From Cenarchaeum sp. (GTDB taxonomy: Archaea; Thermoproteota; Nitrososphaeria; Nitrososphaerales; Nitrosopumilaceae): DNA of 64,000 bases. The position numbers and the translations under genes were made by a program. Shown piece by piece: positions 1-64,000 of the stretch. The DNA is taken from contig CBDESU010000002.1 of assembly GCA_965242695.1 (NCBI GenBank), positions 1,024,001 through 1,088,000 on the forward strand, in the 5' to 3' direction. Each line of letters begins with the position of its first letter. The first letter of the stretch is position 1. Under the pieces are notes generated by a model. The model searched no databases and had not been told where the DNA came from. It saw nothing but the letters and a program-made list of their open reading frames with translations.

Positions 1-184
1 CTGCCTCCCATCGCGGGCTTGAACCGCGCTCCATGTCGAGCTACATCCTATTTCCCCGTCCCCGCTGCCGCAAGAAGGGCAACGTCCGATGCGGCACGGC
101 CGCCCCTGGCGGAAGGGCAGGCGTACAGGCCCTGCTACGCGCCTTGGCGCGGAGAGCAATCGCACAGAATGGACGTTGCCCGCC

Positions 185-344
185 CCGCCAGGCGGCGCGT
201 CGCCCCAAGCGGGGGGGGGGCGCCCGCGGACCATGGGACGCCGGACGGCCGCCAGGCGGCGCGTCGCCCCAAGCGGGGGGGGGGGGCGCCCGCGGACCAT
301 GGGACGCCGGACGGCCGCCAGGCGGCGCGTCGCCCCAAGCGGGG
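185..344. repeat. Intergenic tandem repeat, ~64-66 bp unit x ~2.4, with variable G-run (G10, G12)
   Basis: ccgccaggcggcgcgtcgccccaagc-Gn-cgcccgcggaccatgggacgccggacgg starts at ~185, ~249 and (partial) ~315. Confidence 0.9.
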
Positions 345-466
345 AGAGGGGCGCCGGCCGCGCGGCCTGCGCGTGGGACCGCCCGGTTCCGGCGATATCG
401 GCCCCTCCGGCCGCCCCTGCGGGGGTCGATACAAAGTTAAATAATGAAGAAATCGGCGCCCGCTCG

Positions 467-3400
467 ATGTCGGCACGCAGCGGCGCCCGCATGTCCGCGG
501 CCCCCTTGGCCGCACTGCTCGTTGCGGTTGCCGCCGTTGCCGCCGCCGCGCCGGTCCTGGCAGGCGATGCGCTAGCGCAGGCCGCGTACGACCCGCCGCT
601 CAAGCAGCACGAGCGCGTCCTGGCGCAGGCCGTCGTGTGCAACGACGGGCTGGACCTTGTCATAAAGTCGTCCGACGGCTCGCCCGCGTGCGTCGGGATG
701 GATGCAAAGCAGGCCCTCTTGGCGCGCGGCTGGGCGACCGAGCCGCCTGACGTCCCGCGCGCGCCGTCCATCGACCTGACGGACGAAGAGCGCGCATGGC
801 TTGCGGACAACCAGATCCGCATGTCGTACGATCCCGCATGGCCCCCGTTCGAGTTCAACAACGCCGACGGCGAGCTAGACGGCCTGGCCGCCGCGTACAA
901 GGCCGAGTTCGAGAGGCTCATCGGGACGGACTTTGCGGTCGTGCAGAGCCCCGACTGGCCCGGCGCCCTCGACGCGGTCCGCGCCGGCGAGGTCGACGTG
1001 CTGTTCGTAACCGGAGACACTCCTGACCGGCGCGAGTTCTTGGGATTCGCGCCGCCGTACATGACGCTGTCGACGGCAATGATCACGCTCGGCGAGGTCA
1101 ACATCTCGCCCGACGACCTGGCCGGCATGGAAGTCGGCACAATACGCGGCTACGAGGTCGAGGCGTGGCTCGACGAGAACCGTCCCGACATAGAATATAC
1201 GCCGCTCGACGAGGGCCTTGCGTTTACGGCCCTGCAGGCGGGCGATATCGACGTGCTGCTGTGGTTCTGGGAGATCGCCGACTACAAGGCCCGGATGGCC
1301 GCGGTGGACGGCCTGTACAACGCGGGCGAGATGGGCCACGTGATGGACGTGAGCGTTGCGTACGCGCTGACCGACCCAACCTTGGGGGCGATCATCGAAA
1401 AGGCGATGGACGCAATCACCGACGTCGACCGCGACCGCATGCTCAACGAGGCCATAATGGCAAGGCCGCCGCCCGATATGATTGCGGCCTCTTCCATGGC
1501 CATAGCCGTCCCCGACGACGAGGCCCCGATGGACATTCCGGCGCTGGATCTTTCGGCGTCAGAGGCGGCGTGGCTGGCGAGCAGCCCGACGATCAGGGTG
1601 GCGTACGATCCCGACTGGCCGCCGATCGAGTTTGACATGGACGGCGAGGTCGCCGGCCTCTCGGCGGCGTACGTGCAGCTCGCCGCGGTAATGACCGGAG
1701 CCGAGTTCGTGTCCGTGCCAAAGGACGACTGGTCGGGGGCCTTGGCGGCCGTCAGGTCTGGCGAGGCGGACGTGCTCTTTGCAGTGGCCCGCACGGCGGA
1801 CAGGGAGGAGTTTCTAGGCTTTACCAAGCCCCACACTGTTCTTCCGTGGTACATCGTCACGGCATCGGCCCGCACGATAGAGGCCGAGGACCTCGGCACG
1901 ATAAAGGTCGGCACCATAAGGGACTATTCGATCGAAGAGTGGCTAGGGGAGAACCGCCCCGACGTGCGGTTCACCTCGTACCCAGACTACGGCGAGCTGC
2001 TCGATGCCCTGCGGTCCGACGAGATCGAGGCGTTCGTCGAGGTCTGGCCGGTCGCGGCGATGCGCGCCGGCATGGCCGGCATGGAGGTGCACCAGGCCGG
2101 CATGCTCGACGAGTCGCTTGCCCTGTCGGCGGGGTACTCTAAGACCAACATGATACTCGGCTCTATCATGAAAAAGGCTGTCGCGGCCATACCGTCCGAC
2201 CTAAAGGACGAGGCGCAGGCCAACCTCGTGCCGCCCCCGCCCGAGCCCACCCTTGCGCTCACCCCGGCGGAGGAGACGTGGATTGCAAACAACCCCGTCG
2301 TCCAGGTCGCGTACGATCCAGACTTTGCGCCGTTCGAGTACATCGACGAGGCAGGCGAGCTCGGCGGCCCCTCGCGCGCCTACATGGACAGGTTCGCCGA
2401 CCTTATGGGCGTCTCGTTCGAGCCGATCGAGGCGGCGACATGGAGCGAGTCGCTAGAGGCCATGAGGACGGGCGATGCGGACGTGATGTTCATGGTCGCG
2501 GTCACCGAGGAGCGCGAAGAGTTCATGGGCTTTACCGAGCCGCACACCCAGCTGACGTGGGACATGATCACGCGCGGCGATGCGGATGCGGTCACTGCGG
2601 ACGGCCTAAAGGACCTCAAGGTCGGCGCCGTAAAGGACTATGCGGTCGTCGCCTGGCTCGAGGAGAACATGGGCGAGGTCAGGGTAACGGAGTTTGACGA
2701 CCACGCGGCCGCGTTTACGGCCATGGGGTCTGGCGAGATCGACGTGTTCGTCGACACCTGGGCCTCGTCCCTGTACGCGGCCGAGATTGCCGGCATTACG
2801 GACCTTGCAAACGCGGGCCCACTCGAGGCGACGCTAGACCTGGCCGTGGCGTACTCTAAGAACAACAACGCCGCGCTTGGCACCATACTCGCAAAGGCGC
2901 TCGCCGAGGTGCCGCTCTCGGAGCGGGAGCGGCTCGCCTCGATGATGCCGGGGCCGGGCCAGGGGCCGGCGACAGGGGGCGACGAGGCCGCCGCCGAGGA
3001 ATTTGCGCTGACCGACGAAGAGTCGGCGTGGGTCGCGGAGAACCCGACGGTTCGCGTCGCGTACGATCCAGACGCGGCGCCGTTTGAGAGCATCAACGAG
3101 GACGGCGAGCTAGAGGGGCTGGCGCGCACGTACGCGGACAGGCTGGCCGACATGACGGGCCTGGCGTTCGAGCCGATCGCGGCCGAGACGTGGACCGCCT
3201 CGCTGGACGCCATGAAGTCTGGTGATGCCGACGTCATGTTCATTGCCTTGGACACCAAGGAGCGCAGAGAGTACATGACGTTTACAGAGCCGCACACCCG
3301 CCTGACGTGGGACATGCTCACGCTAGGCCCGGACGGCCGCATGGATATCCCTGTGGAAGAGCTGCCCGGCCTAAAGGTGGGAGCCATCAAGGACTATGCG

Positions 3401-3733
3401 ATATTCGCGCAGGCCGCCGAGGCCATGCCGGACGTCAAGATTATGGAGTACGACAGCCACGCCAACGCGTTCGACGCCCTAGAGTCGGGCGACCTAGATG
3501 TGTTCATCGAGTCGTGGACCTCGGGGCTGCTAGAGGCCGAAGAGTACGGCTCGGCCGACGATCTAAACTACGCCGGCTCGCTCGACATTGCCGCCGAGAT
3601 GCGCATGGCCTACTCGAACGCCGCCAACCCCATGCTCGGCCAGATCATCGAGAGGGCGTTCATGGCCATACCGGACGCGGAAAAGCAGGACAACGAGATG
3701 CAGACGCTGACGCCCCTGCCCGCGGACGGCTAG
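467..3733 (+). CDS. Secreted protein with four tandem family-3 solute-binding (PBP2/Venus flytrap) domains and an N-terminal PLKQ..C..GL..K..PACV module
   Basis: Hydrophobic signal region; four L(T/S)xxExxW...YDPxx(P/A)P(F/I)E units; start moved from 89 to ATG 467 because a TATA-like gttaaataa lies at ~436-444. Confidence 0.85.
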   Translation: MSARSGARMSAAPLAALLVAVAAVAAAAPVLAGDALAQAAYDPPLKQHERVLAQAVVCNDGLDLVIKSSDGSPACVGMDAKQALLARGWATEPPDVPRAPSIDLTDEERAWLADNQIRMSYDPAWPPFEFNNADGELDGLAAAYKAEFERLIGTDFAVVQSPDWPGALDAVRAGEVDVLFVTGDTPDRREFLGFAPPYMTLSTAMITLGEVNISPDDLAGMEVGTIRGYEVEAWLDENRPDIEYTPLDEGLAFTALQAGDIDVLLWFWEIADYKARMAAVDGLYNAGEMGHVMDVSVAYALTDPTLGAIIEKAMDAITDVDRDRMLNEAIMARPPPDMIAASSMAIAVPDDEAPMDIPALDLSASEAAWLASSPTIRVAYDPDWPPIEFDMDGEVAGLSAAYVQLAAVMTGAEFVSVPKDDWSGALAAVRSGEADVLFAVARTADREEFLGFTKPHTVLPWYIVTASARTIEAEDLGTIKVGTIRDYSIEEWLGENRPDVRFTSYPDYGELLDALRSDEIEAFVEVWPVAAMRAGMAGMEVHQAGMLDESLALSAGYSKTNMILGSIMKKAVAAIPSDLKDEAQANLVPPPPEPTLALTPAEETWIANNPVVQVAYDPDFAPFEYIDEAGELGGPSRAYMDRFADLMGVSFEPIEAATWSESLEAMRTGDADVMFMVAVTEEREEFMGFTEPHTQLTWDMITRGDADAVTADGLKDLKVGAVKDYAVVAWLEENMGEVRVTEFDDHAAAFTAMGSGEIDVFVDTWASSLYAAEIAGITDLANAGPLEATLDLAVAYSKNNNAALGTILAKALAEVPLSERERLASMMPGPGQGPATGGDEAAAEEFALTDEESAWVAENPTVRVAYDPDAAPFESINEDGELEGLARTYADRLADMTGLAFEPIAAETWTASLDAMKSGDADVMFIALDTKERREYMTFTEPHTRLTWDMLTLGPDGRMDIPVEELPGLKVGAIKDYAIFAQAAEAMPDVKIMEYDSHANAFDALESGDLDVFIESWTSGLLEAEEYGSADDLNYAGSLDIAAEMRMAYSNAANPMLGQIIERAFMAIPDAEKQDNEMQTLTPLPADG

Positions 3734-3826
3734 GCTGCCCCTGCGACGTCGCGCCTGGCCACCCTGCGGTCGTAGCCCCCTCTGCAGTAGGGCAAACCTA
3801 TATCCGATAGCCCTCCAAACGGCGGC

Positions 3827-4111
3827 ATGGGCCCCGAAGCCGCGCTCCTCTCGGCCGTCTCGATCGCCAACATGGGCATCCTTGCGGTCCTGATGGCAAG
3901 CTTTGCCAGGATGTACCGCAAGACGCGCGCGCAGCTGCCGCTCGGGATGATCGTGGTCTCGGCCATGCTGTTCCTGCACAATGCGATAGCGTCCATGGCG
4001 CACTTTTCGATGGCGATGCTGTTCGCCCACGAGGTGTTCCCCTACATGCTCGGCGTCGGCATCGCCGAGCTTGCGGCCCTGCTGATATTCCTCAAGATAT
4101 CGGTCGAGTAG
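3827..4111 (+). CDS. Small membrane protein (about 3 TM helices)
   Basis: 94 aa, hydrophobic; TATA-like ctatat ~25 bp upstream. Confidence 0.75.
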   Translation: MGPEAALLSAVSIANMGILAVLMASFARMYRKTRAQLPLGMIVVSAMLFLHNAIASMAHFSMAMLFAHEVFPYMLGVGIAELAALLIFLKISVE

Positions 4112-4223
4112 CGCAGCCCCTGCCCACGCTGCGATGGGGGGTGGGGGGGATGCGGGCCTTTGAGCTCCGGCACGGCTCCGCCCGCCGTTGGTTTAAGAGT
4201 GCGCCCGCGCCGCCCGGCCTTGC

Positions 4224-4745
4224 ATGAACCCAAAGTACGCCGGGTACGTACGGCTCAACAGGAACGTGCTGTGCGCGCTCGGCGCCTCGCTGGCCGTCTC
4301 TGCCGCCGCGGCGCAGGCCCTTGGCGCCGAGCAGGACCACCTCAACGCCACGTACGTGCTGGCAGTCGACTATCTCGTGTATTTCTCGGTCTTTGGAACC
4401 ATGCAGTACCTCGACAACCGGCGCCGGTACGCGCTGCCGGGCGGGGGCACCGACACGGCGGCCCTCAGGTCCGACCTGCTCAAGATGGTCTCGTCGCTCG
4501 GCGTCGCCGAAGTCGTGTACACGGCGGTGCGCTGGATGATACACTACAACCTGCTCGCGGCCGCCGGGTCCGCGCCGTACGAGGCCTCGATCATGTCGCA
4601 GGCAGCCGCGACGGCCGTCTATCTTGTCGTGCTCAACCTAGGCGTCAAGCTGACGCGGCTGTACGGCGGCCCGGCACGGCAGGAGGCCGGCGGCGCCGAC
4701 GGTGCCACCGCCGGCGGCAAGGAGGGCGGCGGGACGCATGGCTGA
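4224..4745 (+). CDS. Hypothetical membrane protein
   Basis: 173 aa with hydrophobic segments; tttaag upstream; overlaps the next start. Confidence 0.7.
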   Translation: MNPKYAGYVRLNRNVLCALGASLAVSAAAAQALGAEQDHLNATYVLAVDYLVYFSVFGTMQYLDNRRRYALPGGGTDTAALRSDLLKMVSSLGVAEVVYTAVRWMIHYNLLAAAGSAPYEASIMSQAAATAVYLVVLNLGVKLTRLYGGPARQEAGGADGATAGGKEGGGTHG

Positions 4746-5127
4746 CGGCGACAACGGCAGCAGCGGAGGCGGCTCGGCCACCGTGTACGTGGACGGCAGC
4801 GGCGGCGACGATCCCGGGTTCGGCTACTATGTCGCCGAGACGGGCGAGACGTTCTACGAGAAGAGGCAGGGCATAACGAGCAACCAGGCCGAGTACCTGG
4901 CCATCATTGCGGCGCTCAACAAGTTTGCCGGCTCGGGCCTGTCCCTGACGATACGGAGCGACTCGAAGAACACCGTCATGCAGCTGACGCACGAGTACGC
5001 CATCAACAGCGGGCCGCTCCGGCTGCTCGCGCGCGAGGCGTGGCCCCTCATGGCGTCCATGCCGGGCCTGACGATAGAGTGGGTGCCGCGCGCAAAGAAC
5101 CTGGCCGGCAAGATGCTCGGCAGCTAG
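4738..5127 (+). CDS. rnhA: Ribonuclease HI-like protein
   Basis: VYVDGS, SNQAEYLAII, IRSDSK, WVPRAKNLAG motifs. Confidence 0.85.
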   Translation: MADGDNGSSGGGSATVYVDGSGGDDPGFGYYVAETGETFYEKRQGITSNQAEYLAIIAALNKFAGSGLSLTIRSDSKNTVMQLTHEYAINSGPLRLLAREAWPLMASMPGLTIEWVPRAKNLAGKMLGS

Positions 5128-5175
5128 CGGCGGCCCTAGGCTACCTTTATTACGGAAAACTCCGGCGCCGCGCAG

Positions 5176-7359
5176 GTGTCCTCGTCCGTCTTCCTCTCGC
5201 CCAAGTCGATCGCAGTCGTCGGGGCGTCTGACAGGCAGGGCAGCGTCGGCAGCACGATCACCTCCAACATAATGAAGGGCTTCAAGGGCAGGGTGTACCC
5301 GATCAGCCCGACCCGGCCAAAGGTCTTCGGCAAGAGGGCGTTCAAGTCGGTACTCGACGTGCCGGGCGGCGTAGAGCTGGCCGTCATTGTCATCAAGAAC
5401 ACGCTCGTGCCGGGCGCGCTAGAGGAGTGCGGCAGAAAGGGCGTGCGCGGGGCCATCATCATAACGGCCGGCTTCAAGGAGGTCGGCGGCGAGGGCGCGG
5501 CCCTCGAGGAGCGCATCAAGGAGATCGCCGCCGAGCATAAGATCGACGTGATCGGCCCAAACTGCCTCGGCGTGATGAACCTCGACCCCAAGACGATGAT
5601 GAACTCCACATTCCTCAAGATCACCCCAAAGTCGGGCCACATCGCGCTCGTCTCGCAGAGCGGCGCGATCTGCGCGGCCCTGTGCGAGGACGCGAGCGCC
5701 CAGGGGATAGGCTTCTCGGCCGTCGTGAGCATGGGCAACAAGGCTGCCATGAGCGAGACGGACGTGCTGAGGATGCTCGCCGGCCACCGCCAGACGCGCG
5801 TCATCGTCATGTACCTCGAGGACATGGGCGACGGGCAGGAGTTTCTGCGCGTATGCAGGCACGTCACGCGCGACCTGAAAAAGCCCGTGCTCGTCCTAAA
5901 GTCCGGCCGCAGCCCCGAGGGCGCAAAGGCGGCCATGTCGCACACGGGGGCCCTCATGGGGTCCGACGAGACGTACGATGCGCTGCTCGGCCAGTCGGGC
6001 GCGATCAGGGTCGACACGATGGAGGAGCTGTTCGACTACGCGACGGCGTTCTCAAAGCAGCCCCTGCCGGGCCGCCGCGGCGGCCTTGCCATAGTGTCCA
6101 ACGCCGGCGGGCCGGCCATAATATCGACCGACGCGTGCTCGAGGATGGGGATCAAGATGGCCGACATAACGAGCGTGCGAAAAAAGATAGACGCCGTCAT
6201 ACCGCCGTGGGGCAGCTCGCGCAACCCCGTCGATATAGTCGGCGATGCCGACTACGAGCGGTTCCGCGGCGTGCTCGGGCACGTCCTGGGGCACCCGAAC
6301 GTGGGGTCGGTCATATGCATGTGCACCCCGTCGGGCACGCTCGACTACGACGGGCTCGCGCGCGTGATCGTCGAGGCGTCGAAAAAGCACCCCAAGAAGA
6401 CCGTCCTTGCCAGCCTGATGGGGCTCGACGAGGGCACTACCAACCGCGACATACTCGCCGCCGGCGGCGTCCCGTACTACACGTACGCGGAGGGGGCGAT
6501 AAGGGCGCTGCGGGCGATGCTGACGTTCTCCGAGTGGGCCGAATCGGCGCCGGGAAGGACGGCGCGGTTCAGGGCCGACCGCGCCGCCGCCCGCGACGTC
6601 ATTGCGGCCGCGCGTGCCGAGGGCCGCTCGTCGCTGCTCGAGGAGGAGGGGCAGAGGGTGCTCGCCGCGTACGGCCTGCCCCTGCCGGAGAGCCGCCTTG
6701 CCGAGAGCCGCGGCGCCGCCGTGAGGGCCGCCAAGGCGATAGGGTACCCCGTCGTCATGAAGATAGCCTCGCCCCAGATCATACACAAGTCCGACGCCGG
6801 CGGGGTGCGCGTCGGCCTCGGCAGCGACGCCGAGGTAAAGGCCGCGTTCGACGAGATCACGGCGAGCGCGAAAAGGTACGACCCAAAGGCCGAGATCAGG
6901 GGCGTGATGGTGGTAGAGATGGTCAGCGGCGGGACCGAGGTCATTGTGGGGTCCAAGCGCGAGCCGGGCATGGGGCCCGTCGTCATGTTCGGCATGGGCG
7001 GCATATACGTCGAGGTCCTAAAGGACGTGACGTTCCGCCTCGCGCCGGTCACCGGCGCCGAGGCGGCCTCGATGGTGTCTGGCATACGGACGGGCCGCAT
7101 GCTGGAGGGCGTGCGCGGCCAGGCTCCGTCCGACACGGCAAGGCTGACCGAGTGCATACAGCGCCTCTCGCAGCTCGTCACGAGCTTTCCCGAGATATCC
7201 GAGCTCGACATGAACCCCGTGCTTGTCCTGGAGAAGGGCAGGGGGTGCCGCGTGCTCGACGTGCGGATCGGGCTTGATGCCGCAGCCGGCAGCGGCGGCG
7301 GAGGCAAGGGCGGCAAGGGCGGCAAGGCCGCGCCCGCGGCTAGCCCCGCCGCCGGCTAG
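5176..7359 (+). CDS. ADP-forming acyl-CoA ligase, likely 4-hydroxybutyrate-CoA ligase (3HP/4HB cycle)
   Basis: CoA-binding domain (AVVGAS, GPNCLG, SQSG, SHTG) plus ATP-grasp domain (HKSDAGGV); directly upstream of the dehydratase, as in AOA. Confidence 0.85.
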   Translation: MSSSVFLSPKSIAVVGASDRQGSVGSTITSNIMKGFKGRVYPISPTRPKVFGKRAFKSVLDVPGGVELAVIVIKNTLVPGALEECGRKGVRGAIIITAGFKEVGGEGAALEERIKEIAAEHKIDVIGPNCLGVMNLDPKTMMNSTFLKITPKSGHIALVSQSGAICAALCEDASAQGIGFSAVVSMGNKAAMSETDVLRMLAGHRQTRVIVMYLEDMGDGQEFLRVCRHVTRDLKKPVLVLKSGRSPEGAKAAMSHTGALMGSDETYDALLGQSGAIRVDTMEELFDYATAFSKQPLPGRRGGLAIVSNAGGPAIISTDACSRMGIKMADITSVRKKIDAVIPPWGSSRNPVDIVGDADYERFRGVLGHVLGHPNVGSVICMCTPSGTLDYDGLARVIVEASKKHPKKTVLASLMGLDEGTTNRDILAAGGVPYYTYAEGAIRALRAMLTFSEWAESAPGRTARFRADRAAARDVIAAARAEGRSSLLEEEGQRVLAAYGLPLPESRLAESRGAAVRAAKAIGYPVVMKIASPQIIHKSDAGGVRVGLGSDAEVKAAFDEITASAKRYDPKAEIRGVMVVEMVSGGTEVIVGSKREPGMGPVVMFGMGGIYVEVLKDVTFRLAPVTGAEAASMVSGIRTGRMLEGVRGQAPSDTARLTECIQRLSQLVTSFPEISELDMNPVLVLEKGRGCRVLDVRIGLDAAAGSGGGGKGGKGGKAAPAASPAAG

Positions 7360-7430
7360 CCCGCCCCTAGGCGCCGCCAACGCGGGCGCCCATTTAGGAC
7401 TTTTATACGGCCCCGCGCGCCCGACGGCGC

Positions 7431-8948
7431 ATGGCCATACGGACGGGGCAGGAGTACATCGAGAGCCTGCGCGGCAGGAGCCTCAAGGTGTACCTGTTCG
7501 GCGAGCTCGTCGACGACCCCGTCGAGCACCCGATCATCCGGCCGTCGATCAACGCGGTCGCCGAGACGTACGACCTGGCCGCGCGCGACGAGGAGCTTGC
7601 GACGGCCGAGTCGTCGCTCGCCGGCGGCGGCCGCCGCGTCAACCGCTTCCTGCACATCGCAGAGAGCGCCGAGGACCTGGTCATGCAGAACAAGATGCAG
7701 CGCAAGCTCGGTCAGAACACGGGGACGTGCTTCCAGCGGTGCGTCGGCATGGACGCGCTCAACTCGCTGCATTCTACGACGTTCGAGATCGACGAAAAGC
7801 ACGGCACCAACTACCACCGGCGCCTGCTCGACTTCATCCGCACCGTGCAGGACGAGAACCTGGTCATAGGCGGGGCCATGACCGACCCCAAGGGGGACCG
7901 CAGCAAGGGGCCGTCAGAGCAGGCCGACCCCGACCTGTTCACGCGCGTCGTCGAGCGCGACGAGAGGGGCATCTACGTGTCCGGCGCAAAGGCGCACCAG
8001 ACGGGCTGCATCAACTCGCACTGGATCATCATAATGCCGACGATGCGCCTCACCGAGAACGACCGCGACTGGGCCGTCGTCGGCGCGTTCCCGGCCGACG
8101 CCGACGGGCTGACGTACGTGTACGGCCGGCAGTCGTGCGACACGAGGAGCGCCGAGGATGGCGACATTGACGCGGGCAACGCCAGGTTCGGCGGGCAGGA
8201 GGCGATGATCATACTCGACCGCGTCTTCATCCCGTGGGAGCGCGTCTTCATGCTAGGCGAGTACGAGTTCGCATCGATGCTAGTCGAGAGGTTTACGTGC
8301 TACCACCGGCGCAGCTACGTCTGCAAGACGGGCCTAGGCGACGTGCTGATCGGGGCCGCCGGCGCCATCGCCGACTACAACGGCGTCCCAAAGGTCTCGC
8401 ACATAAAGGACAAGCTCGTCGAGATGACGCACCTCAACGAGACGATCTACGCGGCCGGAATAGCATCCTCGTACCAGGCGCAGGAGCTAAAGTCCGGCGC
8501 GTACCTCAACGACGACATGCTCGCGCAGGTCTGCAAGCACAACGTGACGCGCTTTCCGTACGAGATAGGCCGCCTCGCGCAGGACATCGCCGGCGGCCTC
8601 GTCGTGACGCTGCCGTCGGAAAAGGACCTGAGGCACCCCGACGTCGGCCCGCTGTTGCGCAAGTACCTGGCCGGCCGCAAGGGCGTCGACGTCGAGAACC
8701 GCATGCGCATACTGCGCCTGATCGAGAACATGACGATGGGCCGCAACGCCGTCGGCTACCTGACCGAGTCGATGCACGGCGCCGGCTCGCCGCAGGCGCA
8801 GCGCATACAGATACAGCGCCAGATGCAGCTCGGCTACAAGAAGAACCTGGCAAAGAGCCTGGCAGGCGTGACCGGCGATGACGACGAGATCGACGCCGAG
8901 CAGTCGGGCTACTTCAAGCGCGTCTTCAAGCTGGCAGGCAAGAACTAG
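7431..8948 (+). CDS. hcd: 4-hydroxybutyryl-CoA dehydratase
   Basis: TGTCFQRCVGMD, GAMTDPKGDRS, YHRRSYVCK, ESMHGAGSPQAQ. Confidence 0.93.
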   Translation: MAIRTGQEYIESLRGRSLKVYLFGELVDDPVEHPIIRPSINAVAETYDLAARDEELATAESSLAGGGRRVNRFLHIAESAEDLVMQNKMQRKLGQNTGTCFQRCVGMDALNSLHSTTFEIDEKHGTNYHRRLLDFIRTVQDENLVIGGAMTDPKGDRSKGPSEQADPDLFTRVVERDERGIYVSGAKAHQTGCINSHWIIIMPTMRLTENDRDWAVVGAFPADADGLTYVYGRQSCDTRSAEDGDIDAGNARFGGQEAMIILDRVFIPWERVFMLGEYEFASMLVERFTCYHRRSYVCKTGLGDVLIGAAGAIADYNGVPKVSHIKDKLVEMTHLNETIYAAGIASSYQAQELKSGAYLNDDMLAQVCKHNVTRFPYEIGRLAQDIAGGLVVTLPSEKDLRHPDVGPLLRKYLAGRKGVDVENRMRILRLIENMTMGRNAVGYLTESMHGAGSPQAQRIQIQRQMQLGYKKNLAKSLAGVTGDDDEIDAEQSGYFKRVFKLAGKN

Positions 8949-9007
8949 GCGCGGGCCGGGCGATCCGGCCTCCTGTTCGGGCGCGCGCTCAGGATGGCAG
9001 GCGGCAC

Positions 9008-9805
9008 CTAGGCGCCGGGGCCGCCCCTCTCCGGCTCTGGCCAGGCAGAGTCCCTGCCGTCGCGTCCCCGGGGCGCCTCGCCCGCGCCGCCTTGGCCTTG
9101 GCCTGCCGCCTCCGCGCCGCCTTGGCCTTGGCCTTGGCCTGCCGCCTCCGCGCCGCCTTGGCCTTGGCCTGCCGCCTCCGCGCCGCCTTGGCCTTGGCCT
9201 GCCGCCTCCGCGCCGCCTGCATCCGCCCTTGGAGGCTCGGAGTCGCTACCGCCGGGTGCCTGTCCGTCCTGCTCCTGCTCGCCCCCCTCGCCGGCGTCCC
9301 CGCCGCCCTTCCTGCCGTACAGGTGCTTTGTGACCATGATCCCGACTATTACTGCGATGATGATGTAGTTTACGGGCGGGCTGAGCACCCGTGTGATGTA
9401 CCCGGCCTGGGGGATCACGTAGACGACGCTGCCGATGTAGTCGCCGTCGGTGATTGGAAAGTCGGTGCCGGGGATCGACGACGGGTTTGCGTCGCCCTTG
9501 GTGCGCAGCGTCCTGGGATCCTCGTCTGTAATGGACACGACCCTGTGCACGATCACCCTGTCGTGGTCGCTCGGCCTGTTGAACACTATGATGTCGCCGA
9601 TGTCGACCTCGCCGAACGGGCTGTTCCCGCTGACGACGAGGATATCGTACATCTCCAGCTCGGGGACCATGCTGCCGCTGGAGACGACGTAGAACGGGTT
9701 TTGGGTGCCAAAGTACGCCTGGAGTCCGACCCAGACTGCCACCAGGCTGATCACGATGACGATGACGTCCCTCAGGACGCCGCTCTGCGCAAGTAGAGAC
9801 CGCAA
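9008..9805 (-). CDS. Signal peptidase I (Sec11-type) with repetitive C-terminal tail
   Basis: VVSSGSMVP, IVHRV, TKGDAN; tail repeats of GAEAAGQGQG. Confidence 0.88.
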   Translation of the reverse strand: MRSLLAQSGVLRDVIVIVISLVAVWVGLQAYFGTQNPFYVVSSGSMVPELEMYDILVVSGNSPFGEVDIGDIIVFNRPSDHDRVIVHRVVSITDEDPRTLRTKGDANPSSIPGTDFPITDGDYIGSVVYVIPQAGYITRVLSPPVNYIIIAVIVGIMVTKHLYGRKGGGDAGEGGEQEQDGQAPGGSDSEPPRADAGGAEAAGQGQGGAEAAGQGQGGAEAAGQGQGQGGAEAAGQGQGGAGEAPRGRDGRDSAWPEPERGGPGA

Positions 9806-9847
9806 CTGCCCCGCCGGCCCCGGCTCTGCATAAATACCGTGGCGGCG

Positions 9848-10732
9848 CTAGGCCTTGCGGCCGCACTGCTCGCAGAACTTTGCGCCGGAGCCGTTGGCGA
9901 ACCCGCAGGCGGGGCATGCGGGGGAGGAGGCCGCCGGCCCGCCGGAGGGATCCTCTGCGCAGCACGCGTCGTCGCAGGCCCTGAGCAGTATGACCTCGCC
10001 GATCTTTCCAATCCTGCCCCACCGCACCGTCGTGTCGCCGCCGTTGGGCGCCTGGACGATCAGGACTATGCCGCTGTCCTTGGCGACGCCGACCTCCCTT
10101 GCCGTCCCCACGACGTTTCCGTTCTCGTCAAAGACCGACATGCCGGCTATTGGCCTCACCGCCTCGGGCTGCCCTTCCGGCTGTGGCGCCGGCGGGGTGA
10201 CCTCGGCCGCCTGCTGCGCTACGGGCGCCTCTGCCACCGGGGCCGGCCGTGGCGCCGGCGGGGTGACCTCGGCCGCCTGCTGCGCTACGGGCGCCTCTGC
10301 CACCGGGGCCGGCCGTGGCGCCGGCGGGGTGACCTCGGCCGCCTGCTGCGCCGGGGCCTGCGTCTGCGTCAGCTCCGCCTCGGTCTTTGCCCTGCCCACC
10401 TCGGCGCTCTCGTCGCCCTTTCTGAATACCCTGTACTCTGCTATCGTCGAGGTGCAGTTGTTGCACGCATACTGGCCCTTTTCGGCCAGGATCAGGTTCT
10501 CGGCGACCTCCTCGTTGGGGCTCTCGTAGTCTATGCGGGGGCCGCCCTCGAACTCCTTCTCGCACGTGTTGCAGTAGTACTTTGACATGACGCCGGGGTC
10601 CAGCCTTCCGATCGGCGACAGGAACAGGTCGGGCCCGCCAAGGTTGCCCTTGACCTGCTCCTCGTCGGTGACGCGGGCAATGACGTAGCCTCCCGAGCCC
10701 CGCAGCTTCTTGATCCTCTCGTCAGAGCTCAC
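9848..10732 (-). CDS. Zinc-ribbon / PRC-barrel-like domain protein
   Basis: GTG start (SSDERIKKLRG), tttaaa upstream; CNTC/CNNC, GMSVFDENG segment, C-terminal CPACG..FCEQCG; internal 22-aa repeats. Confidence 0.75.
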   Translation of the reverse strand: MSSDERIKKLRGSGGYVIARVTDEEQVKGNLGGPDLFLSPIGRLDPGVMSKYYCNTCEKEFEGGPRIDYESPNEEVAENLILAEKGQYACNNCTSTIAEYRVFRKGDESAEVGRAKTEAELTQTQAPAQQAAEVTPPAPRPAPVAEAPVAQQAAEVTPPAPRPAPVAEAPVAQQAAEVTPPAPQPEGQPEAVRPIAGMSVFDENGNVVGTAREVGVAKDSGIVLIVQAPNGGDTTVRWGRIGKIGEVILLRACDDACCAEDPSGGPAASSPACPACGFANGSGAKFCEQCGRKA

Positions 10733-10820
10733 GGGGCGTGGGCCCGCCGGCCCGCATTTAAACCGTCTCGGGGCGCCCGTCGCGCCTGCGCCGCCCGTGG
10801 CCCGCGCCTGCGCCGCACGG

Positions 10821-10994
10821 CCGCAGCGGGCCGCCGCCGGCCGGCCCCTGCCGCGCTCGCGCCGGGTGCTGCGTCGCGCTCGGTGCCGAGCCGCAGCGGG
10901 CCGCCGCCGGCCGGCCCCTGCCGCGCTCGCGCCGGGTGCTGCGTCGCGCTCGGTGCCGAGCCGCAGCGGGCCGCCGCCGGCCGGCCCCTGCCGC
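10821..10994. repeat. Intergenic 70-bp perfect tandem repeat x ~2.5
   Basis: Identical units begin at 10821, 10891 and 10961 (partial). Confidence 0.92.
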
Positions 10995-11036
10995 CGCCCG
11001 CTGAAGGTATTTAGGGCCGCCCCTGCGCCGCCTGCC

Positions 11037-11363
11037 ATGAGCGTTGCCGACATTAGCGACATGAAGGCGTGGGAGACGGACGTCATGAACGCGCCGGTTC
11101 CCGTGCTTGTCGACTTTTGGGCCGAGTGGTGCGGCCCGTGCAGGATGGTCAGCCCGATCATCGAAGAGCTTGCGTCCGACTACGACGGCAGGGTCAACTT
11201 TGCCAAGGTCAACGTGGACAAGGCGCAGGATCTCGCCGCCAAGTACACTGTAATGAGCATCCCCACGGTGATCCTCTTCAACAAGGGGGAAGAGGTCGCA
11301 AAGCAGGTCGGGGCAGCCTCGAAGGACAACTTCGCGGCCATGATCGACAGGGCGCTCGGCTAG
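11037..11363 (+). CDS. trxA: Thioredoxin
   Basis: VDFWAEWCGPC, SIPT; tattta upstream. Confidence 0.95.
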   Translation: MSVADISDMKAWETDVMNAPVPVLVDFWAEWCGPCRMVSPIIEELASDYDGRVNFAKVNVDKAQDLAAKYTVMSIPTVILFNKGEEVAKQVGAASKDNFAAMIDRALG

Positions 11364-11509
11364 GCCGGGCCCTAGCGGCCGGCGCCGAGCCGATGCTTCT
11401 GCCCGTTTTTTGTCTGCCCTCGTCTCCTCCCGCCTGCGCATCGAGCGGCCGGCGCGGCGAGGGCTGCCGGCGCCAAACCCATTAATAGCGCGCCCATGAC
11501 GGGCCGCCC

Positions 11510-12100
11510 ATGTCGCTAGGAGAGGTCGACACGCTCAACCTCCTGACCGAAAAGCTCGAGAACCTGTTCAACGAGTCGCAGGGGTACTATGAGAGCTTTC
11601 TGGACACGAACAACCTGTACAAGGCCGGCAAGATGTCCGACAAGGAGTTCTTTGCAAAGCTCGGCGACTACACGGTGGCGTACTCTGCCCTAGAGTTCCT
11701 GGCCATCAAGGTCATCCTTGAGATCAAAAAGTCGCTCGACAAGGTCGCCGGCGGCCAGGCGCCCGGAGGCACGCAGTCGCCGGGCCTCATGCCGGGCATG
11801 GGGCCCGCCGGCATGGCCGCCGGCGGCGGGATGCCGGGCGCCGGAATGGCGGCCCCGCCGCCCCGCCTGGGGACCGCCGCATCGCCGGTCGGCGCGCCGC
11901 CGCAGATCGTCTCGGCCGGCCAGGGATTTGGCCAGCCCGGGACCCTCCCGTCGCCGGACCCGAGCCTGATGCAGCAGGCGCCCCCGTCTTCGGCGCCCCC
12001 GCCGCAACAGCCTGCCGCCGGGGGATCCGCATGCGCCTCGTGCGGCGCGCCGCTGCGGGCCAACGCAAAGTTCTGCACAAAGTGCGGCCGCAAGGTGTGA
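11510..12100 (+). CDS. Zinc-ribbon domain protein
   Basis: Ordered N-terminal domain, Pro/Gly linker, CASCG..FCTKCG. Confidence 0.8.
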   Translation: MSLGEVDTLNLLTEKLENLFNESQGYYESFLDTNNLYKAGKMSDKEFFAKLGDYTVAYSALEFLAIKVILEIKKSLDKVAGGQAPGGTQSPGLMPGMGPAGMAAGGGMPGAGMAAPPPRLGTAASPVGAPPQIVSAGQGFGQPGTLPSPDPSLMQQAPPSSAPPPQQPAAGGSACASCGAPLRANAKFCTKCGRKV

Positions 12101-12128
12101 GGCGCGGACGCCGCCGGCCCCTGATGCG

Positions 12129-12512
12129 CTACCCGTCGAGCGTCGTGCCGCACTCGGTGCAGAACTTGGCAGACGACGAGACCTTTTTGCCGCACTCGGA
12201 GCAGAACTTTGAAGCGCCGTCGGCGACGGTCGCCGCCTCGGCGTCGGCCTTTTGGTTGCCGTACATGGCCGACGCCCTCACGGCGCCGGTCGGCGTGTAG
12301 CTTTCCTCGTCGACCACGGCCACCGGCGCATCGTCCCTCTCGTCGACGTACGTGTACAGCCTGGGAATGGGATCGCCTCCGCCGGACCTGTCGGGCACCA
12401 TGTCGCCGAGCCAGAACGCAAAGCGCTTGAGGGTCAGGTCGGGCGTCGAGAACGTCAGCGTGTGCGCCGCCATGTAGTCCTCGGCCGCCTTCCTTCCGTC
12501 AAAGACCTTCAA
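12129..12512 (-). CDS. Zinc-ribbon domain protein
   Basis: TTG start (KVFDGRKAAEDYM); C-terminal FCSECG..FCTECG; ttatag upstream. Confidence 0.75.
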   Translation of the reverse strand: MKVFDGRKAAEDYMAAHTLTFSTPDLTLKRFAFWLGDMVPDRSGGGDPIPRLYTYVDERDDAPVAVVDEESYTPTGAVRASAMYGNQKADAEAATVADGASKFCSECGKKVSSSAKFCTECGTTLDG

Positions 12513-12563
12513 TCGGCGGGGCCCGCACGGCGGCATGCTATAACGTTTGCCGCCGCCGCGCCG

Positions 12564-13109
12564 TCAGCGGCCTAGCTCCGTCCTGCCGCCGTCGCGGCCC
12601 CTGCCGAGCAGCTCCATAGTCCTGGCAAACTCGGCGGCATCGGCCTTGGTGTGCCCCACCTCGTCGGCCCACTCGCCGTACATGGACTCTATGTGCATGC
12701 GGATGACGGCTATTCCCTGCACGATCTCCTTGTCGGCCACCCCTGCGACGTACTTGTCTGCCTCGGCGTAGCAGTTGCGCATCTCCTGGAGGATGGCAAG
12801 GCGCTCGACGGCCGTCCTGTCCCGCATCGACCTGCGCAGCCTGCCGACGTGCTCTATCGTGGCCGTGATGCGCTTTAGCCCGTTGCCGTGCATGTACTGG
12901 CGCACGATCAGGGGCGTCATGACGGCCCACATGGTCACCTTGACCGCGTCGACGGCCACGCCGAAGGAACCGACGCCGAACGGGCTGTCCTGCACGGCGA
13001 CGCTCACCGGCAGGTAGGCGAGCACGCCGAGCATCACGAGGAACAGCACGAACTGCCGCCTCTCGCCGCGTCGCGGCGCGAGCAGCGAGCGGGGGCCGAA
13101 GAGCGCCAT
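12564..13109 (-). CDS. Hypothetical membrane-anchored protein
   Basis: Two hydrophobic helices followed by a helical soluble domain; start uncertain. Confidence 0.6.
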   Translation of the reverse strand: MALFGPRSLLAPRRGERRQFVLFLVMLGVLAYLPVSVAVQDSPFGVGSFGVAVDAVKVTMWAVMTPLIVRQYMHGNGLKRITATIEHVGRLRRSMRDRTAVERLAILQEMRNCYAEADKYVAGVADKEIVQGIAVIRMHIESMYGEWADEVGHTKADAAEFARTMELLGRGRDGGRTELGR

Positions 13110-13337
13110 GCGGCTCACTCCTCCCCTCCGGGGAGCGGCGGCGCGCAACCCGAACGCCCCGCGGCCGCCGGCCGTGGGCTGCGCCTCCCCTCTCTTCCGT
13201 CCATGCCTTGCGCCATTCCGGCGTGCCGCCGTACCGTATGTATAAGTACCTTTTGATTTTGATGCGCGCCCGCATCCCGTGAGGGATCGAGCCGCCGGGC
13301 GGCGGAGCGCGCCCCGCCGCCCGCACGCGAAGAATTG

Positions 13338-13412
13338 TGGTGGACCGGAAGGGAATTGAACCCTCGACTTCTGCGTTGCGAACGCAGCGTTATACCACTA
13401 AACCACCGGCCC
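13338..13412 (-). tRNA. tRNA-Ala (anticodon CGC), CCA encoded
   Basis: GGGCCGG/CCGGTCC acceptor stem with G3:U70; CTGCG-TTCGCAA-CGCAG anticodon arm; GGTTCAA T-loop. Confidence 0.96.
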
Positions 13413-13760
13413 GTGCACCGCCGCGCAGCCGCCCGCATTTTAACCGTTGCGCGCCCCGCGCCGCATCCTGGGGGGGGGGCTCCTCGCTAGGGGCACCTCT
13501 CTCCCAATGCGGCCGCGGCTTATATGGCCGCGAGGCCTGCGCAGGGCAATGACGGCGAAAGGCGCAAGAGCGTGCCCGACGACCCTGCGGGCAGCCGCCG
13601 CCCAGCCCCTCGCCGGAGCGCGCTGCGCAGCTGCGGGCGGCGGCGCCGGCTCGGATGCCGTCTTGACGGGCGCCCCTGATCCGAAAAAAACGCATGAGGA
13701 GGCTCCCGACGACATGGCGCCCGGCGGGAGCGGCGCCGAGTGGGCGGCCGCCCCCGAGCC

Positions 13761-14546
13761 ATGAACCGCCGAACGCTGGCAGCCGCCAGCATCCTTCCGT
13801 GCCTGGCCATCCTTGCGCTCAACCTCGGCGCGGTGCACGGGCACTACGCATACTCGGTGCCGGTCGCCGAATCGGCGGTGGACTTTTACTTCATAAGCTA
13901 TATAATAGCCGAAAAGGACGACTACAATTATCACGTGCAGCTCTTTCCCCCGCGAGAAATATACGTGAGGGAGTATCCGATGGCCGAGAATCGAACGCCC
14001 GGCGAATTTACAATCAAAAGCGTAACGCAGGCGGGAGCCGAAACAATCAGGATCGACTTTGCCGACAACAACTACGCCATAACGAACTCCGAAAGCGGCC
14101 TGTCGTACAGGCCCCTGCCCGTCTTCTCGCACGCCGAGACGATCAGGGTGAATCAGACCTTTGTCGCCATGTGCAACGACGTTCCCCGGCCGTGGGCGGA
14201 TGACGGCGACAGCTACGGCACGCCGCTAGTCATCTATCAGTACAGAGGGCGTGAGGTGCACGAGGTGGATAGGGTAAAACAGATAGTGCCCGTCGACAGC
14301 GAGGACGATGTGCAGGAGGGGGCGGCCCTGCTAATGCACGGCGACCTGCTCTACTCGGCAAAATGGAAGGATCTGGACCCGCCCAAAAGGATACCCGTGC
14401 ACAAGTTCCTGTGGATATCGGCGTTTACGTACGGCGAGATGTCGTGCGACTATCCCTCTGTCATCCGGCACACTGTGGACTCGAAGCGGGTCGGGCCAGC
14501 CGACGTAGCCTCCTTCAGCGGCGACCTGTACGACATGTACAAGTAG
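13761..14546 (+). CDS. Secreted/membrane-anchored hypothetical protein (paralog of 38055..38828)
   Basis: Signal-like N-terminus; shares PVFSHxETIxVNQTFVxMC, PVHKFL, CDYP, LYDMY with the paralog. Confidence 0.75.
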   Translation: MNRRTLAAASILPCLAILALNLGAVHGHYAYSVPVAESAVDFYFISYIIAEKDDYNYHVQLFPPREIYVREYPMAENRTPGEFTIKSVTQAGAETIRIDFADNNYAITNSESGLSYRPLPVFSHAETIRVNQTFVAMCNDVPRPWADDGDSYGTPLVIYQYRGREVHEVDRVKQIVPVDSEDDVQEGAALLMHGDLLYSAKWKDLDPPKRIPVHKFLWISAFTYGEMSCDYPSVIRHTVDSKRVGPADVASFSGDLYDMYK

Positions 14547-14909
14547 CGCGTCGCGCCCCTGCCGCAGGCGCGATCGCCGCTCCTGTTTCCCGCCGCGCCA
14601 CTGGCTGCAAGGCCTGCCCCGATGCGCGGCACGGCTCCCGCAAAGTCGCAGGCGGTTGTGAAGCCGGCCCGCCCGGGGCTTGGATCTGCGGGGCCTGAGG
14701 CGCGGCTTTTGCCCACGCCGCGGCCCGAAGTGTGTGCGGGACGGCTAACTCTGCGATGCCTTTCACTCCTCCGCCCTGCATCCCGCCAGGCCTAGTACTG
14801 TGGCCGCCGCGCCGCGCGTTCCGGCCGCGCAGCCCGCTGCCAAGGTGCCCTGCGATGCGGGCCGCACCCGGCCGCCACACCATAATACCCCGCCCCCCGC
14901 CGCCGCGCC

Positions 14910-16331
14910 GTGACAGTCGACGCCGTCGTAACCGGCTCGCACGTGGTCCTGCCCGGCGGCATGGTGGACAGGAACATCGTAGTCGACGACGGGCGGATCG
15001 CGGGGCTGACGACGGACGAGCCGGCCTGCGACCGCCGCATCCGGGCAGACGGACTGGTGTCGATCCCCGGCGTAATCGACCCTCACGTGCACTACGGGGT
15101 GTACACTCCGATCGAGAGGGCCGCAAGGACCGAGTCGCATGCGGCCGCCGTCGGCGGCGTCACCACAATGATGCGCATGCTGCGGCTCGGCGGATCGTAC
15201 CGCAAGGGCCTCGATGCGCACCTCGAGGCCAGCTCGCGCGCGCACTACATCGACTATACGCTGCACGCGTCGATATTCGACGCCGGGCAGGCCTCGGAGA
15301 TGGAGTTTTGCGCATCCCGGGGCGCCGCCTCGTTCAAGCTCTACATGAACCTGGGCGGCGAGATCGGTCACGTCTACATGGACATGCCGCCGGACTCGTC
15401 CGAGCTTGCCGAGGCGCGCGTCGAGGTCGGCGCCGAGACGGTCCGCGCCGTTGTCCAGACGGCCGCCAGGCTGGGGCTCCCCGTACTGGTGCACGCCGAG
15501 GACTACGAGTCGTGCTCGTGCGGCATGCGCGAGGCGCGGGAAAAAAGGCTCGACGGCCTCGGAGCATGGTCGGAGAGCCGCTCGCCAGAGTACGAGGCAA
15601 AGTCCATCGCCGAGGTGTCGGCGCTGGCGCGGCAGTACGGATGCACGCTGTACCTTGTTCACGTCGGCTCGGCGAGGGCCCTCGAGCAGGCGCGGGCCGA
15701 GCGCAGGGCCGGCACACGCATACGCATCGAGACGTGCCCTCACTACCTGGTCCTGTCCCACGAGGGCTGCGGCGGGTACCGCGCAAAGGTCATGCCCCCG
15801 ATCCGGACGAGGCGCGACAACGAGGCCGTGTGGGCCGCCCTGGCGGCCGGCGAGATCGACACCGTCGGGACCGACCACGTGGCCAACCGGCTGGACCACA
15901 AGCTCGCCGGCGACGACGTCTGGGGCGCGCTGGCCGGGTTCCCGGGGATAGGGACGCTCCTGCCCATCCTGCTGAGCGAGGGCGTCGGCAGGGGGCGCGT
16001 GTCGTTCGAGCGCCTCGCATCGCTCACGAGCGGCGCCGCGGCTGGCATATTCTCGATGGGGCCCGCCAAGGGGTCGCTTGCGGAGGGGTCGGACGCGGAC
16101 ATTACGGTCGTCGATCCGCGCCTGGAGAGGGAGGTCTCGGCCGAGATGTTCGGCGGGCACTCGGACTATACGGTGTACGAGGGCCTCCGGCTCAGGGGCT
16201 GGCCGGTCAAGACGATGGTCAGGGGCGAGATGGTCGCCGAGGACTTTGAGGTCGTCGGGCGCGCGGGGCACGGCAGGCTCGTGCCTAGGCCGGCGCGCGG
16301 CGCCGGGCGGGGGCAACCGACCAATTTATAA
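14910..16331 (+). CDS. Cyclic amidohydrolase (dihydroorotase/allantoinase/dihydropyrimidinase family)
   Basis: PGVIDPHVH, GGVTT, FKLY, VHAE, ETCPHYL, GTDH, GSDADI. Confidence 0.88.
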   Translation: MTVDAVVTGSHVVLPGGMVDRNIVVDDGRIAGLTTDEPACDRRIRADGLVSIPGVIDPHVHYGVYTPIERAARTESHAAAVGGVTTMMRMLRLGGSYRKGLDAHLEASSRAHYIDYTLHASIFDAGQASEMEFCASRGAASFKLYMNLGGEIGHVYMDMPPDSSELAEARVEVGAETVRAVVQTAARLGLPVLVHAEDYESCSCGMREAREKRLDGLGAWSESRSPEYEAKSIAEVSALARQYGCTLYLVHVGSARALEQARAERRAGTRIRIETCPHYLVLSHEGCGGYRAKVMPPIRTRRDNEAVWAALAAGEIDTVGTDHVANRLDHKLAGDDVWGALAGFPGIGTLLPILLSEGVGRGRVSFERLASLTSGAAAGIFSMGPAKGSLAEGSDADITVVDPRLEREVSAEMFGGHSDYTVYEGLRLRGWPVKTMVRGEMVAEDFEVVGRAGHGRLVPRPARGAGRGQPTNL

Positions 16332-16354
16332 TTCTATGGAATAGCCGCCCGGCA

Positions 16355-17482
16355 ATGGCAACTATTGACAAGGTTGCAGTGGCATGGACCATTGCAATCG
16401 TGGCCGCTGGGGTGGGACTTGCTGCGATGGGCGACAGCCTGCAGAGCAGCAGTCCGGCGCCGACGGCTACGGTTCCTGCCCCCGCACCCGCACCTGCCCC
16501 CGCACCCGCACCTGCTCCGACAGAGGACGCGCCGTCTGTGCGCGACGACATGATGACGGTCCCGTCAGGGGACGACGACATGATGGCGATGACCGAGGAC
16601 GAAGAGGACGACGACATGATGGCGATGACCGAGGACGAAGAGGACGACGACATGATGGCGATGACCGAGGACGAAGAGGACGACGACATGATGGCGATGA
16701 CCGAGGACGAAGAGGACGACGACATGATGGCGATGACCGAGGACGAAGAGGACGACGACATGATGGCCGCCGCCTCCGAGGAAGAGGACGACGACGACAT
16801 GATGGCGATGACCGAGGACGAAGAGGACGACGACATGATGGCCGCCGCCTCCGAGGAAGAGGACGACGACATGATGGCCGCCGCCTCCGAGGAAGAGGAC
16901 GACGACATGATGGCGATGACCGAGGACGACGACGACATGATGGCCGCCGCCTCCGAGGAAGAGGACGACGACATGATGGCGATGACCGAGGACGACGACG
17001 ACATGATGGCCGCCGCCTCCGAGGAAGAGGACGACGACATGATGGCCGCCGCCTCCGAGGAAGAGGACGACGACATGATGGCCGCCGCCTCCGAGGAAGA
17101 GGACGACGACATGATGGCCGCCGCCTCCGAGGAAGAGGACGACGACATGATGGCGATGACCGATGACGACGAAGGCGGATCGCAGACATACGAGGTCTCC
17201 ATGCCAGCCGGGACGTCCGTCCTAGGCTGCGAAAAGACCGACGAATGCTACATACCGTCCGAGATAACGGTCGAACTTGGCGACACGGTCACGTGGGTCA
17301 ACGACGACACTGCTGCCCACACGGTAACAAGCGGAACAATCGACGGCGGGCCAGACGGCAGGTTCGACAGCAGCCTGATGCTGCCGGATCAAACCTTCTC
17401 GTTCACCTTTGAGGCCGCAGGGGACTACGACTACTACTGCATCGTCCACCCGTGGATGATCGGCAAGGTAGTCGCACCGTAA
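16355..17482 (+). CDS. Membrane-anchored plastocyanin-like cupredoxin with a long Met/Asp/Glu repeat linker
   Basis: N-terminal TM; WVNDDTAAHTVTSG and YYCIVHPWM supply the H-C-H-M type-1 Cu ligands. Confidence 0.9.
   Translation: MATIDKVAVAWTIAIVAAGVGLAAMGDSLQSSSPAPTATVPAPAPAPAPAPAPAPTEDAPSVRDDMMTVPSGDDDMMAMTEDEEDDDMMAMTEDEEDDDMMAMTEDEEDDDMMAMTEDEEDDDMMAMTEDEEDDDMMAAASEEEDDDDMMAMTEDEEDDDMMAAASEEEDDDMMAAASEEEDDDMMAMTEDDDDMMAAASEEEDDDMMAMTEDDDDMMAAASEEEDDDMMAAASEEEDDDMMAAASEEEDDDMMAAASEEEDDDMMAMTDDDEGGSQTYEVSMPAGTSVLGCEKTDECYIPSEITVELGDTVTWVNDDTAAHTVTSGTIDGGPDGRFDSSLMLPDQTFSFTFEAAGDYDYYCIVHPWMIGKVVAP
16571..17170 (+). repeat. Coding minisatellite, ~17 units of mostly 36 bp in two interleaved types (DDDMMAMTEDEE / DDDMMAAASEEE)
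   Basis: Read directly from the sequence. Confidence 0.95.
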
Positions 17483-17488
17483 CCCTGC

Positions 17489-17501
17489 ATCTTCTTTTTT
17501 C
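17489..17501 (+). terminator. Archaeal oligo-T terminator
   Basis: cttctttttttc just after the cupredoxin stop. Confidence 0.55.
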
Positions 17502-17525
17502 ACACACGGCGCGCGCCGGCCGCGG

Positions 17526-18041
17526 TCACGCCCCCTGCCGCGCCCCGCCGCACCCGCCCGATGCGTAGAACTCGGCCGCTGCCGCTCTGATCTCGCCGTC
17601 CGTCATGTCCCTCTTGCGGGTCAGGATGGACCATGCGTGGCCGAACGGGTCGAGCACCACCCCGTGCCGGTCGCCCCAGAACGCGTCGCTCATGGGCACG
17701 ACCGGCGCGGCCCCCGCCGCCAGCGCCCTGGCGAACAGGGCGTCGGCGTCGCCGACGTACAGGTACAGCGACGACGAGACGGCGCCCGTCGAGGCAGGCG
17801 AGCGCATGTTCATCTCCTCAAACTCGTCCGAGAGAAACACGAACGAGTCGCCTATCCTGATCTGCGCGTGGGCGACCCTCCCGCCGGGGGCCTCGAACAC
17901 GTTGATCCGCTCTGCCCCGAACGCCCTCTCGTAGAACCTGACGGCCTCCCTCGCATCGGCTACGACGAGGGCGGGGGTGGCCGTGTGGAACCCCTCGGGG
18001 ACGGCCCCTGGGCTTCCGCTGCCGCCTGGCTCCTCCGCCAT
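17526..18041 (-). CDS. VOC/glyoxalase (PhnB-like) protein
   Basis: VPEGFHTATP, FYERAFGA, HAQIRIGDS, DAFWGDRHG..DPFGHAW. Confidence 0.9.
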   Translation of the reverse strand: MAEEPGGSGSPGAVPEGFHTATPALVVADAREAVRFYERAFGAERINVFEAPGGRVAHAQIRIGDSFVFLSDEFEEMNMRSPASTGAVSSSLYLYVGDADALFARALAAGAAPVVPMSDAFWGDRHGVVLDPFGHAWSILTRKRDMTDGEIRAAAAEFYASGGCGGARQGA

Positions 18042-18320
18042 CAACGCCCTGGACCGGCCGGCAAATATCAACCGTCATGCGCTGCCGCCTCGGGCCGCCT
18101 CGGGCCGCCTCGGGCCGCCCTGCCGCCATGCGCGCCCGCCCTGCCGCCATGCGCGCCCGCGAGAGCGCCGATCGGGGGCAGCGCGCCGCCCGCGCCGCCG
18201 CCCTTTGTCCGGTCAGCGGCCTGAAGGACTGCGTATGTACGAGGGGTGCTGGCTAGGACGGGTTGCGGACGCAATAATCCCGAACAATAGTGTTATATAC
18301 AGTGGCCGGGCCGCCCGGCC

Positions 18321-18683
18321 ATGGTTGCAATCTCGACTTTGGCGTTCGGCATCGGCGCCCTGGCCGTCCTTGGCGTGGTCGCGTACGACGGCGACCCGGC
18401 GCCGTCCGCTGCGCCCGCAGGCGGAGCCGCCGCCCCCGACTGCTCGGACGCCGACGGCATGGCCTGCGAGGTCGCCGGCGCCGTCCGCGTCGCCGAGCGG
18501 CTCGCGGCAGGCACGCTGCACGCCGCAGCAGACGGCGCAGTAGTGGCGGCCGGCCTGGCCGACGAGGCCGTCGACGCGGCCGCCGATATCGGCAGGAGCG
18601 CCGTAGAGGACGTGCGCGAGTCCCAGACCGGCCTGCACTCGCCGATCGGCCAGTTCTCGCGCCTGCACGTGCCGGGCCCCTAG
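18321..18683 (+). CDS. Small secreted hypothetical protein
   Basis: Signal-like N-terminus; ttatata ~25 bp upstream. Confidence 0.55.
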   Translation: MVAISTLAFGIGALAVLGVVAYDGDPAPSAAPAGGAAAPDCSDADGMACEVAGAVRVAERLAAGTLHAAADGAVVAAGLADEAVDAAADIGRSAVEDVRESQTGLHSPIGQFSRLHVPGP

Positions 18684-18752
18684 GCGGCCCGCCGGGCCGG
18701 CGCTGCCGGCATGTTTTTGTCCGCGTCTCGACGCGGCCGCCGCCTGCCGCCG

Positions 18753-19724
18753 TCAGGCAAACGCGCTGATCAGCCGCCGCGCGAGGCGGTAGTCGAGCCG
18801 CCGCCTGTACGCGCCGTCCCTGCGAAGCCCCTTGAACGGCGTGAGGAAGACGTCGTGGGTCTTACTGCGGAACTCGTCGAGCCCGCCGTTGAGACGCTCG
18901 ATCGTGCCGTCGTCCACGCCGATCCCGCTTATCCTCGTGACCGAGCGCGACGAGTAGAGTATCTCGTGCGGCAGCTCGGCGCCTCGGCAAAAGCGGATCG
19001 ACGGGCCGCGCGTGTTGTCGACGCCGAGCAGGCCTAGATCGCCGCGCGGGTCGTTGAAGCGCAGGCGGGATCCAACCGGCCCGCTCGGCGGCGGCAGCTC
19101 CTTTTCCAGCTCGCCGAGCTCCCCGATGCGCGTGTCGTCGTGCCAGACGTCCGTGCGCTCCTCCTTGCCTGCGTGGAACATCGCCAGGCACGTCGGGTTT
19201 TCCGTGCCGTCGAAGGCGAGCCGGTGCAGGAACGCGATTGAGCGGAGGCGTCTGCGAAACAGGCCGCTGTGCAGGAACGATGCGGGAATCAAAAACGCCA
19301 CGTTCTCGCAGTGGTCGAGCGCCAGATCGAGGCAGTGCTTGTACAGGTCGTCGTACGGGGTGTCAGGGTATTCCAGGCGCCGGCGGGCTGCCGAGCTGCG
19401 GCCGAGCCAGGGCGGGTTGCTGATGCAGTTGCGGTGGCCAGGAGGGAACGACCCGATCGTGTCGCGGCGCTCGACGCCCGCGATCCCGGGCCGTATGTCG
19501 TACGATGTGGCCCTGACGCGCCCCCAGCCGGCGTCCCTCAGCATCCCTACGATGTGGTTGGCGCCGGCAAACGGCTCTAGCACCTCGGAGCGGCCGGCCC
19601 GATCAGCCCACTCGGTGAACGGGGGCAGCCTGAACGGGTTGTAGTTGGTCGTGTAGTACTGCCCCAGGCGGCGGCGCGCCTGCTGCCCTGGCTCGGCCGC
19701 CTCTTCGAGCATAGCCTGGCGCAT
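18753..19724 (-). CDS. Orphan amino-DNA methyltransferase (gamma-like motif order)
   Basis: GQYYT (X), LEPFAG (I), ISNPPW (IV), FLIPASF; tttata upstream. Confidence 0.8.
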   Translation of the reverse strand: MRQAMLEEAAEPGQQARRRLGQYYTTNYNPFRLPPFTEWADRAGRSEVLEPFAGANHIVGMLRDAGWGRVRATSYDIRPGIAGVERRDTIGSFPPGHRNCISNPPWLGRSSAARRRLEYPDTPYDDLYKHCLDLALDHCENVAFLIPASFLHSGLFRRRLRSIAFLHRLAFDGTENPTCLAMFHAGKEERTDVWHDDTRIGELGELEKELPPPSGPVGSRLRFNDPRGDLGLLGVDNTRGPSIRFCRGAELPHEILYSSRSVTRISGIGVDDGTIERLNGGLDEFRSKTHDVFLTPFKGLRRDGAYRRRLDYRLARRLISAFA

Positions 19725-20171
19725 GCCGGGCGGCCGGCCGGGACAATATCGTATAAACCGTCGGGCGGGGGCTGGGGATCTGGGCTGGAGGGCCCGCGTC
19801 CGGGCAGCGCCGGCGCGCCCCGGGGCGGCAGCGCGCACCTGCCTGGCGTGGGGGCGTTCGGGGCCGGCGCGCCACGGGGCGCCCCTGCAGGCGGTGGCTT
19901 CGGCCAGAGGCTCGGACTGGGGCGCACCTTGGCATCGCAGGCCTTATAGCGTGGCGGCCCGCAGGCCGCGCGTGCCGGCATGCATTGCGCGCGGGATGGC
20001 GAGGCGGGGCTCCATGGGCCCGCCGGCGGACTGCGGGCCTGAACTTGGACTGCCTGCCGCCGACGGGCATGCGGGCGCCCCGGGGCGGACCGCGGAAGAG
20101 TTTGGCCGCATCGACGTGCGCCTCCGTCTGGATGAACCGGCGCCGCTTGCAGATCGCGGGGGCCGTTGGCA

Positions 20172-21308
20172 ATGAACGATGCATTCGTGGCCCGAGCCTC
20201 CGACATGATCGATTCGAAGGACATCGACCATTTTTCCACGCATGGACTGGGCGAGATGCTGGCCGAAATGGGCGAGGCGCATGACATGGGCACCGTGCGA
20301 GCCCTGACCGAGCGCCTGATCGAGGACGAGGCGTACGGGCAGGTCGATGCGATCGCCGCGGGCCTGCGCGACATGGCATCCCACAGCGGCGGGCCTGCGC
20401 AAGTGGTCGATGTCGCAGCGAAGATGGCGCGCTGCGGCATGTCAGAGGGCCCCGCCCAAAGGGCGCTAATCCACACGGGGAGGGCGAACCCGGACGAGGC
20501 CGTCCTCGTGGCAGAACGCCTCGCAGGGATAGGCGATGCAGAGCATGCGGCATTCCTGATCGGGGGGGCCTATGCGGGGGCAACGGCTAGGTGCGAGGGC
20601 CTGATAGGGTCGCTCGCGTCGTCTGATCGCCCTGCCAACGTAGCCGCGGCGCTGCTGTCGGTTCGCTGCGCATACACCGAGCACGGCGCGCCGGATGCCG
20701 GCCGCATTGCGGACATGGTAGCCGATGCGCTGCGCACCTACGGCGACGACGTCGTCTGCGAGGCAATGGATACGCTGCTCGACATATGCGGCGCGGACAG
20801 GGAGAGGATCGGCCCCATGATACGGGACCTGGCCGAGCGCTGCCACGCCTGCAGGCCGATACTGGCGACGGGCATTTCGCTGGATTTTCCGCTCAGCGAC
20901 GACGAGTGCCTTGACTGCCTGGACATATGCATCGACGACAGGACGATCTCGGACCAGGGCGTCGTGTACAGCGCGTACAGGGTGCTCAGAAGGCTGGCGG
21001 GATCCCGCCCCGACAGGGCGACGCGCATGCTCGTCTATCTTGCCGAGCGGGGCGCGTACCTCGACGCCCATGCGGGGGCTGTCATTGCAGAGCTGGGCAG
21101 GAAGAGCCCAGAGGCGGCCGCGGCCGCCATTCTGTCGCTGTTGAGGTGGGCGCCCAAGTGGGACATGGTCCAATCCCTTCCGTTTATGGTGCAGCAGGCG
21201 GGCAAATTCGCCGATTCTGCGGCCGCATCGGAGGCCATCGCGGCCGCGGTCAGGTCGGATCCGGAATTGTCAAGGCACTACCTGCCTCTGCTGGCCGCCC
21301 CCCAGTGA
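20172..21308 (+). CDS. Alpha-helical (HEAT/ARM-like) hypothetical protein, possibly truncated
   Basis: ~380 aa, Ala/Leu-rich amphipathic helices; no clear catalytic motif. Confidence 0.55.
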   Translation: MNDAFVARASDMIDSKDIDHFSTHGLGEMLAEMGEAHDMGTVRALTERLIEDEAYGQVDAIAAGLRDMASHSGGPAQVVDVAAKMARCGMSEGPAQRALIHTGRANPDEAVLVAERLAGIGDAEHAAFLIGGAYAGATARCEGLIGSLASSDRPANVAAALLSVRCAYTEHGAPDAGRIADMVADALRTYGDDVVCEAMDTLLDICGADRERIGPMIRDLAERCHACRPILATGISLDFPLSDDECLDCLDICIDDRTISDQGVVYSAYRVLRRLAGSRPDRATRMLVYLAERGAYLDAHAGAVIAELGRKSPEAAAAAILSLLRWAPKWDMVQSLPFMVQQAGKFADSAAASEAIAAAVRSDPELSRHYLPLLAAPQ

Positions 21309-21513
21309 GGTATGTCCGCGGCCGCGCATTTGCGCCAAACCGCTCGCACACTCCGCCCCTCTCCCAAGGCTTCGCCGGTCTGCTGATCGCGCGCTGGGCC
21401 GTCCGACGGAGGAGCCGCGTTGCCGCCGCGCCAGGCTTGCCCCGCGGCGCGTACCAACATCGCACCCGCGTCATTCTGCGCTTGCGCTGCAGCACGCCGT
21501 CCGGTACCGCATC

Positions 21514-22197
21514 CTAGATCACGTCGAACCTGCCGCCGGCCCTCGCCCTGTATATGACGTCGGGCTTGCGGGCGAATATGCCGACCTCGGCGACGCCGGC
21601 CACGCCGGCGAGCCTGCGCCTGAGCGGCGCCGGCCTCTGGATGGGGCCGAACGCGCAGTCCAGCACGACGTTGCCGTTTTCGGTGACGAACGGGTACCCC
21701 CTGTCGAGCAGGCGCAGGCTCGGCCTGCCGCCCATCTTCCGCACGGCGTCGGCCGCGTACGACCTGGCCAGCGGGTGGACCTCGACGGGGATGTCCCTGT
21801 CGAGCACGGGGGCGAACTTTGTCTCGTCGGCCATGACGACAAACTTTTTGGCCGCACTCGCGACTATGTTCTCCCTGAGCAGGGCGCCCCCGCCCCCCTT
21901 TACGACGGTCCTGCCGGCGTCGATCTGGTCGGCCCCGTCGAACACGACGTCTATTCCGCCGGCCCCTATGCGGTCGGCCTCGGCGAGCGGTATGCGGCCT
22001 GCCTCGGCTACGAGCTTGATCTGGAGCGACGTCGGGACGCCGGTCACGCTGATGCCGCCCTCGCCGGCGCGGGCGGCAAGGGCCCTGGCCAGTGCGGTGG
22101 CAGCCCTGCCGCTGCCCAGGCCGACCACCTGCCCGTCCCTGACCATGCCCAGCGCATGCTCGGACATCGCCCTGATGGCGGCGTCGAACCTTGTCAT
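21514..22197 (-). CDS. rpiA: Ribose-5-phosphate isomerase A
   Basis: VGLGSG, DGADQI, KGGGGALLRE, VTENGN. Confidence 0.93.
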   Translation of the reverse strand: MTRFDAAIRAMSEHALGMVRDGQVVGLGSGRAATALARALAARAGEGGISVTGVPTSLQIKLVAEAGRIPLAEADRIGAGGIDVVFDGADQIDAGRTVVKGGGGALLRENIVASAAKKFVVMADETKFAPVLDRDIPVEVHPLARSYAADAVRKMGGRPSLRLLDRGYPFVTENGNVVLDCAFGPIQRPAPLRRRLAGVAGVAEVGIFARKPDVIYRARAGGRFDVI

Positions 22198-23471
22198 TCC
22201 ACCTCTGCCTGCTCGAGCTTTGAAAGAGTGCTCCTAATGTCGGCCACTATGGCCGCCAGGTCGTCGTCGGCCGGATCGTCGGCCGCCAGGTCCTGCTCCT
22301 CGGCATCCGGGACGCTGAACGGCCTCGGCTTGGGCAGCCGTTCGGGCAGGGACGAGGATGCCGCATGCTGCGGCCCTGCTCCCGCCGCCACTGGTGCTGC
22401 CGCCGCCGCGGTGGCGGCTGCCGGCGCAGCTGCAGCTGCTGCCGCCCCGGCCCCAGCACCGGGCTTTGTTGCCTGGTTTGGCTGCTGCGCCGCCCCGGCC
22501 TGCGGCTGGGGCGATGGCCGCGTGGGCTGGGGCGAAGGCGGGGACTGGGACGGGGGCGAAGGCGAAGGCGGGGACTGGGACGGGGGCGAAGGCGAAGGCG
22601 AAGGCGGGGACTGGGCGCGCGCCGGCCCGGCTCCGGCCGGCCGCCCGACCTCTGGGAACTTTCGCCCGCTGGCGCCGCCGCCGATGGTCGTAAGGGTGGT
22701 GATCTCTACGGGCTTTACGCCCTGGCGCATCCCGGGCGATGCGGGCTTCGTATGCGGGCCTTTCGCCTCCGGCTGCCGCTGCTGCTGTTGCGCCTGCTGC
22801 AGGGTTGCCGGCTGTTCCTGCCGTGGCATGTCGAGCGTCGACTGCTGCGCGGCAGCCGCTGCGCCCTCCTGCCGCGGCGCACCGATGGCTTCCGCCGCCC
22901 CGCCTGCCGTTCCCGCATCCGCGCCGGGACTGGCGGCAACCGCCTTTTCCTGCATGCCCGCCTTTTTGCCGGGCCTGCGCGCCCGGGACCCCTGCGCCGC
23001 CTCTTCCGCCTCGGCCCCGGCGGCGGCCGCAGCGGGAACCGCCGCCGCGATCCTGGCGGACAGCTCGTGCAGCCTCTCGTCTAGCGACGAGAGCTTTTGG
23101 TCCATCAGCTCGGCCAGGCCGTCGCCTACGGGCCCGAGGTCGGGGTACCTGCTCGCCTCTTCGAGCCTGTCGATCTTTGCCAAGACGGCGGCGAGCTGGC
23201 GCTGGTACATTGCGAGCAGCGCGTCCTTCTGCCTCTCGTTCAACCCGGCATCCTCGTGCACCCTGGATATGGCCTTTCCGAGTATGTCCCGCTCGGCGGC
23301 AAGCGCGCCTATCCTGGAGCGTATGCGCCCTGCCGCGTCGGCGCCCCCCTGCCCCCCTGTCAGCCGGCCGCGCCCGCCGCGGCGCAGGGCGCCCCTGCCG
23401 GGCAGCCTCCTGTACGCCACGGCCGAGGCGGCGCCGGCAACGCCGGTCAGGAGCAGGACTATCTCTTGCAT
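22194..23471 (-). CDS. Membrane-anchored coiled-coil protein with low-complexity linker
   Basis: ATG overlaps the rpl37e stop (TAATG); TM, coiled coil, Pro/Ser repeats, ends LSKLEQAEVE overlapping rpiA. Confidence 0.7.
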   Translation of the reverse strand: MQEIVLLLTGVAGAASAVAYRRLPGRGALRRGGRGRLTGGQGGADAAGRIRSRIGALAAERDILGKAISRVHEDAGLNERQKDALLAMYQRQLAAVLAKIDRLEEASRYPDLGPVGDGLAELMDQKLSSLDERLHELSARIAAAVPAAAAAGAEAEEAAQGSRARRPGKKAGMQEKAVAASPGADAGTAGGAAEAIGAPRQEGAAAAAQQSTLDMPRQEQPATLQQAQQQQRQPEAKGPHTKPASPGMRQGVKPVEITTLTTIGGGASGRKFPEVGRPAGAGPARAQSPPSPSPSPPSQSPPSPSPPSQSPPSPQPTRPSPQPQAGAAQQPNQATKPGAGAGAAAAAAAPAAATAAAAAPVAAGAGPQHAASSSLPERLPKPRPFSVPDAEEQDLAADDPADDDLAAIVADIRSTLSKLEQAEVE

Positions 23472-23638
23472 TAGGCGTACCACTTGACCCAAGAGTACTT
23501 TCTAATCTTGGCGTCGGGGAACCCGCAGCTCGCGCACCTGTGGTGGCGCTTGTGGTACGAGTTGCGGCCGCACCTGCGGCACCGTATGTGGACGTGCTTC
23601 CTCGTGAAGCCGCCCATCGAGGTCGTGCCCTTTACCAC
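23471..23638 (-). CDS. rpl37e: 50S ribosomal protein L37e (absent from the ORF track)
   Basis: Hand translation: [55 protein letters not shown]; canonical position after Lsm. Confidence 0.95.
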
Positions 23639-23661
23639 GGCGCATCACACCCGTCCGGTCC

Positions 23662-23889
23662 CTAGCTGGGAGGCGGCGAGATCATGACGACGTTGTCGCC
23701 CCTCACCACGATGGTGCCGAGCTCCTTTTCCTCCTCGCCGGCCCTCTCGACCGACTCGTCGAGCAGCAGGTTCATGTGCTGGTCGAACCCGCGGAGGCTG
23801 CCGCGTATGGTCTTGTTGCCCTTTAGCTTGATCAGGACGACCTTTTTGATGCTCTCGTCTAGCACCTTTACGGCCATGTCTGCGGACAT
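23662..23889 (-). CDS. Sm-like (Lsm) protein
   Basis: GSLRGFDQHMNLLL, IVVRGDNV. Confidence 0.93.
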   Translation of the reverse strand: MSADMAVKVLDESIKKVVLIKLKGNKTIRGSLRGFDQHMNLLLDESVERAGEEEKELGTIVVRGDNVVMISPPPS

Positions 23890-24711
23890 CTACTGCACCC
23901 GCCGGCGCGCCGATCCGCCGCTATATAAGATTTCATGGGGGCCGCCTGGCGCGCGCGGCCCCCTCATGGCCGAGCGGCACCTGCCCGCCGCCCTTGCCGC
24001 GATGCCGGCCAGCAGGCGGCGCCCGCGCGCGGCGCTTGCCCCCCTCGGGTCGCCCCACACGCCGCTCGGAGCCACCGACGGGAACGATGCCGAGGCCCTC
24101 CTGGCGACGGCGGCCCGATCGGCGCCCGACATGCCTGGCTCCTCGACGTACCCCCTGGCGGCCCTGCCCATCCTGGCGCTGCGGCCGCCCGACACGGCGA
24201 GCATGAGCGACGTCTCGGCCATGCCCGCGTGGTCGAACGGGCCGTCCATAAAGTGCCAGTAGGACAGGGCCAGCACGCGCGCGCCCCTGCCCTCGGGCCT
24301 GCCGAGCCTGCCGCGGCCGGGCCCCCTGTCCCGGCGGCACGCCTCCCTGAGGGCCTCTAGGTTGCCGTGGTGCCCGTTGACTACGAACAGGGCCTTGATG
24401 CCGCCGGCCCCGAGCGAGTCGGCCAGGTCGCCTAGCGCGGCCGCCAGCGTGCCGCGCTTCAGGCTCGCGTTGAACATCGGGGCGTGCTCGAACGAGACGC
24501 CGTACGGGACGGGGGGCAGCAGGAGGTACCCGTTGGCCCTGCCCACGCGCCTTGCCACCTCTGCCGATATTGCCGTATCCGTGGACATTGCCAGGTGGTC
24601 CCCGTGCTGCTCGAGCGAGCCGACCGCGAGTATGGCCGCCGCGCTCTTTGATCCGCTTATCCACCTGCGCACGTCGGGGTCGTACCCCGCCGCGGCGTCT
24701 GGCGGCGGCAT
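23890..24711 (-). CDS. Creatininase-family amidohydrolase
   Basis: GSLEQHGDHL..TD, SFEH, NGHHGN, DHAGMAETS. Confidence 0.88.
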   Translation of the reverse strand: MPPPDAAAGYDPDVRRWISGSKSAAAILAVGSLEQHGDHLAMSTDTAISAEVARRVGRANGYLLLPPVPYGVSFEHAPMFNASLKRGTLAAALGDLADSLGAGGIKALFVVNGHHGNLEALREACRRDRGPGRGRLGRPEGRGARVLALSYWHFMDGPFDHAGMAETSLMLAVSGGRSARMGRAARGYVEEPGMSGADRAAVARRASASFPSVAPSGVWGDPRGASAARGRRLLAGIAARAAGRCRSAMRGPRAPGGPHEILYSGGSARRRVQ

Positions 24712-24712
24712 G

Positions 24713-25597
24713 CTACCGGGCCCCGGCGCCTTTGCCGCCCCGCCGCGCGGCCCCTCCGCCCCTTGCGGGCCTCACGTGGACCTTTCTCCAGCGCACGTCG
24801 AGCCTGTCCTCGAGGTGAAGCGTGACGGCCCTTACCAGGGTCCTGGCCTCTAGGCCCTGCCCCCGGCGCTTGACCTCTTCGAGCGCATCGTCTGGGTCGA
24901 CGGCGAAAGAGTCCTGCAGGATGATCGGGCCCTGGTCCAGGTTTTCAGTGACGTAGTGGGACGTGACGCCGGCGATCTTTGTTCCCCGCTCGTACGCCTG
25001 CGCGTACGCCATGGCGCCGGGGAACGCCGGCAGAAGGGACGGGTGTATGTTGATGATGCGGTTCGGATACCTCCAGACAAAGTTGGGGTTTAGTATGCGC
25101 ATGTAGCGGGCCAGGACGATCAGGTCGACGTCGTGCTCGCGGCACACCCCGATGAGCCTCTCCTCTGCCCTTGCCTGGTCGCGCTCCTCTACGGCGACGA
25201 ACGGCACGCCTGCCCTCTTGGCCATGGGCTCGAGCGCGCGCTCGGTGCCGACTATGACCGAGATGTCGCCGGCGATGCGGCCCCTTGCGGCCAGGAGTGC
25301 GCGCAGGCAGTGCGGCTCTTTTGTGACGAACACGGCGACGCTCTTGCGCCTCGCGCCGCCGACGTGGACGCTCACGTCCATGCCGTACCGCCTGCCGACC
25401 CTGCGCAGCGCAGGCTCTAGCCCGTCGATGCCGCCCCTGAACGTGGCCTCTACGTACATGCCGAACACGCCCTTTACGACGTTCTGGCTGAGCGACTCTA
25501 TGTTGCCGCCGTGCCTGAACACAAAGCCCGTGAATGCGGCCACGACGCCCTCCCTGTCGGGGCCGACGGCGGCGATGCCGACCGGGGTCCTTGCCAT
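24713..25597 (-). CDS. purU: Formyltetrahydrofolate deformylase
   Basis: ACT domain (GPDREGVVA), LARYMRIL, INIHPSLLPAFPGA, LDQGPII. Confidence 0.9.
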   Translation of the reverse strand: MARTPVGIAAVGPDREGVVAAFTGFVFRHGGNIESLSQNVVKGVFGMYVEATFRGGIDGLEPALRRVGRRYGMDVSVHVGGARRKSVAVFVTKEPHCLRALLAARGRIAGDISVIVGTERALEPMAKRAGVPFVAVEERDQARAEERLIGVCREHDVDLIVLARYMRILNPNFVWRYPNRIINIHPSLLPAFPGAMAYAQAYERGTKIAGVTSHYVTENLDQGPIILQDSFAVDPDDALEEVKRRGQGLEARTLVRAVTLHLEDRLDVRWRKVHVRPARGGGAARRGGKGAGAR

Positions 25598-25721
25598 GCG
25601 CGCGCGCGGCCCGGCTTTCTTATTAACCGTCGTGGGCCGCCGCGGCGCGCGGCTCCGGCCGGGCGGGATGCTGCCTTGGCCCCGCTGCGCCGCACCGGCG
25701 CGGCGGGCTGGCCGGTGTAGG

Positions 25722-25955
25722 TCATGGTGGACGGTACAAAAACGGCACTTCTTCGGGGCCCGCGTACATGTATCGCATGTACGGATTCCCCTTGCCCGCC
25801 TTGCACCCCTCTTCGTGGACCCGACCGGGGCCTTTTCCATGTGCGACGATCTCCCCGCTGGCAACGGCTATCCACTGGCCGGCGTACCGCTCGACGTCCT
25901 CGCTGGTCATCGAGTTGAAGAACTTCCTGCAATCCCTTGGGCTGTTGCCTGTCAT
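25722..25955 (-). CDS. DUF5678-like small protein, copy 1
   Basis: ERYAGQWIAVASGEIVAHG; own TTTAAT box; near-identical to the other copies. Confidence 0.8.
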   Translation of the reverse strand: MTGNSPRDCRKFFNSMTSEDVERYAGQWIAVASGEIVAHGKGPGRVHEEGCKAGKGNPYMRYMYAGPEEVPFLYRPP

Positions 25956-26092
25956 TGAACTGCGGCGCCAGGTTGCCCATTAAAGCATTTGGGCATCGAG
26001 ACGGCCCGCCGGCGCCGGCTGGTGCCTGGGGACCGCCATGGCATTTGGGCATCCTGCGTATGTGGAATACGCAGGCCCGCGCAGTCGGCGTG

Positions 26093-26617
26093 TCACGCCT
26101 GCGAGCCGATCTGCGGCCATCCGCCGATTTTTCGGAGCCATACAGCCTTTTGGGACTCGCTGATGCACATGTCGAACTTGTTGAAAAGGCCACGCCGCCC
26201 AAGCAGAAACGGGAGGCCGAATTTGGGATCGCGGGACCATTCCGTGCCGGGCGTAAGCGCATCTATGACGCCAACATCAAGCCAGCCTTCGTCGTGCTCT
26301 ATTTCCCCTCCGAATTTTGCTTCATACGCATAGAACTTGCCGGATGGTCCCAACACGGCCTGTCTTGTCCCTTCGTCGACTGCGGCGCCCAACCCGTCGC
26401 GCGACCACATGGGCACGGTGGACGCACTGGCGCCCGTGTCCAGCATCGCGACGGCCTGGACGATGCGGCCGCCTGCGTCTGCCGGGTCGACGCCAGCCGG
26501 GCGCATGCGGATAAGGAGGGCTGGCACGGGAACAAGGGACGGCCCTGTCTCTCCCGGCACCTCTACATTTGCGTAGTTGAAGCGCTTCAGCTCGGCCGGG
26601 GGCGCATTGTAGGTCAT
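26093..26617 (-). CDS. Retropepsin-like aspartyl protease
   Basis: AMLDTGAS and FLLGR; ATGA overlap with DUF5678-like copy 2. Confidence 0.82.
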   Translation of the reverse strand: MTYNAPPAELKRFNYANVEVPGETGPSLVPVPALLIRMRPAGVDPADAGGRIVQAVAMLDTGASASTVPMWSRDGLGAAVDEGTRQAVLGPSGKFYAYEAKFGGEIEHDEGWLDVGVIDALTPGTEWSRDPKFGLPFLLGRRGLFNKFDMCISESQKAVWLRKIGGWPQIGSQA

Positions 26618-26847
26618 GGCGGGCGGTAGAAGAACGGCACCTCTTCGGGGCCCGCATACATGTATCGCATGTACGGATGCCCCTTGCCCGCCCTGCGCCC
26701 TTCGTCAAGGACCTGCCCGGGATCTTCCCCGTGGGCGACGATCTCCCCGCTGGCGACGGCTATCCACTGGCCGGCGTACCGCTCGACGTCCTCGCTGGTC
26801 ATCGAGTTGAAGAACTTCCAGCAATCCTTTGGGGTGTTGCCTACCAT
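26614..26847 (-). CDS. DUF5678-like small protein, copy 2
   Basis: Same core motif; TTTAAT upstream. Confidence 0.8.
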   Translation of the reverse strand: MVGNTPKDCWKFFNSMTSEDVERYAGQWIAVASGEIVAHGEDPGQVLDEGRRAGKGHPYMRYMYAGPEEVPFFYRPP

Positions 26848-26971
26848 TGAGCTGCTGCGTCGGGTGGCCTATTAAAGTATTTGAGCGGCGGCGTGGCCCC
26901 CTCGACACCGACTGACAACAGAGGCGCTACGGTTCCGGCGTGCGGCGATCTCGCCTCGCGTACATGGCTGG

Positions 26972-27205
26972 TCATGGCGGGATGTAGTAGAACGGCACCT
27001 CTTCGGGGCCAGCATAGATGTATTCCATGAATGGGTCTCCCTTGTCGGCCTTCCGCCCGTCGTCGTGGACTCGTCTGGGGTCCTTTCCATGCGCGACGAT
27101 CTCCCCGCTGGCAACGGCTATCCACTGGCCGGCGTACCGCTCGACCTCCTCGCTGGTCATCGACTCCAAGAACTCTCTGCACATCCTTGGGCTGTTGTCT
27201 GCCAT
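26972..27205 (-). CDS. DUF5678-like small protein, copy 3
   Basis: Same core motif; CTTAAT upstream. Confidence 0.8.
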   Translation of the reverse strand: MADNSPRMCREFLESMTSEEVERYAGQWIAVASGEIVAHGKDPRRVHDDGRKADKGDPFMEYIYAGPEEVPFYYIPP

Positions 27206-27507
27206 TGGCGGGGCGGTGCTGGGGCCACATTAAGGCGTTTGGCCATCCAACTTGGCTGCAACCCTGCTTATGAGGCCCTCCTGCCGGTATATATTGCCGC
27301 TAGGCAGTGCCGCCCCATGCGCCGGGGCAACAGCGCTCACATCCGCCGGCATGCAGGCGCTGCCACTGCCACAACTGCCCTCTCGGGGACGGCCATCGTC
27401 ATGAGGCCTGCGCCAATCGTGCGGTCTCCACCCGCCTCCCGTGCGTGCCGCCGTCCGTGCCTTGGGCTTGGCACGCGCATCATCGCGCAGGACGGGGTGC
27501 AGGGCGC

Positions 27508-27747
27508 ATGAGCGGCGGCGCCGCCTTCCCTCCGTTAGAATGGGTGGTTGACAAGTTCAAGATCACACTAGACAAAGTTAGTGGCATTAGAAACGACCCG
27601 TGTACTGGCGCCGACATTATCTCAGTTATAGAACGAGCCGTTTATGTAGGCATGGACTCCGAGCGGATCATAAAGACGTTGCCGGCAGAGTTCGAGCCTA
27701 GTGGCGATTGGAAGCCAAAAGGAGGTGGCTTAAGTGAGTTTAGCTAG
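27508..27747 (+). pseudogene. C-terminal remnant of a Type ISP (LlaBIII-like) restriction-modification enzyme
   Basis: LEWVVDKFKITLDKVSGIRNDP...IERAVYVG..S..II..LP resembles the Type ISP C-terminus as I recall it; low GC. Confidence 0.6.
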
Positions 27748-27903
27748 GATCGATCACACGGAGGATGCCATGCCTGAATTACGAATAGGCAACAATCGTG
27801 TTCTCCATAGTACTGTAAAAGTGATTTGTGGTTGCCAAGCGTCATTGATGGCTGTCACCCGACATGTTGATACTAGGCGGCACGAACACACTGTCTACTT
27901 TTA

Positions 27904-27988
27904 TGCGGGAGGCGGGATTCGAACCCACGAACCCCTAAGAGACAGGGTCCTAAGCCCTGCGCCTTTGACCAGGCTTGGCAACTCCCGC
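27904..27988 (-). tRNA. tRNA-Leu (anticodon TAG), long variable arm, no encoded CCA
   Basis: GCGGGAG/CTCCCGC acceptor stem; CAGGG-CTTAGGA-CCCTG; GGTTCGAATCC. Confidence 0.96.
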
Positions 27989-28038
27989 GGCGCGCCGCCC
28001 CTGCCGGCCGATTTATCTGTTGCCCGGGGGCGGCCGCG

Positions 28039-29442
28039 ATGACGGAGAGGCTCTTTGGGACCAACGGCATACGCGGCATCCTCGGCCGCGGCCGCCTCAC
28101 GCTCCAGTTCGTCCACGACATGTCCCTGGCGCTGGCAGGCCACTTCGGCGGCGGGCCCCTCCTGGTCGGCCGCGACGGCCGGGCCTCCAGCGTCCCCATA
28201 TCGCGGGCCGTGCGGGCGGCCCTCTCCATGGCCGGCATCGACTGCACCGATGCGGGGCTGGTCCCTACCCCATGCCTCCAGTACGCGGTCAAGCGGCTCG
28301 GGTACAGGGGGGGCATCATGGTTACGGCCTCGCACAACCCGCCCGAGTACGGCGGGATAAAGCCCGTCGAGTCCGACGGCGTAGAGCCGTCGCGCGGGGC
28401 CGAGCTGGAGATCGAAAGGCGCTACTTTGAGATCGAGGTGGCGCCGCGCGGGCACGGCGCCGCCGTCCCCGCGGCCGCATCGCAAGAATCCCCTACTATC
28501 GGCCGCATCCGCGACGGCGACGGCGGCGAGGCCGTCGACACGTACCTGGACGGCATCGCATCGCTCGTCGATGCGGCCGCGATACGGCGCAGAGCCCCGA
28601 CCGTCGCCATCGACGCGGGCAACGGCGCGCAGGCGAATACGGCGCCCGAGCTGTGCCGGCGCCTCGGCTGCCGCGCGGTCGTCGTCAACGGCGAGATCGA
28701 CGCCGGGTTTCCAGGCCGCGGCCCCGAGCCGACCCCCGAGAACCTCGGCGCGCTGTCCCGGGCCGTGGAACAGTCCGGCGCCGACGTCGGCGTCGCGTTC
28801 GACGGCGACGGCGACAGGAGCCTGTTCTGCGACGAGCGCGGGACGGTGCTGACGGGCGACCGTTCGGCGCTCCTGCTGACCGGGCGGCTGCTCTCTGCCG
28901 CGCCCGGATCGACGGTCGTCACGTGCCTCAACTCGGGGTCTGCCATCGAGTCGGCGGCGGCCGCATCAGGGTCGAGGGTGGTGCGCACAAGGGTCGGCAG
29001 CGTAGAGGTCTCGCGTGCGATGGTCGAGCGGGGCGCGCTCGTCGGGTTCGAGGAGAACGGGGGGTTTATGTACGGCAGGCACAACGCGGTGCGCGACGGG
29101 GCCATGACGCTCGCGCTCGTCCTGGACCTGCTCGTGTCCGGCGCGGCATCGCCCCTGTCCGCGGCCGTTGCCGCCCTGCCGCCGTCGTTCACCGCAAAGG
29201 ACAAGGTGCCCTGCGGCTCTGCCGATGCAATGCGCGTCGCCATGTCGGCCATGGCCTCGGGCCACCCGGGGGCGGACACGACGGACGGCGTAAAGGTCGA
29301 CCTCGGCGAGGGCAGGTGGGTCATGGTCAGGGCCAGCGGGACCGAGCCGATCCTGCGCGTGTACGCCGAGGGCAGCTCGCAGGCCGACCTGGACTCGATC
29401 ATGGCCGAGTACGTCGGCCGCGTGCGCTCCCTGGTCGTGTAG
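28039..29442 (+). CDS. glmM: Phosphoglucosamine mutase / phosphomannomutase
   Basis: LFGTNGIRG, TASHNP, FDGDGDR, GFEENGG, RASGTEP. Confidence 0.85.
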   Translation: MTERLFGTNGIRGILGRGRLTLQFVHDMSLALAGHFGGGPLLVGRDGRASSVPISRAVRAALSMAGIDCTDAGLVPTPCLQYAVKRLGYRGGIMVTASHNPPEYGGIKPVESDGVEPSRGAELEIERRYFEIEVAPRGHGAAVPAAASQESPTIGRIRDGDGGEAVDTYLDGIASLVDAAAIRRRAPTVAIDAGNGAQANTAPELCRRLGCRAVVVNGEIDAGFPGRGPEPTPENLGALSRAVEQSGADVGVAFDGDGDRSLFCDERGTVLTGDRSALLLTGRLLSAAPGSTVVTCLNSGSAIESAAAASGSRVVRTRVGSVEVSRAMVERGALVGFEENGGFMYGRHNAVRDGAMTLALVLDLLVSGAASPLSAAVAALPPSFTAKDKVPCGSADAMRVAMSAMASGHPGADTTDGVKVDLGEGRWVMVRASGTEPILRVYAEGSSQADLDSIMAEYVGRVRSLVV

Positions 29443-29599
29443 CGGCCGATGCCGGCAGCGGGGTTTGAGCCGCTTCCATGCGCCGACAGCCGGCGCCGGC
29501 GCCCTCGTTCTTGCGGCAATGCATGCCCCCCGATGCGGGCCGCGGGGCGCATGCCGCCCTGACCGCACGCGCTTAATACCGCGCAGCGGGCCGCGGCCC

Positions 29600-29992
29600 A
29601 TGGCGGGGCAGCAAGATGCGGCGCGCGGCGCGCCCGGCGCCGCGCAGGGGCGCGACTGGAAGCCGAGCCGGTTCTTTGACGAGTGGAAGGAAAGTGTGGC
29701 CGAGATAAAGGGCGAGCTGGTCATGCAGTACATGCACTTCTGCCGTGGCATGCCGCCGGACATCCGCCTAGAGGCCATCGACCACATCCTGCGTTGCACG
29801 ATGCCGGTCGTCTACGCGCCGGACGGCGACCACGACGGCAAAGAGGTGACCGACGCGATGTACAACGACGGGGATGCGATGCGCGAGTACGCGACGCGCT
29901 TCCTTGACGGGTTCTGGGACGACTACTGGAGGCCGATCCTTGCAAGGTATGCCTCCGGCGCAGGAAGCCCGCCGCAGTCCGAGTGTGCCTGA
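29600..29992 (+). CDS. Unknown ~130-aa protein, 'WKPSRFF' family copy 1
   Basis: Three conserved in-frame paralogs; TTAATACC ~25 bp upstream. Confidence 0.8.
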   Translation: MAGQQDAARGAPGAAQGRDWKPSRFFDEWKESVAEIKGELVMQYMHFCRGMPPDIRLEAIDHILRCTMPVVYAPDGDHDGKEVTDAMYNDGDAMREYATRFLDGFWDDYWRPILARYASGAGSPPQSECA

Positions 29993-30170
29993 CCGCGCAC
30001 GCTTCGCCGGGCATGGGGATCACTCGCCGGCCAGACGGGGCATGCCGCCGCGCCGCGGTTGGTCCAGCGGGACGGGGTCGGCCCCGCATGCGCGCCGGCC
30101 GGCCGGCCCGAGCACCGTCCCCCGCGCGGTGATCATCAACCTTATAGGCGGCCGCCTGCCGCGCGGCGCA

Positions 30171-30686
30171 ATGCGGGAGTCGATCGTCTGCCGGGTATGC
30201 GGCCGCGGCTTTGCGCCGTACGGCAGCAGGATCACGTCCTACTGCAAGCGGTGCAGGGCGAGGGCCGACAGGGAGATCAGCAGGGTGCTGCGCGTTCGCT
30301 GCAAGGAGTGCGGCAAGGCGTTCTCTACGCCCAACCGGGCCGTCCGCTACTGCTCGGACGAGTGCAGAAAGGCGGCCCACATGCGCCAGAGCTGCGCCTC
30401 GAGGCGGCGCCGCCCGGCTGAGCGCAATGCGGCGGCCAAGTGCCGCACGTGCGGCAAGAAGTTCACGCCAGTCAGGAAGCCGGGCAAGCCCCTGGTGTAC
30501 TGCTCGGAGGAGTGCCGCGCCGAGGGCAGGCGCCGCCTCGCCCGAGAGGCCATGCGCAGGTACGTCGCCGACCCCCGGAAGCGCGCCATGATGGCTGCGC
30601 GCACGAGGGTGGTGGCCGCCCGCCACAAGGCCCGGAGGAGCGGAGAGGAGAAGCGGCAGCCGGCGGCCGCGCGCACTCGCGCCTAG
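30171..30686 (+). CDS. Arg-rich triple zinc-finger protein, copy 1
   Basis: CRVC..YCKRC, CKEC..YCSDEC, CRTC..YCSEEC; TCAACCTTATA promoter. Confidence 0.8.
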   Translation: MRESIVCRVCGRGFAPYGSRITSYCKRCRARADREISRVLRVRCKECGKAFSTPNRAVRYCSDECRKAAHMRQSCASRRRRPAERNAAAKCRTCGKKFTPVRKPGKPLVYCSEECRAEGRRRLAREAMRRYVADPRKRAMMAARTRVVAARHKARRSGEEKRQPAAARTRA

Positions 30687-30935
30687 AGCCATCCGGGCCG
30701 AGTCGACTCCCGCCTTGATATGGCGGGGCGCATCGCCCACTCTGGCGCGCGCCGTCCCGGGAACAGAGCACGCGCATGCGGTCCATGGCGCGCCCTGTTG
30801 CCCCCGATCCGCGCCGTTGTTCCTGCCCTGGCTCTTGCGCCCCCGGCATGCGCCGCGGGCCGGCCGGGGGGCGGAACGGCGACACCGCGGCGCGTGCTCG
30901 TCAATCTTATATGCCGTCGCCCGCGGCGCGCGGCG

Positions 30936-31421
30936 ATGGAGAAGCGGTACGTGTGCAGGCTGTGCGGCCGCAACTTTGCTCCGTTCGCCGGCACCCGCCA
31001 GGTCTACTGCAAGCGGTGCAGGGCCAGGGCCGAGAGGGAGGCCAACAGGGTGCTGCGCGTGCGCTGCAGGGAGTGCCGAAAGGCGTTCGCCACGCCGAGC
31101 CGCGCCGTCCGCTACTGCTCGGACGAGTGCCGCAAGGCTGCCCGCTCGCGCCAGCGCAACGCGCCGAGGCGGCGCCGCCCGGCCGAGCGCGACGAGGCGG
31201 CCAAGTGCCGCACGTGCCGCAAGGAGTTTACGCCCGTCAGAAAGCCGGGCAAGCCCCTGGTGTACTGCTCGGAGGAGTGCCGCGCCGAGGGCAGGCGCCG
31301 CCTCTCCCGCGAGGCCATGCGCAGGTACGTTTCCGACCCCGAGAAGCGCGCCCTCACGGCGGCGCGCACGAGGGCGTCGGCCGCCCTCCGCAAGGCCCGC
31401 AGGAAGAGCGGGGGGCGGTAG
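30936..31421 (+). CDS. Arg-rich triple zinc-finger protein, copy 2
   Basis: Same 12-Cys pattern; TCAATCTTATA promoter. Confidence 0.8.
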   Translation: MEKRYVCRLCGRNFAPFAGTRQVYCKRCRARAEREANRVLRVRCRECRKAFATPSRAVRYCSDECRKAARSRQRNAPRRRRPAERDEAAKCRTCRKEFTPVRKPGKPLVYCSEECRAEGRRRLSREAMRRYVSDPEKRALTAARTRASAALRKARRKSGGR

Positions 31422-31714
31422 CGCGCGGCGCGCGGCGCCGGATCCGCCCCTTGGGACTCTTCGGCCCTGGACGCCGCTCTTGCGCCCCGCCATGCCGCGG
31501 TTGTCACGGTGTCATGTCCACGGCATGCGCCAGTGCCAGCCGCAGATCCGTCTGGATTATGGCGCAGCGCATTGGCCGCATGGCGATCTGACAACGGAGC
31601 CGGCTAGCGCTAGGCGTCCGGCACTATAGCGGCAATAGCTGCCCCCGATGTGGTCACAAGGCGCCCATTGCCCCGTCCGCATCCTTTTAACACCCTTGGG
31701 TGGGGTCGCGAGAT

Positions 31715-32104
31715 ATGGTCGGGCGGCAGGAGGCGGCGCATGGGGCGGCATGTGCTGGCGCCGTGCAGAAACCCGGTTGGAAGCCGAGCCGGTTCTTTGA
31801 GCCGTGGAAGGAAAGGGTGGTCAGGACTAACGGCAGGCTGATTGGGAAGTACGCGCACTACTGCAGGGGCATGCCGCCGGACATCCGGAAGGAGGCCATC
31901 GACCACATCATGCGCACCTCGTTGCCGATCGTCTACGTGTCCGACGACGACGAGGAGGCGACCGACGCGATGTACAACGATGAGCCCGCTATACGAGAGT
32001 ACGCGGCGCGCTTCCTTGACGAGTTCTGGGACGATTACTGGAAGCCGATCCTCGCAAAATACCCCACCGGTGCTGAAAGCTCGCCACAGCCGTCTAGTGC
32101 CTGA
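31715..32104 (+). CDS. 'WKPSRFF' family copy 2
   Basis: Paralog of 29600; TTTTAACACC upstream. Confidence 0.8.
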   Translation: MVGRQEAAHGAACAGAVQKPGWKPSRFFEPWKERVVRTNGRLIGKYAHYCRGMPPDIRKEAIDHIMRTSLPIVYVSDDDEEATDAMYNDEPAIREYAARFLDEFWDDYWKPILAKYPTGAESSPQPSSA

Positions 32105-32200
32105 CCGTATACATTTCCTTCAGCGTGGCAATAGCGCGCTTGCCTGCCTGCATGTCCTGTCGTGCCACACAGGTCCCTCCTCACAAGAAGGGCCCGTCAC
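32094..32200 (-). pseudogene. Relic 3' end of a paralog of 33036..33863
   Basis: Reads GKRAIATLKEMYTVRH* versus DKRVVSMLKEMCTVRY* in the intact gene. Confidence 0.7.
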
Positions 32201-32214
32201 TCACGCTCGCCGTT

Positions 32215-32364
32215 GCCCCCGTCCGCGGCGCCCTTTGCCCCACGCCCAACGGCACAGCGCATGGCCTTGCGCAGGTCGGCGCCGACCCAGAGAAGCGCGT
32301 CATCACGTCGGCGTACACGGGAGCACGGCCGCTCGCCGCAAGTCCCGGAGGGAGGGCGCAATAG
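32215..32364 (+). pseudogene. Decayed third zinc-finger gene
   Basis: gcgcaggtcggcgccgacccagagaagcgcg matches the zinc-finger 3' end (DPEKR); the following spacer matches 31422-31714. Confidence 0.6.
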
Positions 32365-32656
32365 CATGAGGCATGTGGCGCCGGATCTGGGCCTTTGGCA
32401 TTACTCGGCTCTAGATGCCGCTCTTACGCCCAGCTTCACCGCAGTTGTCACTACATCATGTCTGCAGTAAGCGCCGACGGCCGCGGCCGGCCTAGATCAT
32501 GGCGTAGTATATTGGCCGCGTGGCGATCTATACCACCGGCACGGGCTCGTGCTAGGCGCCCGACATTATAGCGGCAATAGCCGCCCCCTAGAAGTGGTCC
32601 CGGGACGCCTGTTGCCCTGTCCGCATCTTTTAATACCCTCGATTGGGTGGCGGCCT

Positions 32657-33046
32657 ATGGCCAGGCAGCAGGAGACAGCGGAAGGAGAGGCCTGCGTCGG
32701 CACCGTTCAGATACCGGGCTGGAAGCCGAGCCGGTTCTTTGAGCCGTGGAAGGAAAGGGTGGTCAGGACGAACGGCGGGCTGATTATGCAGTACATGCAC
32801 TACTGCAGGGGCATGCCGCCGGACATCCGAAAGGAGGCTATTGTCCACATCCTGCGCACCACGATGCCGGTCGTCTACGTGTCGGACGACGACAACGAGG
32901 CATTTGACGCAATGGACAACGATGCGGACGCGATGCGCGAGTACGCGACGCGCTTCCTTGACGAGTTCTGGGATGATCACTGGAAACCAATCCTTGCAAA
33001 ATACCTCACCGATGCTGAAAACTCACCAGAATCGTCTAATACCTGA
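32657..33046 (+). CDS. 'WKPSRFF' family copy 3
   Basis: Paralog; TTTTAATACC upstream; 3' end overlaps the convergent gene. Confidence 0.8.
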   Translation: MARQQETAEGEACVGTVQIPGWKPSRFFEPWKERVVRTNGGLIMQYMHYCRGMPPDIRKEAIVHILRTTMPVVYVSDDDNEAFDAMDNDADAMREYATRFLDEFWDDHWKPILAKYLTDAENSPESSNT

Positions 33047-33863
33047 CTGTACACATTTCTTTCAGCATGGAAACCACGCGCTTGTCCACCAGCGCATCAT
33101 GTTGTACTGTGAAGATTGTCTCTGCAGGAACGGCTGTTCCATCGGGCACCCTTATTTCTGCCTTATTTACATTCGCCGCCGCCATCCCATCAGCGATCCG
33201 CTTGTCCTCCACCCTCACTTGTCGTGGCAATGTGGTGTAGCGGACGCACTTGACGCATCTGCGCATGTCGAGATTCAGCGGTATCGTCATCTTGACTTTA
33301 CGCCCAAGGAACTTGAGGCTAGGGTTCATGCTCAGCGCCTTGAAGCCGCGCCGCGTGCGATTATCCTCCATTCTGCTCTCAAATATACCACTCAGGTAGA
33401 TCTGTAGCTCCGGCGGGTCTATCCAGCGGAATGCGGCGCGCGCCGTCTTCGCCTCTGTGCAAAGCCTCCCGTTAAACGCATACATCCATGCCTCGGCGTC
33501 CAGCACCATGGCGTAGACGGCGCGATTTCGAGCAAGCGTGTCAAGAACCAGTTGGTCGACCGCCATCCAGTCTTTGCGGGCTGTAGCTGCGTGGCAGGCG
33601 TCCGAAATGGCCATGCCCCCAAAGCGACTTCCATCAAGCAGTTCGGTGAGCGCATCAACGCTGGCCACAACTTTTGCCTGCCTTGGCACGGTTTTTATGG
33701 ATAGATCATCTAATAGCCGGCGCTTTTTGTGCACAACAACACTATCGATCGTGTGGCCTTCTGCTAGCGCGATTGTGCCTGTACTGTGCACTGTCATGAG
33801 GCATCTCCTGCCATTTGCGGCAGCGTCCGAGTTCTCTGTATTGGGTGCGTCATTGTGGGGCAT
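33036..33863 (-). CDS. Hypothetical protein with putative ADP-ribosyltransferase-like (R-S-E) C-terminal domain
   Basis: 275-aa lower-GC ORF; AFRWID..GFKALSMNP..KAEIRVP spacing; the function is inference. Confidence 0.55.
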   Translation of the reverse strand: MPHNDAPNTENSDAAANGRRCLMTVHSTGTIALAEGHTIDSVVVHKKRRLLDDLSIKTVPRQAKVVASVDALTELLDGSRFGGMAISDACHAATARKDWMAVDQLVLDTLARNRAVYAMVLDAEAWMYAFNGRLCTEAKTARAAFRWIDPPELQIYLSGIFESRMEDNRTRRGFKALSMNPSLKFLGRKVKMTIPLNLDMRRCVKCVRYTTLPRQVRVEDKRIADGMAAANVNKAEIRVPDGTAVPAETIFTVQHDALVDKRVVSMLKEMCTVRY

Positions 33864-34591
33864 CTTGGTGAATGGAGCCTTTCGTATTGCACAGATGCGC
33901 CGCGCATGCGGCGCTATTTATTGATTGTGTTTTAAGCGGAATCTCACCTGCCCCTTGATGGCTGTGGGCAAGGAGACTGCATGCCGCGAGTAGAGCTGCG
34001 GCCCGCACCCTCCCGGCCTGGCTGGGCATGTTCTGGACGCCGGCAAGATGGCAGCCGCCGAGTCCGCTCCGGCGCAGCAAGGGGCGCGCTGGATGCCGAC
34101 AGCCTGCAAGGAGGCGCGGCGACGGCAGCTTCCCACCGGCTGGCACGGGGGCAGGGGAGGGCTGCGATCCGCGGCCACTGCTGGCCTAGCCTGCGTGCGA
34201 CTCCGCCTCCGCACTCGCGCCCGAGCTGATCGCGAGCACGCCGCGGCGCAGCCCACAGCCTGCGCACGACTCCGCCTCCCGCGCGGCTCGCACCTGCGCT
34301 GCCGCACCGCGCCACCCGCCGCGCCCATGACCATGGCAGCTCCGCCGATCGCCGTGGCCGCCCGACGCCACGGCGGCCGGCGGTGCCCGGAGGACGGCAT
34401 GCCCGCGCGCCCTGCGGCCGTGCCGCCTCGCAGCGTGCAGCTGGCGGCGCGGCGCCGATCGCGCCCCGCACCGGCTGCAGCCGCGTCGAGGCGCCCCCGC
34501 CCGCGCCTCCCGAGCCCGAGATCCCGCAGGCGCCAAAAGATCAACACTTTTAATACCAAACAGGCGCGCCGCGCGCTATCAGGTGGTCGGA

Positions 34592-34975
34592 GTGGCAAAG
34601 CCGTACTATGTCAAGTTCGAGACGCCCGAGGATCTCGTCACGTCCATACTAGAGGCCGTCAGGGTGGCCAAGGAGACCGGCAAGGTCAAGAAGGGCACGA
34701 ACGAGGTCACAAAGTCCGTCGAGCGCGGCGCGAGCAGGCTCGTCGTCATCGCCGAGGACGTAGAGCCGCCCGAGGTCGTCGCGCACCTCCCGCTCATCTG
34801 CGACGAGCAGAGCGCCGCGTACGCGTTCGTGCCGAGCAAGCAGGACCTCGGCAAGGCGCTCGGCATCGACATTACGGCCGCAGCGGCCTCGATACTAGAG
34901 CCGGGCGACAACAGCACGCTCGACGACCTGCTCGCGCTGATATCGAAGATCAGGGGCGGCCAGACGGCCCCATGA
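34592..34975 (+). CDS. rpl7ae: 50S ribosomal protein L7Ae
   Basis: [29 protein letters not shown]. Confidence 0.95.
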
Positions 34976-35241
34976 GCGCCGCGCCAGAGGCGGCAGCGCC
35001 CCAGTCCGTTCCCACGGGAGGCGGAGGCGGCGGGGGAGAGGGCGAGCAGGTCACGTCGGCCGAGATCATCCAGATCGTCGGGCGCACGGGGATCGCCGGC
35101 GAGGTCATACAGATCAGGGTAAAGATAATGGAGGGCGATGACAGGGGCCGCATACTGACGCGCAACGTAAAGGGATCGGTCCGCATGGGCGACATACTCA
35201 GGCTCCGCGAGACCGAGCGGGAGGCCAAAAAGATAAAGTAG
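34972..35241 (+). CDS. rps28e: 30S ribosomal protein S28e with Gly-rich N-terminal extension
   Basis: [29 protein letters not shown]. Confidence 0.93.
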
Positions 35242-35275
35242 CCGGCGCGGGGCGCGGGCGTGGGGTGCAACTACG

Positions 35276-35473
35276 ATGAGCATGACGGTAAGGCAGTGCA
35301 GCTTTTGCGACAGGGCGGTGGCCAAGGGGTCAGGGACCATGCTCGCCAAGAACGACGGAACGATACTGTGGTTCTGCTCGTCAAAGTGCAAGAAGAACAT
35401 GACCGAGCTCGGCCGCGACCCGCGCAAGTTCAAGTGGACCGCCAAGTACGTAAAGGGCGGCATCGGGAGGTAG
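35276..35473 (+). CDS. rpl24e: 50S ribosomal protein L24e
   Basis: CSFC, FCSSKC, PRKFKWT. Confidence 0.95.
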   Translation: MSMTVRQCSFCDRAVAKGSGTMLAKNDGTILWFCSSKCKKNMTELGRDPRKFKWTAKYVKGGIGR

Positions 35474-35479
35474 GGCGGG

Positions 35480-35899
35480 ATGGCGGAAGGCGGCGGCGCG
35501 GAGAGGACCCTGTTCGTCGTCAAGCCGGATGCGGTCTCGCGGGGGCTCGTCGGCGAGATCGTCTCGCGGTTCGAGGCCAAGGGGTTCCGCCTGGCCGCGC
35601 TGAGGATGATGCGCCTTACGAGGGAGCAGGCCGAGTCGTTCTACGCCGTGCACAAGGAGAGGCCGTTCTTTTCGGACCTGGTCGGGTTCATCACGTCGGG
35701 GCCCGTCGTCGCCGGCGTCTTAGAGGGCAACAACGCCGTGGCCACCGTGAGGATCATGGTCGGCGCGACAAAGTCGTTCGAGGCCGCGCCGGGCTCTATA
35801 CGCGGCGACCTCGGGCTGGGGTTTACCGACAACATCATCCACGCGTCCGACTCGGCGGCGAGCTTTGAGCACGAGCATACGGTGGCGTTCGGCGGGTGA
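35480..35899 (+). CDS. ndk: Nucleoside diphosphate kinase
   Basis: [21 protein letters not shown]. Confidence 0.95.
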
Positions 35900-35905
35900 C
35901 GCAAA

Positions 35906-37732
35906 GTGAGGATGCGGCAGCCGATCGTGGCGGTCCTCGGCCATGTCGACTCGGGCAAGACGTCGCTGCTTGACAGCATACGCGGGACGGGAGTGCAGGG
36001 CCGCGAGGCCGGCGGCATGACGCAGCACATAGGGGCGAGCTTTCTGCCGCAGGAGACCATACGCGCAAGGTGCGGCCCGCTGTACGGGCGGCTCGCGTCC
36101 TCGCCGGGCGCGCAGGTGCCGGGCGTGCTCGTCATCGACACGCCAGGCCACGAGGTGTTCACCAACCTGCGCGCGCGCGGCGGCTCGGCCGCCGACATCG
36201 CCATACTAGTAGTCGACGCGGCGCGCGGCATCCAGCCGCAGACGACCGAGAGCCTCGGCATACTGCGGTCAAGAAAGGTCCCGTTCGTCGTCGCACTCAA
36301 CAAGATAGACCAGATATCGGGGTGGAGGGGCGGCAAGGGCGGGGGCGACGCCGACGGCGACGCCGGGGTGCGCCTGGCCGCCGACGCCGTAAAGTCGCAG
36401 GACGAGTCGGTGCGCAAGGACCTGGACCAAAAGCTGTACGACGTGGTAGCCTCGCTGTCCATCCTCGGCTACAAGTCCGAGTCGTACGACCGGGTGAGGG
36501 ACTTTGCCCGCGAGGTGTGCATTGTGCCGACGAGCGCGCGGGCCGGGACGGGCATGCCCGAGCTGCTCGCCGTCCTGGTCGGCCTCACGCAGCAGTACCT
36601 GGCCGCGCGCCTCGACCAGGATGCAAAGGCCGAGCCGCGCGGGATTGTCCTAGAGGTCAACGACGAGGTCGGCATCGGCCCGTCGGCCAACGTCATACTA
36701 GCCGACGGCTCGCTGTCCATGGGCGACACGGTGGTCGCCGCAAAGCGCGACGGGACCGTGGCGGCAAGGCCAAAGGCCATACTCCTGCCAAGGCCGCTTG
36801 ACGAGATGCGCGACCCTCGCGACCGCTTCATGCCCGTCGAGTCGGTGGATGCGGCGGCCGGAGTAAAGATAGCATCGCCCGACCTGGCCGGCGTGCTGCC
36901 GGGGTCGACCATCCTGGTGGCGCCTGCCGGCTCCGGCACCGCGGCGGTCGCGCCGCTGCGCGAGAGGATAGAGGCCGAGATGCGGTCCGTGTTCGTCGAG
37001 ACCGAGTCCGACGGCGTCACGGTGCGGTGCGACACGATAGGCTCGCTAGAGGCCGTCGTGTCGATGCTCTCGGAGAGGAAGATCGCCGTCGCCAGGGCCG
37101 ACATCGGGCCGGTCACGAGGAGGGACGTGATAGGGGCCAGGGCCGTAAAGGAGAACGACCGGCACCTCGGGGTCGTCCTCGCCTTCAACGTGCGCGTGCT
37201 GCCCGACGCGGCCGCCGAGGCCGACGAGTCGTCGGTGCGCGTGTTCTCGGACCGCGTGATCTACAGCCTGGTCGACTCGTACTCGGAATGGGCCAGGCAG
37301 GATGCGCTGCACGAGGAGGATTCCGTATTCTCCGAGATCACGCCGGTCGCAAAGTTTACGTTCCTCAAGGGGTTCGTGTTCCGCAACAACGATCCCGCGG
37401 TGTTCGGCGTGCGCATCGACGCGGGCAGGCTCGTGCAAAAGGCGCAGTTCATCAACGACGAGGGGCGAAGGATAGGGCGCGTGCACCAGCTGCAGGAGGA
37501 CAAGAAGACGGTCCCTGCGGCGCGGCGCGGCGCAGAGGTGGCGTGCTCGGTGCACGGCGTCACGGTCGGCAGGCAGGTGAGCGAGGAGGACGTCTTCTAC
37601 ACGCTGCCTACGTCGGCCGAGGCAAAGTCGCTGCTCGGCAGGTTCGCCGGCAGGCTAGACGACGGCGAGACTGCGGCCCTGGCCCGGGTCGTCGAGCTGC
37701 AGAGGGACAGGGACCCGGCGTACGGGTACTGA
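35906..37732 (+). CDS. infB: Translation initiation factor aIF5B/IF-2
   Basis: GHVDSGKT, TQHIGA, DTPGHE, NKID. Confidence 0.95.
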   Translation: MRMRQPIVAVLGHVDSGKTSLLDSIRGTGVQGREAGGMTQHIGASFLPQETIRARCGPLYGRLASSPGAQVPGVLVIDTPGHEVFTNLRARGGSAADIAILVVDAARGIQPQTTESLGILRSRKVPFVVALNKIDQISGWRGGKGGGDADGDAGVRLAADAVKSQDESVRKDLDQKLYDVVASLSILGYKSESYDRVRDFAREVCIVPTSARAGTGMPELLAVLVGLTQQYLAARLDQDAKAEPRGIVLEVNDEVGIGPSANVILADGSLSMGDTVVAAKRDGTVAARPKAILLPRPLDEMRDPRDRFMPVESVDAAAGVKIASPDLAGVLPGSTILVAPAGSGTAAVAPLRERIEAEMRSVFVETESDGVTVRCDTIGSLEAVVSMLSERKIAVARADIGPVTRRDVIGARAVKENDRHLGVVLAFNVRVLPDAAAEADESSVRVFSDRVIYSLVDSYSEWARQDALHEEDSVFSEITPVAKFTFLKGFVFRNNDPAVFGVRIDAGRLVQKAQFINDEGRRIGRVHQLQEDKKTVPAARRGAEVACSVHGVTVGRQVSEEDVFYTLPTSAEAKSLLGRFAGRLDDGETAALARVVELQRDRDPAYGY

Positions 37733-38054
37733 CGCGCGGGCGGCGCCCGTTGCGGCCCTGTCCGCCACGATCTGCCGCAGCAGCCACGAATGGCGGCTGC
37801 GAGATTGGATGATCCAACGGTGGCGGACGGCAAGATCGCGCTGCTGGATGTTGGCCCCGCTTTCTGGCATAGCCCGCGCGCGCCTCGCGTACGGGCATGG
37901 ACGGCCTGCGAGTCCGAGGATGCCGTGGCCTGCATGCCGGGGCGCATGATCGAGCAAGAGCCGCGGCATGGGTGGCGCCCGCCCTGCCGTGCGGTCGGCG
38001 CGGCGCCGGCGCGGCGCGTGTCATGACCGCCGTCCGGTCGCCGCCTGGCCCTGC

Positions 38055-38828
38055 CTACCTGTACATGTCGTACAGCGCATCGCCTGCCGCCCTGATGTCT
38101 GCCGGATCGATCCGCCTCGCGTCGATCGCATGCTTGATTACCTCTGGATAGTCGCACCGCATCATGGTGTCTGTGTATGCATGCGCGAGCAGGAACTTGT
38201 GCACGGGCACCTTCTCGGGCGGGTCTAAGTGAACGTCGCGCGTTGCGTACGTGGTGATTTCGTTCCACATCCTGCCTGTCCAGTCGTCTGTGACGCCCTC
38301 CGTGACGGGCATAATCTGGGTTGCCTTCGTGATCTCTACCGTGTCTGTTCCCCTGTACTGGAAGACCGTGAGCCCGGTGCCGGCGGCTCCATCCGAACCC
38401 TGGGAGGCGCGATTCCGGCACATGGTGACGAACGTCTGGTTGACCTTGATCGTCTCGACATGTGAAAACACTGGTATCGGCTGGTACGACGTCCCGTCCT
38501 GCCTCCACAGGGTGTAGTTCTTGTCCGAGAAATACACCCTGATTGTCTGCTCGTCCAGCGGCTCTATCCGCTCGATCAGCGGCTCGTGCACCGGGCCGTC
38601 AAGTTCCAAATAGTCGGACACCAGCGTAAGGTTGACAGGATGGGCGGTAACTATAGAGTACCTGTGGTCCTTTTCCTCTATGGTTGTATAGGAGATGCGG
38701 TACCCGTCTATGGTGGAGCCGGCTACCGGCAGGTGGTACGCGTAGTACCCGTGCATGCCCTCAAAGTTTAGCGCAACCAAGACTAGGATGGGCAGAACCG
38801 CCGCGGCGGCAAATGCGAGGCTGTTCAT
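38055..38828 (-). CDS. Secreted/membrane-anchored hypothetical protein (paralog of 13761..14546)
   Basis: Shared blocks with the paralog; signal-like N-terminus. Confidence 0.75.
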   Translation of the reverse strand: MNSLAFAAAAVLPILVLVALNFEGMHGYYAYHLPVAGSTIDGYRISYTTIEEKDHRYSIVTAHPVNLTLVSDYLELDGPVHEPLIERIEPLDEQTIRVYFSDKNYTLWRQDGTSYQPIPVFSHVETIKVNQTFVTMCRNRASQGSDGAAGTGLTVFQYRGTDTVEITKATQIMPVTEGVTDDWTGRMWNEITTYATRDVHLDPPEKVPVHKFLLAHAYTDTMMRCDYPEVIKHAIDARRIDPADIRAAGDALYDMYR

Positions 38829-38868
38829 GATTATAGAAAGAAAAAAGGGATATGGTAGATGGGCCGTG

Positions 38869-40059
38869 CTACCGGGTTCGTAGTGACGCGTAGGATGCTC
38901 CGGACAGGGTCCATGTCCAGTGGGCGTCATCGTTGTGGCTTATATGGACATTGTGCGCGCTGAGATACGCGCACCCTCGTCTAGCATCGTGATCAGCCCA
39001 ATGTACCGACGCAGTACTAAATTGCGCCCGTAGGTAGTTGTTGATGTTTGGATCCCCGCTGGTTCCGCAAGAGCTGACCAAGATCGCCGGTACGGTACCA
39101 CCTTCTGCGTGGCCTAATTCTTCACCCACCGGAGTTCTGATCATGGGCGGCTGAAAATTAATGATGTACGCCCCTGTAGTGGTCCCATGTTTGGCCAGCG
39201 AACAGCTCCCATAATTGCAATCTATGACTCTTACAAGCATGGACGTGACGTGTTCGACGGACACCGTGGCAGCGTGCGCCATGGGAAGAAAGTACTCTGT
39301 AATCGGGTGTGCTGTTTCTGTTACGGGTGCCGTGTAGGGCAACTCCTCTTCGTATATTTTTTCGTCTCTAACCTTCTTCATGAACGCGGGGTCGCAGTCG
39401 AGATCGTGTTCGCACAGCGCAATGGCTGCCGTAACAGCCCAAAAGGCCGTGTCGTTGGCCATGAGATCGCGCGGCACGTTGCCGTGTCGTGCCTGTTCGT
39501 CAAAGGCAGCTATGGCTTGTGATACAAGATCAGGACCAAGTTCGCTTTTTATCTCGTCTATTCTGGCGTCAATGTCACCGGCACTGTCAGGTATGTCGTA
39601 CTTGGCCATTGCCCAGTCGTGGAAGCGCTTTTCCGGATCACTGGCCGTGTAGACGCCTTGTAGCCTATCTAGTGCTTTGGATAGAGCGACCAGTTCAAAA
39701 CCATTCCCAGCTTCACCGGACATGACGTCGAAGTTGTGGGTGACTAGCACCGTCTTTTTCATTGCTTCGTTCCACCCGTTTTTTTCCGTGTCGTAGGATA
39801 CAAATGCCTTTATCGCTTCCTGCTTGTTCTCGAACTCTACATCGTCCTCTTTCTGCGAGGTCCACTCTGCGTCGTTCCTGTCCAACAAGATGTCGTCGGG
39901 GATCTTGTCGTACTGTGCTTTTGGGTCAAACATCTGCGTCAGCGTGGCGTTAGTCTCTTTCCCCATGTCGGTAGCCGCTGCTTGCGGAGCCCCGAGAAGG
40001 GATACTGCGGCGCCTGCCAGTAGCAAAAGCATGACCGTTCTTGTGTTTCCCTTTGTCAT
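38869..40059 (-). CDS. Secreted lower-GC hypothetical protein (~396 aa)
   Basis: Signal peptide (LLLLAGAAVSLLGAPQAAA); tttata upstream; followed by a T-tract. Confidence 0.7.
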   Translation of the reverse strand: MTKGNTRTVMLLLLAGAAVSLLGAPQAAATDMGKETNATLTQMFDPKAQYDKIPDDILLDRNDAEWTSQKEDDVEFENKQEAIKAFVSYDTEKNGWNEAMKKTVLVTHNFDVMSGEAGNGFELVALSKALDRLQGVYTASDPEKRFHDWAMAKYDIPDSAGDIDARIDEIKSELGPDLVSQAIAAFDEQARHGNVPRDLMANDTAFWAVTAAIALCEHDLDCDPAFMKKVRDEKIYEEELPYTAPVTETAHPITEYFLPMAHAATVSVEHVTSMLVRVIDCNYGSCSLAKHGTTTGAYIINFQPPMIRTPVGEELGHAEGGTVPAILVSSCGTSGDPNINNYLRAQFSTASVHWADHDARRGCAYLSAHNVHISHNDDAHWTWTLSGASYASLRTR

Positions 40060-40149
40060 TGCCCGCGCCACCCCTATCTGGTATAAAAGGCATGCCTGCC
40101 CCTGGGGCGCGCGCTTGATCGCCACTCGCAGGATTCCAGCGGCCCGCGC

Positions 40150-40470
40150 GCCCGCCCAAGGCTGAGCCGGTGCACGGCATGCCGCCCTTGACCTAGCGCC
40201 AGCCTGGCGAGCGCCTCGGACAGGCCGTACCTTTTGCGTCGCAGCCTCAGGGCCTCGTCGGCCTCGCCGCCGGACGCGCGGGCGGCAGTCCAGCGCGCCA
40301 CTGCCCCGTGACCCTGCCGCGGATTGTGCACGCGGCGGCCTCGACGGCGGGGTCTTGCCAAGCGCCTTGCCTTGCCCGCCTTGCCGCGCGTGACAAAGCA
40401 CGTCACGCCGCCGCCGCCGCTGTCGGCCCACGGATGCGTGCGTCCCGACGGGTTGCCTGCCGGCGCCTTG
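40150..40470 (-). pseudogene. Degenerate copy of the PPOX-class oxidoreductase gene
   Basis: Long near-identity to ~41770-42080 (SGGEADEALRLRRK.YGL.EALARLA) with indels and a lost 5' end. Confidence 0.8.
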
Positions 40471-40568
40471 GGGTGGCGTTGTAGCCACACCAAGCGGGCC
40501 TGCTAGACTGCCCGGCTCCGTCCTCGCCGAAGCGCCCGAGCGGGCGCCCGGCTCCCCCCGCCGTCCTG

Positions 40569-41603
40569 CTACGGGAAGCAGGGCGTGTCGAGCGGCTTGG
40601 CCCGCACCTCGGGCGGGGCCAGGTAGCACCTGTGCTCGTCCGAGTACCTCAGGTCGGTCAGCCTGTTGCCCCATCCGACCCAGAAGGACTCCATGACGCA
40701 GCCCTCGCCCGTGGGTAGCCATCCCCTGTTGATCATCTTCACGGCCCTGTACGCGTCCCCGCCGGTGTGGTTCAGGGCGAGGGCGATGGCGAAGTTGGGC
40801 GATCCCGGCCCCGCAAGGTCCACCCTCGTGTTCTGCGCGACGTACTCTAGCACGCTTCCGTTCGGCGCGGGGCCCGTCATTGAGAAGCGCTCCGGGGACA
40901 GGTGCACCGCGTACTCTAGCACGCTTCCGTTCAGCGCCGGCCCCGCCCTTTGTATGAGCACCCGCGTCTCCTCGTCTGCGAGCTCGTAGGGCGCCGGCTC
41001 CTTTGCAAAGCACGAGATCGTATAGGCGCCGGCCGTCACCCAGTCGGGAAGTCCGCAGGATGCCGGCTCCGTTCCGTTCCCCGCAAGGTAGCACTCCCTG
41101 CTCTCGTCGTACTCTAGGTCGAGCAGGCTTCCGCCCCCCGCGACGTACTCGTGCTCCCACACGCACGGGCCGGCCGGCGCATTGTACCAGTTTAGCACAG
41201 TGACCGTCTTCATCAGCGACTCCCCGTCCCCCGTGTATCCGGGGACGCTGCCTGCGGCGGACTGTATGGTTCTCGGAATCAGGTTGGGCCCCTGCCGCGA
41301 GTTGGCTATGAAGTACTCGACGTACTCGTCGCCTTCGTGGCGCAGCGGCCCGGGCCCGGGCTCGCCGCCCCTTGCCTCGATCGCGCGGACCTCGTCCTCG
41401 TGGCCGGGGTACGGCGGCGGCCAGTTGTGGTAGCACGACAGGAGCCTGCCCGGCGGTATGTCGTATGCCGGGTTGTGCATGGTCGCCATGACGGCGACCG
41501 CGAGCAGAACGGCGACGGGGGCGGATGCGAGCGCAAGCGCGATGGTGCGGCTGCCTCCGCCTGTCGGGGCCGCCGCCCTGCGGACGTTCTCGTCTGCCCC
41601 CAT
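40569..41603 (-). CDS. Membrane-anchored protein with an internal two-fold Cys-pair repeat (paralog of 43166..44137)
   Basis: CVWEHEY..LEYD..CYLA, APYELADE.TR, LEYV.QNTRVD shared with the paralog. Confidence 0.75.
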   Translation of the reverse strand: MGADENVRRAAAPTGGGSRTIALALASAPVAVLLAVAVMATMHNPAYDIPPGRLLSCYHNWPPPYPGHEDEVRAIEARGGEPGPGPLRHEGDEYVEYFIANSRQGPNLIPRTIQSAAGSVPGYTGDGESLMKTVTVLNWYNAPAGPCVWEHEYVAGGGSLLDLEYDESRECYLAGNGTEPASCGLPDWVTAGAYTISCFAKEPAPYELADEETRVLIQRAGPALNGSVLEYAVHLSPERFSMTGPAPNGSVLEYVAQNTRVDLAGPGSPNFAIALALNHTGGDAYRAVKMINRGWLPTGEGCVMESFWVGWGNRLTDLRYSDEHRCYLAPPEVRAKPLDTPCFP

Positions 41604-41728
41604 CCCGCATTCCGCCCCCGCCCCGTCATGCCGGTTGCCGTGGATGATCCCTGATCCTGTGCGAATTGCGGCGGATGCGGGAGCGGACGGGACCGCTTAC
41701 GGCGGAGTAGCCCGGCATGCCTGCGCAC

Positions 41729-42151
41729 CTAGTCCTGCCGGGCGCCTGCGCCGCTCCCGCCGTTCTGCCCAAAGTTGAGCCGGTACACGGCGATGCCGCC
41801 CTTTGACCTCGTCGCCAGCCTGGCGAGCGCCTCGAACAGGCCGTACTTTTTGCGTCGCAGCCTCAGGGCCTCGTCGGCCTCGCCGCCGGACACGAGGGCG
41901 GCGGTCCCTCGCGCCCACTGCCCCGTGACCCTGCCGCGGATTGTGCACGCGGCGGCCGCGACGGTCGGGTCCGCCGCCAGGCGCCTAGCCTTGCCCGTCT
42001 TGTCGCGCGTGACAAAGTACGGCACGCCGCCGCCGGAGACCACAAAGCACACGGGCGTCCTGACGGCCCGCCCGCCCGCGCCGTACGTCTCGAGGCTGAC
42101 GTACTTTTCGCGCCCGTCCACGCCGGGGATGCCCCCCGCGCCGCCTTCCAT
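41729..42151 (-). CDS. PPOX-class putative F420-dependent oxidoreductase
   Basis: YVSLETY..G.AVRTPV, TGKARRL, ACTIRG, KKYG. Confidence 0.8.
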   Translation of the reverse strand: MEGGAGGIPGVDGREKYVSLETYGAGGRAVRTPVCFVVSGGGVPYFVTRDKTGKARRLAADPTVAAAACTIRGRVTGQWARGTAALVSGGEADEALRLRRKKYGLFEALARLATRSKGGIAVYRLNFGQNGGSGAGARQD

Positions 42152-42373
42152 GCCCCCCGCACGCCCCGCCCCGATTTAAACACATTCTGCGATGCGGCCG
42201 TGTCGCGCGGCAGGATGCGGCATGCGCTCCTGTCCAGTTGCCGAACGCGTACGGTGCGCCCCTGGCCGTCCGGCGCGCGCGTCAGCTTCGGCGCAGGCGG
42301 CCCCTGTTGGCACCACGGGGCGACCGCCTTGGCCGGACCGTGCCGGCATGACGCACGCCCTGCTCCGCGCGCG

Positions 42374-43093
42374 CTATTCGTAGCAGAACGCCTTCCTGAG
42401 CTTGCTGAACGCCTCGTCGAGCTCTCGCGTGGCGTCGAGGATATCGACGTCGGGGCCGAGCACCCTCTGCCGGTGCACCTCGTCGAGCACCTTCTTGGCC
42501 GCGCCGACTATCCTCTTGTCCGTGCGGCCAAGTGTGATGCCCTTGCTAACCTTGTCGACGTCGACGTCGACGCCGTGCCTGGCCGCGGCCGCCTCGATGT
42601 GCGCCCTGCTCAGGAGCGAGACGCCGCGCAGCACGCAATGCTCGTTCTTGTCCTGCAGGTGCGAGTACGTTGCATGCTCGAACCTAACGTACTCTGCGGC
42701 ATGCTCGTGCATGGTCATTGCGCTTGTGTGGAGGATCGTCGTATAGAGCTGGTTTGAGAACGTCCCGTTGTAGTCGACGGGGCCGGCCGTTATCATGCCT
42801 CGCATGCGGACGTGCGCCGACGTGATCTTGACGGCGCTGAGCTTCATCGGGTCGGTCACCATGGCATGCTCCTGCGCCGCGACGGCCGCGCCGTGCCTGA
42901 ATATGGCCTCGGTCATGGGCGGCTCGATCGTGTTGAGCATGGTCGTCGACAGGCCTCCGCTTGCCGAGCTTTGCATCGTGTAGTTGTGGCCCTCGTTGTG
43001 GACCACATGCAGCGTGTGGCCGGGCCCGAACCTCCCCTTGAACTCGGCGGCCAGCCGCTCTATCTGCTCGGGGCTAGGCTCGAACGCATCCAT
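42374..43093 (-). CDS. Hypothetical protein
   Basis: 239-aa ORF with host-like codon usage. Confidence 0.6.
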   Translation of the reverse strand: MDAFEPSPEQIERLAAEFKGRFGPGHTLHVVHNEGHNYTMQSSASGGLSTTMLNTIEPPMTEAIFRHGAAVAAQEHAMVTDPMKLSAVKITSAHVRMRGMITAGPVDYNGTFSNQLYTTILHTSAMTMHEHAAEYVRFEHATYSHLQDKNEHCVLRGVSLLSRAHIEAAAARHGVDVDVDKVSKGITLGRTDKRIVGAAKKVLDEVHRQRVLGPDVDILDATRELDEAFSKLRKAFCYE

Positions 43094-43165
43094 GGGCGGG
43101 CCGCGCCCGGTCCGTATTTGAGCGGTTTGGCGCCGCGAGCCGGGCCGCCCCGCTCCCGCCGCGGG

Positions 43166-44137
43166 TCATCCGCCCCCGCCTTCCGCCCCCTGCAGGTCTT
43201 CCATGTCGTAGTGGGGGGCCAGGAGCCGCCAGTCGCCAAGCCGCGCCCCGTTGCACACCCCGATCACTACCCCGTCGTCCATGTCCCACGCTGGCGCCAC
43301 GTAGCACCTTGCCTCCTCCGAGTAGTCTAGGCCGGACAGGCTCCTGCCCGAGTTGATCCAGGCCTGCTCCATGAGGCAGCCCGTGGCCTGTGGATGGTAG
43401 TTGACATTGAGCACCTTTATCGCCCTGTACGCGTTCCATCCCGTCCTGTCCATCTCCCTCTCTATCACCGTCATGTGGTTTTTGATGGCCATGTCCACGC
43501 GCGTGTTCTGCCTGACGTACTCTAGCGCGCCGGCCTCGTCGGGCGGCGCCGGCCCGGCCCTCTCGACTAGCAGCCGGGTCTGCTCGTCGGCAAGCTCGTA
43601 GGGGGCGGGCGACCCGAAGCGGCCGTCCGCCAGGTAGCACTTGCGGCCCCGGTCGTACTCCAATTCCGACAGGTTTCCGCCCCATGCTATGTACTCGTGC
43701 TCCCACACGCACCCGCCGGGGGGCGCGGCAAACTGGTTTTCGACCACCACTGTCACCGCGGCCCTCATTCCTTCGCCCGTCCTCTCGCCCGGCCCGGACA
43801 TGGCGTAGATGACGCCCAGCCGCGACTTGGCCCGCGAGTTGTTTTCCACGTACCCGTACAGCCACTCGTCGGGGTGCGCGTACACATCCCGCCACACAGG
43901 CCAGCCCTCCCTTGACACGAGCGCGCGTATCTCCTCCCTGTAGCCCTGGTGCGGCGGCACGTAGCCGAAGCTGCAGGGTGGAATGTCCGGCTCGGTCGAC
44001 GCGTCGTGCGCCGACGCCATGGCGGCAACCGCCAGCATCGCCGCGGCCGGGGCTGCAAGGAGCAGCACGGCGCCGCGCCGCATCCTGAACGGCGCCGTCC
44101 CGCCGCCCCCTGGGCCACGCCCGGCCTCCAACTGCAT
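43166..44137 (-). CDS. Membrane-anchored protein (paralog of 40569..41603)
   Basis: Shared motifs with the paralog; start uncertain. Confidence 0.75.
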   Translation of the reverse strand: MQLEAGRGPGGGGTAPFRMRRGAVLLLAAPAAAMLAVAAMASAHDASTEPDIPPCSFGYVPPHQGYREEIRALVSREGWPVWRDVYAHPDEWLYGYVENNSRAKSRLGVIYAMSGPGERTGEGMRAAVTVVVENQFAAPPGGCVWEHEYIAWGGNLSELEYDRGRKCYLADGRFGSPAPYELADEQTRLLVERAGPAPPDEAGALEYVRQNTRVDMAIKNHMTVIEREMDRTGWNAYRAIKVLNVNYHPQATGCLMEQAWINSGRSLSGLDYSEEARCYVAPAWDMDDGVVIGVCNGARLGDWRLLAPHYDMEDLQGAEGGGG

Positions 44138-44164
44138 CAGCCCCGCTTTCGGCCACCCGCCGCG

Positions 44165-44800
44165 TCAGAGCCTGACGCAGACAAGCTCGCCGTTGTCGAG
44201 GGGCACGACGACGGCCCGCACCGATGCGCATTCCATGGCGTGCCTTACGAGCGGCCTCATGTGCTCGGCAAACCTCTCCGGCCTAGTCACGTTGTCGACT
44301 CCGATGATGCCTCCCCTCCTGACCAGCGGCAATACGGCATCAAAGTACTCTATCGACCTCTCCTTGTCGGCGTCGATGAACGCAAAGTCGAACCTGCCGG
44401 CCGAGCCGGGCCCCTTTGCGATGCGGCCGAGCGCATCGAGCGCGTCCCCGTGCATGATGTCGACGGCGCCGGCGACCCCCGCCCTCTCGAGGTTGGCCCT
44501 GGCCCGCTTGACCTTTGCCGCCTCCGCCTCGATCGTCGTCACCCTGCCGCCCCCTCTTCCCGCGGCGGCGCCGGCCGCTACGACGGCCTCGGCGAACCAT
44601 ATGGTCGAGTACCCGACGGACGTGCCGATCTCCAGTACGCGCCCTGCGCCGGCGGCGCGCAGCATGATGTTGTACATCTTTCCGATGTCGCGCGTTATGG
44701 CCATCATCTTTTGGCGGCCCGGCACGGAGCCGGGGTCGTCAAGCTCGCGCCTCTCCTGCGCCTCCAGCTCGCGCAGGACGGCGTCCATGCGGTCGTCCAT
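44165..44800 (-). CDS. SAM-dependent O-methyltransferase (CCoAOMT-like)
   Basis: VLEIGTSVGYST, FDFAFIDADK, GGIIGVDN. Confidence 0.9.
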   Translation of the reverse strand: MDDRMDAVLRELEAQERRELDDPGSVPGRQKMMAITRDIGKMYNIMLRAAGAGRVLEIGTSVGYSTIWFAEAVVAAGAAAGRGGGRVTTIEAEAAKVKRARANLERAGVAGAVDIMHGDALDALGRIAKGPGSAGRFDFAFIDADKERSIEYFDAVLPLVRRGGIIGVDNVTRPERFAEHMRPLVRHAMECASVRAVVVPLDNGELVCVRL

Positions 44801-45200
44801 GCCTGCGCGGCCCCGCCCCCCGATAAAACGCCTTTCGGCCACTGCGGCGGCGTCCGACGCCGCACAGGCCCTGTTCGGCCGGCTGCATGCGCCGCTACCG
44901 CCGCTTCGCCGCGTGACGTACGCGCACACCCCTGTGCCGGCGTCCATTGTTGGACGCTTCTCTGCCGCCGCCGCGCCGATCCTACTGCGGCGTTGCGCCT
45001 GCCCATCCGCCCGCTCGTCCGCTGCGCGGAGATGCCGCCGTGCGGCATTGCGCCGCCAAGTGGTTGTCCTGCACCGCTGATCCGCCCCATGTACTGAATC
45101 AAGGGCGGGGCACGCGATGGCGCGCCCCCTAGGCCGTGCGCAGGCAGGCGGGGCATGCCGCACATGTCATTTATATGGAAAGGGGATTAGCTGCCTAGAC

Positions 45201-48200
45201 ATGAAATCCATCCTTGATGCAACCCGCGACGATCTCGACCGCCTCTCCGATACAGAGGCCGTAGAGCTCTTTGCGAGCCTACTCTGGGCGGACTCTTTTG
45301 CCCGCGGGATACGAGCCGAGATTGAAGTGCCGCGCAACACCGATGCCCGGGACGGGGGAATCGATGCGACTGTCAGGGCGCCTGTCGACACAGCGGGGCC
45401 GGGCGTCATAGGGCCGGGCGTCACAAGATACCAGATAAAGTCGGGAAGGGGGTTCAATCCCGCCGCCAAGGATGCCCGGAGGCAACTCCTGTTCAGGCCG
45501 GGGGGCAGCGGGCTGCGCCCTCGCATCAAACACTGCCTTGACGCAGGCGAGGCGTTTGTGGTGGTGCTATTCGGCACCGATGCCCCCGGTCACGAGCAGG
45601 ACACGGCACGCCTCATCCGGGAGGATCTTGCGGGGGTCGATCCGTCCTACAGGGATGCGAGGGTGGAGGTCTGGTACCAGAGCCTGCTACTCGAGCACCT
45701 CAAGAGGCACCCCGCCCTGCAGAGGCGAGTAAAGGGCACGTCCAACATCCCGTTCCTCTCCCATCCTCAGTGGGCATCGACCGAGGACATGGCACGGCGG
45801 TTCGTGTCTGGCCCGCCGCAGGAAAAACTTGTTGCCAGGGCCCGCGATGCGCTGAGGAGCGCGGGCGGCGCAGATGTGCGCATAACGGGCAGGCCGGGCA
45901 GCGGCAAGACCCGCATCGCGCACGAGATTACCCGGCCAGGCGACCTGGAGGCGCTTGTGCTCTACTTTGAAACCCCTCATATGCACTCCTCGACAACTTT
46001 CTGGGCGACCTGATCGCCAACGACGGCGCCAGGGCAATACTGGTTGTCGACGAGTGCGACACGGAAAACTGGCACTATTTCCGGAATCGACTCGCAGGCG
46101 CGGGCGGACGAGTCGGGCTGGTGACCATACACAACAAAAAGGACGATCCCGAGTGCTACGAGCTCGACGATCTCGGCCTGGCCGAGATCAGGGCGATCAT
46201 CAAGGGGTACGGAACAGAGGCCCCGGACGACGCAGTCGACGAGCTTGCTCGCAGGTGCGAGCCGTCGCCCCGGTACGCACACCACATGGCCAAGATACTG
46301 GCATCGGATTCGGGCGGCCTTCCCGACCTCTCGCTTGGCAAGGACGCGGTCCACGAGCACTATATCGGGGCGGGGCTGGGCCCCAACGACGGCGATCGGG
46401 CCAGGAGAAGAAAGACTGTACTCCTGCGGTTTTCCCTCTTTGCCAGGGTCGGCTATGAAGGTTCTCGCTCTGGCGAGTACGAGTTCATACGGAAAGTGTG
46501 CGAGCAGGAGGCCGGGATCACGCCAGACGAATTCAACACAATAGTCCATGAGTTGCGCGGGCTAAAGATCCTGCAGGGATACAAGGAGCTGTACATCGCC
46601 CCACACATGCTGCACCTCTGGCTGTGGAACGAGTGGTGGAGTATACACGGGCACAGCCCTGCCCCGGGGACGTTCTTGTCGCCGGGCGATGGCGGCATGC
46701 CGGACGCGCTGAAGATGGCGTTTCGCGAGATGATTGACAACAACAACTCCGACCCCAAGATCGCCGCCGCCGCGGCCGTCCTGCTGGGCGACGGCGGTCC
46801 GTTCGACGAGGGGGGCGGCGATGCGCTTGAGGATACCGAGAGCGCAAGGACATTTGCCGCGCTGGCCGGGGCCGATCCGGACTCGGCGCTGCGCCTGCTT
46901 GAGAGAACAGTATGCAAGTGGGACGACCGGCGCCTTGGCGGGTTTGTCGCCGGCCGCCGGCAGGTCGTGGGGGCCATTGAGAGGATGGCCGAAAAATCGG
47001 AGGACTTGGAGGCCGCCGCGCACGTGCTGTCGCGCCTGGCAGCCAGCGAAAACGAGATCGGCATCGCCAACAACGCCACGGGCATACTCGCCCGCCTGTT
47101 CGTCATGGCGCCGGCCGCGCTGGCCGGCACGCCGGCTAGCGTAGAGGATCGCCTCGCACTGCTCGCCAAGATGCTCGGGCACAAGGACAAGCGCCGCCGC
47201 GCGCTGGCGCTCAAGGCATGCGACTCGGCCCTAGAGTCGATCCACGCCTCGAGGCTAGACTACGAGCGGGACCGCATTCACTGGAGCCCGAGGGGGTGGG
47301 TTCCGGCCGGGGAAGAGGCCGCCGCGTACCGGCGCGTCATCTCCATGCTGTGCGGGATGCTCGATTCCGCCGACCCCGGCGAGGGGCGTACCGCCGCGGC
47401 CATTATCATAGGGAGGGCGCCGGAGCTGACTCGGCTCCAGGCAGTTTCCGGCTCGGTCGTCGACGCGCTGCGCAGGGTGCTCGAAAAAGGCGCAGCGGAT
47501 CGCCTCGAGGTGGCCAAGACGGCCGAGCTCGTGCTCAGGGCGAACGAGGAGCGCATGGACGGGGAGGCGGCAGCCGCATGCAGGCGGCTTGCCGCAGAGC
47601 TTGCGGGCGGCGACTACGGCTCTAGGATGAGGCGCTACGTGGGCAATGTTATTCCGTCCGGCGCGTCCAGCCTGCCGGACGGGCCTGGGGCCGCCAAGAT
47701 CGAAACGGCCGTGCGGGATCTTGCCGCCGAGTCGCTTCGCGACAGGGATGAGCTCCTGGGCCAGTCCGACTGGCTGTTCGGCCCCGGCGTCGGACGCGCC
47801 CAAATGTTCGGCAGGGAGCTTGCCGCGCAGGATTCCGGCCATGCCCTGCTGCCGGACCTGATCGATGCCATGTCCAAGCCGGGCGGGGATCTGTCGGGGC
47901 TGCTGATCGGCGGGTACCTGGGGGAGGTCTCGCGCGGCGACCCCGTCCTCTGGGAGTCGACAGTGGATGCAATGGAGCGCAGCGGGCGCCTTGCCCCGCT
48001 CGTGCCGGCCGTCGTATGGTGGTCGAGGATCACCGACGGATCGTGGGGCCGCCTAGTGCGCATGTACCGCAGCGGGGCGGCCAAGAAGGATGCGATTGCC
48101 ATGTTTGCCCACGGCGGACGCGCCTGCGAGCTGTCCTACGAGGCGTTCTGCGAGGCAGTCGGGATCATGCTAGAGGCGCCGTCGGCCGGCGACACAAGGG

Positions 48201-49018
48201 CCGCGCTTGCGCTGCTGTCGGGACGCTGCGTGTGCAGGGATCCAGAGCGAGAAGTCCCCGCCGAGGCCGCGTGCAGGGTGCTGCTAGACGACGTCTTCAT
48301 GGCCGGCCCCCGGGAAGGCAGCAGGGCTAGCATCGTAGACATACACTGGGCCACGGTGGCCGAGAGGCTGGCCCGCGACGAGCCCAGCCTTGTCCCGCGC
48401 ATGGCCGGCGCGGCGTTTCGGTCCATGGGCTCGGACGGCGGCGTGTTCTCCGGACCCCGCGGCAGGGCGTTTGGTGCGCTCGACGCGATGGCCGAGAGGA
48501 TGCCCGAGCAGGTGTGGGAGTGCGCCGCAGACTGCCTGGCGGCCCCGCCCGACCAGAGGTCGTACAGGATACTCGAGTGGGCCAGCGGGCGCATGCCGGG
48601 GGAACAGACCTGGCCTGGAGCGCCGCCCAGGCCGGGCGCGGCGGCCCGCGCCGCCCCTCTCCTAGAAAGGGTCAGGCCAGAGTCCGTCTGGGCGTGGGTC
48701 GAGAGGGACCGCGTGCCGAGGGCCAGCTGCATTGCGGAGTTTCTGCCCCGGACGATCTCTGGCCAGGGGTGCATTGCACGCAGGCTGCTCGTCCGGTACG
48801 GCGCCCACAAGCGGGTAAGGGATGCGCTGCACCGTAACTTTAGGGATGCCGCATGGATGGGCTCGGGCATCGACTACTTTGCGAGGGCGAGGAAAGAGTG
48901 CAGGGAGATCGCCTCGTCCGAGCCCGATCCGAACGTGCGCGCGTGGCTTGACGAGCGGATCGAGATCATCGACGGCGCGCTGGCCAAGGAGATGGCGGTC
49001 GAGGCGCGCATGCGGTGA
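45201..49018 (+). pseudogene. Mrr-like PD-(D/E)xK nuclease + STAND NTPase + helical repeats (Avs-like defence protein), split by a 1-nt frameshift near 45970
   Basis: DGGIDA..YQIK; Walker A GRPGSGKT (45888-45911); Walker B ILVVDE (46037-46054) in the -1 frame, which stays open from 45971 to 49018. Confidence 0.75.
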
Positions 49019-49054
49019 CCGGCTCGCCAGCGGGCCGCCCGCCGCGCCGCGCCA

Positions 49055-49762
49055 CTATTCCCCCGCCGCCGATACCGCCTCGTCCGCCTCCATGGCCGCC
49101 TCTAGCTCCTCCCTCGAGACCAGCCCGCGCTCGGTTATCCTTTCGTACAGCTCGGGATAGACGAACTCGGCCTCCGAGTAGGCCAGGATGCGCTCGTACT
49201 CCTCTGCAAAGTAGTCGCGCACCACGTCGGCGCCGGATGCGCCCTTGACGTCGAGCCCGTACGCGCGCGCGAGCACGTCGTGGCGGAGGCCCTTCATGGA
49301 CAGCCCGTTGAGCGCAAGGTGCATCTGCAGAAAGTCGACCACATCGGGGCCGTCGAGCAGCCTGCGGTGCAGCCACTTGTCGGCGTCTATACGGTGCGCG
49401 GACATGCGGGCGTACAGGAAGAACAGGTCGAACCGGAGTATGTTGTGGCCTATGATCCTGAGCCTGTCCGACTGCGCGCCGCGCTGCAGGTCGCCGACCA
49501 GGTTGTAGAAGCGCCGCAGCATGCCGGCCTCGCCGCTGTCCCACTCGGTCAGCCTGAACACGTGGCCGTCGTTGACCCTGTACGTTATGACGATGACCTT
49601 GCCCTCGAACGGCGAGAGGGCGCCGCGCTCGACGGCCCAGTACAGGCCCCTGTCCGGCGAGTCCCTGTTCAACTCGCCCGCGTCTATCCTTGCGCGCGCC
49701 TCGAGGTACTCCTTTGCCGCCATGCGCGGCGCCGTCTCGATGTCGACGAACAGGTTGGGCAC
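49055..49762 (-). CDS. RNase H-fold 3'-5' exonuclease-like protein (DnaQ/PolB-exo type)
   Basis: FVDIET, GHNILRFD, Y...E. Confidence 0.7.
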   Translation of the reverse strand: MPNLFVDIETAPRMAAKEYLEARARIDAGELNRDSPDRGLYWAVERGALSPFEGKVIVITYRVNDGHVFRLTEWDSGEAGMLRRFYNLVGDLQRGAQSDRLRIIGHNILRFDLFFLYARMSAHRIDADKWLHRRLLDGPDVVDFLQMHLALNGLSMKGLRHDVLARAYGLDVKGASGADVVRDYFAEEYERILAYSEAEFVYPELYERITERGLVSREELEAAMEADEAVSAAGE

Positions 49763-49787
49763 GGCGCGGCGCGGCGGCGCGCGAAAA

Positions 49788-50750
49788 TTAACCTTCCCTG
49801 CCGCCGCTGCCGCCGCTACCGCCGCTCAGCCACCTCCCGCCGGCCCCGTCCCGCTCGGCCTTGAAGAGGAACTGCTGCGCGTAGCCCGCGTACGGCCCAA
49901 AGTGCCCGACGATCTCGCCGTGCAGCCGCTCGTACCTGCGCGGCGTGAGCGACGCGCCGCCGGCCGAGAACGCGCCGGGGTAGCGCCGCTCAAGCGCCCT
50001 CGTCGTCCACCTGTCTATGGGGAACGCCTCTAGCTTGTCGAGCGAGAACAGCAGGACGCAGTCGGCGACCTTGCGGCCCACGCCGGGCAGCGCGAGCAGC
50101 GCATCCATGGCCTCGCCGTATCCCGCGCGCCTCCTGAGCCTGCCCAGGTCGAGCCGCCCGGACGCGACGGCCTCGGCGGCCGCCCTGACGTACCCCGCCC
50201 TGTACCCGAGCGAGCATGCGGCCAGGCCCGCATCGCCGGCGCCGGCGAGCGCCTCGGGCGTCGGGAACAGCCGGCATGCGGCCCCGCCGAACCGGACATC
50301 GCGCCCGTACCGCGCGCACATCTTGCGCAGGCTAGACCGTATGTTGGCTATCGACGAGTTTGACGAGGCGACGAACGAGATCAGGCACTGGAAGGGATCC
50401 TGCCTGAGCAGCCTCAGGCCGGGGTACCGCCCGACGGCGGCGCGCACCGTGCCGTCCTCGCAGATGCTGCCGAGTATGCGCCGCATGTCGTCGCCGGAGC
50501 GCAGCAGGCTCGCCGCCCGCCCGCGCACCGACGACGATGCCGATGCCGCACGGCCTCCCGCGCCGCACCGCAGGCGCACGACGGCCTGCCCGTCGATGCC
50601 CGTCCACCTGCACGCCTCCCCCGGCCGCGCGCCCTCTTCGCGCTCCCACAGGAACACCTGGCCGCTGTTGACGGTGTCGTCGACGCTGATCGGGGCAACG
50701 CCGATGCCCGGCGCGCCGGAGCGGCGCGCCACCCCGGCCGCCATCTTCAC
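49788..50750 (-). CDS. 8-oxoguanine DNA glycosylase (OGG1-like HhH-GPD)
   Basis: SGQVFLW, LRQDPFQCLISF, LGYRA, LPGVGRKVADC, FPID, AGYAQQFLF. Confidence 0.87.
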   Translation of the reverse strand: MKMAAGVARRSGAPGIGVAPISVDDTVNSGQVFLWEREEGARPGEACRWTGIDGQAVVRLRCGAGGRAASASSSVRGRAASLLRSGDDMRRILGSICEDGTVRAAVGRYPGLRLLRQDPFQCLISFVASSNSSIANIRSSLRKMCARYGRDVRFGGAACRLFPTPEALAGAGDAGLAACSLGYRAGYVRAAAEAVASGRLDLGRLRRRAGYGEAMDALLALPGVGRKVADCVLLFSLDKLEAFPIDRWTTRALERRYPGAFSAGGASLTPRRYERLHGEIVGHFGPYAGYAQQFLFKAERDGAGGRWLSGGSGGSGGREG

Positions 50751-52012
50751 ACGGCGGCTATCTCGCCGGCCTGCGGCGCGTGGGCATCAAACCCAAACCT
50801 CTCGTGAATCTCCTCGGCGAACCTCACGCACGAGTCCCTGTCGCCGTGCACGGTGAGCACCTTTGGGTCGCCCTTTATGCGCCCGATCATGTCGAACAGC
50901 TCGGTCCTGTCCGAGTGGCCCGAGAACTGGAACTGCCTCACCTCGGCGGCGACCTTTAGGTCCTTGCCGCGAGTCGAGACCTTGCCGGTGTCGAGGAGCT
51001 TGCGCCCCGGCGTGCCCTCCCCCTGGTACGACACGAGCGCTATTCCGTTCTTCGGCTCGAACGCGAGCTGCTGCAAATAGTACACGGCGTTGCCGCCGAC
51101 GAGCATGCCGGCCGGCGATATGACGACGCACTGCTCCTCGAGGGCCCTCCTCCTCTCGCCGTCGCCGCGGACGGCGACCGCGTGGTGTATCGCGTCGGCG
51201 AACACCTGGGGATCCCTGAGGTACTCGGGGTGCTTCATCATAATGTCGTTGACCTTTAGCGCCATGCCGTCCATGATGACCCTGTGCTTGAAGTTGGCGT
51301 TGCGCAGGACGCACGCGATCTCCTGCGATCTTTCGACCGAGAACGACGGGACGAACAGCGTCCCCTTCCTGTCCATGACCTCGTTGGCGTAGTCGACGAG
51401 GGCCCTCTCGGACTCTACCCGCGGCGTCTGCTCGGTCTGCGAGTACGTGCTCTCCGTGACCAGCATGTCGATCTCGCCGATGTCCAGGTCGGCCTCGCGC
51501 AGCATCCTCGACCCCCTCACGTGTATGTCGCCCGTGTAGAACAGCTTCTTGCCGCCGGACTCGACGAGGATGGTGCTGCCGCCGAGCACGTGGCCCGACT
51601 CCCTCAGCTCAAAGCTCGCCCCGTTGCGGGCCACCTTTTCCCTGTACCCGACCCTGCGGGCGTTGCGCATCATGTTGCCGACCTCGGGCGCGCCGAACGG
51701 GTGGCCGCCCCTCTCCAGCTTTAGCATGTCGTCGATGAGCAGCTTGCTCAGGTCCATCGTAGGCGCCGTGGCGTACACGTCCGTGTTGCCGCTCACGAAC
51801 AGCGACGGGACGGCCCCAGAGTGGTCCAGGTGCGCGTGGGTGATGACGATCGCATCGACGTCCTTTGGCTTTACGTGGCCGGGGTAGCCCGGCGGCTCGC
51901 CCCTCCTCTTGAGCATGACGCCGTAGTCTAGGAGCAGGTTGGTGCCGTTGCAGTTGACCAGGAACCCTGACCGGCCCACCTCGTGGGCCGCGCCGAGCAC
52001 CTTTACGTTCAC
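50747..52012 (-). CDS. Metallo-beta-lactamase/beta-CASP ribonuclease (aCPSF2-like)
   Basis: EVGRS, HAHLDH, GHVLG, YTGD, ESTY, FSGHSD; GTG start chosen from the TATA position. Confidence 0.88.
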   Translation of the reverse strand: MNVKVLGAAHEVGRSGFLVNCNGTNLLLDYGVMLKRRGEPPGYPGHVKPKDVDAIVITHAHLDHSGAVPSLFVSGNTDVYATAPTMDLSKLLIDDMLKLERGGHPFGAPEVGNMMRNARRVGYREKVARNGASFELRESGHVLGGSTILVESGGKKLFYTGDIHVRGSRMLREADLDIGEIDMLVTESTYSQTEQTPRVESERALVDYANEVMDRKGTLFVPSFSVERSQEIACVLRNANFKHRVIMDGMALKVNDIMMKHPEYLRDPQVFADAIHHAVAVRGDGERRRALEEQCVVISPAGMLVGGNAVYYLQQLAFEPKNGIALVSYQGEGTPGRKLLDTGKVSTRGKDLKVAAEVRQFQFSGHSDRTELFDMIGRIKGDPKVLTVHGDRDSCVRFAEEIHERFGFDAHAPQAGEIAAV

Positions 52013-52119
52013 GGGCCGCCGGCCTTGGCCCCCTTTAAAAGCCATTGGCGCGCCGGCCCATTCCTCGGTGTGGAAAAACGGCACAACCTTTAATTATCAA
52101 TACAGGCCCGCCGCCGGAC

Positions 52120-52332
52120 ATGGGCAGAAGCTATCAAGAGTGGCTCAACGCGCAGGATCAGTCCTTGGTATCCAAGGTGCGGGCCGGCGACGAGGCCAAC
52201 AAGCCGCTCCTGAACCAGATTAACTGGATATGGGTCGCCAACCTCATGGCCAAGAAGGCCGACCTGAACCCCACCTCCGCCGAGCTCCTTGACTGGGTCA
52301 CGTCGGGGCAGATCGACGCGATGAGGAAGTAG
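52120..52332 (+). CDS. Small hypothetical protein (70 aa)
   Basis: tttaattat upstream, T-rich terminator downstream, strong host codon bias. Confidence 0.75.
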   Translation: MGRSYQEWLNAQDQSLVSKVRAGDEANKPLLNQINWIWVANLMAKKADLNPTSAELLDWVTSGQIDAMRK

Positions 52333-52706
52333 CACACGGCTGCTCCTCTTTCTTTGTTTTTTCCAGGCGCGGGGGGCCCTGCGTTGCCGTCCGAGCGCAG
52401 GCGGGGCGGGCAGGGCGCCGTACGCGCCCCTCCCAGGACGCCAGAGGGCCAGCAGGCGGCCTCGTACGGGGGCTGCCGGCCCCGGCAGGCGCGGCGCGAG
52501 CATGGCTAGGATAGGGCGCGCGGCCTGCCTCCAGGGGCTGGCGGCAGGGGCAGGGCGAGGCGGGGCAGCCCCCGCCCGCCCGCCCCCCTTCCGCCGCAGC
52601 GGACAGCAGGGGGCATGGGGGACGCGCTAGCGGGCGAGGCGGGGCGGCCCCCGCCAGCCCCGTGCCGCGGCCCTCCGCGCGCCCCCCGCCCGCCCCGCCA
52701 TCCCCG

Positions 52707-54410
52707 TCACCACACGATCTCATTGATCCGGTCGGCGAGCTCGGCCTTGTCCGAGTGCCTCTTGCACAGCATCTCGGCAAGCCCCTGCGCCCTTTCGCCG
52801 GCCCCGCCGGCCGGAACCTCGGCCATGCACTGCAGGTGCAGCGCGATCCTCCTGCAGGCCAGGCCACTGCGCGCAGCCGCCGCCGCCTTTTCGATGCTGT
52901 ACTGGTACGCCAAGAGGTACGACTTTGGGAACCTGCCGCCGAGGGCCTCGCGGTAGCGGTCGAGAAGCTCGGCATCGCCGAGCCCAGCGAGCGCCTTGAG
53001 GGCCCTCTTGTGCATGCCCTCGCCCACGAGCAGGTCTAGCAGGTGCTCGGGATGCCTCTTGTCCTTTTCCATCTCGGCGATCAGCCTGCCGCGCGCCGCC
53101 GGCCAGTCGTCCGACTCTTTCTTGAGCAGGTCGAGGCGGGCCTGTCCGTGCGACCCGAGGTACAGCCGCTCGAGCAGGGCGCACCGCGCCGCCGTGTCCT
53201 CCCGCCCGATCGCCGCAAGGGCCGCATCGGCCAGGTCGTCGTTGTCGCCGAACCTGCCGATTCCGTCCGTGGCCACCTTTAGGGCCCGGCCGCCCTGCCC
53301 CTCCCGCAAGAGGTGGCCGGCGTACGCCGCGTACGTCTCGGGCCCCGCCGCCCCGTGACCCGCAAGCATCTTTTCGGCCGCGCCGGCATCGCCGAGCCCG
53401 TCCATGGCGGCGACCTTGACGGCAAGCATCAGCCGCCCCATCTCCAGCTCGAGCCTCTTGGCCCTGCTCAGGTTCCCGCCCTTTAGCTTTACGAGGCCCC
53501 TTTTCCCCGCGCCGCCGGCGCGCCCGCCCTTTGGCACATGGGGCTCGACGGCGGACAAGAGGTGTCGCAGGCCATCGCCGGGCGCGCATGCGGCCCACAG
53601 GGCCGCCATGTGGTCGCCCCTGAAGCGCGCGTCGGCCGCCCTGTAGCGGCCGAGCATGTCCCTGATGCGGGCCCTCGCATCCCTGGCCGTGCTTTTCTTG
53701 ATCCTGGCCGTGCACAGACCAGCGCCGGCGATCGACTCGCGGATGGCATCGTCGTACGCGCCGTCCTTCCCCGCGCCGGCCGCCGCCGCATCGGCAATCT
53801 GCCAGTGCACGCGGGCCGCCTCGGCGTAGTCGCCTGCCCTTTCAAACCGCCTTGCCACGGCGGCGAACGGGCCGAGGTCGACTCTTGGTTCGTCGCCTCC
53901 TCTCCGCCCCTTCCGCGCGCTGGACCTTGCCCTGGAGAACAGCGCGGCGATCTTTTTTCGGTGGTCCGTCCCGGCCTCCGCATCCCACATCATTCCGCTG
54001 CCGAACCTCTCGGCAACCGAGCGGTCGCCCTCCATCTCGCCGGCAAGAAAGCGTCTCATGTACTCTGGGGACGACTCGTCGAGCATGGACTTGATCTCGG
54101 CCCGCGCCTCCTCTGCACTGCGGCGCATCTCGGCGCCGTGATCCACCATGTACAGGAGGACCGCCACGACATGCTTGCATGCGCCGCCCCAGTCGTACGG
54201 GCACGTGCAGTGGTACGGGAGGCGGCCGCCCTTGCGCTCCTCCGCCCACACCTGGTAGGTGCGCGTGCCCCTGACCTCGGCGCTCACCCTGTTCCCGTCC
54301 AGGCTCACAGACGAGACGCGCCCGGTCCTGTAGTACGTCCTGCCCCGCCCGTACGACCTCTGGTTGCAGATCTGCCTGACGTCCTCCACCGCCAGGCTGC
54401 CCAGGTCCAT
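52707..54410 (-). CDS. SWIM zinc-finger protein
   Basis: RGRTYY..V.G...Y.V, CTCP..CKHVVAVL; helical C-terminus. Confidence 0.82.
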   Translation of the reverse strand: MDLGSLAVEDVRQICNQRSYGRGRTYYRTGRVSSVSLDGNRVSAEVRGTRTYQVWAEERKGGRLPYHCTCPYDWGGACKHVVAVLLYMVDHGAEMRRSAEEARAEIKSMLDESSPEYMRRFLAGEMEGDRSVAERFGSGMMWDAEAGTDHRKKIAALFSRARSSARKGRRGGDEPRVDLGPFAAVARRFERAGDYAEAARVHWQIADAAAAGAGKDGAYDDAIRESIAGAGLCTARIKKSTARDARARIRDMLGRYRAADARFRGDHMAALWAACAPGDGLRHLLSAVEPHVPKGGRAGGAGKRGLVKLKGGNLSRAKRLELEMGRLMLAVKVAAMDGLGDAGAAEKMLAGHGAAGPETYAAYAGHLLREGQGGRALKVATDGIGRFGDNDDLADAALAAIGREDTAARCALLERLYLGSHGQARLDLLKKESDDWPAARGRLIAEMEKDKRHPEHLLDLLVGEGMHKRALKALAGLGDAELLDRYREALGGRFPKSYLLAYQYSIEKAAAAARSGLACRRIALHLQCMAEVPAGGAGERAQGLAEMLCKRHSDKAELADRINEIVW

Positions 54411-54538
54411 GCCCCGTGCCGCATACATGCCCCTAATTCGCATTGCGACCGCGCCGGCCGCCGGGCATGGGGACCCCTTCCATACCCTGGAGGCGCCAGC
54501 GCCGCCAGACGTGCGCCGGGAAGTTGGGGGGAGGAGGC

Positions 54539-54760
54539 GGGCAGGATGCGATCGCACCGCCCCGCCAGGCCCGGCCGGGACGCCGGGCAGGATGCGATCG
54601 CACCGCCCCGCCAGGCCCGGCCGGGGCAGGAGGAGGGCCGTGAAGGGGCGATCGCTCCGGCTCCCCAAGCGCCCCGATAGGGCGGCAGGGCGGCCTAGGA
54701 CTAGGATCGAAGGGGCGATCGCCCAGGGGCCTGGGCACCCGCCCCAGCGCGGGCGATCGC
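54539..54760. repeat. Cluster of five GCGATCGC palindromes, including a ~41-bp direct repeat
   Basis: GCGATCGC at 54548, 54594, 54648, 54715 and 54753. Confidence 0.85.
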
Positions 54761-54889
54761 CCCCGCGCCCTAGGGTCGGCCTTGACGCCCCCTGCCCCCG
54801 CTATCCACGCCTAGCCCCCACGCCTGACATAACCCTGTTATGAGATCCAATCATGGTTTAAATACCATCTGGGGGCCATGCGGGGTACA

Positions 54890-55192
54890 ATGCCAATCGC
54901 AATACTGCCAGACATCGACGAGCAGAGGTGCATCGGCTGCGCACTGTGCGTCGAGATCTGCACGTCCCTTGGCCCCGACGTACTCCGCGTAAAGCCCGTA
55001 GAGGGCTGGAAGCGCGGCAAGGCGTTCGTGTTCTATCCCGAAAGGTGCATCTCGGACGGCGCATGCATCGGCGTGTGCCCGACCAAGTCCATCTTCTGGA
55101 TGAGGCCCATGACCTACACCGCAGGACAGCCTGTGCCCCTCCACAAGAACGGAGTCTTCGTGAAGGGCTGGGCCGAGGACGCGGCCCTCTAG
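54890..55192 (+). CDS. Dicluster ferredoxin
   Basis: CIGCALCVEIC and CISDGACIGVCP; tttaaata at ~54857. Confidence 0.9.
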   Translation: MPIAILPDIDEQRCIGCALCVEICTSLGPDVLRVKPVEGWKRGKAFVFYPERCISDGACIGVCPTKSIFWMRPMTYTAGQPVPLHKNGVFVKGWAEDAAL

Positions 55193-56766
55193 GGGCGCGC
55201 CCTGTCCTTTTTTATTCCAATCTTGGAGAGGGGGATCCTGCGCACCCCCTCGGTCCGCCTGGCAAAGTGGGCCAGGAACCTGTCCGACGGGTGGTAGTAC
55301 AGCGCCTCGAACCGGTTGCCGGCCATGAACGCCTCCCATGTGGCGGCGAACTCGGGAAAGGCGGCCGGGTCGCGGGGCGCGCCGCTCTCTACGCAGTGGG
55401 CGGCGGGGTACAGGTCGGACAGCTCGGCCGGCACGAGGCCAAGGAACGGGCTGTACTGGCAGAACTGGACGGCGGCCGAGCCGCCGTCGACGCCCGACCT
55501 GTCGGAGTCGAACGCCCGCTCGAGGGCGGCAAGGGCGGCCGAGCCGTACGCCGGCCTGCCGGCCCGGGCAGTCACGCACACGGCCGCCTTGCCCCTGGCC
55601 GAAAAGGCCCTGACGGCCCGGTGGTATGCGGCGACCTCGGGCCTGTACTGGTCTAGCGCATCAAAGAGGAACACGGCCTTTGGCTTGAAGGCCGGCGTCG
55701 TGCCGACCATTGCGGGGCCCCCCTCCCTGGCCAGGACGGCGGCCGCGTCGGCGAGCCGCGGGTGCGCCCTGGCCTTTCGCATTGCATACTCCCACAGGCG
55801 GCCCTCGTGTATGGCCTGCCTCGTGCGGGACACCTCGGACTTGATGGCGTGCAGGTTGTGCACGGCGATCCTGCGGGCCCTCTCGGCCCCGTCGGGCACG
55901 GCGAGCAGCTCGGCCGGCGTGTGGGATGCGCACACGGGGCAGCAGCAAGAGAACTCGGCGATCTCGGAGAGGTGCCGCGTCGCGTCGCCCGAGATGTACC
56001 TGTCCTGCCGGGCGTACAGCATGTACGATGCGGAATCGAACGTGTCGCAGCCTAGCGCGACGGCGAGCGGTATGGTCAGCGGGTGGCCTGCCCCGAACAG
56101 GTGCAGCGGCGCGCCGGCCGGCATGGCCGACCTGGCCGCGAGTATCATGCGAGCCAGGTCGGCGAACCTGTACGCCTCCATGAACTCTACGGGGCTGCCG
56201 AGCGCGAGCAGCCTGTACCCGCACCGCGACAGGGCCCTTGCCGAGCCCGCAACAAGGTCCAGGTGCTCGCCGCCCTGCACGGGGCCTGCCCATATGCGCC
56301 TGCCCGACCTTCTGTCGCCGCGCGATATCGTCCGCCTGGATATCCTCAGCGTGTGGTCGACCGACCTCTTGGCCTCTTTGCGCGGCAGGCCCATGCCGGT
56401 CGGCCTGTCGAGGGGGACCGCCACGTCCGTGCCGATGGCCTCTTCGTACGCCGCCATGGCCTCTGGGTCCACGCCCACGTCGCCGTACTCTAGCACCTGG
56501 TAGCCGCCCGAGTCGGTCATTACGGGACCGTCGTACCCGATTATGCCGTGTATGCCGCGCCTGGCCGCCTCGTCGCCGTGCCTCTTCATCGCTATGTAGG
56601 CGTTGGTGATGACCATGTCGAACCCGACGGCGGCCACCTCGGCCGCCGGTATGCTCTGCTTGACGGGGTGTATGACGGGAACGAACGCGGGCGTGCGCAC
56701 GGCGCCGTGCGCCGTGTGCAGCAGCCCGATGCGGCCGCCTAGGTCGCAACGCACAACCTCGAACAT
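55189..56766 (-). CDS. tgtA: Archaeosine tRNA-guanine(15) transglycosylase
   Basis: TPAFVPV, TDSGGYQ, VQGG, HLFGAGHP, FDSASY, CCCPVC. Confidence 0.92.
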   Translation of the reverse strand: MFEVVRCDLGGRIGLLHTAHGAVRTPAFVPVIHPVKQSIPAAEVAAVGFDMVITNAYIAMKRHGDEAARRGIHGIIGYDGPVMTDSGGYQVLEYGDVGVDPEAMAAYEEAIGTDVAVPLDRPTGMGLPRKEAKRSVDHTLRISRRTISRGDRRSGRRIWAGPVQGGEHLDLVAGSARALSRCGYRLLALGSPVEFMEAYRFADLARMILAARSAMPAGAPLHLFGAGHPLTIPLAVALGCDTFDSASYMLYARQDRYISGDATRHLSEIAEFSCCCPVCASHTPAELLAVPDGAERARRIAVHNLHAIKSEVSRTRQAIHEGRLWEYAMRKARAHPRLADAAAVLAREGGPAMVGTTPAFKPKAVFLFDALDQYRPEVAAYHRAVRAFSARGKAAVCVTARAGRPAYGSAALAALERAFDSDRSGVDGGSAAVQFCQYSPFLGLVPAELSDLYPAAHCVESGAPRDPAAFPEFAATWEAFMAGNRFEALYYHPSDRFLAHFARRTEGVRRIPLSKIGIKKDRARP

Positions 56767-56804
56767 GCCGCACCGGCCGCGGCGCGCCATATTATTCGAG
56801 TGCG

Positions 56805-57392
56805 CTACGGGCCGGGCGGAAAGAACCTTCCCAGGTCGCCGCGCTCGGCGACAAGGGAGAGCCAGTCGACCTGGTCGCCGCGCGGGGCCGGTTCCCTGCC
56901 GTCCCAGCCGAGCGCCGCGGCCGCGGCGCGGGCAGTCTCGGCGGAGCTCCTGCAGGTCGTGTCGATCTGGATTGTTCTCCCGGGGCCGGCAAGCTGCGCC
57001 GCATCGTGGGCGACGACGCCGAGTATCTCGGCGCCGAGGTTGCCGGCTGCCTTGTCCCACCCGTACTTTCTCTCCGCGTACACCCGTTCTAGCTCGTACG
57101 GGCTGCGCCTGAGCACGACCGCGGCGCCGACCCGGCTGGCGGAGAGAACGTACGGGGCAAGGTGCCCGACGACGAGGCACTTTTCGTCAAGGGCGCCGTG
57201 GGAACGCAGGCGCTCGGCGAGCCGGTCGGGATCGACGTCCGACGTGCGCGAGGCCGCGTCGTACTCGCACAGCCCATATTCGGCGGCAAGCGCGTTGAGG
57301 TCCACCAGCCGCAGGCCGAGCCACGCGGCTGCAGCCGCGGCCGCCGTATGCTTGCCGGTGCCGGGGCTTCCGGTGAGGACGGGGATGCGCAT
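56805..57392 (-). CDS. Adenylate kinase, AK6/Fap7 family
   Basis: TGSPGTGK, VVGH, R..RKY..K..N..AEI. Confidence 0.82.
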   Translation of the reverse strand: MRIPVLTGSPGTGKHTAAAAAAAWLGLRLVDLNALAAEYGLCEYDAASRTSDVDPDRLAERLRSHGALDEKCLVVGHLAPYVLSASRVGAAVVLRRSPYELERVYAERKYGWDKAAGNLGAEILGVVAHDAAQLAGPGRTIQIDTTCRSSAETARAAAAALGWDGREPAPRGDQVDWLSLVAERGDLGRFFPPGP

Positions 57393-57574
57393 GCGGCCGC
57401 CTCGCAGCAGGCCTGTTATACGGATTGCCGCCCTCCCTTCCGGCGGTGCGGCGCTAGCATCAGGGTTGCCCGGCCACAATCTGGGCATATCTTGAGGCTG
57501 CGCGCACCGCGGCGGTTACTACGGCGGCGCCCCTGCTAGCGGTCCGGTGAGAGTGTCGCTCGGCCAGATGCACG

Positions 57575-58123
57575 CTAGTCGGCGAACGGCTCATCGTCTG
57601 GGTCAAACTGCACCAGCACAACTCGAGCTATTTCATCCTCGCAGAACAATGCCGTATCTCCCACGCGGATCCTCGACCCGTCGTTCTTGAGGCGCCTTGG
57701 ATCCCCCAAGACTATCTCCCTCCGCGGTTCGTCATCGCCTGACGAATTCTTGATCCAGCCATAGTAGCGCTTCGACGATGTGGTATAGACTACTACGTAC
57801 TTGCCTATGTTGTCCAGCATGAAGCTGAACCATGGAGTGTGCCGGCTCATCCGCGATCTCCATACCCTCTTTAGCACATAACCCGCCACCGCACCGTATG
57901 CCAAGGCGATGCCCGATTGGACGGCGATGAGCACGGGAATGTTGCCTACGCCAACGACGGCGGCGGCTGTGAGATAGCTTGGTATGGTCAATGCCAAGCT
58001 GTAAAAGACAAACTGTACCTGCGACTGCACCTCCTTGTACGATGCAATGTACCGTATGAGGAAAAGCGTGTAAAACCCAGGCAGCGCAAAAAACAAAAAG
58101 GCGGTGGGGGTTAGGTCAGTCAT
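57575..58123 (-). CDS. DUF6338-like membrane protein
   Basis: FALPGF, three TM segments, PW, YYGWI..S..EIVL; lower GC. Confidence 0.65.
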   Translation of the reverse strand: MTDLTPTAFLFFALPGFYTLFLIRYIASYKEVQSQVQFVFYSLALTIPSYLTAAAVVGVGNIPVLIAVQSGIALAYGAVAGYVLKRVWRSRMSRHTPWFSFMLDNIGKYVVVYTTSSKRYYGWIKNSSGDDEPRREIVLGDPRRLKNDGSRIRVGDTALFCEDEIARVVLVQFDPDDEPFAD

Positions 58124-58223
58124 CTTCGATCGGTATTATCGGCTTTCCCTTGGTTGGAACCGGTTCGGATGCGGAGAGCGAGTGGCCGGTCTCACTCTTC
58201 CATTTTCCACGCGAGGTGCCCAT
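58116..58223 (-). CDS. 35-aa micro-protein, copy 1 (MGTSRGKWKSETGHSLSASEPVPTKGKPIIPIEDD)
   Basis: TTTATATA ~25 bp upstream; end overlaps the start of the DUF6338-like gene; paralog at 58813. Confidence 0.7.
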   Translation of the reverse strand: MGTSRGKWKSETGHSLSASEPVPTKGKPIIPIEDD

Positions 58224-58334
58224 TGCAGGGCGCCGCCCCCGCACCCTATATAAACCCCGCCTTGTAGCGCACTGCCCGATGCCCGTGCAGCCCCGCCTAA
58301 TTTTATATGCCATCGATTTGGCCCCACTGCCACG

Positions 58335-58538
58335 ATGAGGTGTGTCAAGCCGCTAAGCGACCGCCAGTGGAAGATGGTCGTGGATCAGCTGAAGAAGGGA
58401 CCCACGCCGGAGATGATCCGGACGGTAGAGTATGCCAAAGAGCACGTCAAGTACATAAAAGAGGTGGACTATAACGAGCACATGGCCAAGTACCGCAAGA
58501 GAGAAGCCAAACAGGGTAGCCGTTCCAGCACGCCTTGA
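58335..58538 (+). CDS. Small basic hypothetical protein (67 aa)
   Basis: TTTTATAT at ~58301; clean ORF. Confidence 0.6.
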   Translation: MRCVKPLSDRQWKMVVDQLKKGPTPEMIRTVEYAKEHVKYIKEVDYNEHMAKYRKREAKQGSRSSTP

Positions 58539-58812
58539 GCCTGTGCTAGGCCTTGGTGTGCGGGCTCAACAAACGCTGTAGGGATGTTGCAGCGCTACCA
58601 GCTGGGGCGTGAATTGGATGCGGATGTGATGGATAATGTGGTTGTAGCGGATGCATCTCGGCAACCATAGGATACGTGGCCCGAGCGTGACGACTCTCGT
58701 CAAAACCCGCGCCCGGCGCAAGTTTGCTTGACTTTTGGGCAAAAATGTGCTTGGTGGACCTACTAAGAGAGATGGCCGCGTCAAAACGCATGTCACATGC
58801 GGCGTTGGAGGG

Positions 58813-58920
58813 TCAGTCGTCTTCAATCGGTATTATTGGCTTTCCTTTGGTTGGGACAGGCTCTGAGGCATAGATGGCCTCGCCGATCCTCACTTTTGGC
58901 TCTTTGTTTTTGCCACTCAT
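58813..58920 (-). CDS. 35-aa micro-protein, copy 2 (MSGKNKEPKVRIGEAIYASEPVPTKGKPIIPIEDD), absent from the ORF track
   Basis: Hand translation; last 18 aa identical to copy 1 with different codons; GTTATAT upstream. Confidence 0.7.
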   Translation of the reverse strand: MSGKNKEPKVRIGEAIYASEPVPTKGKPIIPIEDD

Positions 58921-59330
58921 TAAGCCCCGCCGAATCCCCCTCCAATATAACTTTATTGCCCTAAAGCCCCGCTGTGTAGGCGCGCGCCTAGTTGCCGGTC
59001 TAGGCGTGAGTCCGCAGGCGGATGAGGCCGCCTTGCAGTGACAGGCGGGGGGCAGTGCCGCCGTGCCGTGGCAGGTCCATGTTGAGGGCCCGCCATGGCC
59101 GTGATGCCTTGGTCAGCAGACAACAGGCGCGGCACGGCCCCGGGGCTTGGCATGCTCGCCGTGGCGTCGTGCGCCGCTGTGTCGAGCAGGGGCGATCGCC
59201 TGCGTGCAGGGGGGATGGGCGCCAGGACTGCCAGCCGCCGAAGCAATGGGCAACGGGACTAGGCGGGACTTGAGCGCGCATCCGGCATGCCGCCGCCAAT
59301 CGTTTTAACCGTCCTCCCAGCCGGCCGCCC

Positions 59331-60311
59331 GTGGCGGACAGCGGCGGCAGCGACGGCGACTGGCGCCCCTGCCGCATCATATGCGGGGATGCTCGCGAAG
59401 TCATGCGTTGCATGCCGGGCGAGAGCGTCGACCTGAGCTTCTGGTCGCCGCCCTACTTTGTCGGCAAGTCGTACGAGCAAGACCTGGACTTTGACGGATG
59501 GCGCTCGATGGTCGCCGACGTGGTCGGGCAGCACAGGCGCGTCGTAAGGCCCGGCGGGTTCATGGTCGTCAACATCGCCGACATACTGTGCTTTGTGGAT
59601 CCGGACATGCCGCGCATACAGGCCAACTCGCTCTCGCGCAAAAAGGTGCCGATCACGAGGGAGGACGTGCAGAGGACCCTGCGCGACCATCCGGGTGCGA
59701 ACCGGGACGAGATTGCCGCCATCCTCGGGTGCAGCGAGCAGACAGTGCAGCGGCGGCTAGAGCACAACAACGTCCGCGGCGGCAAGTCGATACCCGGCAC
59801 GCGCGTGCTCCTTACGAGCGCGATGGTCGTCGAGTGGGCCGCGGATGCCGGCCTCTACCTGTACGACAAGCGCATATGGCACAAGGATCCAGCATGGATG
59901 AGCAGCAGGTGGCACACGGGGTCGTACCGGGCCGTCGACGAGTACGAGTACGTGCTGGTGTTCTGGAACCCGGGCATTACCGAGTACGACAGGGATCGCC
60001 TGACGGCGCCCGAGTGGGGCGAGTGGGGATCGCGCGGCGTGTGGAACATACGGTCGGTCGCGCGCAACGCCCGCCACGAGGCCGAGTTCCCCGAAGAGCT
60101 TGCAAGGCGCGTCATACGGCTGTTCTCGCCGCCCGGCGGCACCGTCCTGGACCCGTTCGCAGGAACCGGGACGACGACGGCCGTGGCGGCCATGGAGGGC
60201 CGCCGGTGGGTCGGCATCGAGCGGGACCGTCGCTACGCCGACATGGCGCGCACCCGCACCCGCTCGCTGCTCTCAGCCGCGCCCCCTGCCGGCGCCCCCG
60301 CCCAATCCTAA
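59331..60311 (+). CDS. Orphan beta-class N4C/N6A DNA methyltransferase with an inserted HTH
   Basis: WSPPY, HEAEFPEEL, VLDPFAGTGTT; insert RDEIAAILGCSEQTVQRRL. Confidence 0.85.
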   Translation: MADSGGSDGDWRPCRIICGDAREVMRCMPGESVDLSFWSPPYFVGKSYEQDLDFDGWRSMVADVVGQHRRVVRPGGFMVVNIADILCFVDPDMPRIQANSLSRKKVPITREDVQRTLRDHPGANRDEIAAILGCSEQTVQRRLEHNNVRGGKSIPGTRVLLTSAMVVEWAADAGLYLYDKRIWHKDPAWMSSRWHTGSYRAVDEYEYVLVFWNPGITEYDRDRLTAPEWGEWGSRGVWNIRSVARNARHEAEFPEELARRVIRLFSPPGGTVLDPFAGTGTTTAVAAMEGRRWVGIERDRRYADMARTRTRSLLSAAPPAGAPAQS

Positions 60312-60312
60312 T

Positions 60313-61557
60313 ATGGGCGCCGCCCGCGGCCGCACCGTGCAGATAGGGATACTCGGCAAGGCCAACGTCGGCAAGTCGACGCTCTTCTCGGCGGCCACCG
60401 AGACGGACGTCCCGACGGGCAACTTTCCGTTCACGACCGTAAAGCCAAACGTCGGCGTCGCCCACGTGCGCGCCCCCTGCCCGTGCAGGGACCTCGGGAT
60501 TGAGGACCACGACCACCCCGCATGCTCGGCCGGCACTAGGCTCGTTCCCGTGCAGCTCACGGACGTGGCGGGGCTCGTGCCGGGCGCCCACGAGGGCAGG
60601 GGGCTCGGCAACCAGTTCCTCGACGACGCCAGGCAGGCGGCCGCCCTGGTGCACGTAGTCGATGCAGCCGGCACGACCGACCTGCAGGGGCAGCCGGTCC
60701 CTGCCGGCACGCACGACCCCGCCGAGGACGTAGAGTTTGTCGAGGCCGAGTTCGACATGTGGATCGCGGGGCTGCTCGCGCGCGAGTGGCCCAAGCTCAC
60801 GCGCGAGACCGACCAGAAGGCGGCAGGCGCGGCCGAGGCCATTGCGCGCCGGCTCAGCGGCCTGGGAATAGGCGAGGCGCACGTCCGGGAGGTGCTCGCA
60901 TCCGAGGGGCTGGCCGGAAAGAGGCCCGCCGAGTGGTCCGATGCAGACAAGTCGGGGTTTGCGTCGGCCCTGCGGCGGCGCACAAAGCCGGTCGTCATTG
61001 CGGCCAACAAGGCCGACCTGTGCGGCGATGCAGAGGGCGTTGCGCGGCGGCTGGCCGGGGCCGGCGGTGGCGGGGACGGCAGCGAGGCCCGCCGCGTCGT
61101 CTTGTGCAGCGCAGAGGCCGACCTGCTGCTGCGCCGCGCCGCCAAGGCCGGCGCGATCAAGTACTCGCCCGGCTCGGCATCCTTCGAGCCGGGGGAACTG
61201 ACGGCCGACCAAGAGAGGGCTCTCAAGCTCGTCTCGGATACGGTCCTCTCGCGGCTCGGAACGACCGGCGTGCAGGAGGCCCTAGAGGCGGCCGTGTTCG
61301 GGCTGCTCGGCATGATCGTGGCGTACCCCGTAGAGGACGAGGGCAGGTACTGCAGGCGCGACGGAACGGTCCTGCCCGAGGCGCTGCTGCTCCCGCCCGG
61401 CTCGACGGCAAGGGATCTTGCCGGCGCCGTCCACGCCGATCTTGCCGGCTCGCTCCTGCACGCGATAGACTGCCGCAAGAGGCAGCGCATCGGCGCCGAC
61501 CACCAGCTCGCCGACGGCGACGTCGTAAAGGTCGTCTCGGCGGCGGCCCGGGGGTGA
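60313..61557 (+). CDS. ychF: YchF/OBG-family translation-associated NTPase
   Basis: GKANVGKST, FPFTT, DVAGLVPGAHEGRGLGNQFL, NKAD, TGS domain. Confidence 0.88.
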   Translation: MGAARGRTVQIGILGKANVGKSTLFSAATETDVPTGNFPFTTVKPNVGVAHVRAPCPCRDLGIEDHDHPACSAGTRLVPVQLTDVAGLVPGAHEGRGLGNQFLDDARQAAALVHVVDAAGTTDLQGQPVPAGTHDPAEDVEFVEAEFDMWIAGLLAREWPKLTRETDQKAAGAAEAIARRLSGLGIGEAHVREVLASEGLAGKRPAEWSDADKSGFASALRRRTKPVVIAANKADLCGDAEGVARRLAGAGGGGDGSEARRVVLCSAEADLLLRRAAKAGAIKYSPGSASFEPGELTADQERALKLVSDTVLSRLGTTGVQEALEAAVFGLLGMIVAYPVEDEGRYCRRDGTVLPEALLLPPGSTARDLAGAVHADLAGSLLHAIDCRKRQRIGADHQLADGDVVKVVSAAARG

Positions 61558-61564
61558 CCGCGCC

Positions 61565-62707
61565 GTGCTGTGCCTTGGCGTCGAGAGCACGGCCCACACG
61601 TTCTCGTGCGCCGTCCTCGAGCGGGGACATACGGGCCGGATGCGCATCCTGTCGGACGTGCGGGCCGTGTACAGGCCGCCGAGCGGCGAGGGCATCCACC
61701 CGCGCGAGGCCTCTCGCCACCACGTGGACAACGCCCCGCGCGTCCTGTCCGAGTGCCTCGCAGGCGCCGGAGTCGAGTCGGCCGCCTCGCTAGACGCCGT
61801 CGCCTACGCGGCGGGGCCCGGCCTGGGCCCGTGCCTGCGCGTCGGCGCCGTCGTCGCAAGGTCGATCTCGGCGTACTATTCCGTCCCGATACACCCCGTA
61901 AACCACGCCGTCGGGCACATCGACCTCGGCATGATGCTCACAGGAGCGTCCGACCCGCTCGTCCTGCTCGTCTCGGGCGGCCACACGATGCTGCTCGCGT
62001 TCGTCGGGAACAGGTGGCGCGTGTTCGGCGAGACGCTCGACATTACCCTCGGGCAGATGTTCGACCAGTTCGGCCGCTCCCTCGGGTATCCGTCTCCGTG
62101 CGGGAGGCAGATAGAGTCGCTTGCGGGGGCGGCGGCATCGCGGGCAGACGGCGCCGGGGAAGGGGGCGCCGAGTCCCCGTACGTCCCGCTCCCGTACACG
62201 GTAAAGGGCAACGACGTGTCCCTGTCGGGGCTGCTCTCGGCGGCAAAGCGGGCCGCCGAGGAGCACGGCCCCGAGGCGGCATCGTACTCGCTGCAGGAGA
62301 CTGCATTCGCCATGGTATGCGAGGCCGTCGAGAGGGCCCTGTCGTTTACGGGCCGCACCGAGCTGCTCGTCGTAGGCGGCGTGGCAGCCAACGCGCGCCT
62401 CTCGGGAATGCTGCGCAGCGCGTGCAGGAGGCAGGGGTGCAGGCTGTACGCGGCGCCGCTAAGGTACGCCGGCGACTGCGGCTCGCAGATTGCGTGCACG
62501 GGCCTGCATGTGGCGTCCGCGCCGCCAGCGCCGCGCCCCGCGGGCCGTGGCCGCCGCGGCCGCCCCGGTCGGGCGGGCTCGGCCAAGGGCGCCGGCGTCG
62601 CCCTGCGCGACGCGTTCGTCAGGCAGTCGTGGAGGCTCGACGGGGTCGACGTAGAGTACCGCGGCGGGAGCCGCCGCCAAAGCCGCCGCGGCGCGGGCCG
62701 GGCCTAG
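61565..62707 (+). CDS. kae1: KEOPS t6A tRNA threonylcarbamoyltransferase
   Basis: LGVESTAHT, GPGLGPCL, NHAVGH, SGGHT, GETLD, GGVAAN. Confidence 0.92.
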   Translation: MLCLGVESTAHTFSCAVLERGHTGRMRILSDVRAVYRPPSGEGIHPREASRHHVDNAPRVLSECLAGAGVESAASLDAVAYAAGPGLGPCLRVGAVVARSISAYYSVPIHPVNHAVGHIDLGMMLTGASDPLVLLVSGGHTMLLAFVGNRWRVFGETLDITLGQMFDQFGRSLGYPSPCGRQIESLAGAAASRADGAGEGGAESPYVPLPYTVKGNDVSLSGLLSAAKRAAEEHGPEAASYSLQETAFAMVCEAVERALSFTGRTELLVVGGVAANARLSGMLRSACRRQGCRLYAAPLRYAGDCGSQIACTGLHVASAPPAPRPAGRGRRGRPGRAGSAKGAGVALRDAFVRQSWRLDGVDVEYRGGSRRQSRRGAGRA

Positions 62708-63078
62708 GGCTTGCCTGCGTCGCCGGCGGGGGGGCTGCCGCTGCCGGCCGCCTTTGCATCGGCCATCGCGTCCTGTATGGACTCGAGCCAGCCGCCGCTG
62801 CCGAGCACGCCGAACTTGAACGTCTCCTCGGAACCGTCGCCGCCCCTGGCCGCGCCCTTGACGCAGACCTTCTTCATGAGCAGGCCCTCCTTCCACGCGC
62901 GCGAGACGCTGCCGAGGGGCATGTCGACGACGGTCTCGCCAAACTCCTTCCTAAAGTCCATGATGCGCCCCTTTGTCTTGTCGAACGCGAGCCTCCTGTT
63001 CGTGAGCGTCAGTATGCCGACGCCGAGCCTGTCCTCGCTGCAGTCCTCCTGCCTGAGCCGCTTCTCGCCCTCTTCCAT
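62704..63078 (-). CDS. Small PH/GRAM-like domain protein
   Basis: GILTLTNRRLAF pattern; ttatat upstream. Confidence 0.65.
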   Translation of the reverse strand: MEEGEKRLRQEDCSEDRLGVGILTLTNRRLAFDKTKGRIMDFRKEFGETVVDMPLGSVSRAWKEGLLMKKVCVKGAARGGDGSEETFKFGVLGSGGWLESIQDAMADAKAAGSGSPPAGDAGKP

Positions 63079-63141
63079 GCCGCCGGCGCGGCGCGCCCGA
63101 ATATAAGGCACGCCCGGCGCGGCGCGCATCGGCGCCCCGCC

Positions 63142-63999
63142 CTACAACAGGCGCCGCGCCAGCTCTAGCGTCTCCTCATACTCTGGCTCGAGGACGCCCG
63201 ACGCAACGAGCCTCTCGAGCGTCTCTGGCCTCAGGCACAGGGATCCCTCGCCCCTGACATGCGGCACCAGCCCGCTGTTGCAGGCCACAGCGTCCGCGAG
63301 TATGCCGTCCCGGTGCACCTGCTTGAGCGGGGGGTCGAAGGGCGGCTCAAGCGCCACGCCGCCGCATCCGTCCGGAACAGCGGGGCTGACGACGGGAGGT
63401 TGCGGCACCGGAGCCGGCCGCCTCAGCGAGTCGAGCCACTTGCCGTGAAGCTCCGACCTTGGATCGGGCGTGTCGGGGCCAGGGTGTTCGTGGAGTGGAG
63501 GGTCGGAGGAATGGCCGTCGGCATGCCTGAAGTTGTAGTATATAGTCGAACCGCTGCTGACGGTCACAGAAATGAACGTGTAGCACTCGCCTAGCGCATA
63601 GCCGACATCCCTCATCGCGGAAAAGGGCGCTATGGGCACCAGCAGGTGGCCCTGGGCGGGATCCAGCCAGCCCCCTCGGTGCGGAAGCCCCGCGGGGATT
63701 CCCAGGTGGATCGTCTGCCTTCCCTCGCCCGGCACGAGGTCGATGCTAATTCCGCCCGCTACCCTGTACCTGAACCCCGCGACCACATCTGGCACGACGA
63801 TCACCTTGAAGTGCGTCCCCTCTGTGCTGGGCACAGAGTCTGCGGTGCCCGGCGCAAGCGCAATGGCTAGGTAAAGGCTTCTAAGATCTGCCTTGAGCCC
63901 CTCAATCTCCTCGATCTCGGACTCTAGGAATCTGATTCCGATTGTCGTTGAATCGAACCGCTCTTGGCCGCGCCTCTCCGCCGCGCCGCGATCCTCCAC
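63142..63999 (-). CDS. Hypothetical protein (probably 5'-truncated by the window) with a C-terminal PLKQ module
   Basis: PPLKQ..G..AVACNSGL..CLRPETLERLVASG resembles the module in 467..3733. Confidence 0.6.
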   Translation of the reverse strand: MEDRGAAERRGQERFDSTTIGIRFLESEIEEIEGLKADLRSLYLAIALAPGTADSVPSTEGTHFKVIVVPDVVAGFRYRVAGGISIDLVPGEGRQTIHLGIPAGLPHRGGWLDPAQGHLLVPIAPFSAMRDVGYALGECYTFISVTVSSGSTIYYNFRHADGHSSDPPLHEHPGPDTPDPRSELHGKWLDSLRRPAPVPQPPVVSPAVPDGCGGVALEPPFDPPLKQVHRDGILADAVACNSGLVPHVRGEGSLCLRPETLERLVASGVLEPEYEETLELARRLL

Positions 64000-64000
64000 C

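Follow-up and report, generated by a model that had tools for sequence, protein, structure and literature searches.

We describe a two-gene cassette in the genome of a sponge-associated archaeon, in which an open reading frame (ORF) of only 35 codons runs into the start of a gene for a membrane protein of the DUF6338 family, whose function has so far been unassigned. The micro-ORFs found in the window, by which we mean the whole 64,000-nt stretch of DNA that was analysed, are coding sequences under selection, conserved in position, overlapping the start of the partner gene and lying inside an insertion. We are highly confident that the micro-ORF is a genuine protein gene and that it is linked to DUF6338. 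The best overall explanation, in which our confidence is moderate, is an inserted two-gene cassette whose peptide acts in trans as a small partner of DUF6338.

Micro-proteins of fewer than 50 residues usually go unannotated, and systems that depend on them therefore go unseen. For DUF6338 the analysis newly provides a predicted architecture, in which an Sm-like barrel follows three membrane helices, and a small partner that recurs beside it; it also places the family in inserted islands, on plasmids and a phage-plasmid, and among defence genes. The recurrence of such pairings in archaea, in bacteria and on a phage-plasmid suggests that a two-part system has been overlooked. The function of DUF6338 thereby becomes testable by a two-gene construct, and the cassette offers a concrete case for how a fast-evolving, probably disordered peptide stays matched to its partner.

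Results

Two micro-ORFs in an inserted segment

The cassette lies in a stretch of low GC content (53-60 % over about 57500-59000 in the composition profile, compared with about 70 % in the flanks). In a genome of the same genus, G001, the flanking kinase-like and GTPase genes are just 88 nt apart; because of this spacing and the low GC content, we regard the cassette segment as an insertion relative to G001 (Table 1).

Table 1. Features of the inserted segment, in window coordinates
Feature	Position	Strand	Description
Inserted accessory segment	57500..60330	.	Low GC plus synteny with G001
DUF6338 gene	57575..58123	-	182 aa; ATG within the last codons of micro-ORF 1, 8-nt overlap; ATGACTGA
Micro-ORF 1	58116..58223	-	108 nt, 35 aa plus stop, MGTSRGKWKSETGHSLSASEPVPTKGKPIIPIEDD; precedes DUF6338 in the intact cassette
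TATA box of micro-ORF 1	58247..58254	-	TTTATATA, read directly, 23 nt ahead of ATG
67-aa gene	58335..58538	+	Divergent from micro-ORF 1, between both micro-ORFs
Relic of a second DUF6338 5′ end	58794..58820	-	ACG for ATG, then TDPPTPHV codons
Micro-ORF 2	58813..58920	-	108 nt, 35 aa plus stop, MSGKNKEPKVRIGEAIYASEPVPTKGKPIIPIEDD; solo copy, DUF6338 partner lost
TATA box of micro-ORF 2	58944..58951	-	GTTATATT, read directly, 23 nt ahead of ATG
Type II N4/N6 DNA methyltransferase	59331..60311	+	With inserted helix-turn-helix; same inserted segment

The first-pass annotation had proposed two 108-nt ORFs with TATA boxes, and the ORF list together with direct reading of both copies agrees. The list gives the first as a 65-aa ORF (58116..58313, minus strand) with an internal ATG at 58223 that opens the 35-aa micro-ORF 1. 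We prefer this shorter start because a TATA box stands 23 nt upstream of it, because the same spacing recurs at copy 2 and at a third copy elsewhere in the genome, and because the database relatives of copy 1 are all 35 aa long. Such a distance points to a putative leaderless or near-leaderless mRNA.

Two other genes share the segment. The 67-aa gene, for which no family or structure match was found, has about 20 paralogues in this genome (tblastn) and counts as a passenger of the island; a mobile, insertion-sequence-like repeat was considered and rejected, as the DNA likeness to the paralogues is confined to the coding part. The methyltransferase matches Pfam N6_N4_Mtase (1.4e-35) and PADLOC MTase_II (7.4e-110), and it alone, among the cassette and this neighbour, was matched in PADLOC-DB 2.0.

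The micro-ORFs are selected as proteins

The identity of the last 18 residues under differing codons had been taken as a sign of protein-level selection, a reading that the codon comparison confirms. Nine of these 18 codons differ between copies 1 and 2, all nine synonymously and none non-synonymously, and every one of the nine base changes falls on a third position, an outcome with a probability of ~5e-5 if changes were spread evenly over codon positions. The first 17 codons carry 14 non-synonymous changes and 1 synonymous change. Of the "variable basic" N-terminal halves described at first, the variability is upheld by these 14 changes and the basicity is not, being only mild (whole-protein pI 6.1-6.5 for the window copies). 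Over the last 18 codons, copy 3 differs from copies 1 and 2 by 6-7 synonymous and 4 conservative changes.

The micro-ORFs might instead be no genes, the conserved 54-nt block serving as an element of the DNA or RNA or as a stretch of an antisense gene and being open in this frame by chance. One antisense frame does have its wobble positions in common with the sense frame, and 16 of its 17 residues agree between copies 1 and 2. Over three copies, however, the sense frame is conserved better (14/18 residues versus 11/17), and it alone is open in all 10 micro-ORFs examined, no antisense frame being open in all of them; in copy 3 and at the locus L009 each of the three antisense frames is interrupted by stops. 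The fixed 23 nt between TATA box and ATG in three copies also argues against a chance reading frame, as do an Rfam search with 0 matches at E up to 1 and the lack of a special RNA fold over 58226..58070 (z-score +0.80; 162 of 200 shuffled sequences give an equally good or better fold). We consider the non-coding reading highly improbable and already largely refuted.

The micro-proteins are hydrophilic and rich in proline and lysine (gravy -0.3 to -1.6), with the conserved C-terminal stretch EPxPxKGKPIIPxEDD. The 35-aa peptide has no predicted secondary structure when alone and is probably disordered. No signal peptide, hydrophobic segment or cysteine was found in the peptides; a ligand-receptor pair, one of the functions suggested at first, finds no support in a peptide that has neither export signal nor hydrophobic segment. 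The protein Atlas gave no usable match for the micro-protein, and none of the PADLOC-DB 2.0 (E up to 0.1) or PHROGs models matched either micro-protein or DUF6338.

The partner is a DUF6338 membrane protein with a predicted Sm-like barrel

Copy 1 had been said to overlap the start of a DUF6338-like membrane gene, and both parts of the statement hold. The end of copy 1, stop codon included, and the beginning of the 182-aa ORF share 8 nt at the junction GATGACTGA, and the 182-aa protein matches Pfam PF19865 (DUF6338) over residues 7-151 of 182 with E 1.7e-8 and 34.7 bits, above the gathering cut-off of 26.5 bits. Scores of the archaeal relatives run from 25.8 to 47.4 bits, those of the bacterial ones from 105 to 168 bits.

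The AlphaFold2 model of this protein (pLDDT 82.6) has helices at residues 5-27, 35-57 and 62-91, which we read as three membrane-spanning helices, followed at about residues 92-173 by a putatively cytoplasmic Sm-like barrel (helix 97-104, strands over 109-170); the N-terminus would lie outside and the barrel in the cytoplasm. Sm/LSm proteins lead both structure searches (Foldseek E 2e-4, TM 0.83-0.87; VIA-align Z 11.3) and superpose with an rmsd of 1.6 Å over 74 residues. The modelled domain displays the N-terminal helix and the bent five-stranded antiparallel sheet that define the Sm/LSm fold, and the barrel fold is predicted with confidence. In a profile search of PDB sequences the single match was again an Sm protein, 1th7, with a marginal E of 0.18. 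MscS-like channels likewise combine three membrane helices with an Sm-like beta domain; none was among the top structure matches listed, but single-domain Sm proteins fill these lists, so that the absence says little against a relationship, and Pfam MS_channel was not matched at E up to 1.

A decayed second cassette and a third elsewhere in the genome

The partner ATG of copy 2 had been reported as ACG with no intact gene following. The copy 2 junction indeed reads GACGACTGA (ATG to ACG), and the ~9 codons at this relic (TTDPPTPHV) resemble the MSDPPFAHI N-terminus of the homologue P0003; beyond these 9 codons, tblastn of P0003-P0010 against 58200-59000 found nothing significant. Elsewhere in the genome, at C2:1578253, tblastn located another micro-ORF, the third, beside a DUF6338 paralogue of 54 % identity; this copy 3 has an apparent 1-nt frame shift at C2:1578353-1578380. 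The stop of the micro-ORF overlaps the start of DUF6338 in all three copies of the genome.

Three further ideas about these arrangements were examined and dropped. In copy 3 and in L010/L011 the micro-ORF is in frame with DUF6338, which might have meant a programmed read-through fusion, but the stop codon is not the same throughout (TGA, TGA, TAA) and is followed by a start. Natural fusions of the two proteins were sought in homologues with 24-32 extra N-terminal residues, and these residues are amphipathic, not proline-rich. Asymmetric decay, as a sign of an antitoxin, was seen in four cassettes with a broken DUF6338 gene and an intact micro-ORF and in none of the reverse kind; this is not significant (P about 0.5) because the micro-ORF makes up only about 16 % of the target.

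The pairing recurs in related archaea

The peptide, for which the first-pass annotation had suggested a tblastn search, does recur: besides the third genomic copy there are 5 further proteins in metagenome databases. In total, 8 database micro-proteins were found, of which those 5 come from outside this genome, and all keep EPxPxKGKPIIP[IMV]EDD. P0013 is identical to the product of micro-ORF 1, and P0017, from another strain, is 86 % identical to it, with 5 differences that all affect N-terminal residues and 0 in the C-terminal half; P0014 is 97 % identical to the product of micro-ORF 2.

The proposal had also been made to depend on comparable small ORFs upstream of DUF6338 homologues. A 33-47-aa ATG-started ORF with a TATA-like box lies directly upstream of DUF6338 in all nine other genomes with a match, its end -8 to +46 nt from the DUF6338 start. 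With shuffled upstream DNA, 5-26 % of the trials at a locus produce an ORF of this kind; the chance product over the 9 loci is 1e-9, a figure that overstates independence since the loci are related. Conservation in the third copy, the 5 database proteins and the 9/9 genomes thus strongly supports the module of micro-ORF and DUF6338 first put forward.

Near and distant micro-proteins have a common core, S-[VLI]-x-A-[SAQ]-x-P ... K-x-K-P. When a profile of the near group was run against 704 ORFs, the L011 micro-ORF came first (E 0.0017) and that of L007 second (E 0.13), and hhalign of the near against the distant archaeal micro-proteins gave E 0.0057 with a probability of only 6 %, which amounts to weak similarity. 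At the distant archaeal loci the conserved core lies 8-12 residues from a variable C-terminus.

The distribution is patchy, with the cassette in 10 of the 401 family genomes and in 0 outside the family among 401 of the phylum. Two scans of genome contigs for relatives outside the family found none, a scan of viral contigs likewise none, and tblastn of the window's own protein against plasmids and phages found nothing; a metagenome scan returned one 1-kb fragment, L002, which is uninformative. The neighbours of the DUF6338 cassette are not conserved in 7 archaeal loci and are mostly housekeeping or unknown genes. Among the papers listed on small proteins and Nitrosopumilus proteogenomics, none was relevant.

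Small proline-rich ORFs also accompany bacterial DUF6338 genes

Eleven loci on bacterial plasmids or phage-plasmids were examined. At 7 of them DUF6338 is followed by one or two small ORFs, 43-64 aa long, that are rich in proline and end in PPxKK-like tails; the other 4 have no recognisable small ORF. Position divides the two domains: the small ORF is downstream in 7/7 bacterial or phage-plasmid loci that have one, and in Pseudomonas stutzeri, and upstream in all archaeal loci. The bacterial DUF6338 neighbours include TIR, caspase, SLATT with nucleotidyltransferase, MPN, restriction and toxin-antitoxin genes, and those in P. stutzeri an OLD-family nuclease and an SF1 helicase.

The GYQP...PPxKK(P) proteins of proteobacterial plasmids and of the Klebsiella phage-plasmid pJN2-26, several of them annotated only as "hypothetical protein", share with the archaeal peptides the PF19865 partner (105-134 bits), the size class, the occurrence in 1-2 tandem copies, the proline-rich basic tail, and tight or overlapping spacing with DUF6338 (-17 to +166 nt). 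They differ in their reversed gene order and in forming a distinct family with GY[QKST]P repeats, for which neither Pfam nor NCBIfam has a model. When a profile built from 10 bacterial small proteins was run against 878 ORFs, it retrieved no archaeal micro-ORF, the best match (E 0.86) being an unrelated ORF. The archaeal-bacterial link is one of composition, size and position, and it could be convergence or coincidence.

In P. stutzeri, three small proteins encoded downstream of DUF6338 were detected by mass spectrometry with 44-114 spectra each (Anal Chem 2023, PMC10433244); these proteins, SEP1/SEP5/SEP2, adjoin the DUF6338 protein Pstu14405_RS12030, and the authors took them to be restricted to P. 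stutzeri and perhaps to have arisen de novo. Like the archaeal peptides, they are small (36-47 aa), hydrophilic and rich in proline, have a basic proline tail, and lie on the same strand directly beside DUF6338 in tandem, some of the ORFs overlapping; unlike the archaeal ones, they lie downstream of DUF6338 and not upstream. No homology between the archaeal peptides and the SEP type was detectable in a comparison made with plasmid relatives of that type. The P. stutzeri proteins look like one case of a pattern also present in proteobacterial plasmids and, in reversed order, in archaea of the ammonia-oxidiser type.

Discussion

In the mechanism that we propose, the TATA box would drive a leaderless bicistronic mRNA with the micro-ORF first and DUF6338 second. 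As DUF6338 starts inside the last codons of the micro-ORF (ATGACTGA), it is probably translated by the same ribosomes, re-initiating when they have just finished the peptide. The peptide would then most likely dock its conserved C-terminal EPxPxKGKPIIPxEDD on the cytoplasmic Sm-like domain and might thereby hold a membrane-perturbing oligomer in check, in the manner of an antitoxin or a defence effector. Re-initiation coupling, peptide binding and its site, oligomerisation and the biological role are all inferred. That the micro-protein works as a trans-acting partner of DUF6338 is, in our judgement, an evenly balanced proposition, and a specific antitoxin-like or defence role is a tentative one. 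The antitoxin-pore pair, among the functions suggested at first, is the most attractive specific form, though hypothetical. The defence reading leans on the bacterial contexts, the archaeal neighbours being mostly housekeeping or unknown genes.

A regulatory leader had been another of the first suggestions: the micro-ORF would only deliver or stall ribosomes for DUF6338 in cis, and the peptide itself would be without function. Several features suit such a leader, namely the overlap of stop and start in 3/3 copies of the genome, a conserved stretch of 18 residues that is about the content of the ribosome tunnel while the N-terminus is free to vary, the proline-rich runs (PPP, KPK, NPP) present in distant homologues, and the lack, as read by eye, of any obvious Shine-Dalgarno-like sequence before the DUF6338 ATG. 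That the gene order differs between archaea and bacteria nevertheless favours a protein partner over a leader peptide, an argument valid only if the bacterial small ORFs, which lie downstream of DUF6338, are equivalents of the archaeal ones. Nor does a leader fit the distant archaeal loci, where the core is set back from the C-terminus and the stop-to-start distance ranges from -8 to +46 nt, or solo copy 2, which is kept intact and has the near-identical P0014 in the database. The mRNA has no unusual structure (z +0.80), and the P. stutzeri proteins are abundant stable products (PMC10433244). We disfavour the leader and regard it as improbable.

Alternatively the peptide could be the product itself, exported or modified, as a signal or an antimicrobial, and DUF6338 could serve to export it, to confer immunity to it or to receive it. 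Paralogous small ORFs in tandem, conserved in one half and variable in the other, are present in the window and in P. stutzeri, Acinetobacter and Sphingomonas; such tandems recall precursor-peptide gene arrays. [quoted passage not shown] Against this, the peptides have no signal peptide, hydrophobic segment or cysteines, neither a modifying enzyme nor a transporter recurs as a neighbour across the 7 archaeal loci, and the conserved non-membrane part of DUF6338 is predicted to be a cytoplasmic barrel. A peptide product thus seems quite improbable.

Returning to the trans-acting partner, its broadest form would make DUF6338 and its proline-rich micro-protein(s) a widespread unrecognised conflict system of archaea, bacteria, plasmids and phage-plasmids. 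The peptide would gate a membrane-anchored Sm-like ring, with its release or loss leading to membrane damage, and fast evolution of the peptide would mimic orphan or "de novo" genes and so hide the pairing. We offer this generalisation as doubtful speculation.

Comparison with known systems

With type II toxin-antitoxin pairs and with small membrane-protein regulators the cassette shares two short genes with overlapping stop and start. The regulators known, such as those of the pairs AcrZ-AcrB and MgtS-MgtA, are themselves membrane helices, unlike the hydrophilic archaeal peptide. The likeness has further elements: the small genes are adjacent, and the 8-nt overlap under one TATA box is consistent with co-transcription and coupled translation; the upstream gene encodes a small, partly disordered protein with a conserved, putatively partner-facing part; and the cassette has an accessory-island location, a patchy distribution and several paralogous copies per genome. 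Further differences are that the 35-aa peptide has no DNA-binding domain and that the putative toxin, a membrane protein with an Sm-like domain, is unlike known type II toxins.

As for Sm, LSm and Hfq proteins, model residues 92-173 superpose on archaeal Sm proteins, N-terminal helix included, whereas the DUF6338 barrel is fused to three membrane helices and the similarity in sequence is marginal (E 0.18). In the published literature we found no related report of Sm-like transmembrane anti-phage proteins. Abortive-infection membrane effectors such as CBASS Cap15 combine membrane helices with a small ligand-binding barrel. DUF6338 differs from Cap15-type effectors in barrel type, in having no PADLOC match and in archaeal loci that have no conserved neighbouring signalling enzyme; it resembles them in its predicted N-terminal membrane helices with a compact cytoplasmic beta-barrel and, in bacteria, in its place beside nucleotidyltransferase/SLATT, TIR, caspase and restriction genes.

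A micro-ORF overlapping the start of a DUF6338 gene

All features of the micro-ORF/DUF6338 finding are carried by the minus strand (see table). The first-pass annotation had described two 35-aa ORFs with TATA boxes, and both are confirmed by the ORF list and by direct reading of the sequence. For copy 1 the 35-aa form is preferred over the longer ORF that contains it, because copies 1, 2 and 3 all have a TATA box exactly 23 nt 5′ of the 35-aa ATG and because the relatives of copy 1 in the database are likewise 35 aa long. Copy 1 does overlap the start of the membrane-protein gene, as had been claimed: the DUF6338 ATG sits within its final codons (GATGACTGA). Copy 2 indeed has no intact partner. 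Its corresponding junction, GACGACTGA, is followed by nine codons (TTDPPTPHV) resembling the N-terminus of a homologue (MSDPPFAHI, database protein P0003), 3′ of which no DUF6338 similarity is left.

Coordinates of the micro-ORFs, the DUF6338 gene and surrounding features
Feature	Position	Strand	Remarks
Micro-ORF copy 2	58920..58813	-	35-aa ORF in the ORF list
Micro-ORF copy 1	58223..58116	-	35-aa product; internal ATG at 58223 of 65-aa ORF 58313..58116
DUF6338 gene	58123..57575	-	182-aa ORF; Pfam DUF6338 34.7 bits, cut-off 26.5
67-aa gene (MRCVKPLSDRQWKMVVDQLKKGPTPEM...)	58335-58538	+	~20 paralogues over both contigs, 28-58% identity
Type II N4/N6 DNA methyltransferase	59331-60311	+	helix-turn-helix inserted at residues ~110-145
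Island	~57500-60330
Left flank of island	55189-57488	-	archaeosine tRNA-guanine transglycosylase-like gene and Fap7/adenylate-kinase-like gene (AAA_18)
GC-rich stretches	52400-52850, 62450-62750		78-85% GC, local ~70%
Micro-ORF copy 3	C2:1578253-1578357		MAKSSKIPRVKLGESLYAAEPLPVKGKPIIPMEDD
Frame offset of copy 3	C2:1578353-1578380 (locus L006 1487-1514)

Selection acts on the protein sequence

Nine of the last 18 codons differ between copies 1 and 2, all nine synonymously and at third positions, so the earlier reading of the shared C-terminus as a sign of protein-level selection is borne out. Among the first 17 codons, the residue is changed in 14 of the 15 that differ. Copy 3, found by tblastn against the whole genome, adds 6-7 further synonymous and four conservative changes in the C-terminal half. 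One antisense frame keeps 16 of 17 residues between copies 1 and 2, an apparent conservation due to shared wobble positions; over three copies the sense frame retains 14 of 18 residues versus 11 of 17, and no antisense frame is open throughout all 10 micro-ORFs examined. The micro-ORF region has no Rfam match, and the presumed mRNA shows no folding advantage over shuffled versions (z +0.80). The micro-ORFs are very probably real protein genes tied to DUF6338.

Relatives of the cassette

At the end of copy 3, ATGACTGA again leads into a DUF6338 paralogue (54% identity). Within the first ~8 codons, the ATG in ATGACTGA is one base out of frame with the gene body, which shares the frame of the micro-ORF across its TGA; possible explanations include recent pseudogenisation and an assembly error within a T-rich run. 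A profile built from all three copies, each lengthened by five upstream codons to reach a 40-aa minimum, matched eight members of a 5.8-billion-protein collection, three from this genome and five from other metagenome assemblies, all keeping EPxPxKGKPIIP[IMV]EDD. The whole island is present on contigs from other sponge metagenomes (two ~99% and one ~90% identical). The ~90% strain shows 159 differences and 11 indels over 1.6 kb; all five residue changes in its micro-protein (P0017) are N-terminal, the C-terminal half being unchanged, and its DUF6338 gene has an uncompensated 1-nt insertion near codon 16. The same cassette is found in two congeneric genomes, G393 (locus L025) and G366 (locus L023); their micro-ORFs differ by a single residue, and the DUF6338 gene of G393 is frame-shifted in its middle. 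A broken DUF6338 gene beside an intact micro-ORF occurs in four cassettes (copy 2, copy 3, the ~90% strain and G393) and the reverse in none, an asymmetry not counted as evidence, its chance probability being ~0.5 given the sizes of both targets.

An accessory island

GC content falls to 53-60% over ~57500-59000, in a genome of ~67-68% and between flanks near 70%. In the window, a kinase-like gene lies left of the island and a GTPase gene right of the methyltransferase; in a same-genus genome these two genes are only 88 nt apart, which identifies the segment between them as an insertion. It contains DUF6338, the two micro-ORFs, the 67-aa gene and the methyltransferase, beside which no restriction enzyme is recognisable. 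All paralogues of the 67-aa gene have a PLxxxxW...GPTPE core, and the gene has no match in Pfam, NCBIfam or PDB. The left-flank gene order is kept in same-genus genomes. At seven other archaeal loci the cassette neighbours differ each time (ilvD, ammonium transporter with PII, succinyl-CoA synthetase, TFB, transposases, KAP NTPase). Thus, the micro-ORF and the DUF6338 gene travel as a unit.

Small ORFs upstream of archaeal DUF6338 genes

The DUF6338 subfamily is rare, occurring in 3 of 61 relatives and, within the family, in 10 of 401 genomes (5 of 27 genera); two samples of 401 genomes yielded none in other families of the phylum. Small ORFs upstream of the homologues, the check proposed earlier, are present in all nine other genomes with a hit, two of which (G104 and G120) are identical across this stretch. 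Each has an ATG-started 33-47-aa ORF directly upstream on the same strand, with a TATA-like box ~25-30 nt 5′ of the ATG and an end ranging from a 4-nt overlap with DUF6338 to a 46-nt gap. Per locus, 5-26% of trials with shuffled upstream DNA produce a comparable ORF, multiplying to 1e-9 across the nine loci, whose relatedness limits their independence. Together with copy 3, this supports the earlier view of micro-ORF and membrane protein as a module. At locus L005 (G019, 684-760), a TTG-started reading frame (MTD...) runs across the DUF6338 5′ end, out of frame with the body; the overlap surrounds a repeated TGAC, and candidate DUF6338 starts are a GTG at 731 or an ATG four codons downstream.

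The distant micro-proteins have a common core, [ES]-S-V-x-A-[SQ]-x-P-[KV]-[RG]-x-K-P, which aligns with S-L-S-A-S-E-P-V-P-T-K-G-K-P of the window copies. With a near-group profile, two true micro-ORFs took the top two places among 704 ORFs (E 0.0017 and 0.13); the search in the opposite direction was not significant, and hhalign between the groups indicated weak sequence similarity (E 0.0057, probability 6%). The archaeal micro-ORFs are thus strongly conserved in position and composition and only faintly in sequence.

A predicted membrane protein with an Sm-like domain

An AlphaFold2 model of DUF6338 (19 sequences, mean pLDDT 82.6) has helices at residues 5-27, 35-57 and 62-91, read as membrane-spanning, and, over residues 97-170, a short helix followed by a five- to six-stranded barrel. 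The top matches in both structure searches are archaeal and eukaryotic Sm/LSm proteins (Foldseek E 2e-4, target TM-scores 0.83-0.87; VIA-align Z 11.3, rmsd 1.6 A over 74 residues); searched against PDB sequences, the family profile matched only the Sm protein 1th7 (E 0.18). The basic stretch KRVWRSRMSRH C-terminal to the third helix suggests, by the positive-inside rule, a cytoplasmic barrel and an outside N-terminus. The micro-proteins are hydrophilic (gravy -0.3 to -1.6) with 7-23% proline, and no secondary structure is predicted for the micro-protein alone (pTM 0.17). Many metagenomic DUF6338 homologues come from outside this archaeal family, and a representative library contains 722 at E up to 0.001. 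PADLOC and PHROGs models match neither the DUF6338 gene nor the micro-ORF.

The best-supported mechanism, to which we give about an even chance, is that the micro-protein is a trans-acting small partner, whose synthesis the overlapping stop and start would keep in step with DUF6338. In the form we tentatively prefer, itself rather doubtful, the disordered peptide would dock on the cytoplasmic Sm-like domain and restrain a membrane-active DUF6338 oligomer, as an antitoxin-like or defence-effector-like pair. Such a pair would be consistent with the patchy spread, the multiple paralogous copies and the settings on an island and on plasmids.

Comparison with bacterial DUF6338 loci

A limited literature search found no published description of the micro-protein/DUF6338 pairing and mention of DUF6338 only in PMC10433244. 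That paper describes three new small, proline-rich proteins from Pseudomonas stutzeri (36, 47 and 41 aa; 44-114 spectra each) in a predicted operon with a DUF6338 protein; its authors regarded them as not conserved outside that species. Its supplementary tables place their genes in tandem just downstream of DUF6338, near an OLD-family nuclease and an SF1 helicase.

The distant archaeal-type homologue P0029 matches a gene of the Klebsiella phage-plasmid pJN2-26, which in turn matches 20 plasmid records. We examined 11 bacterial loci, a small, plasmid-only sample (10 of the 20 plasmids and the phage-plasmid); the 10 DUF6338 proteins scanned, Streptomyces L035 being left out, score 105-168 bits for PF19865. 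Seven loci (Klebsiella, Proteus, three Acinetobacter species, Mesorhizobium and Sphingomonas) have one or two 43-64-aa ORFs 3′ of DUF6338, from a 17-nt overlap to 166 nt past it. Their products contain GY[QKST]P repeats and a tail (for example PPKKP, PPRKK or GGKK), and two of these ORFs lack annotation. None was recognised in the Fluviibacter, Rhodococcus, Streptomyces and Gordonia loci.

Bacterial DUF6338 neighbours include TIR, caspase, SLATT with nucleotidyltransferase, MPN, type I restriction enzyme and toxin-antitoxin genes. On four plasmids (L027, L028, L032, L036) conflict-system genes lie within 10-20 nt of DUF6338: TnsE/TIR/caspase genes on the Proteus plasmid, the gene for a large MPN/JAB protein on that of Acinetobacter, nucleotidyltransferase and SLATT genes on that of Mesorhizobium, and a type I restriction enzyme gene on that of Gordonia.

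These loci bear on the regulatory leader proposed in the first-pass annotation. That the micro-ORF is a purely cis-acting leader peptide is distinctly unlikely, since the small ORF lies upstream in archaea and downstream in bacteria, the distance from conserved core to stop is not fixed, a solo copy persists, and the P. stutzeri proteins are abundant in the data reported. A profile built on the bacterial small proteins fails to pick up the archaeal micro-proteins, and neither group has a Pfam or NCBIfam model; the link is therefore one of size, composition, tail and position, without demonstrable homology.
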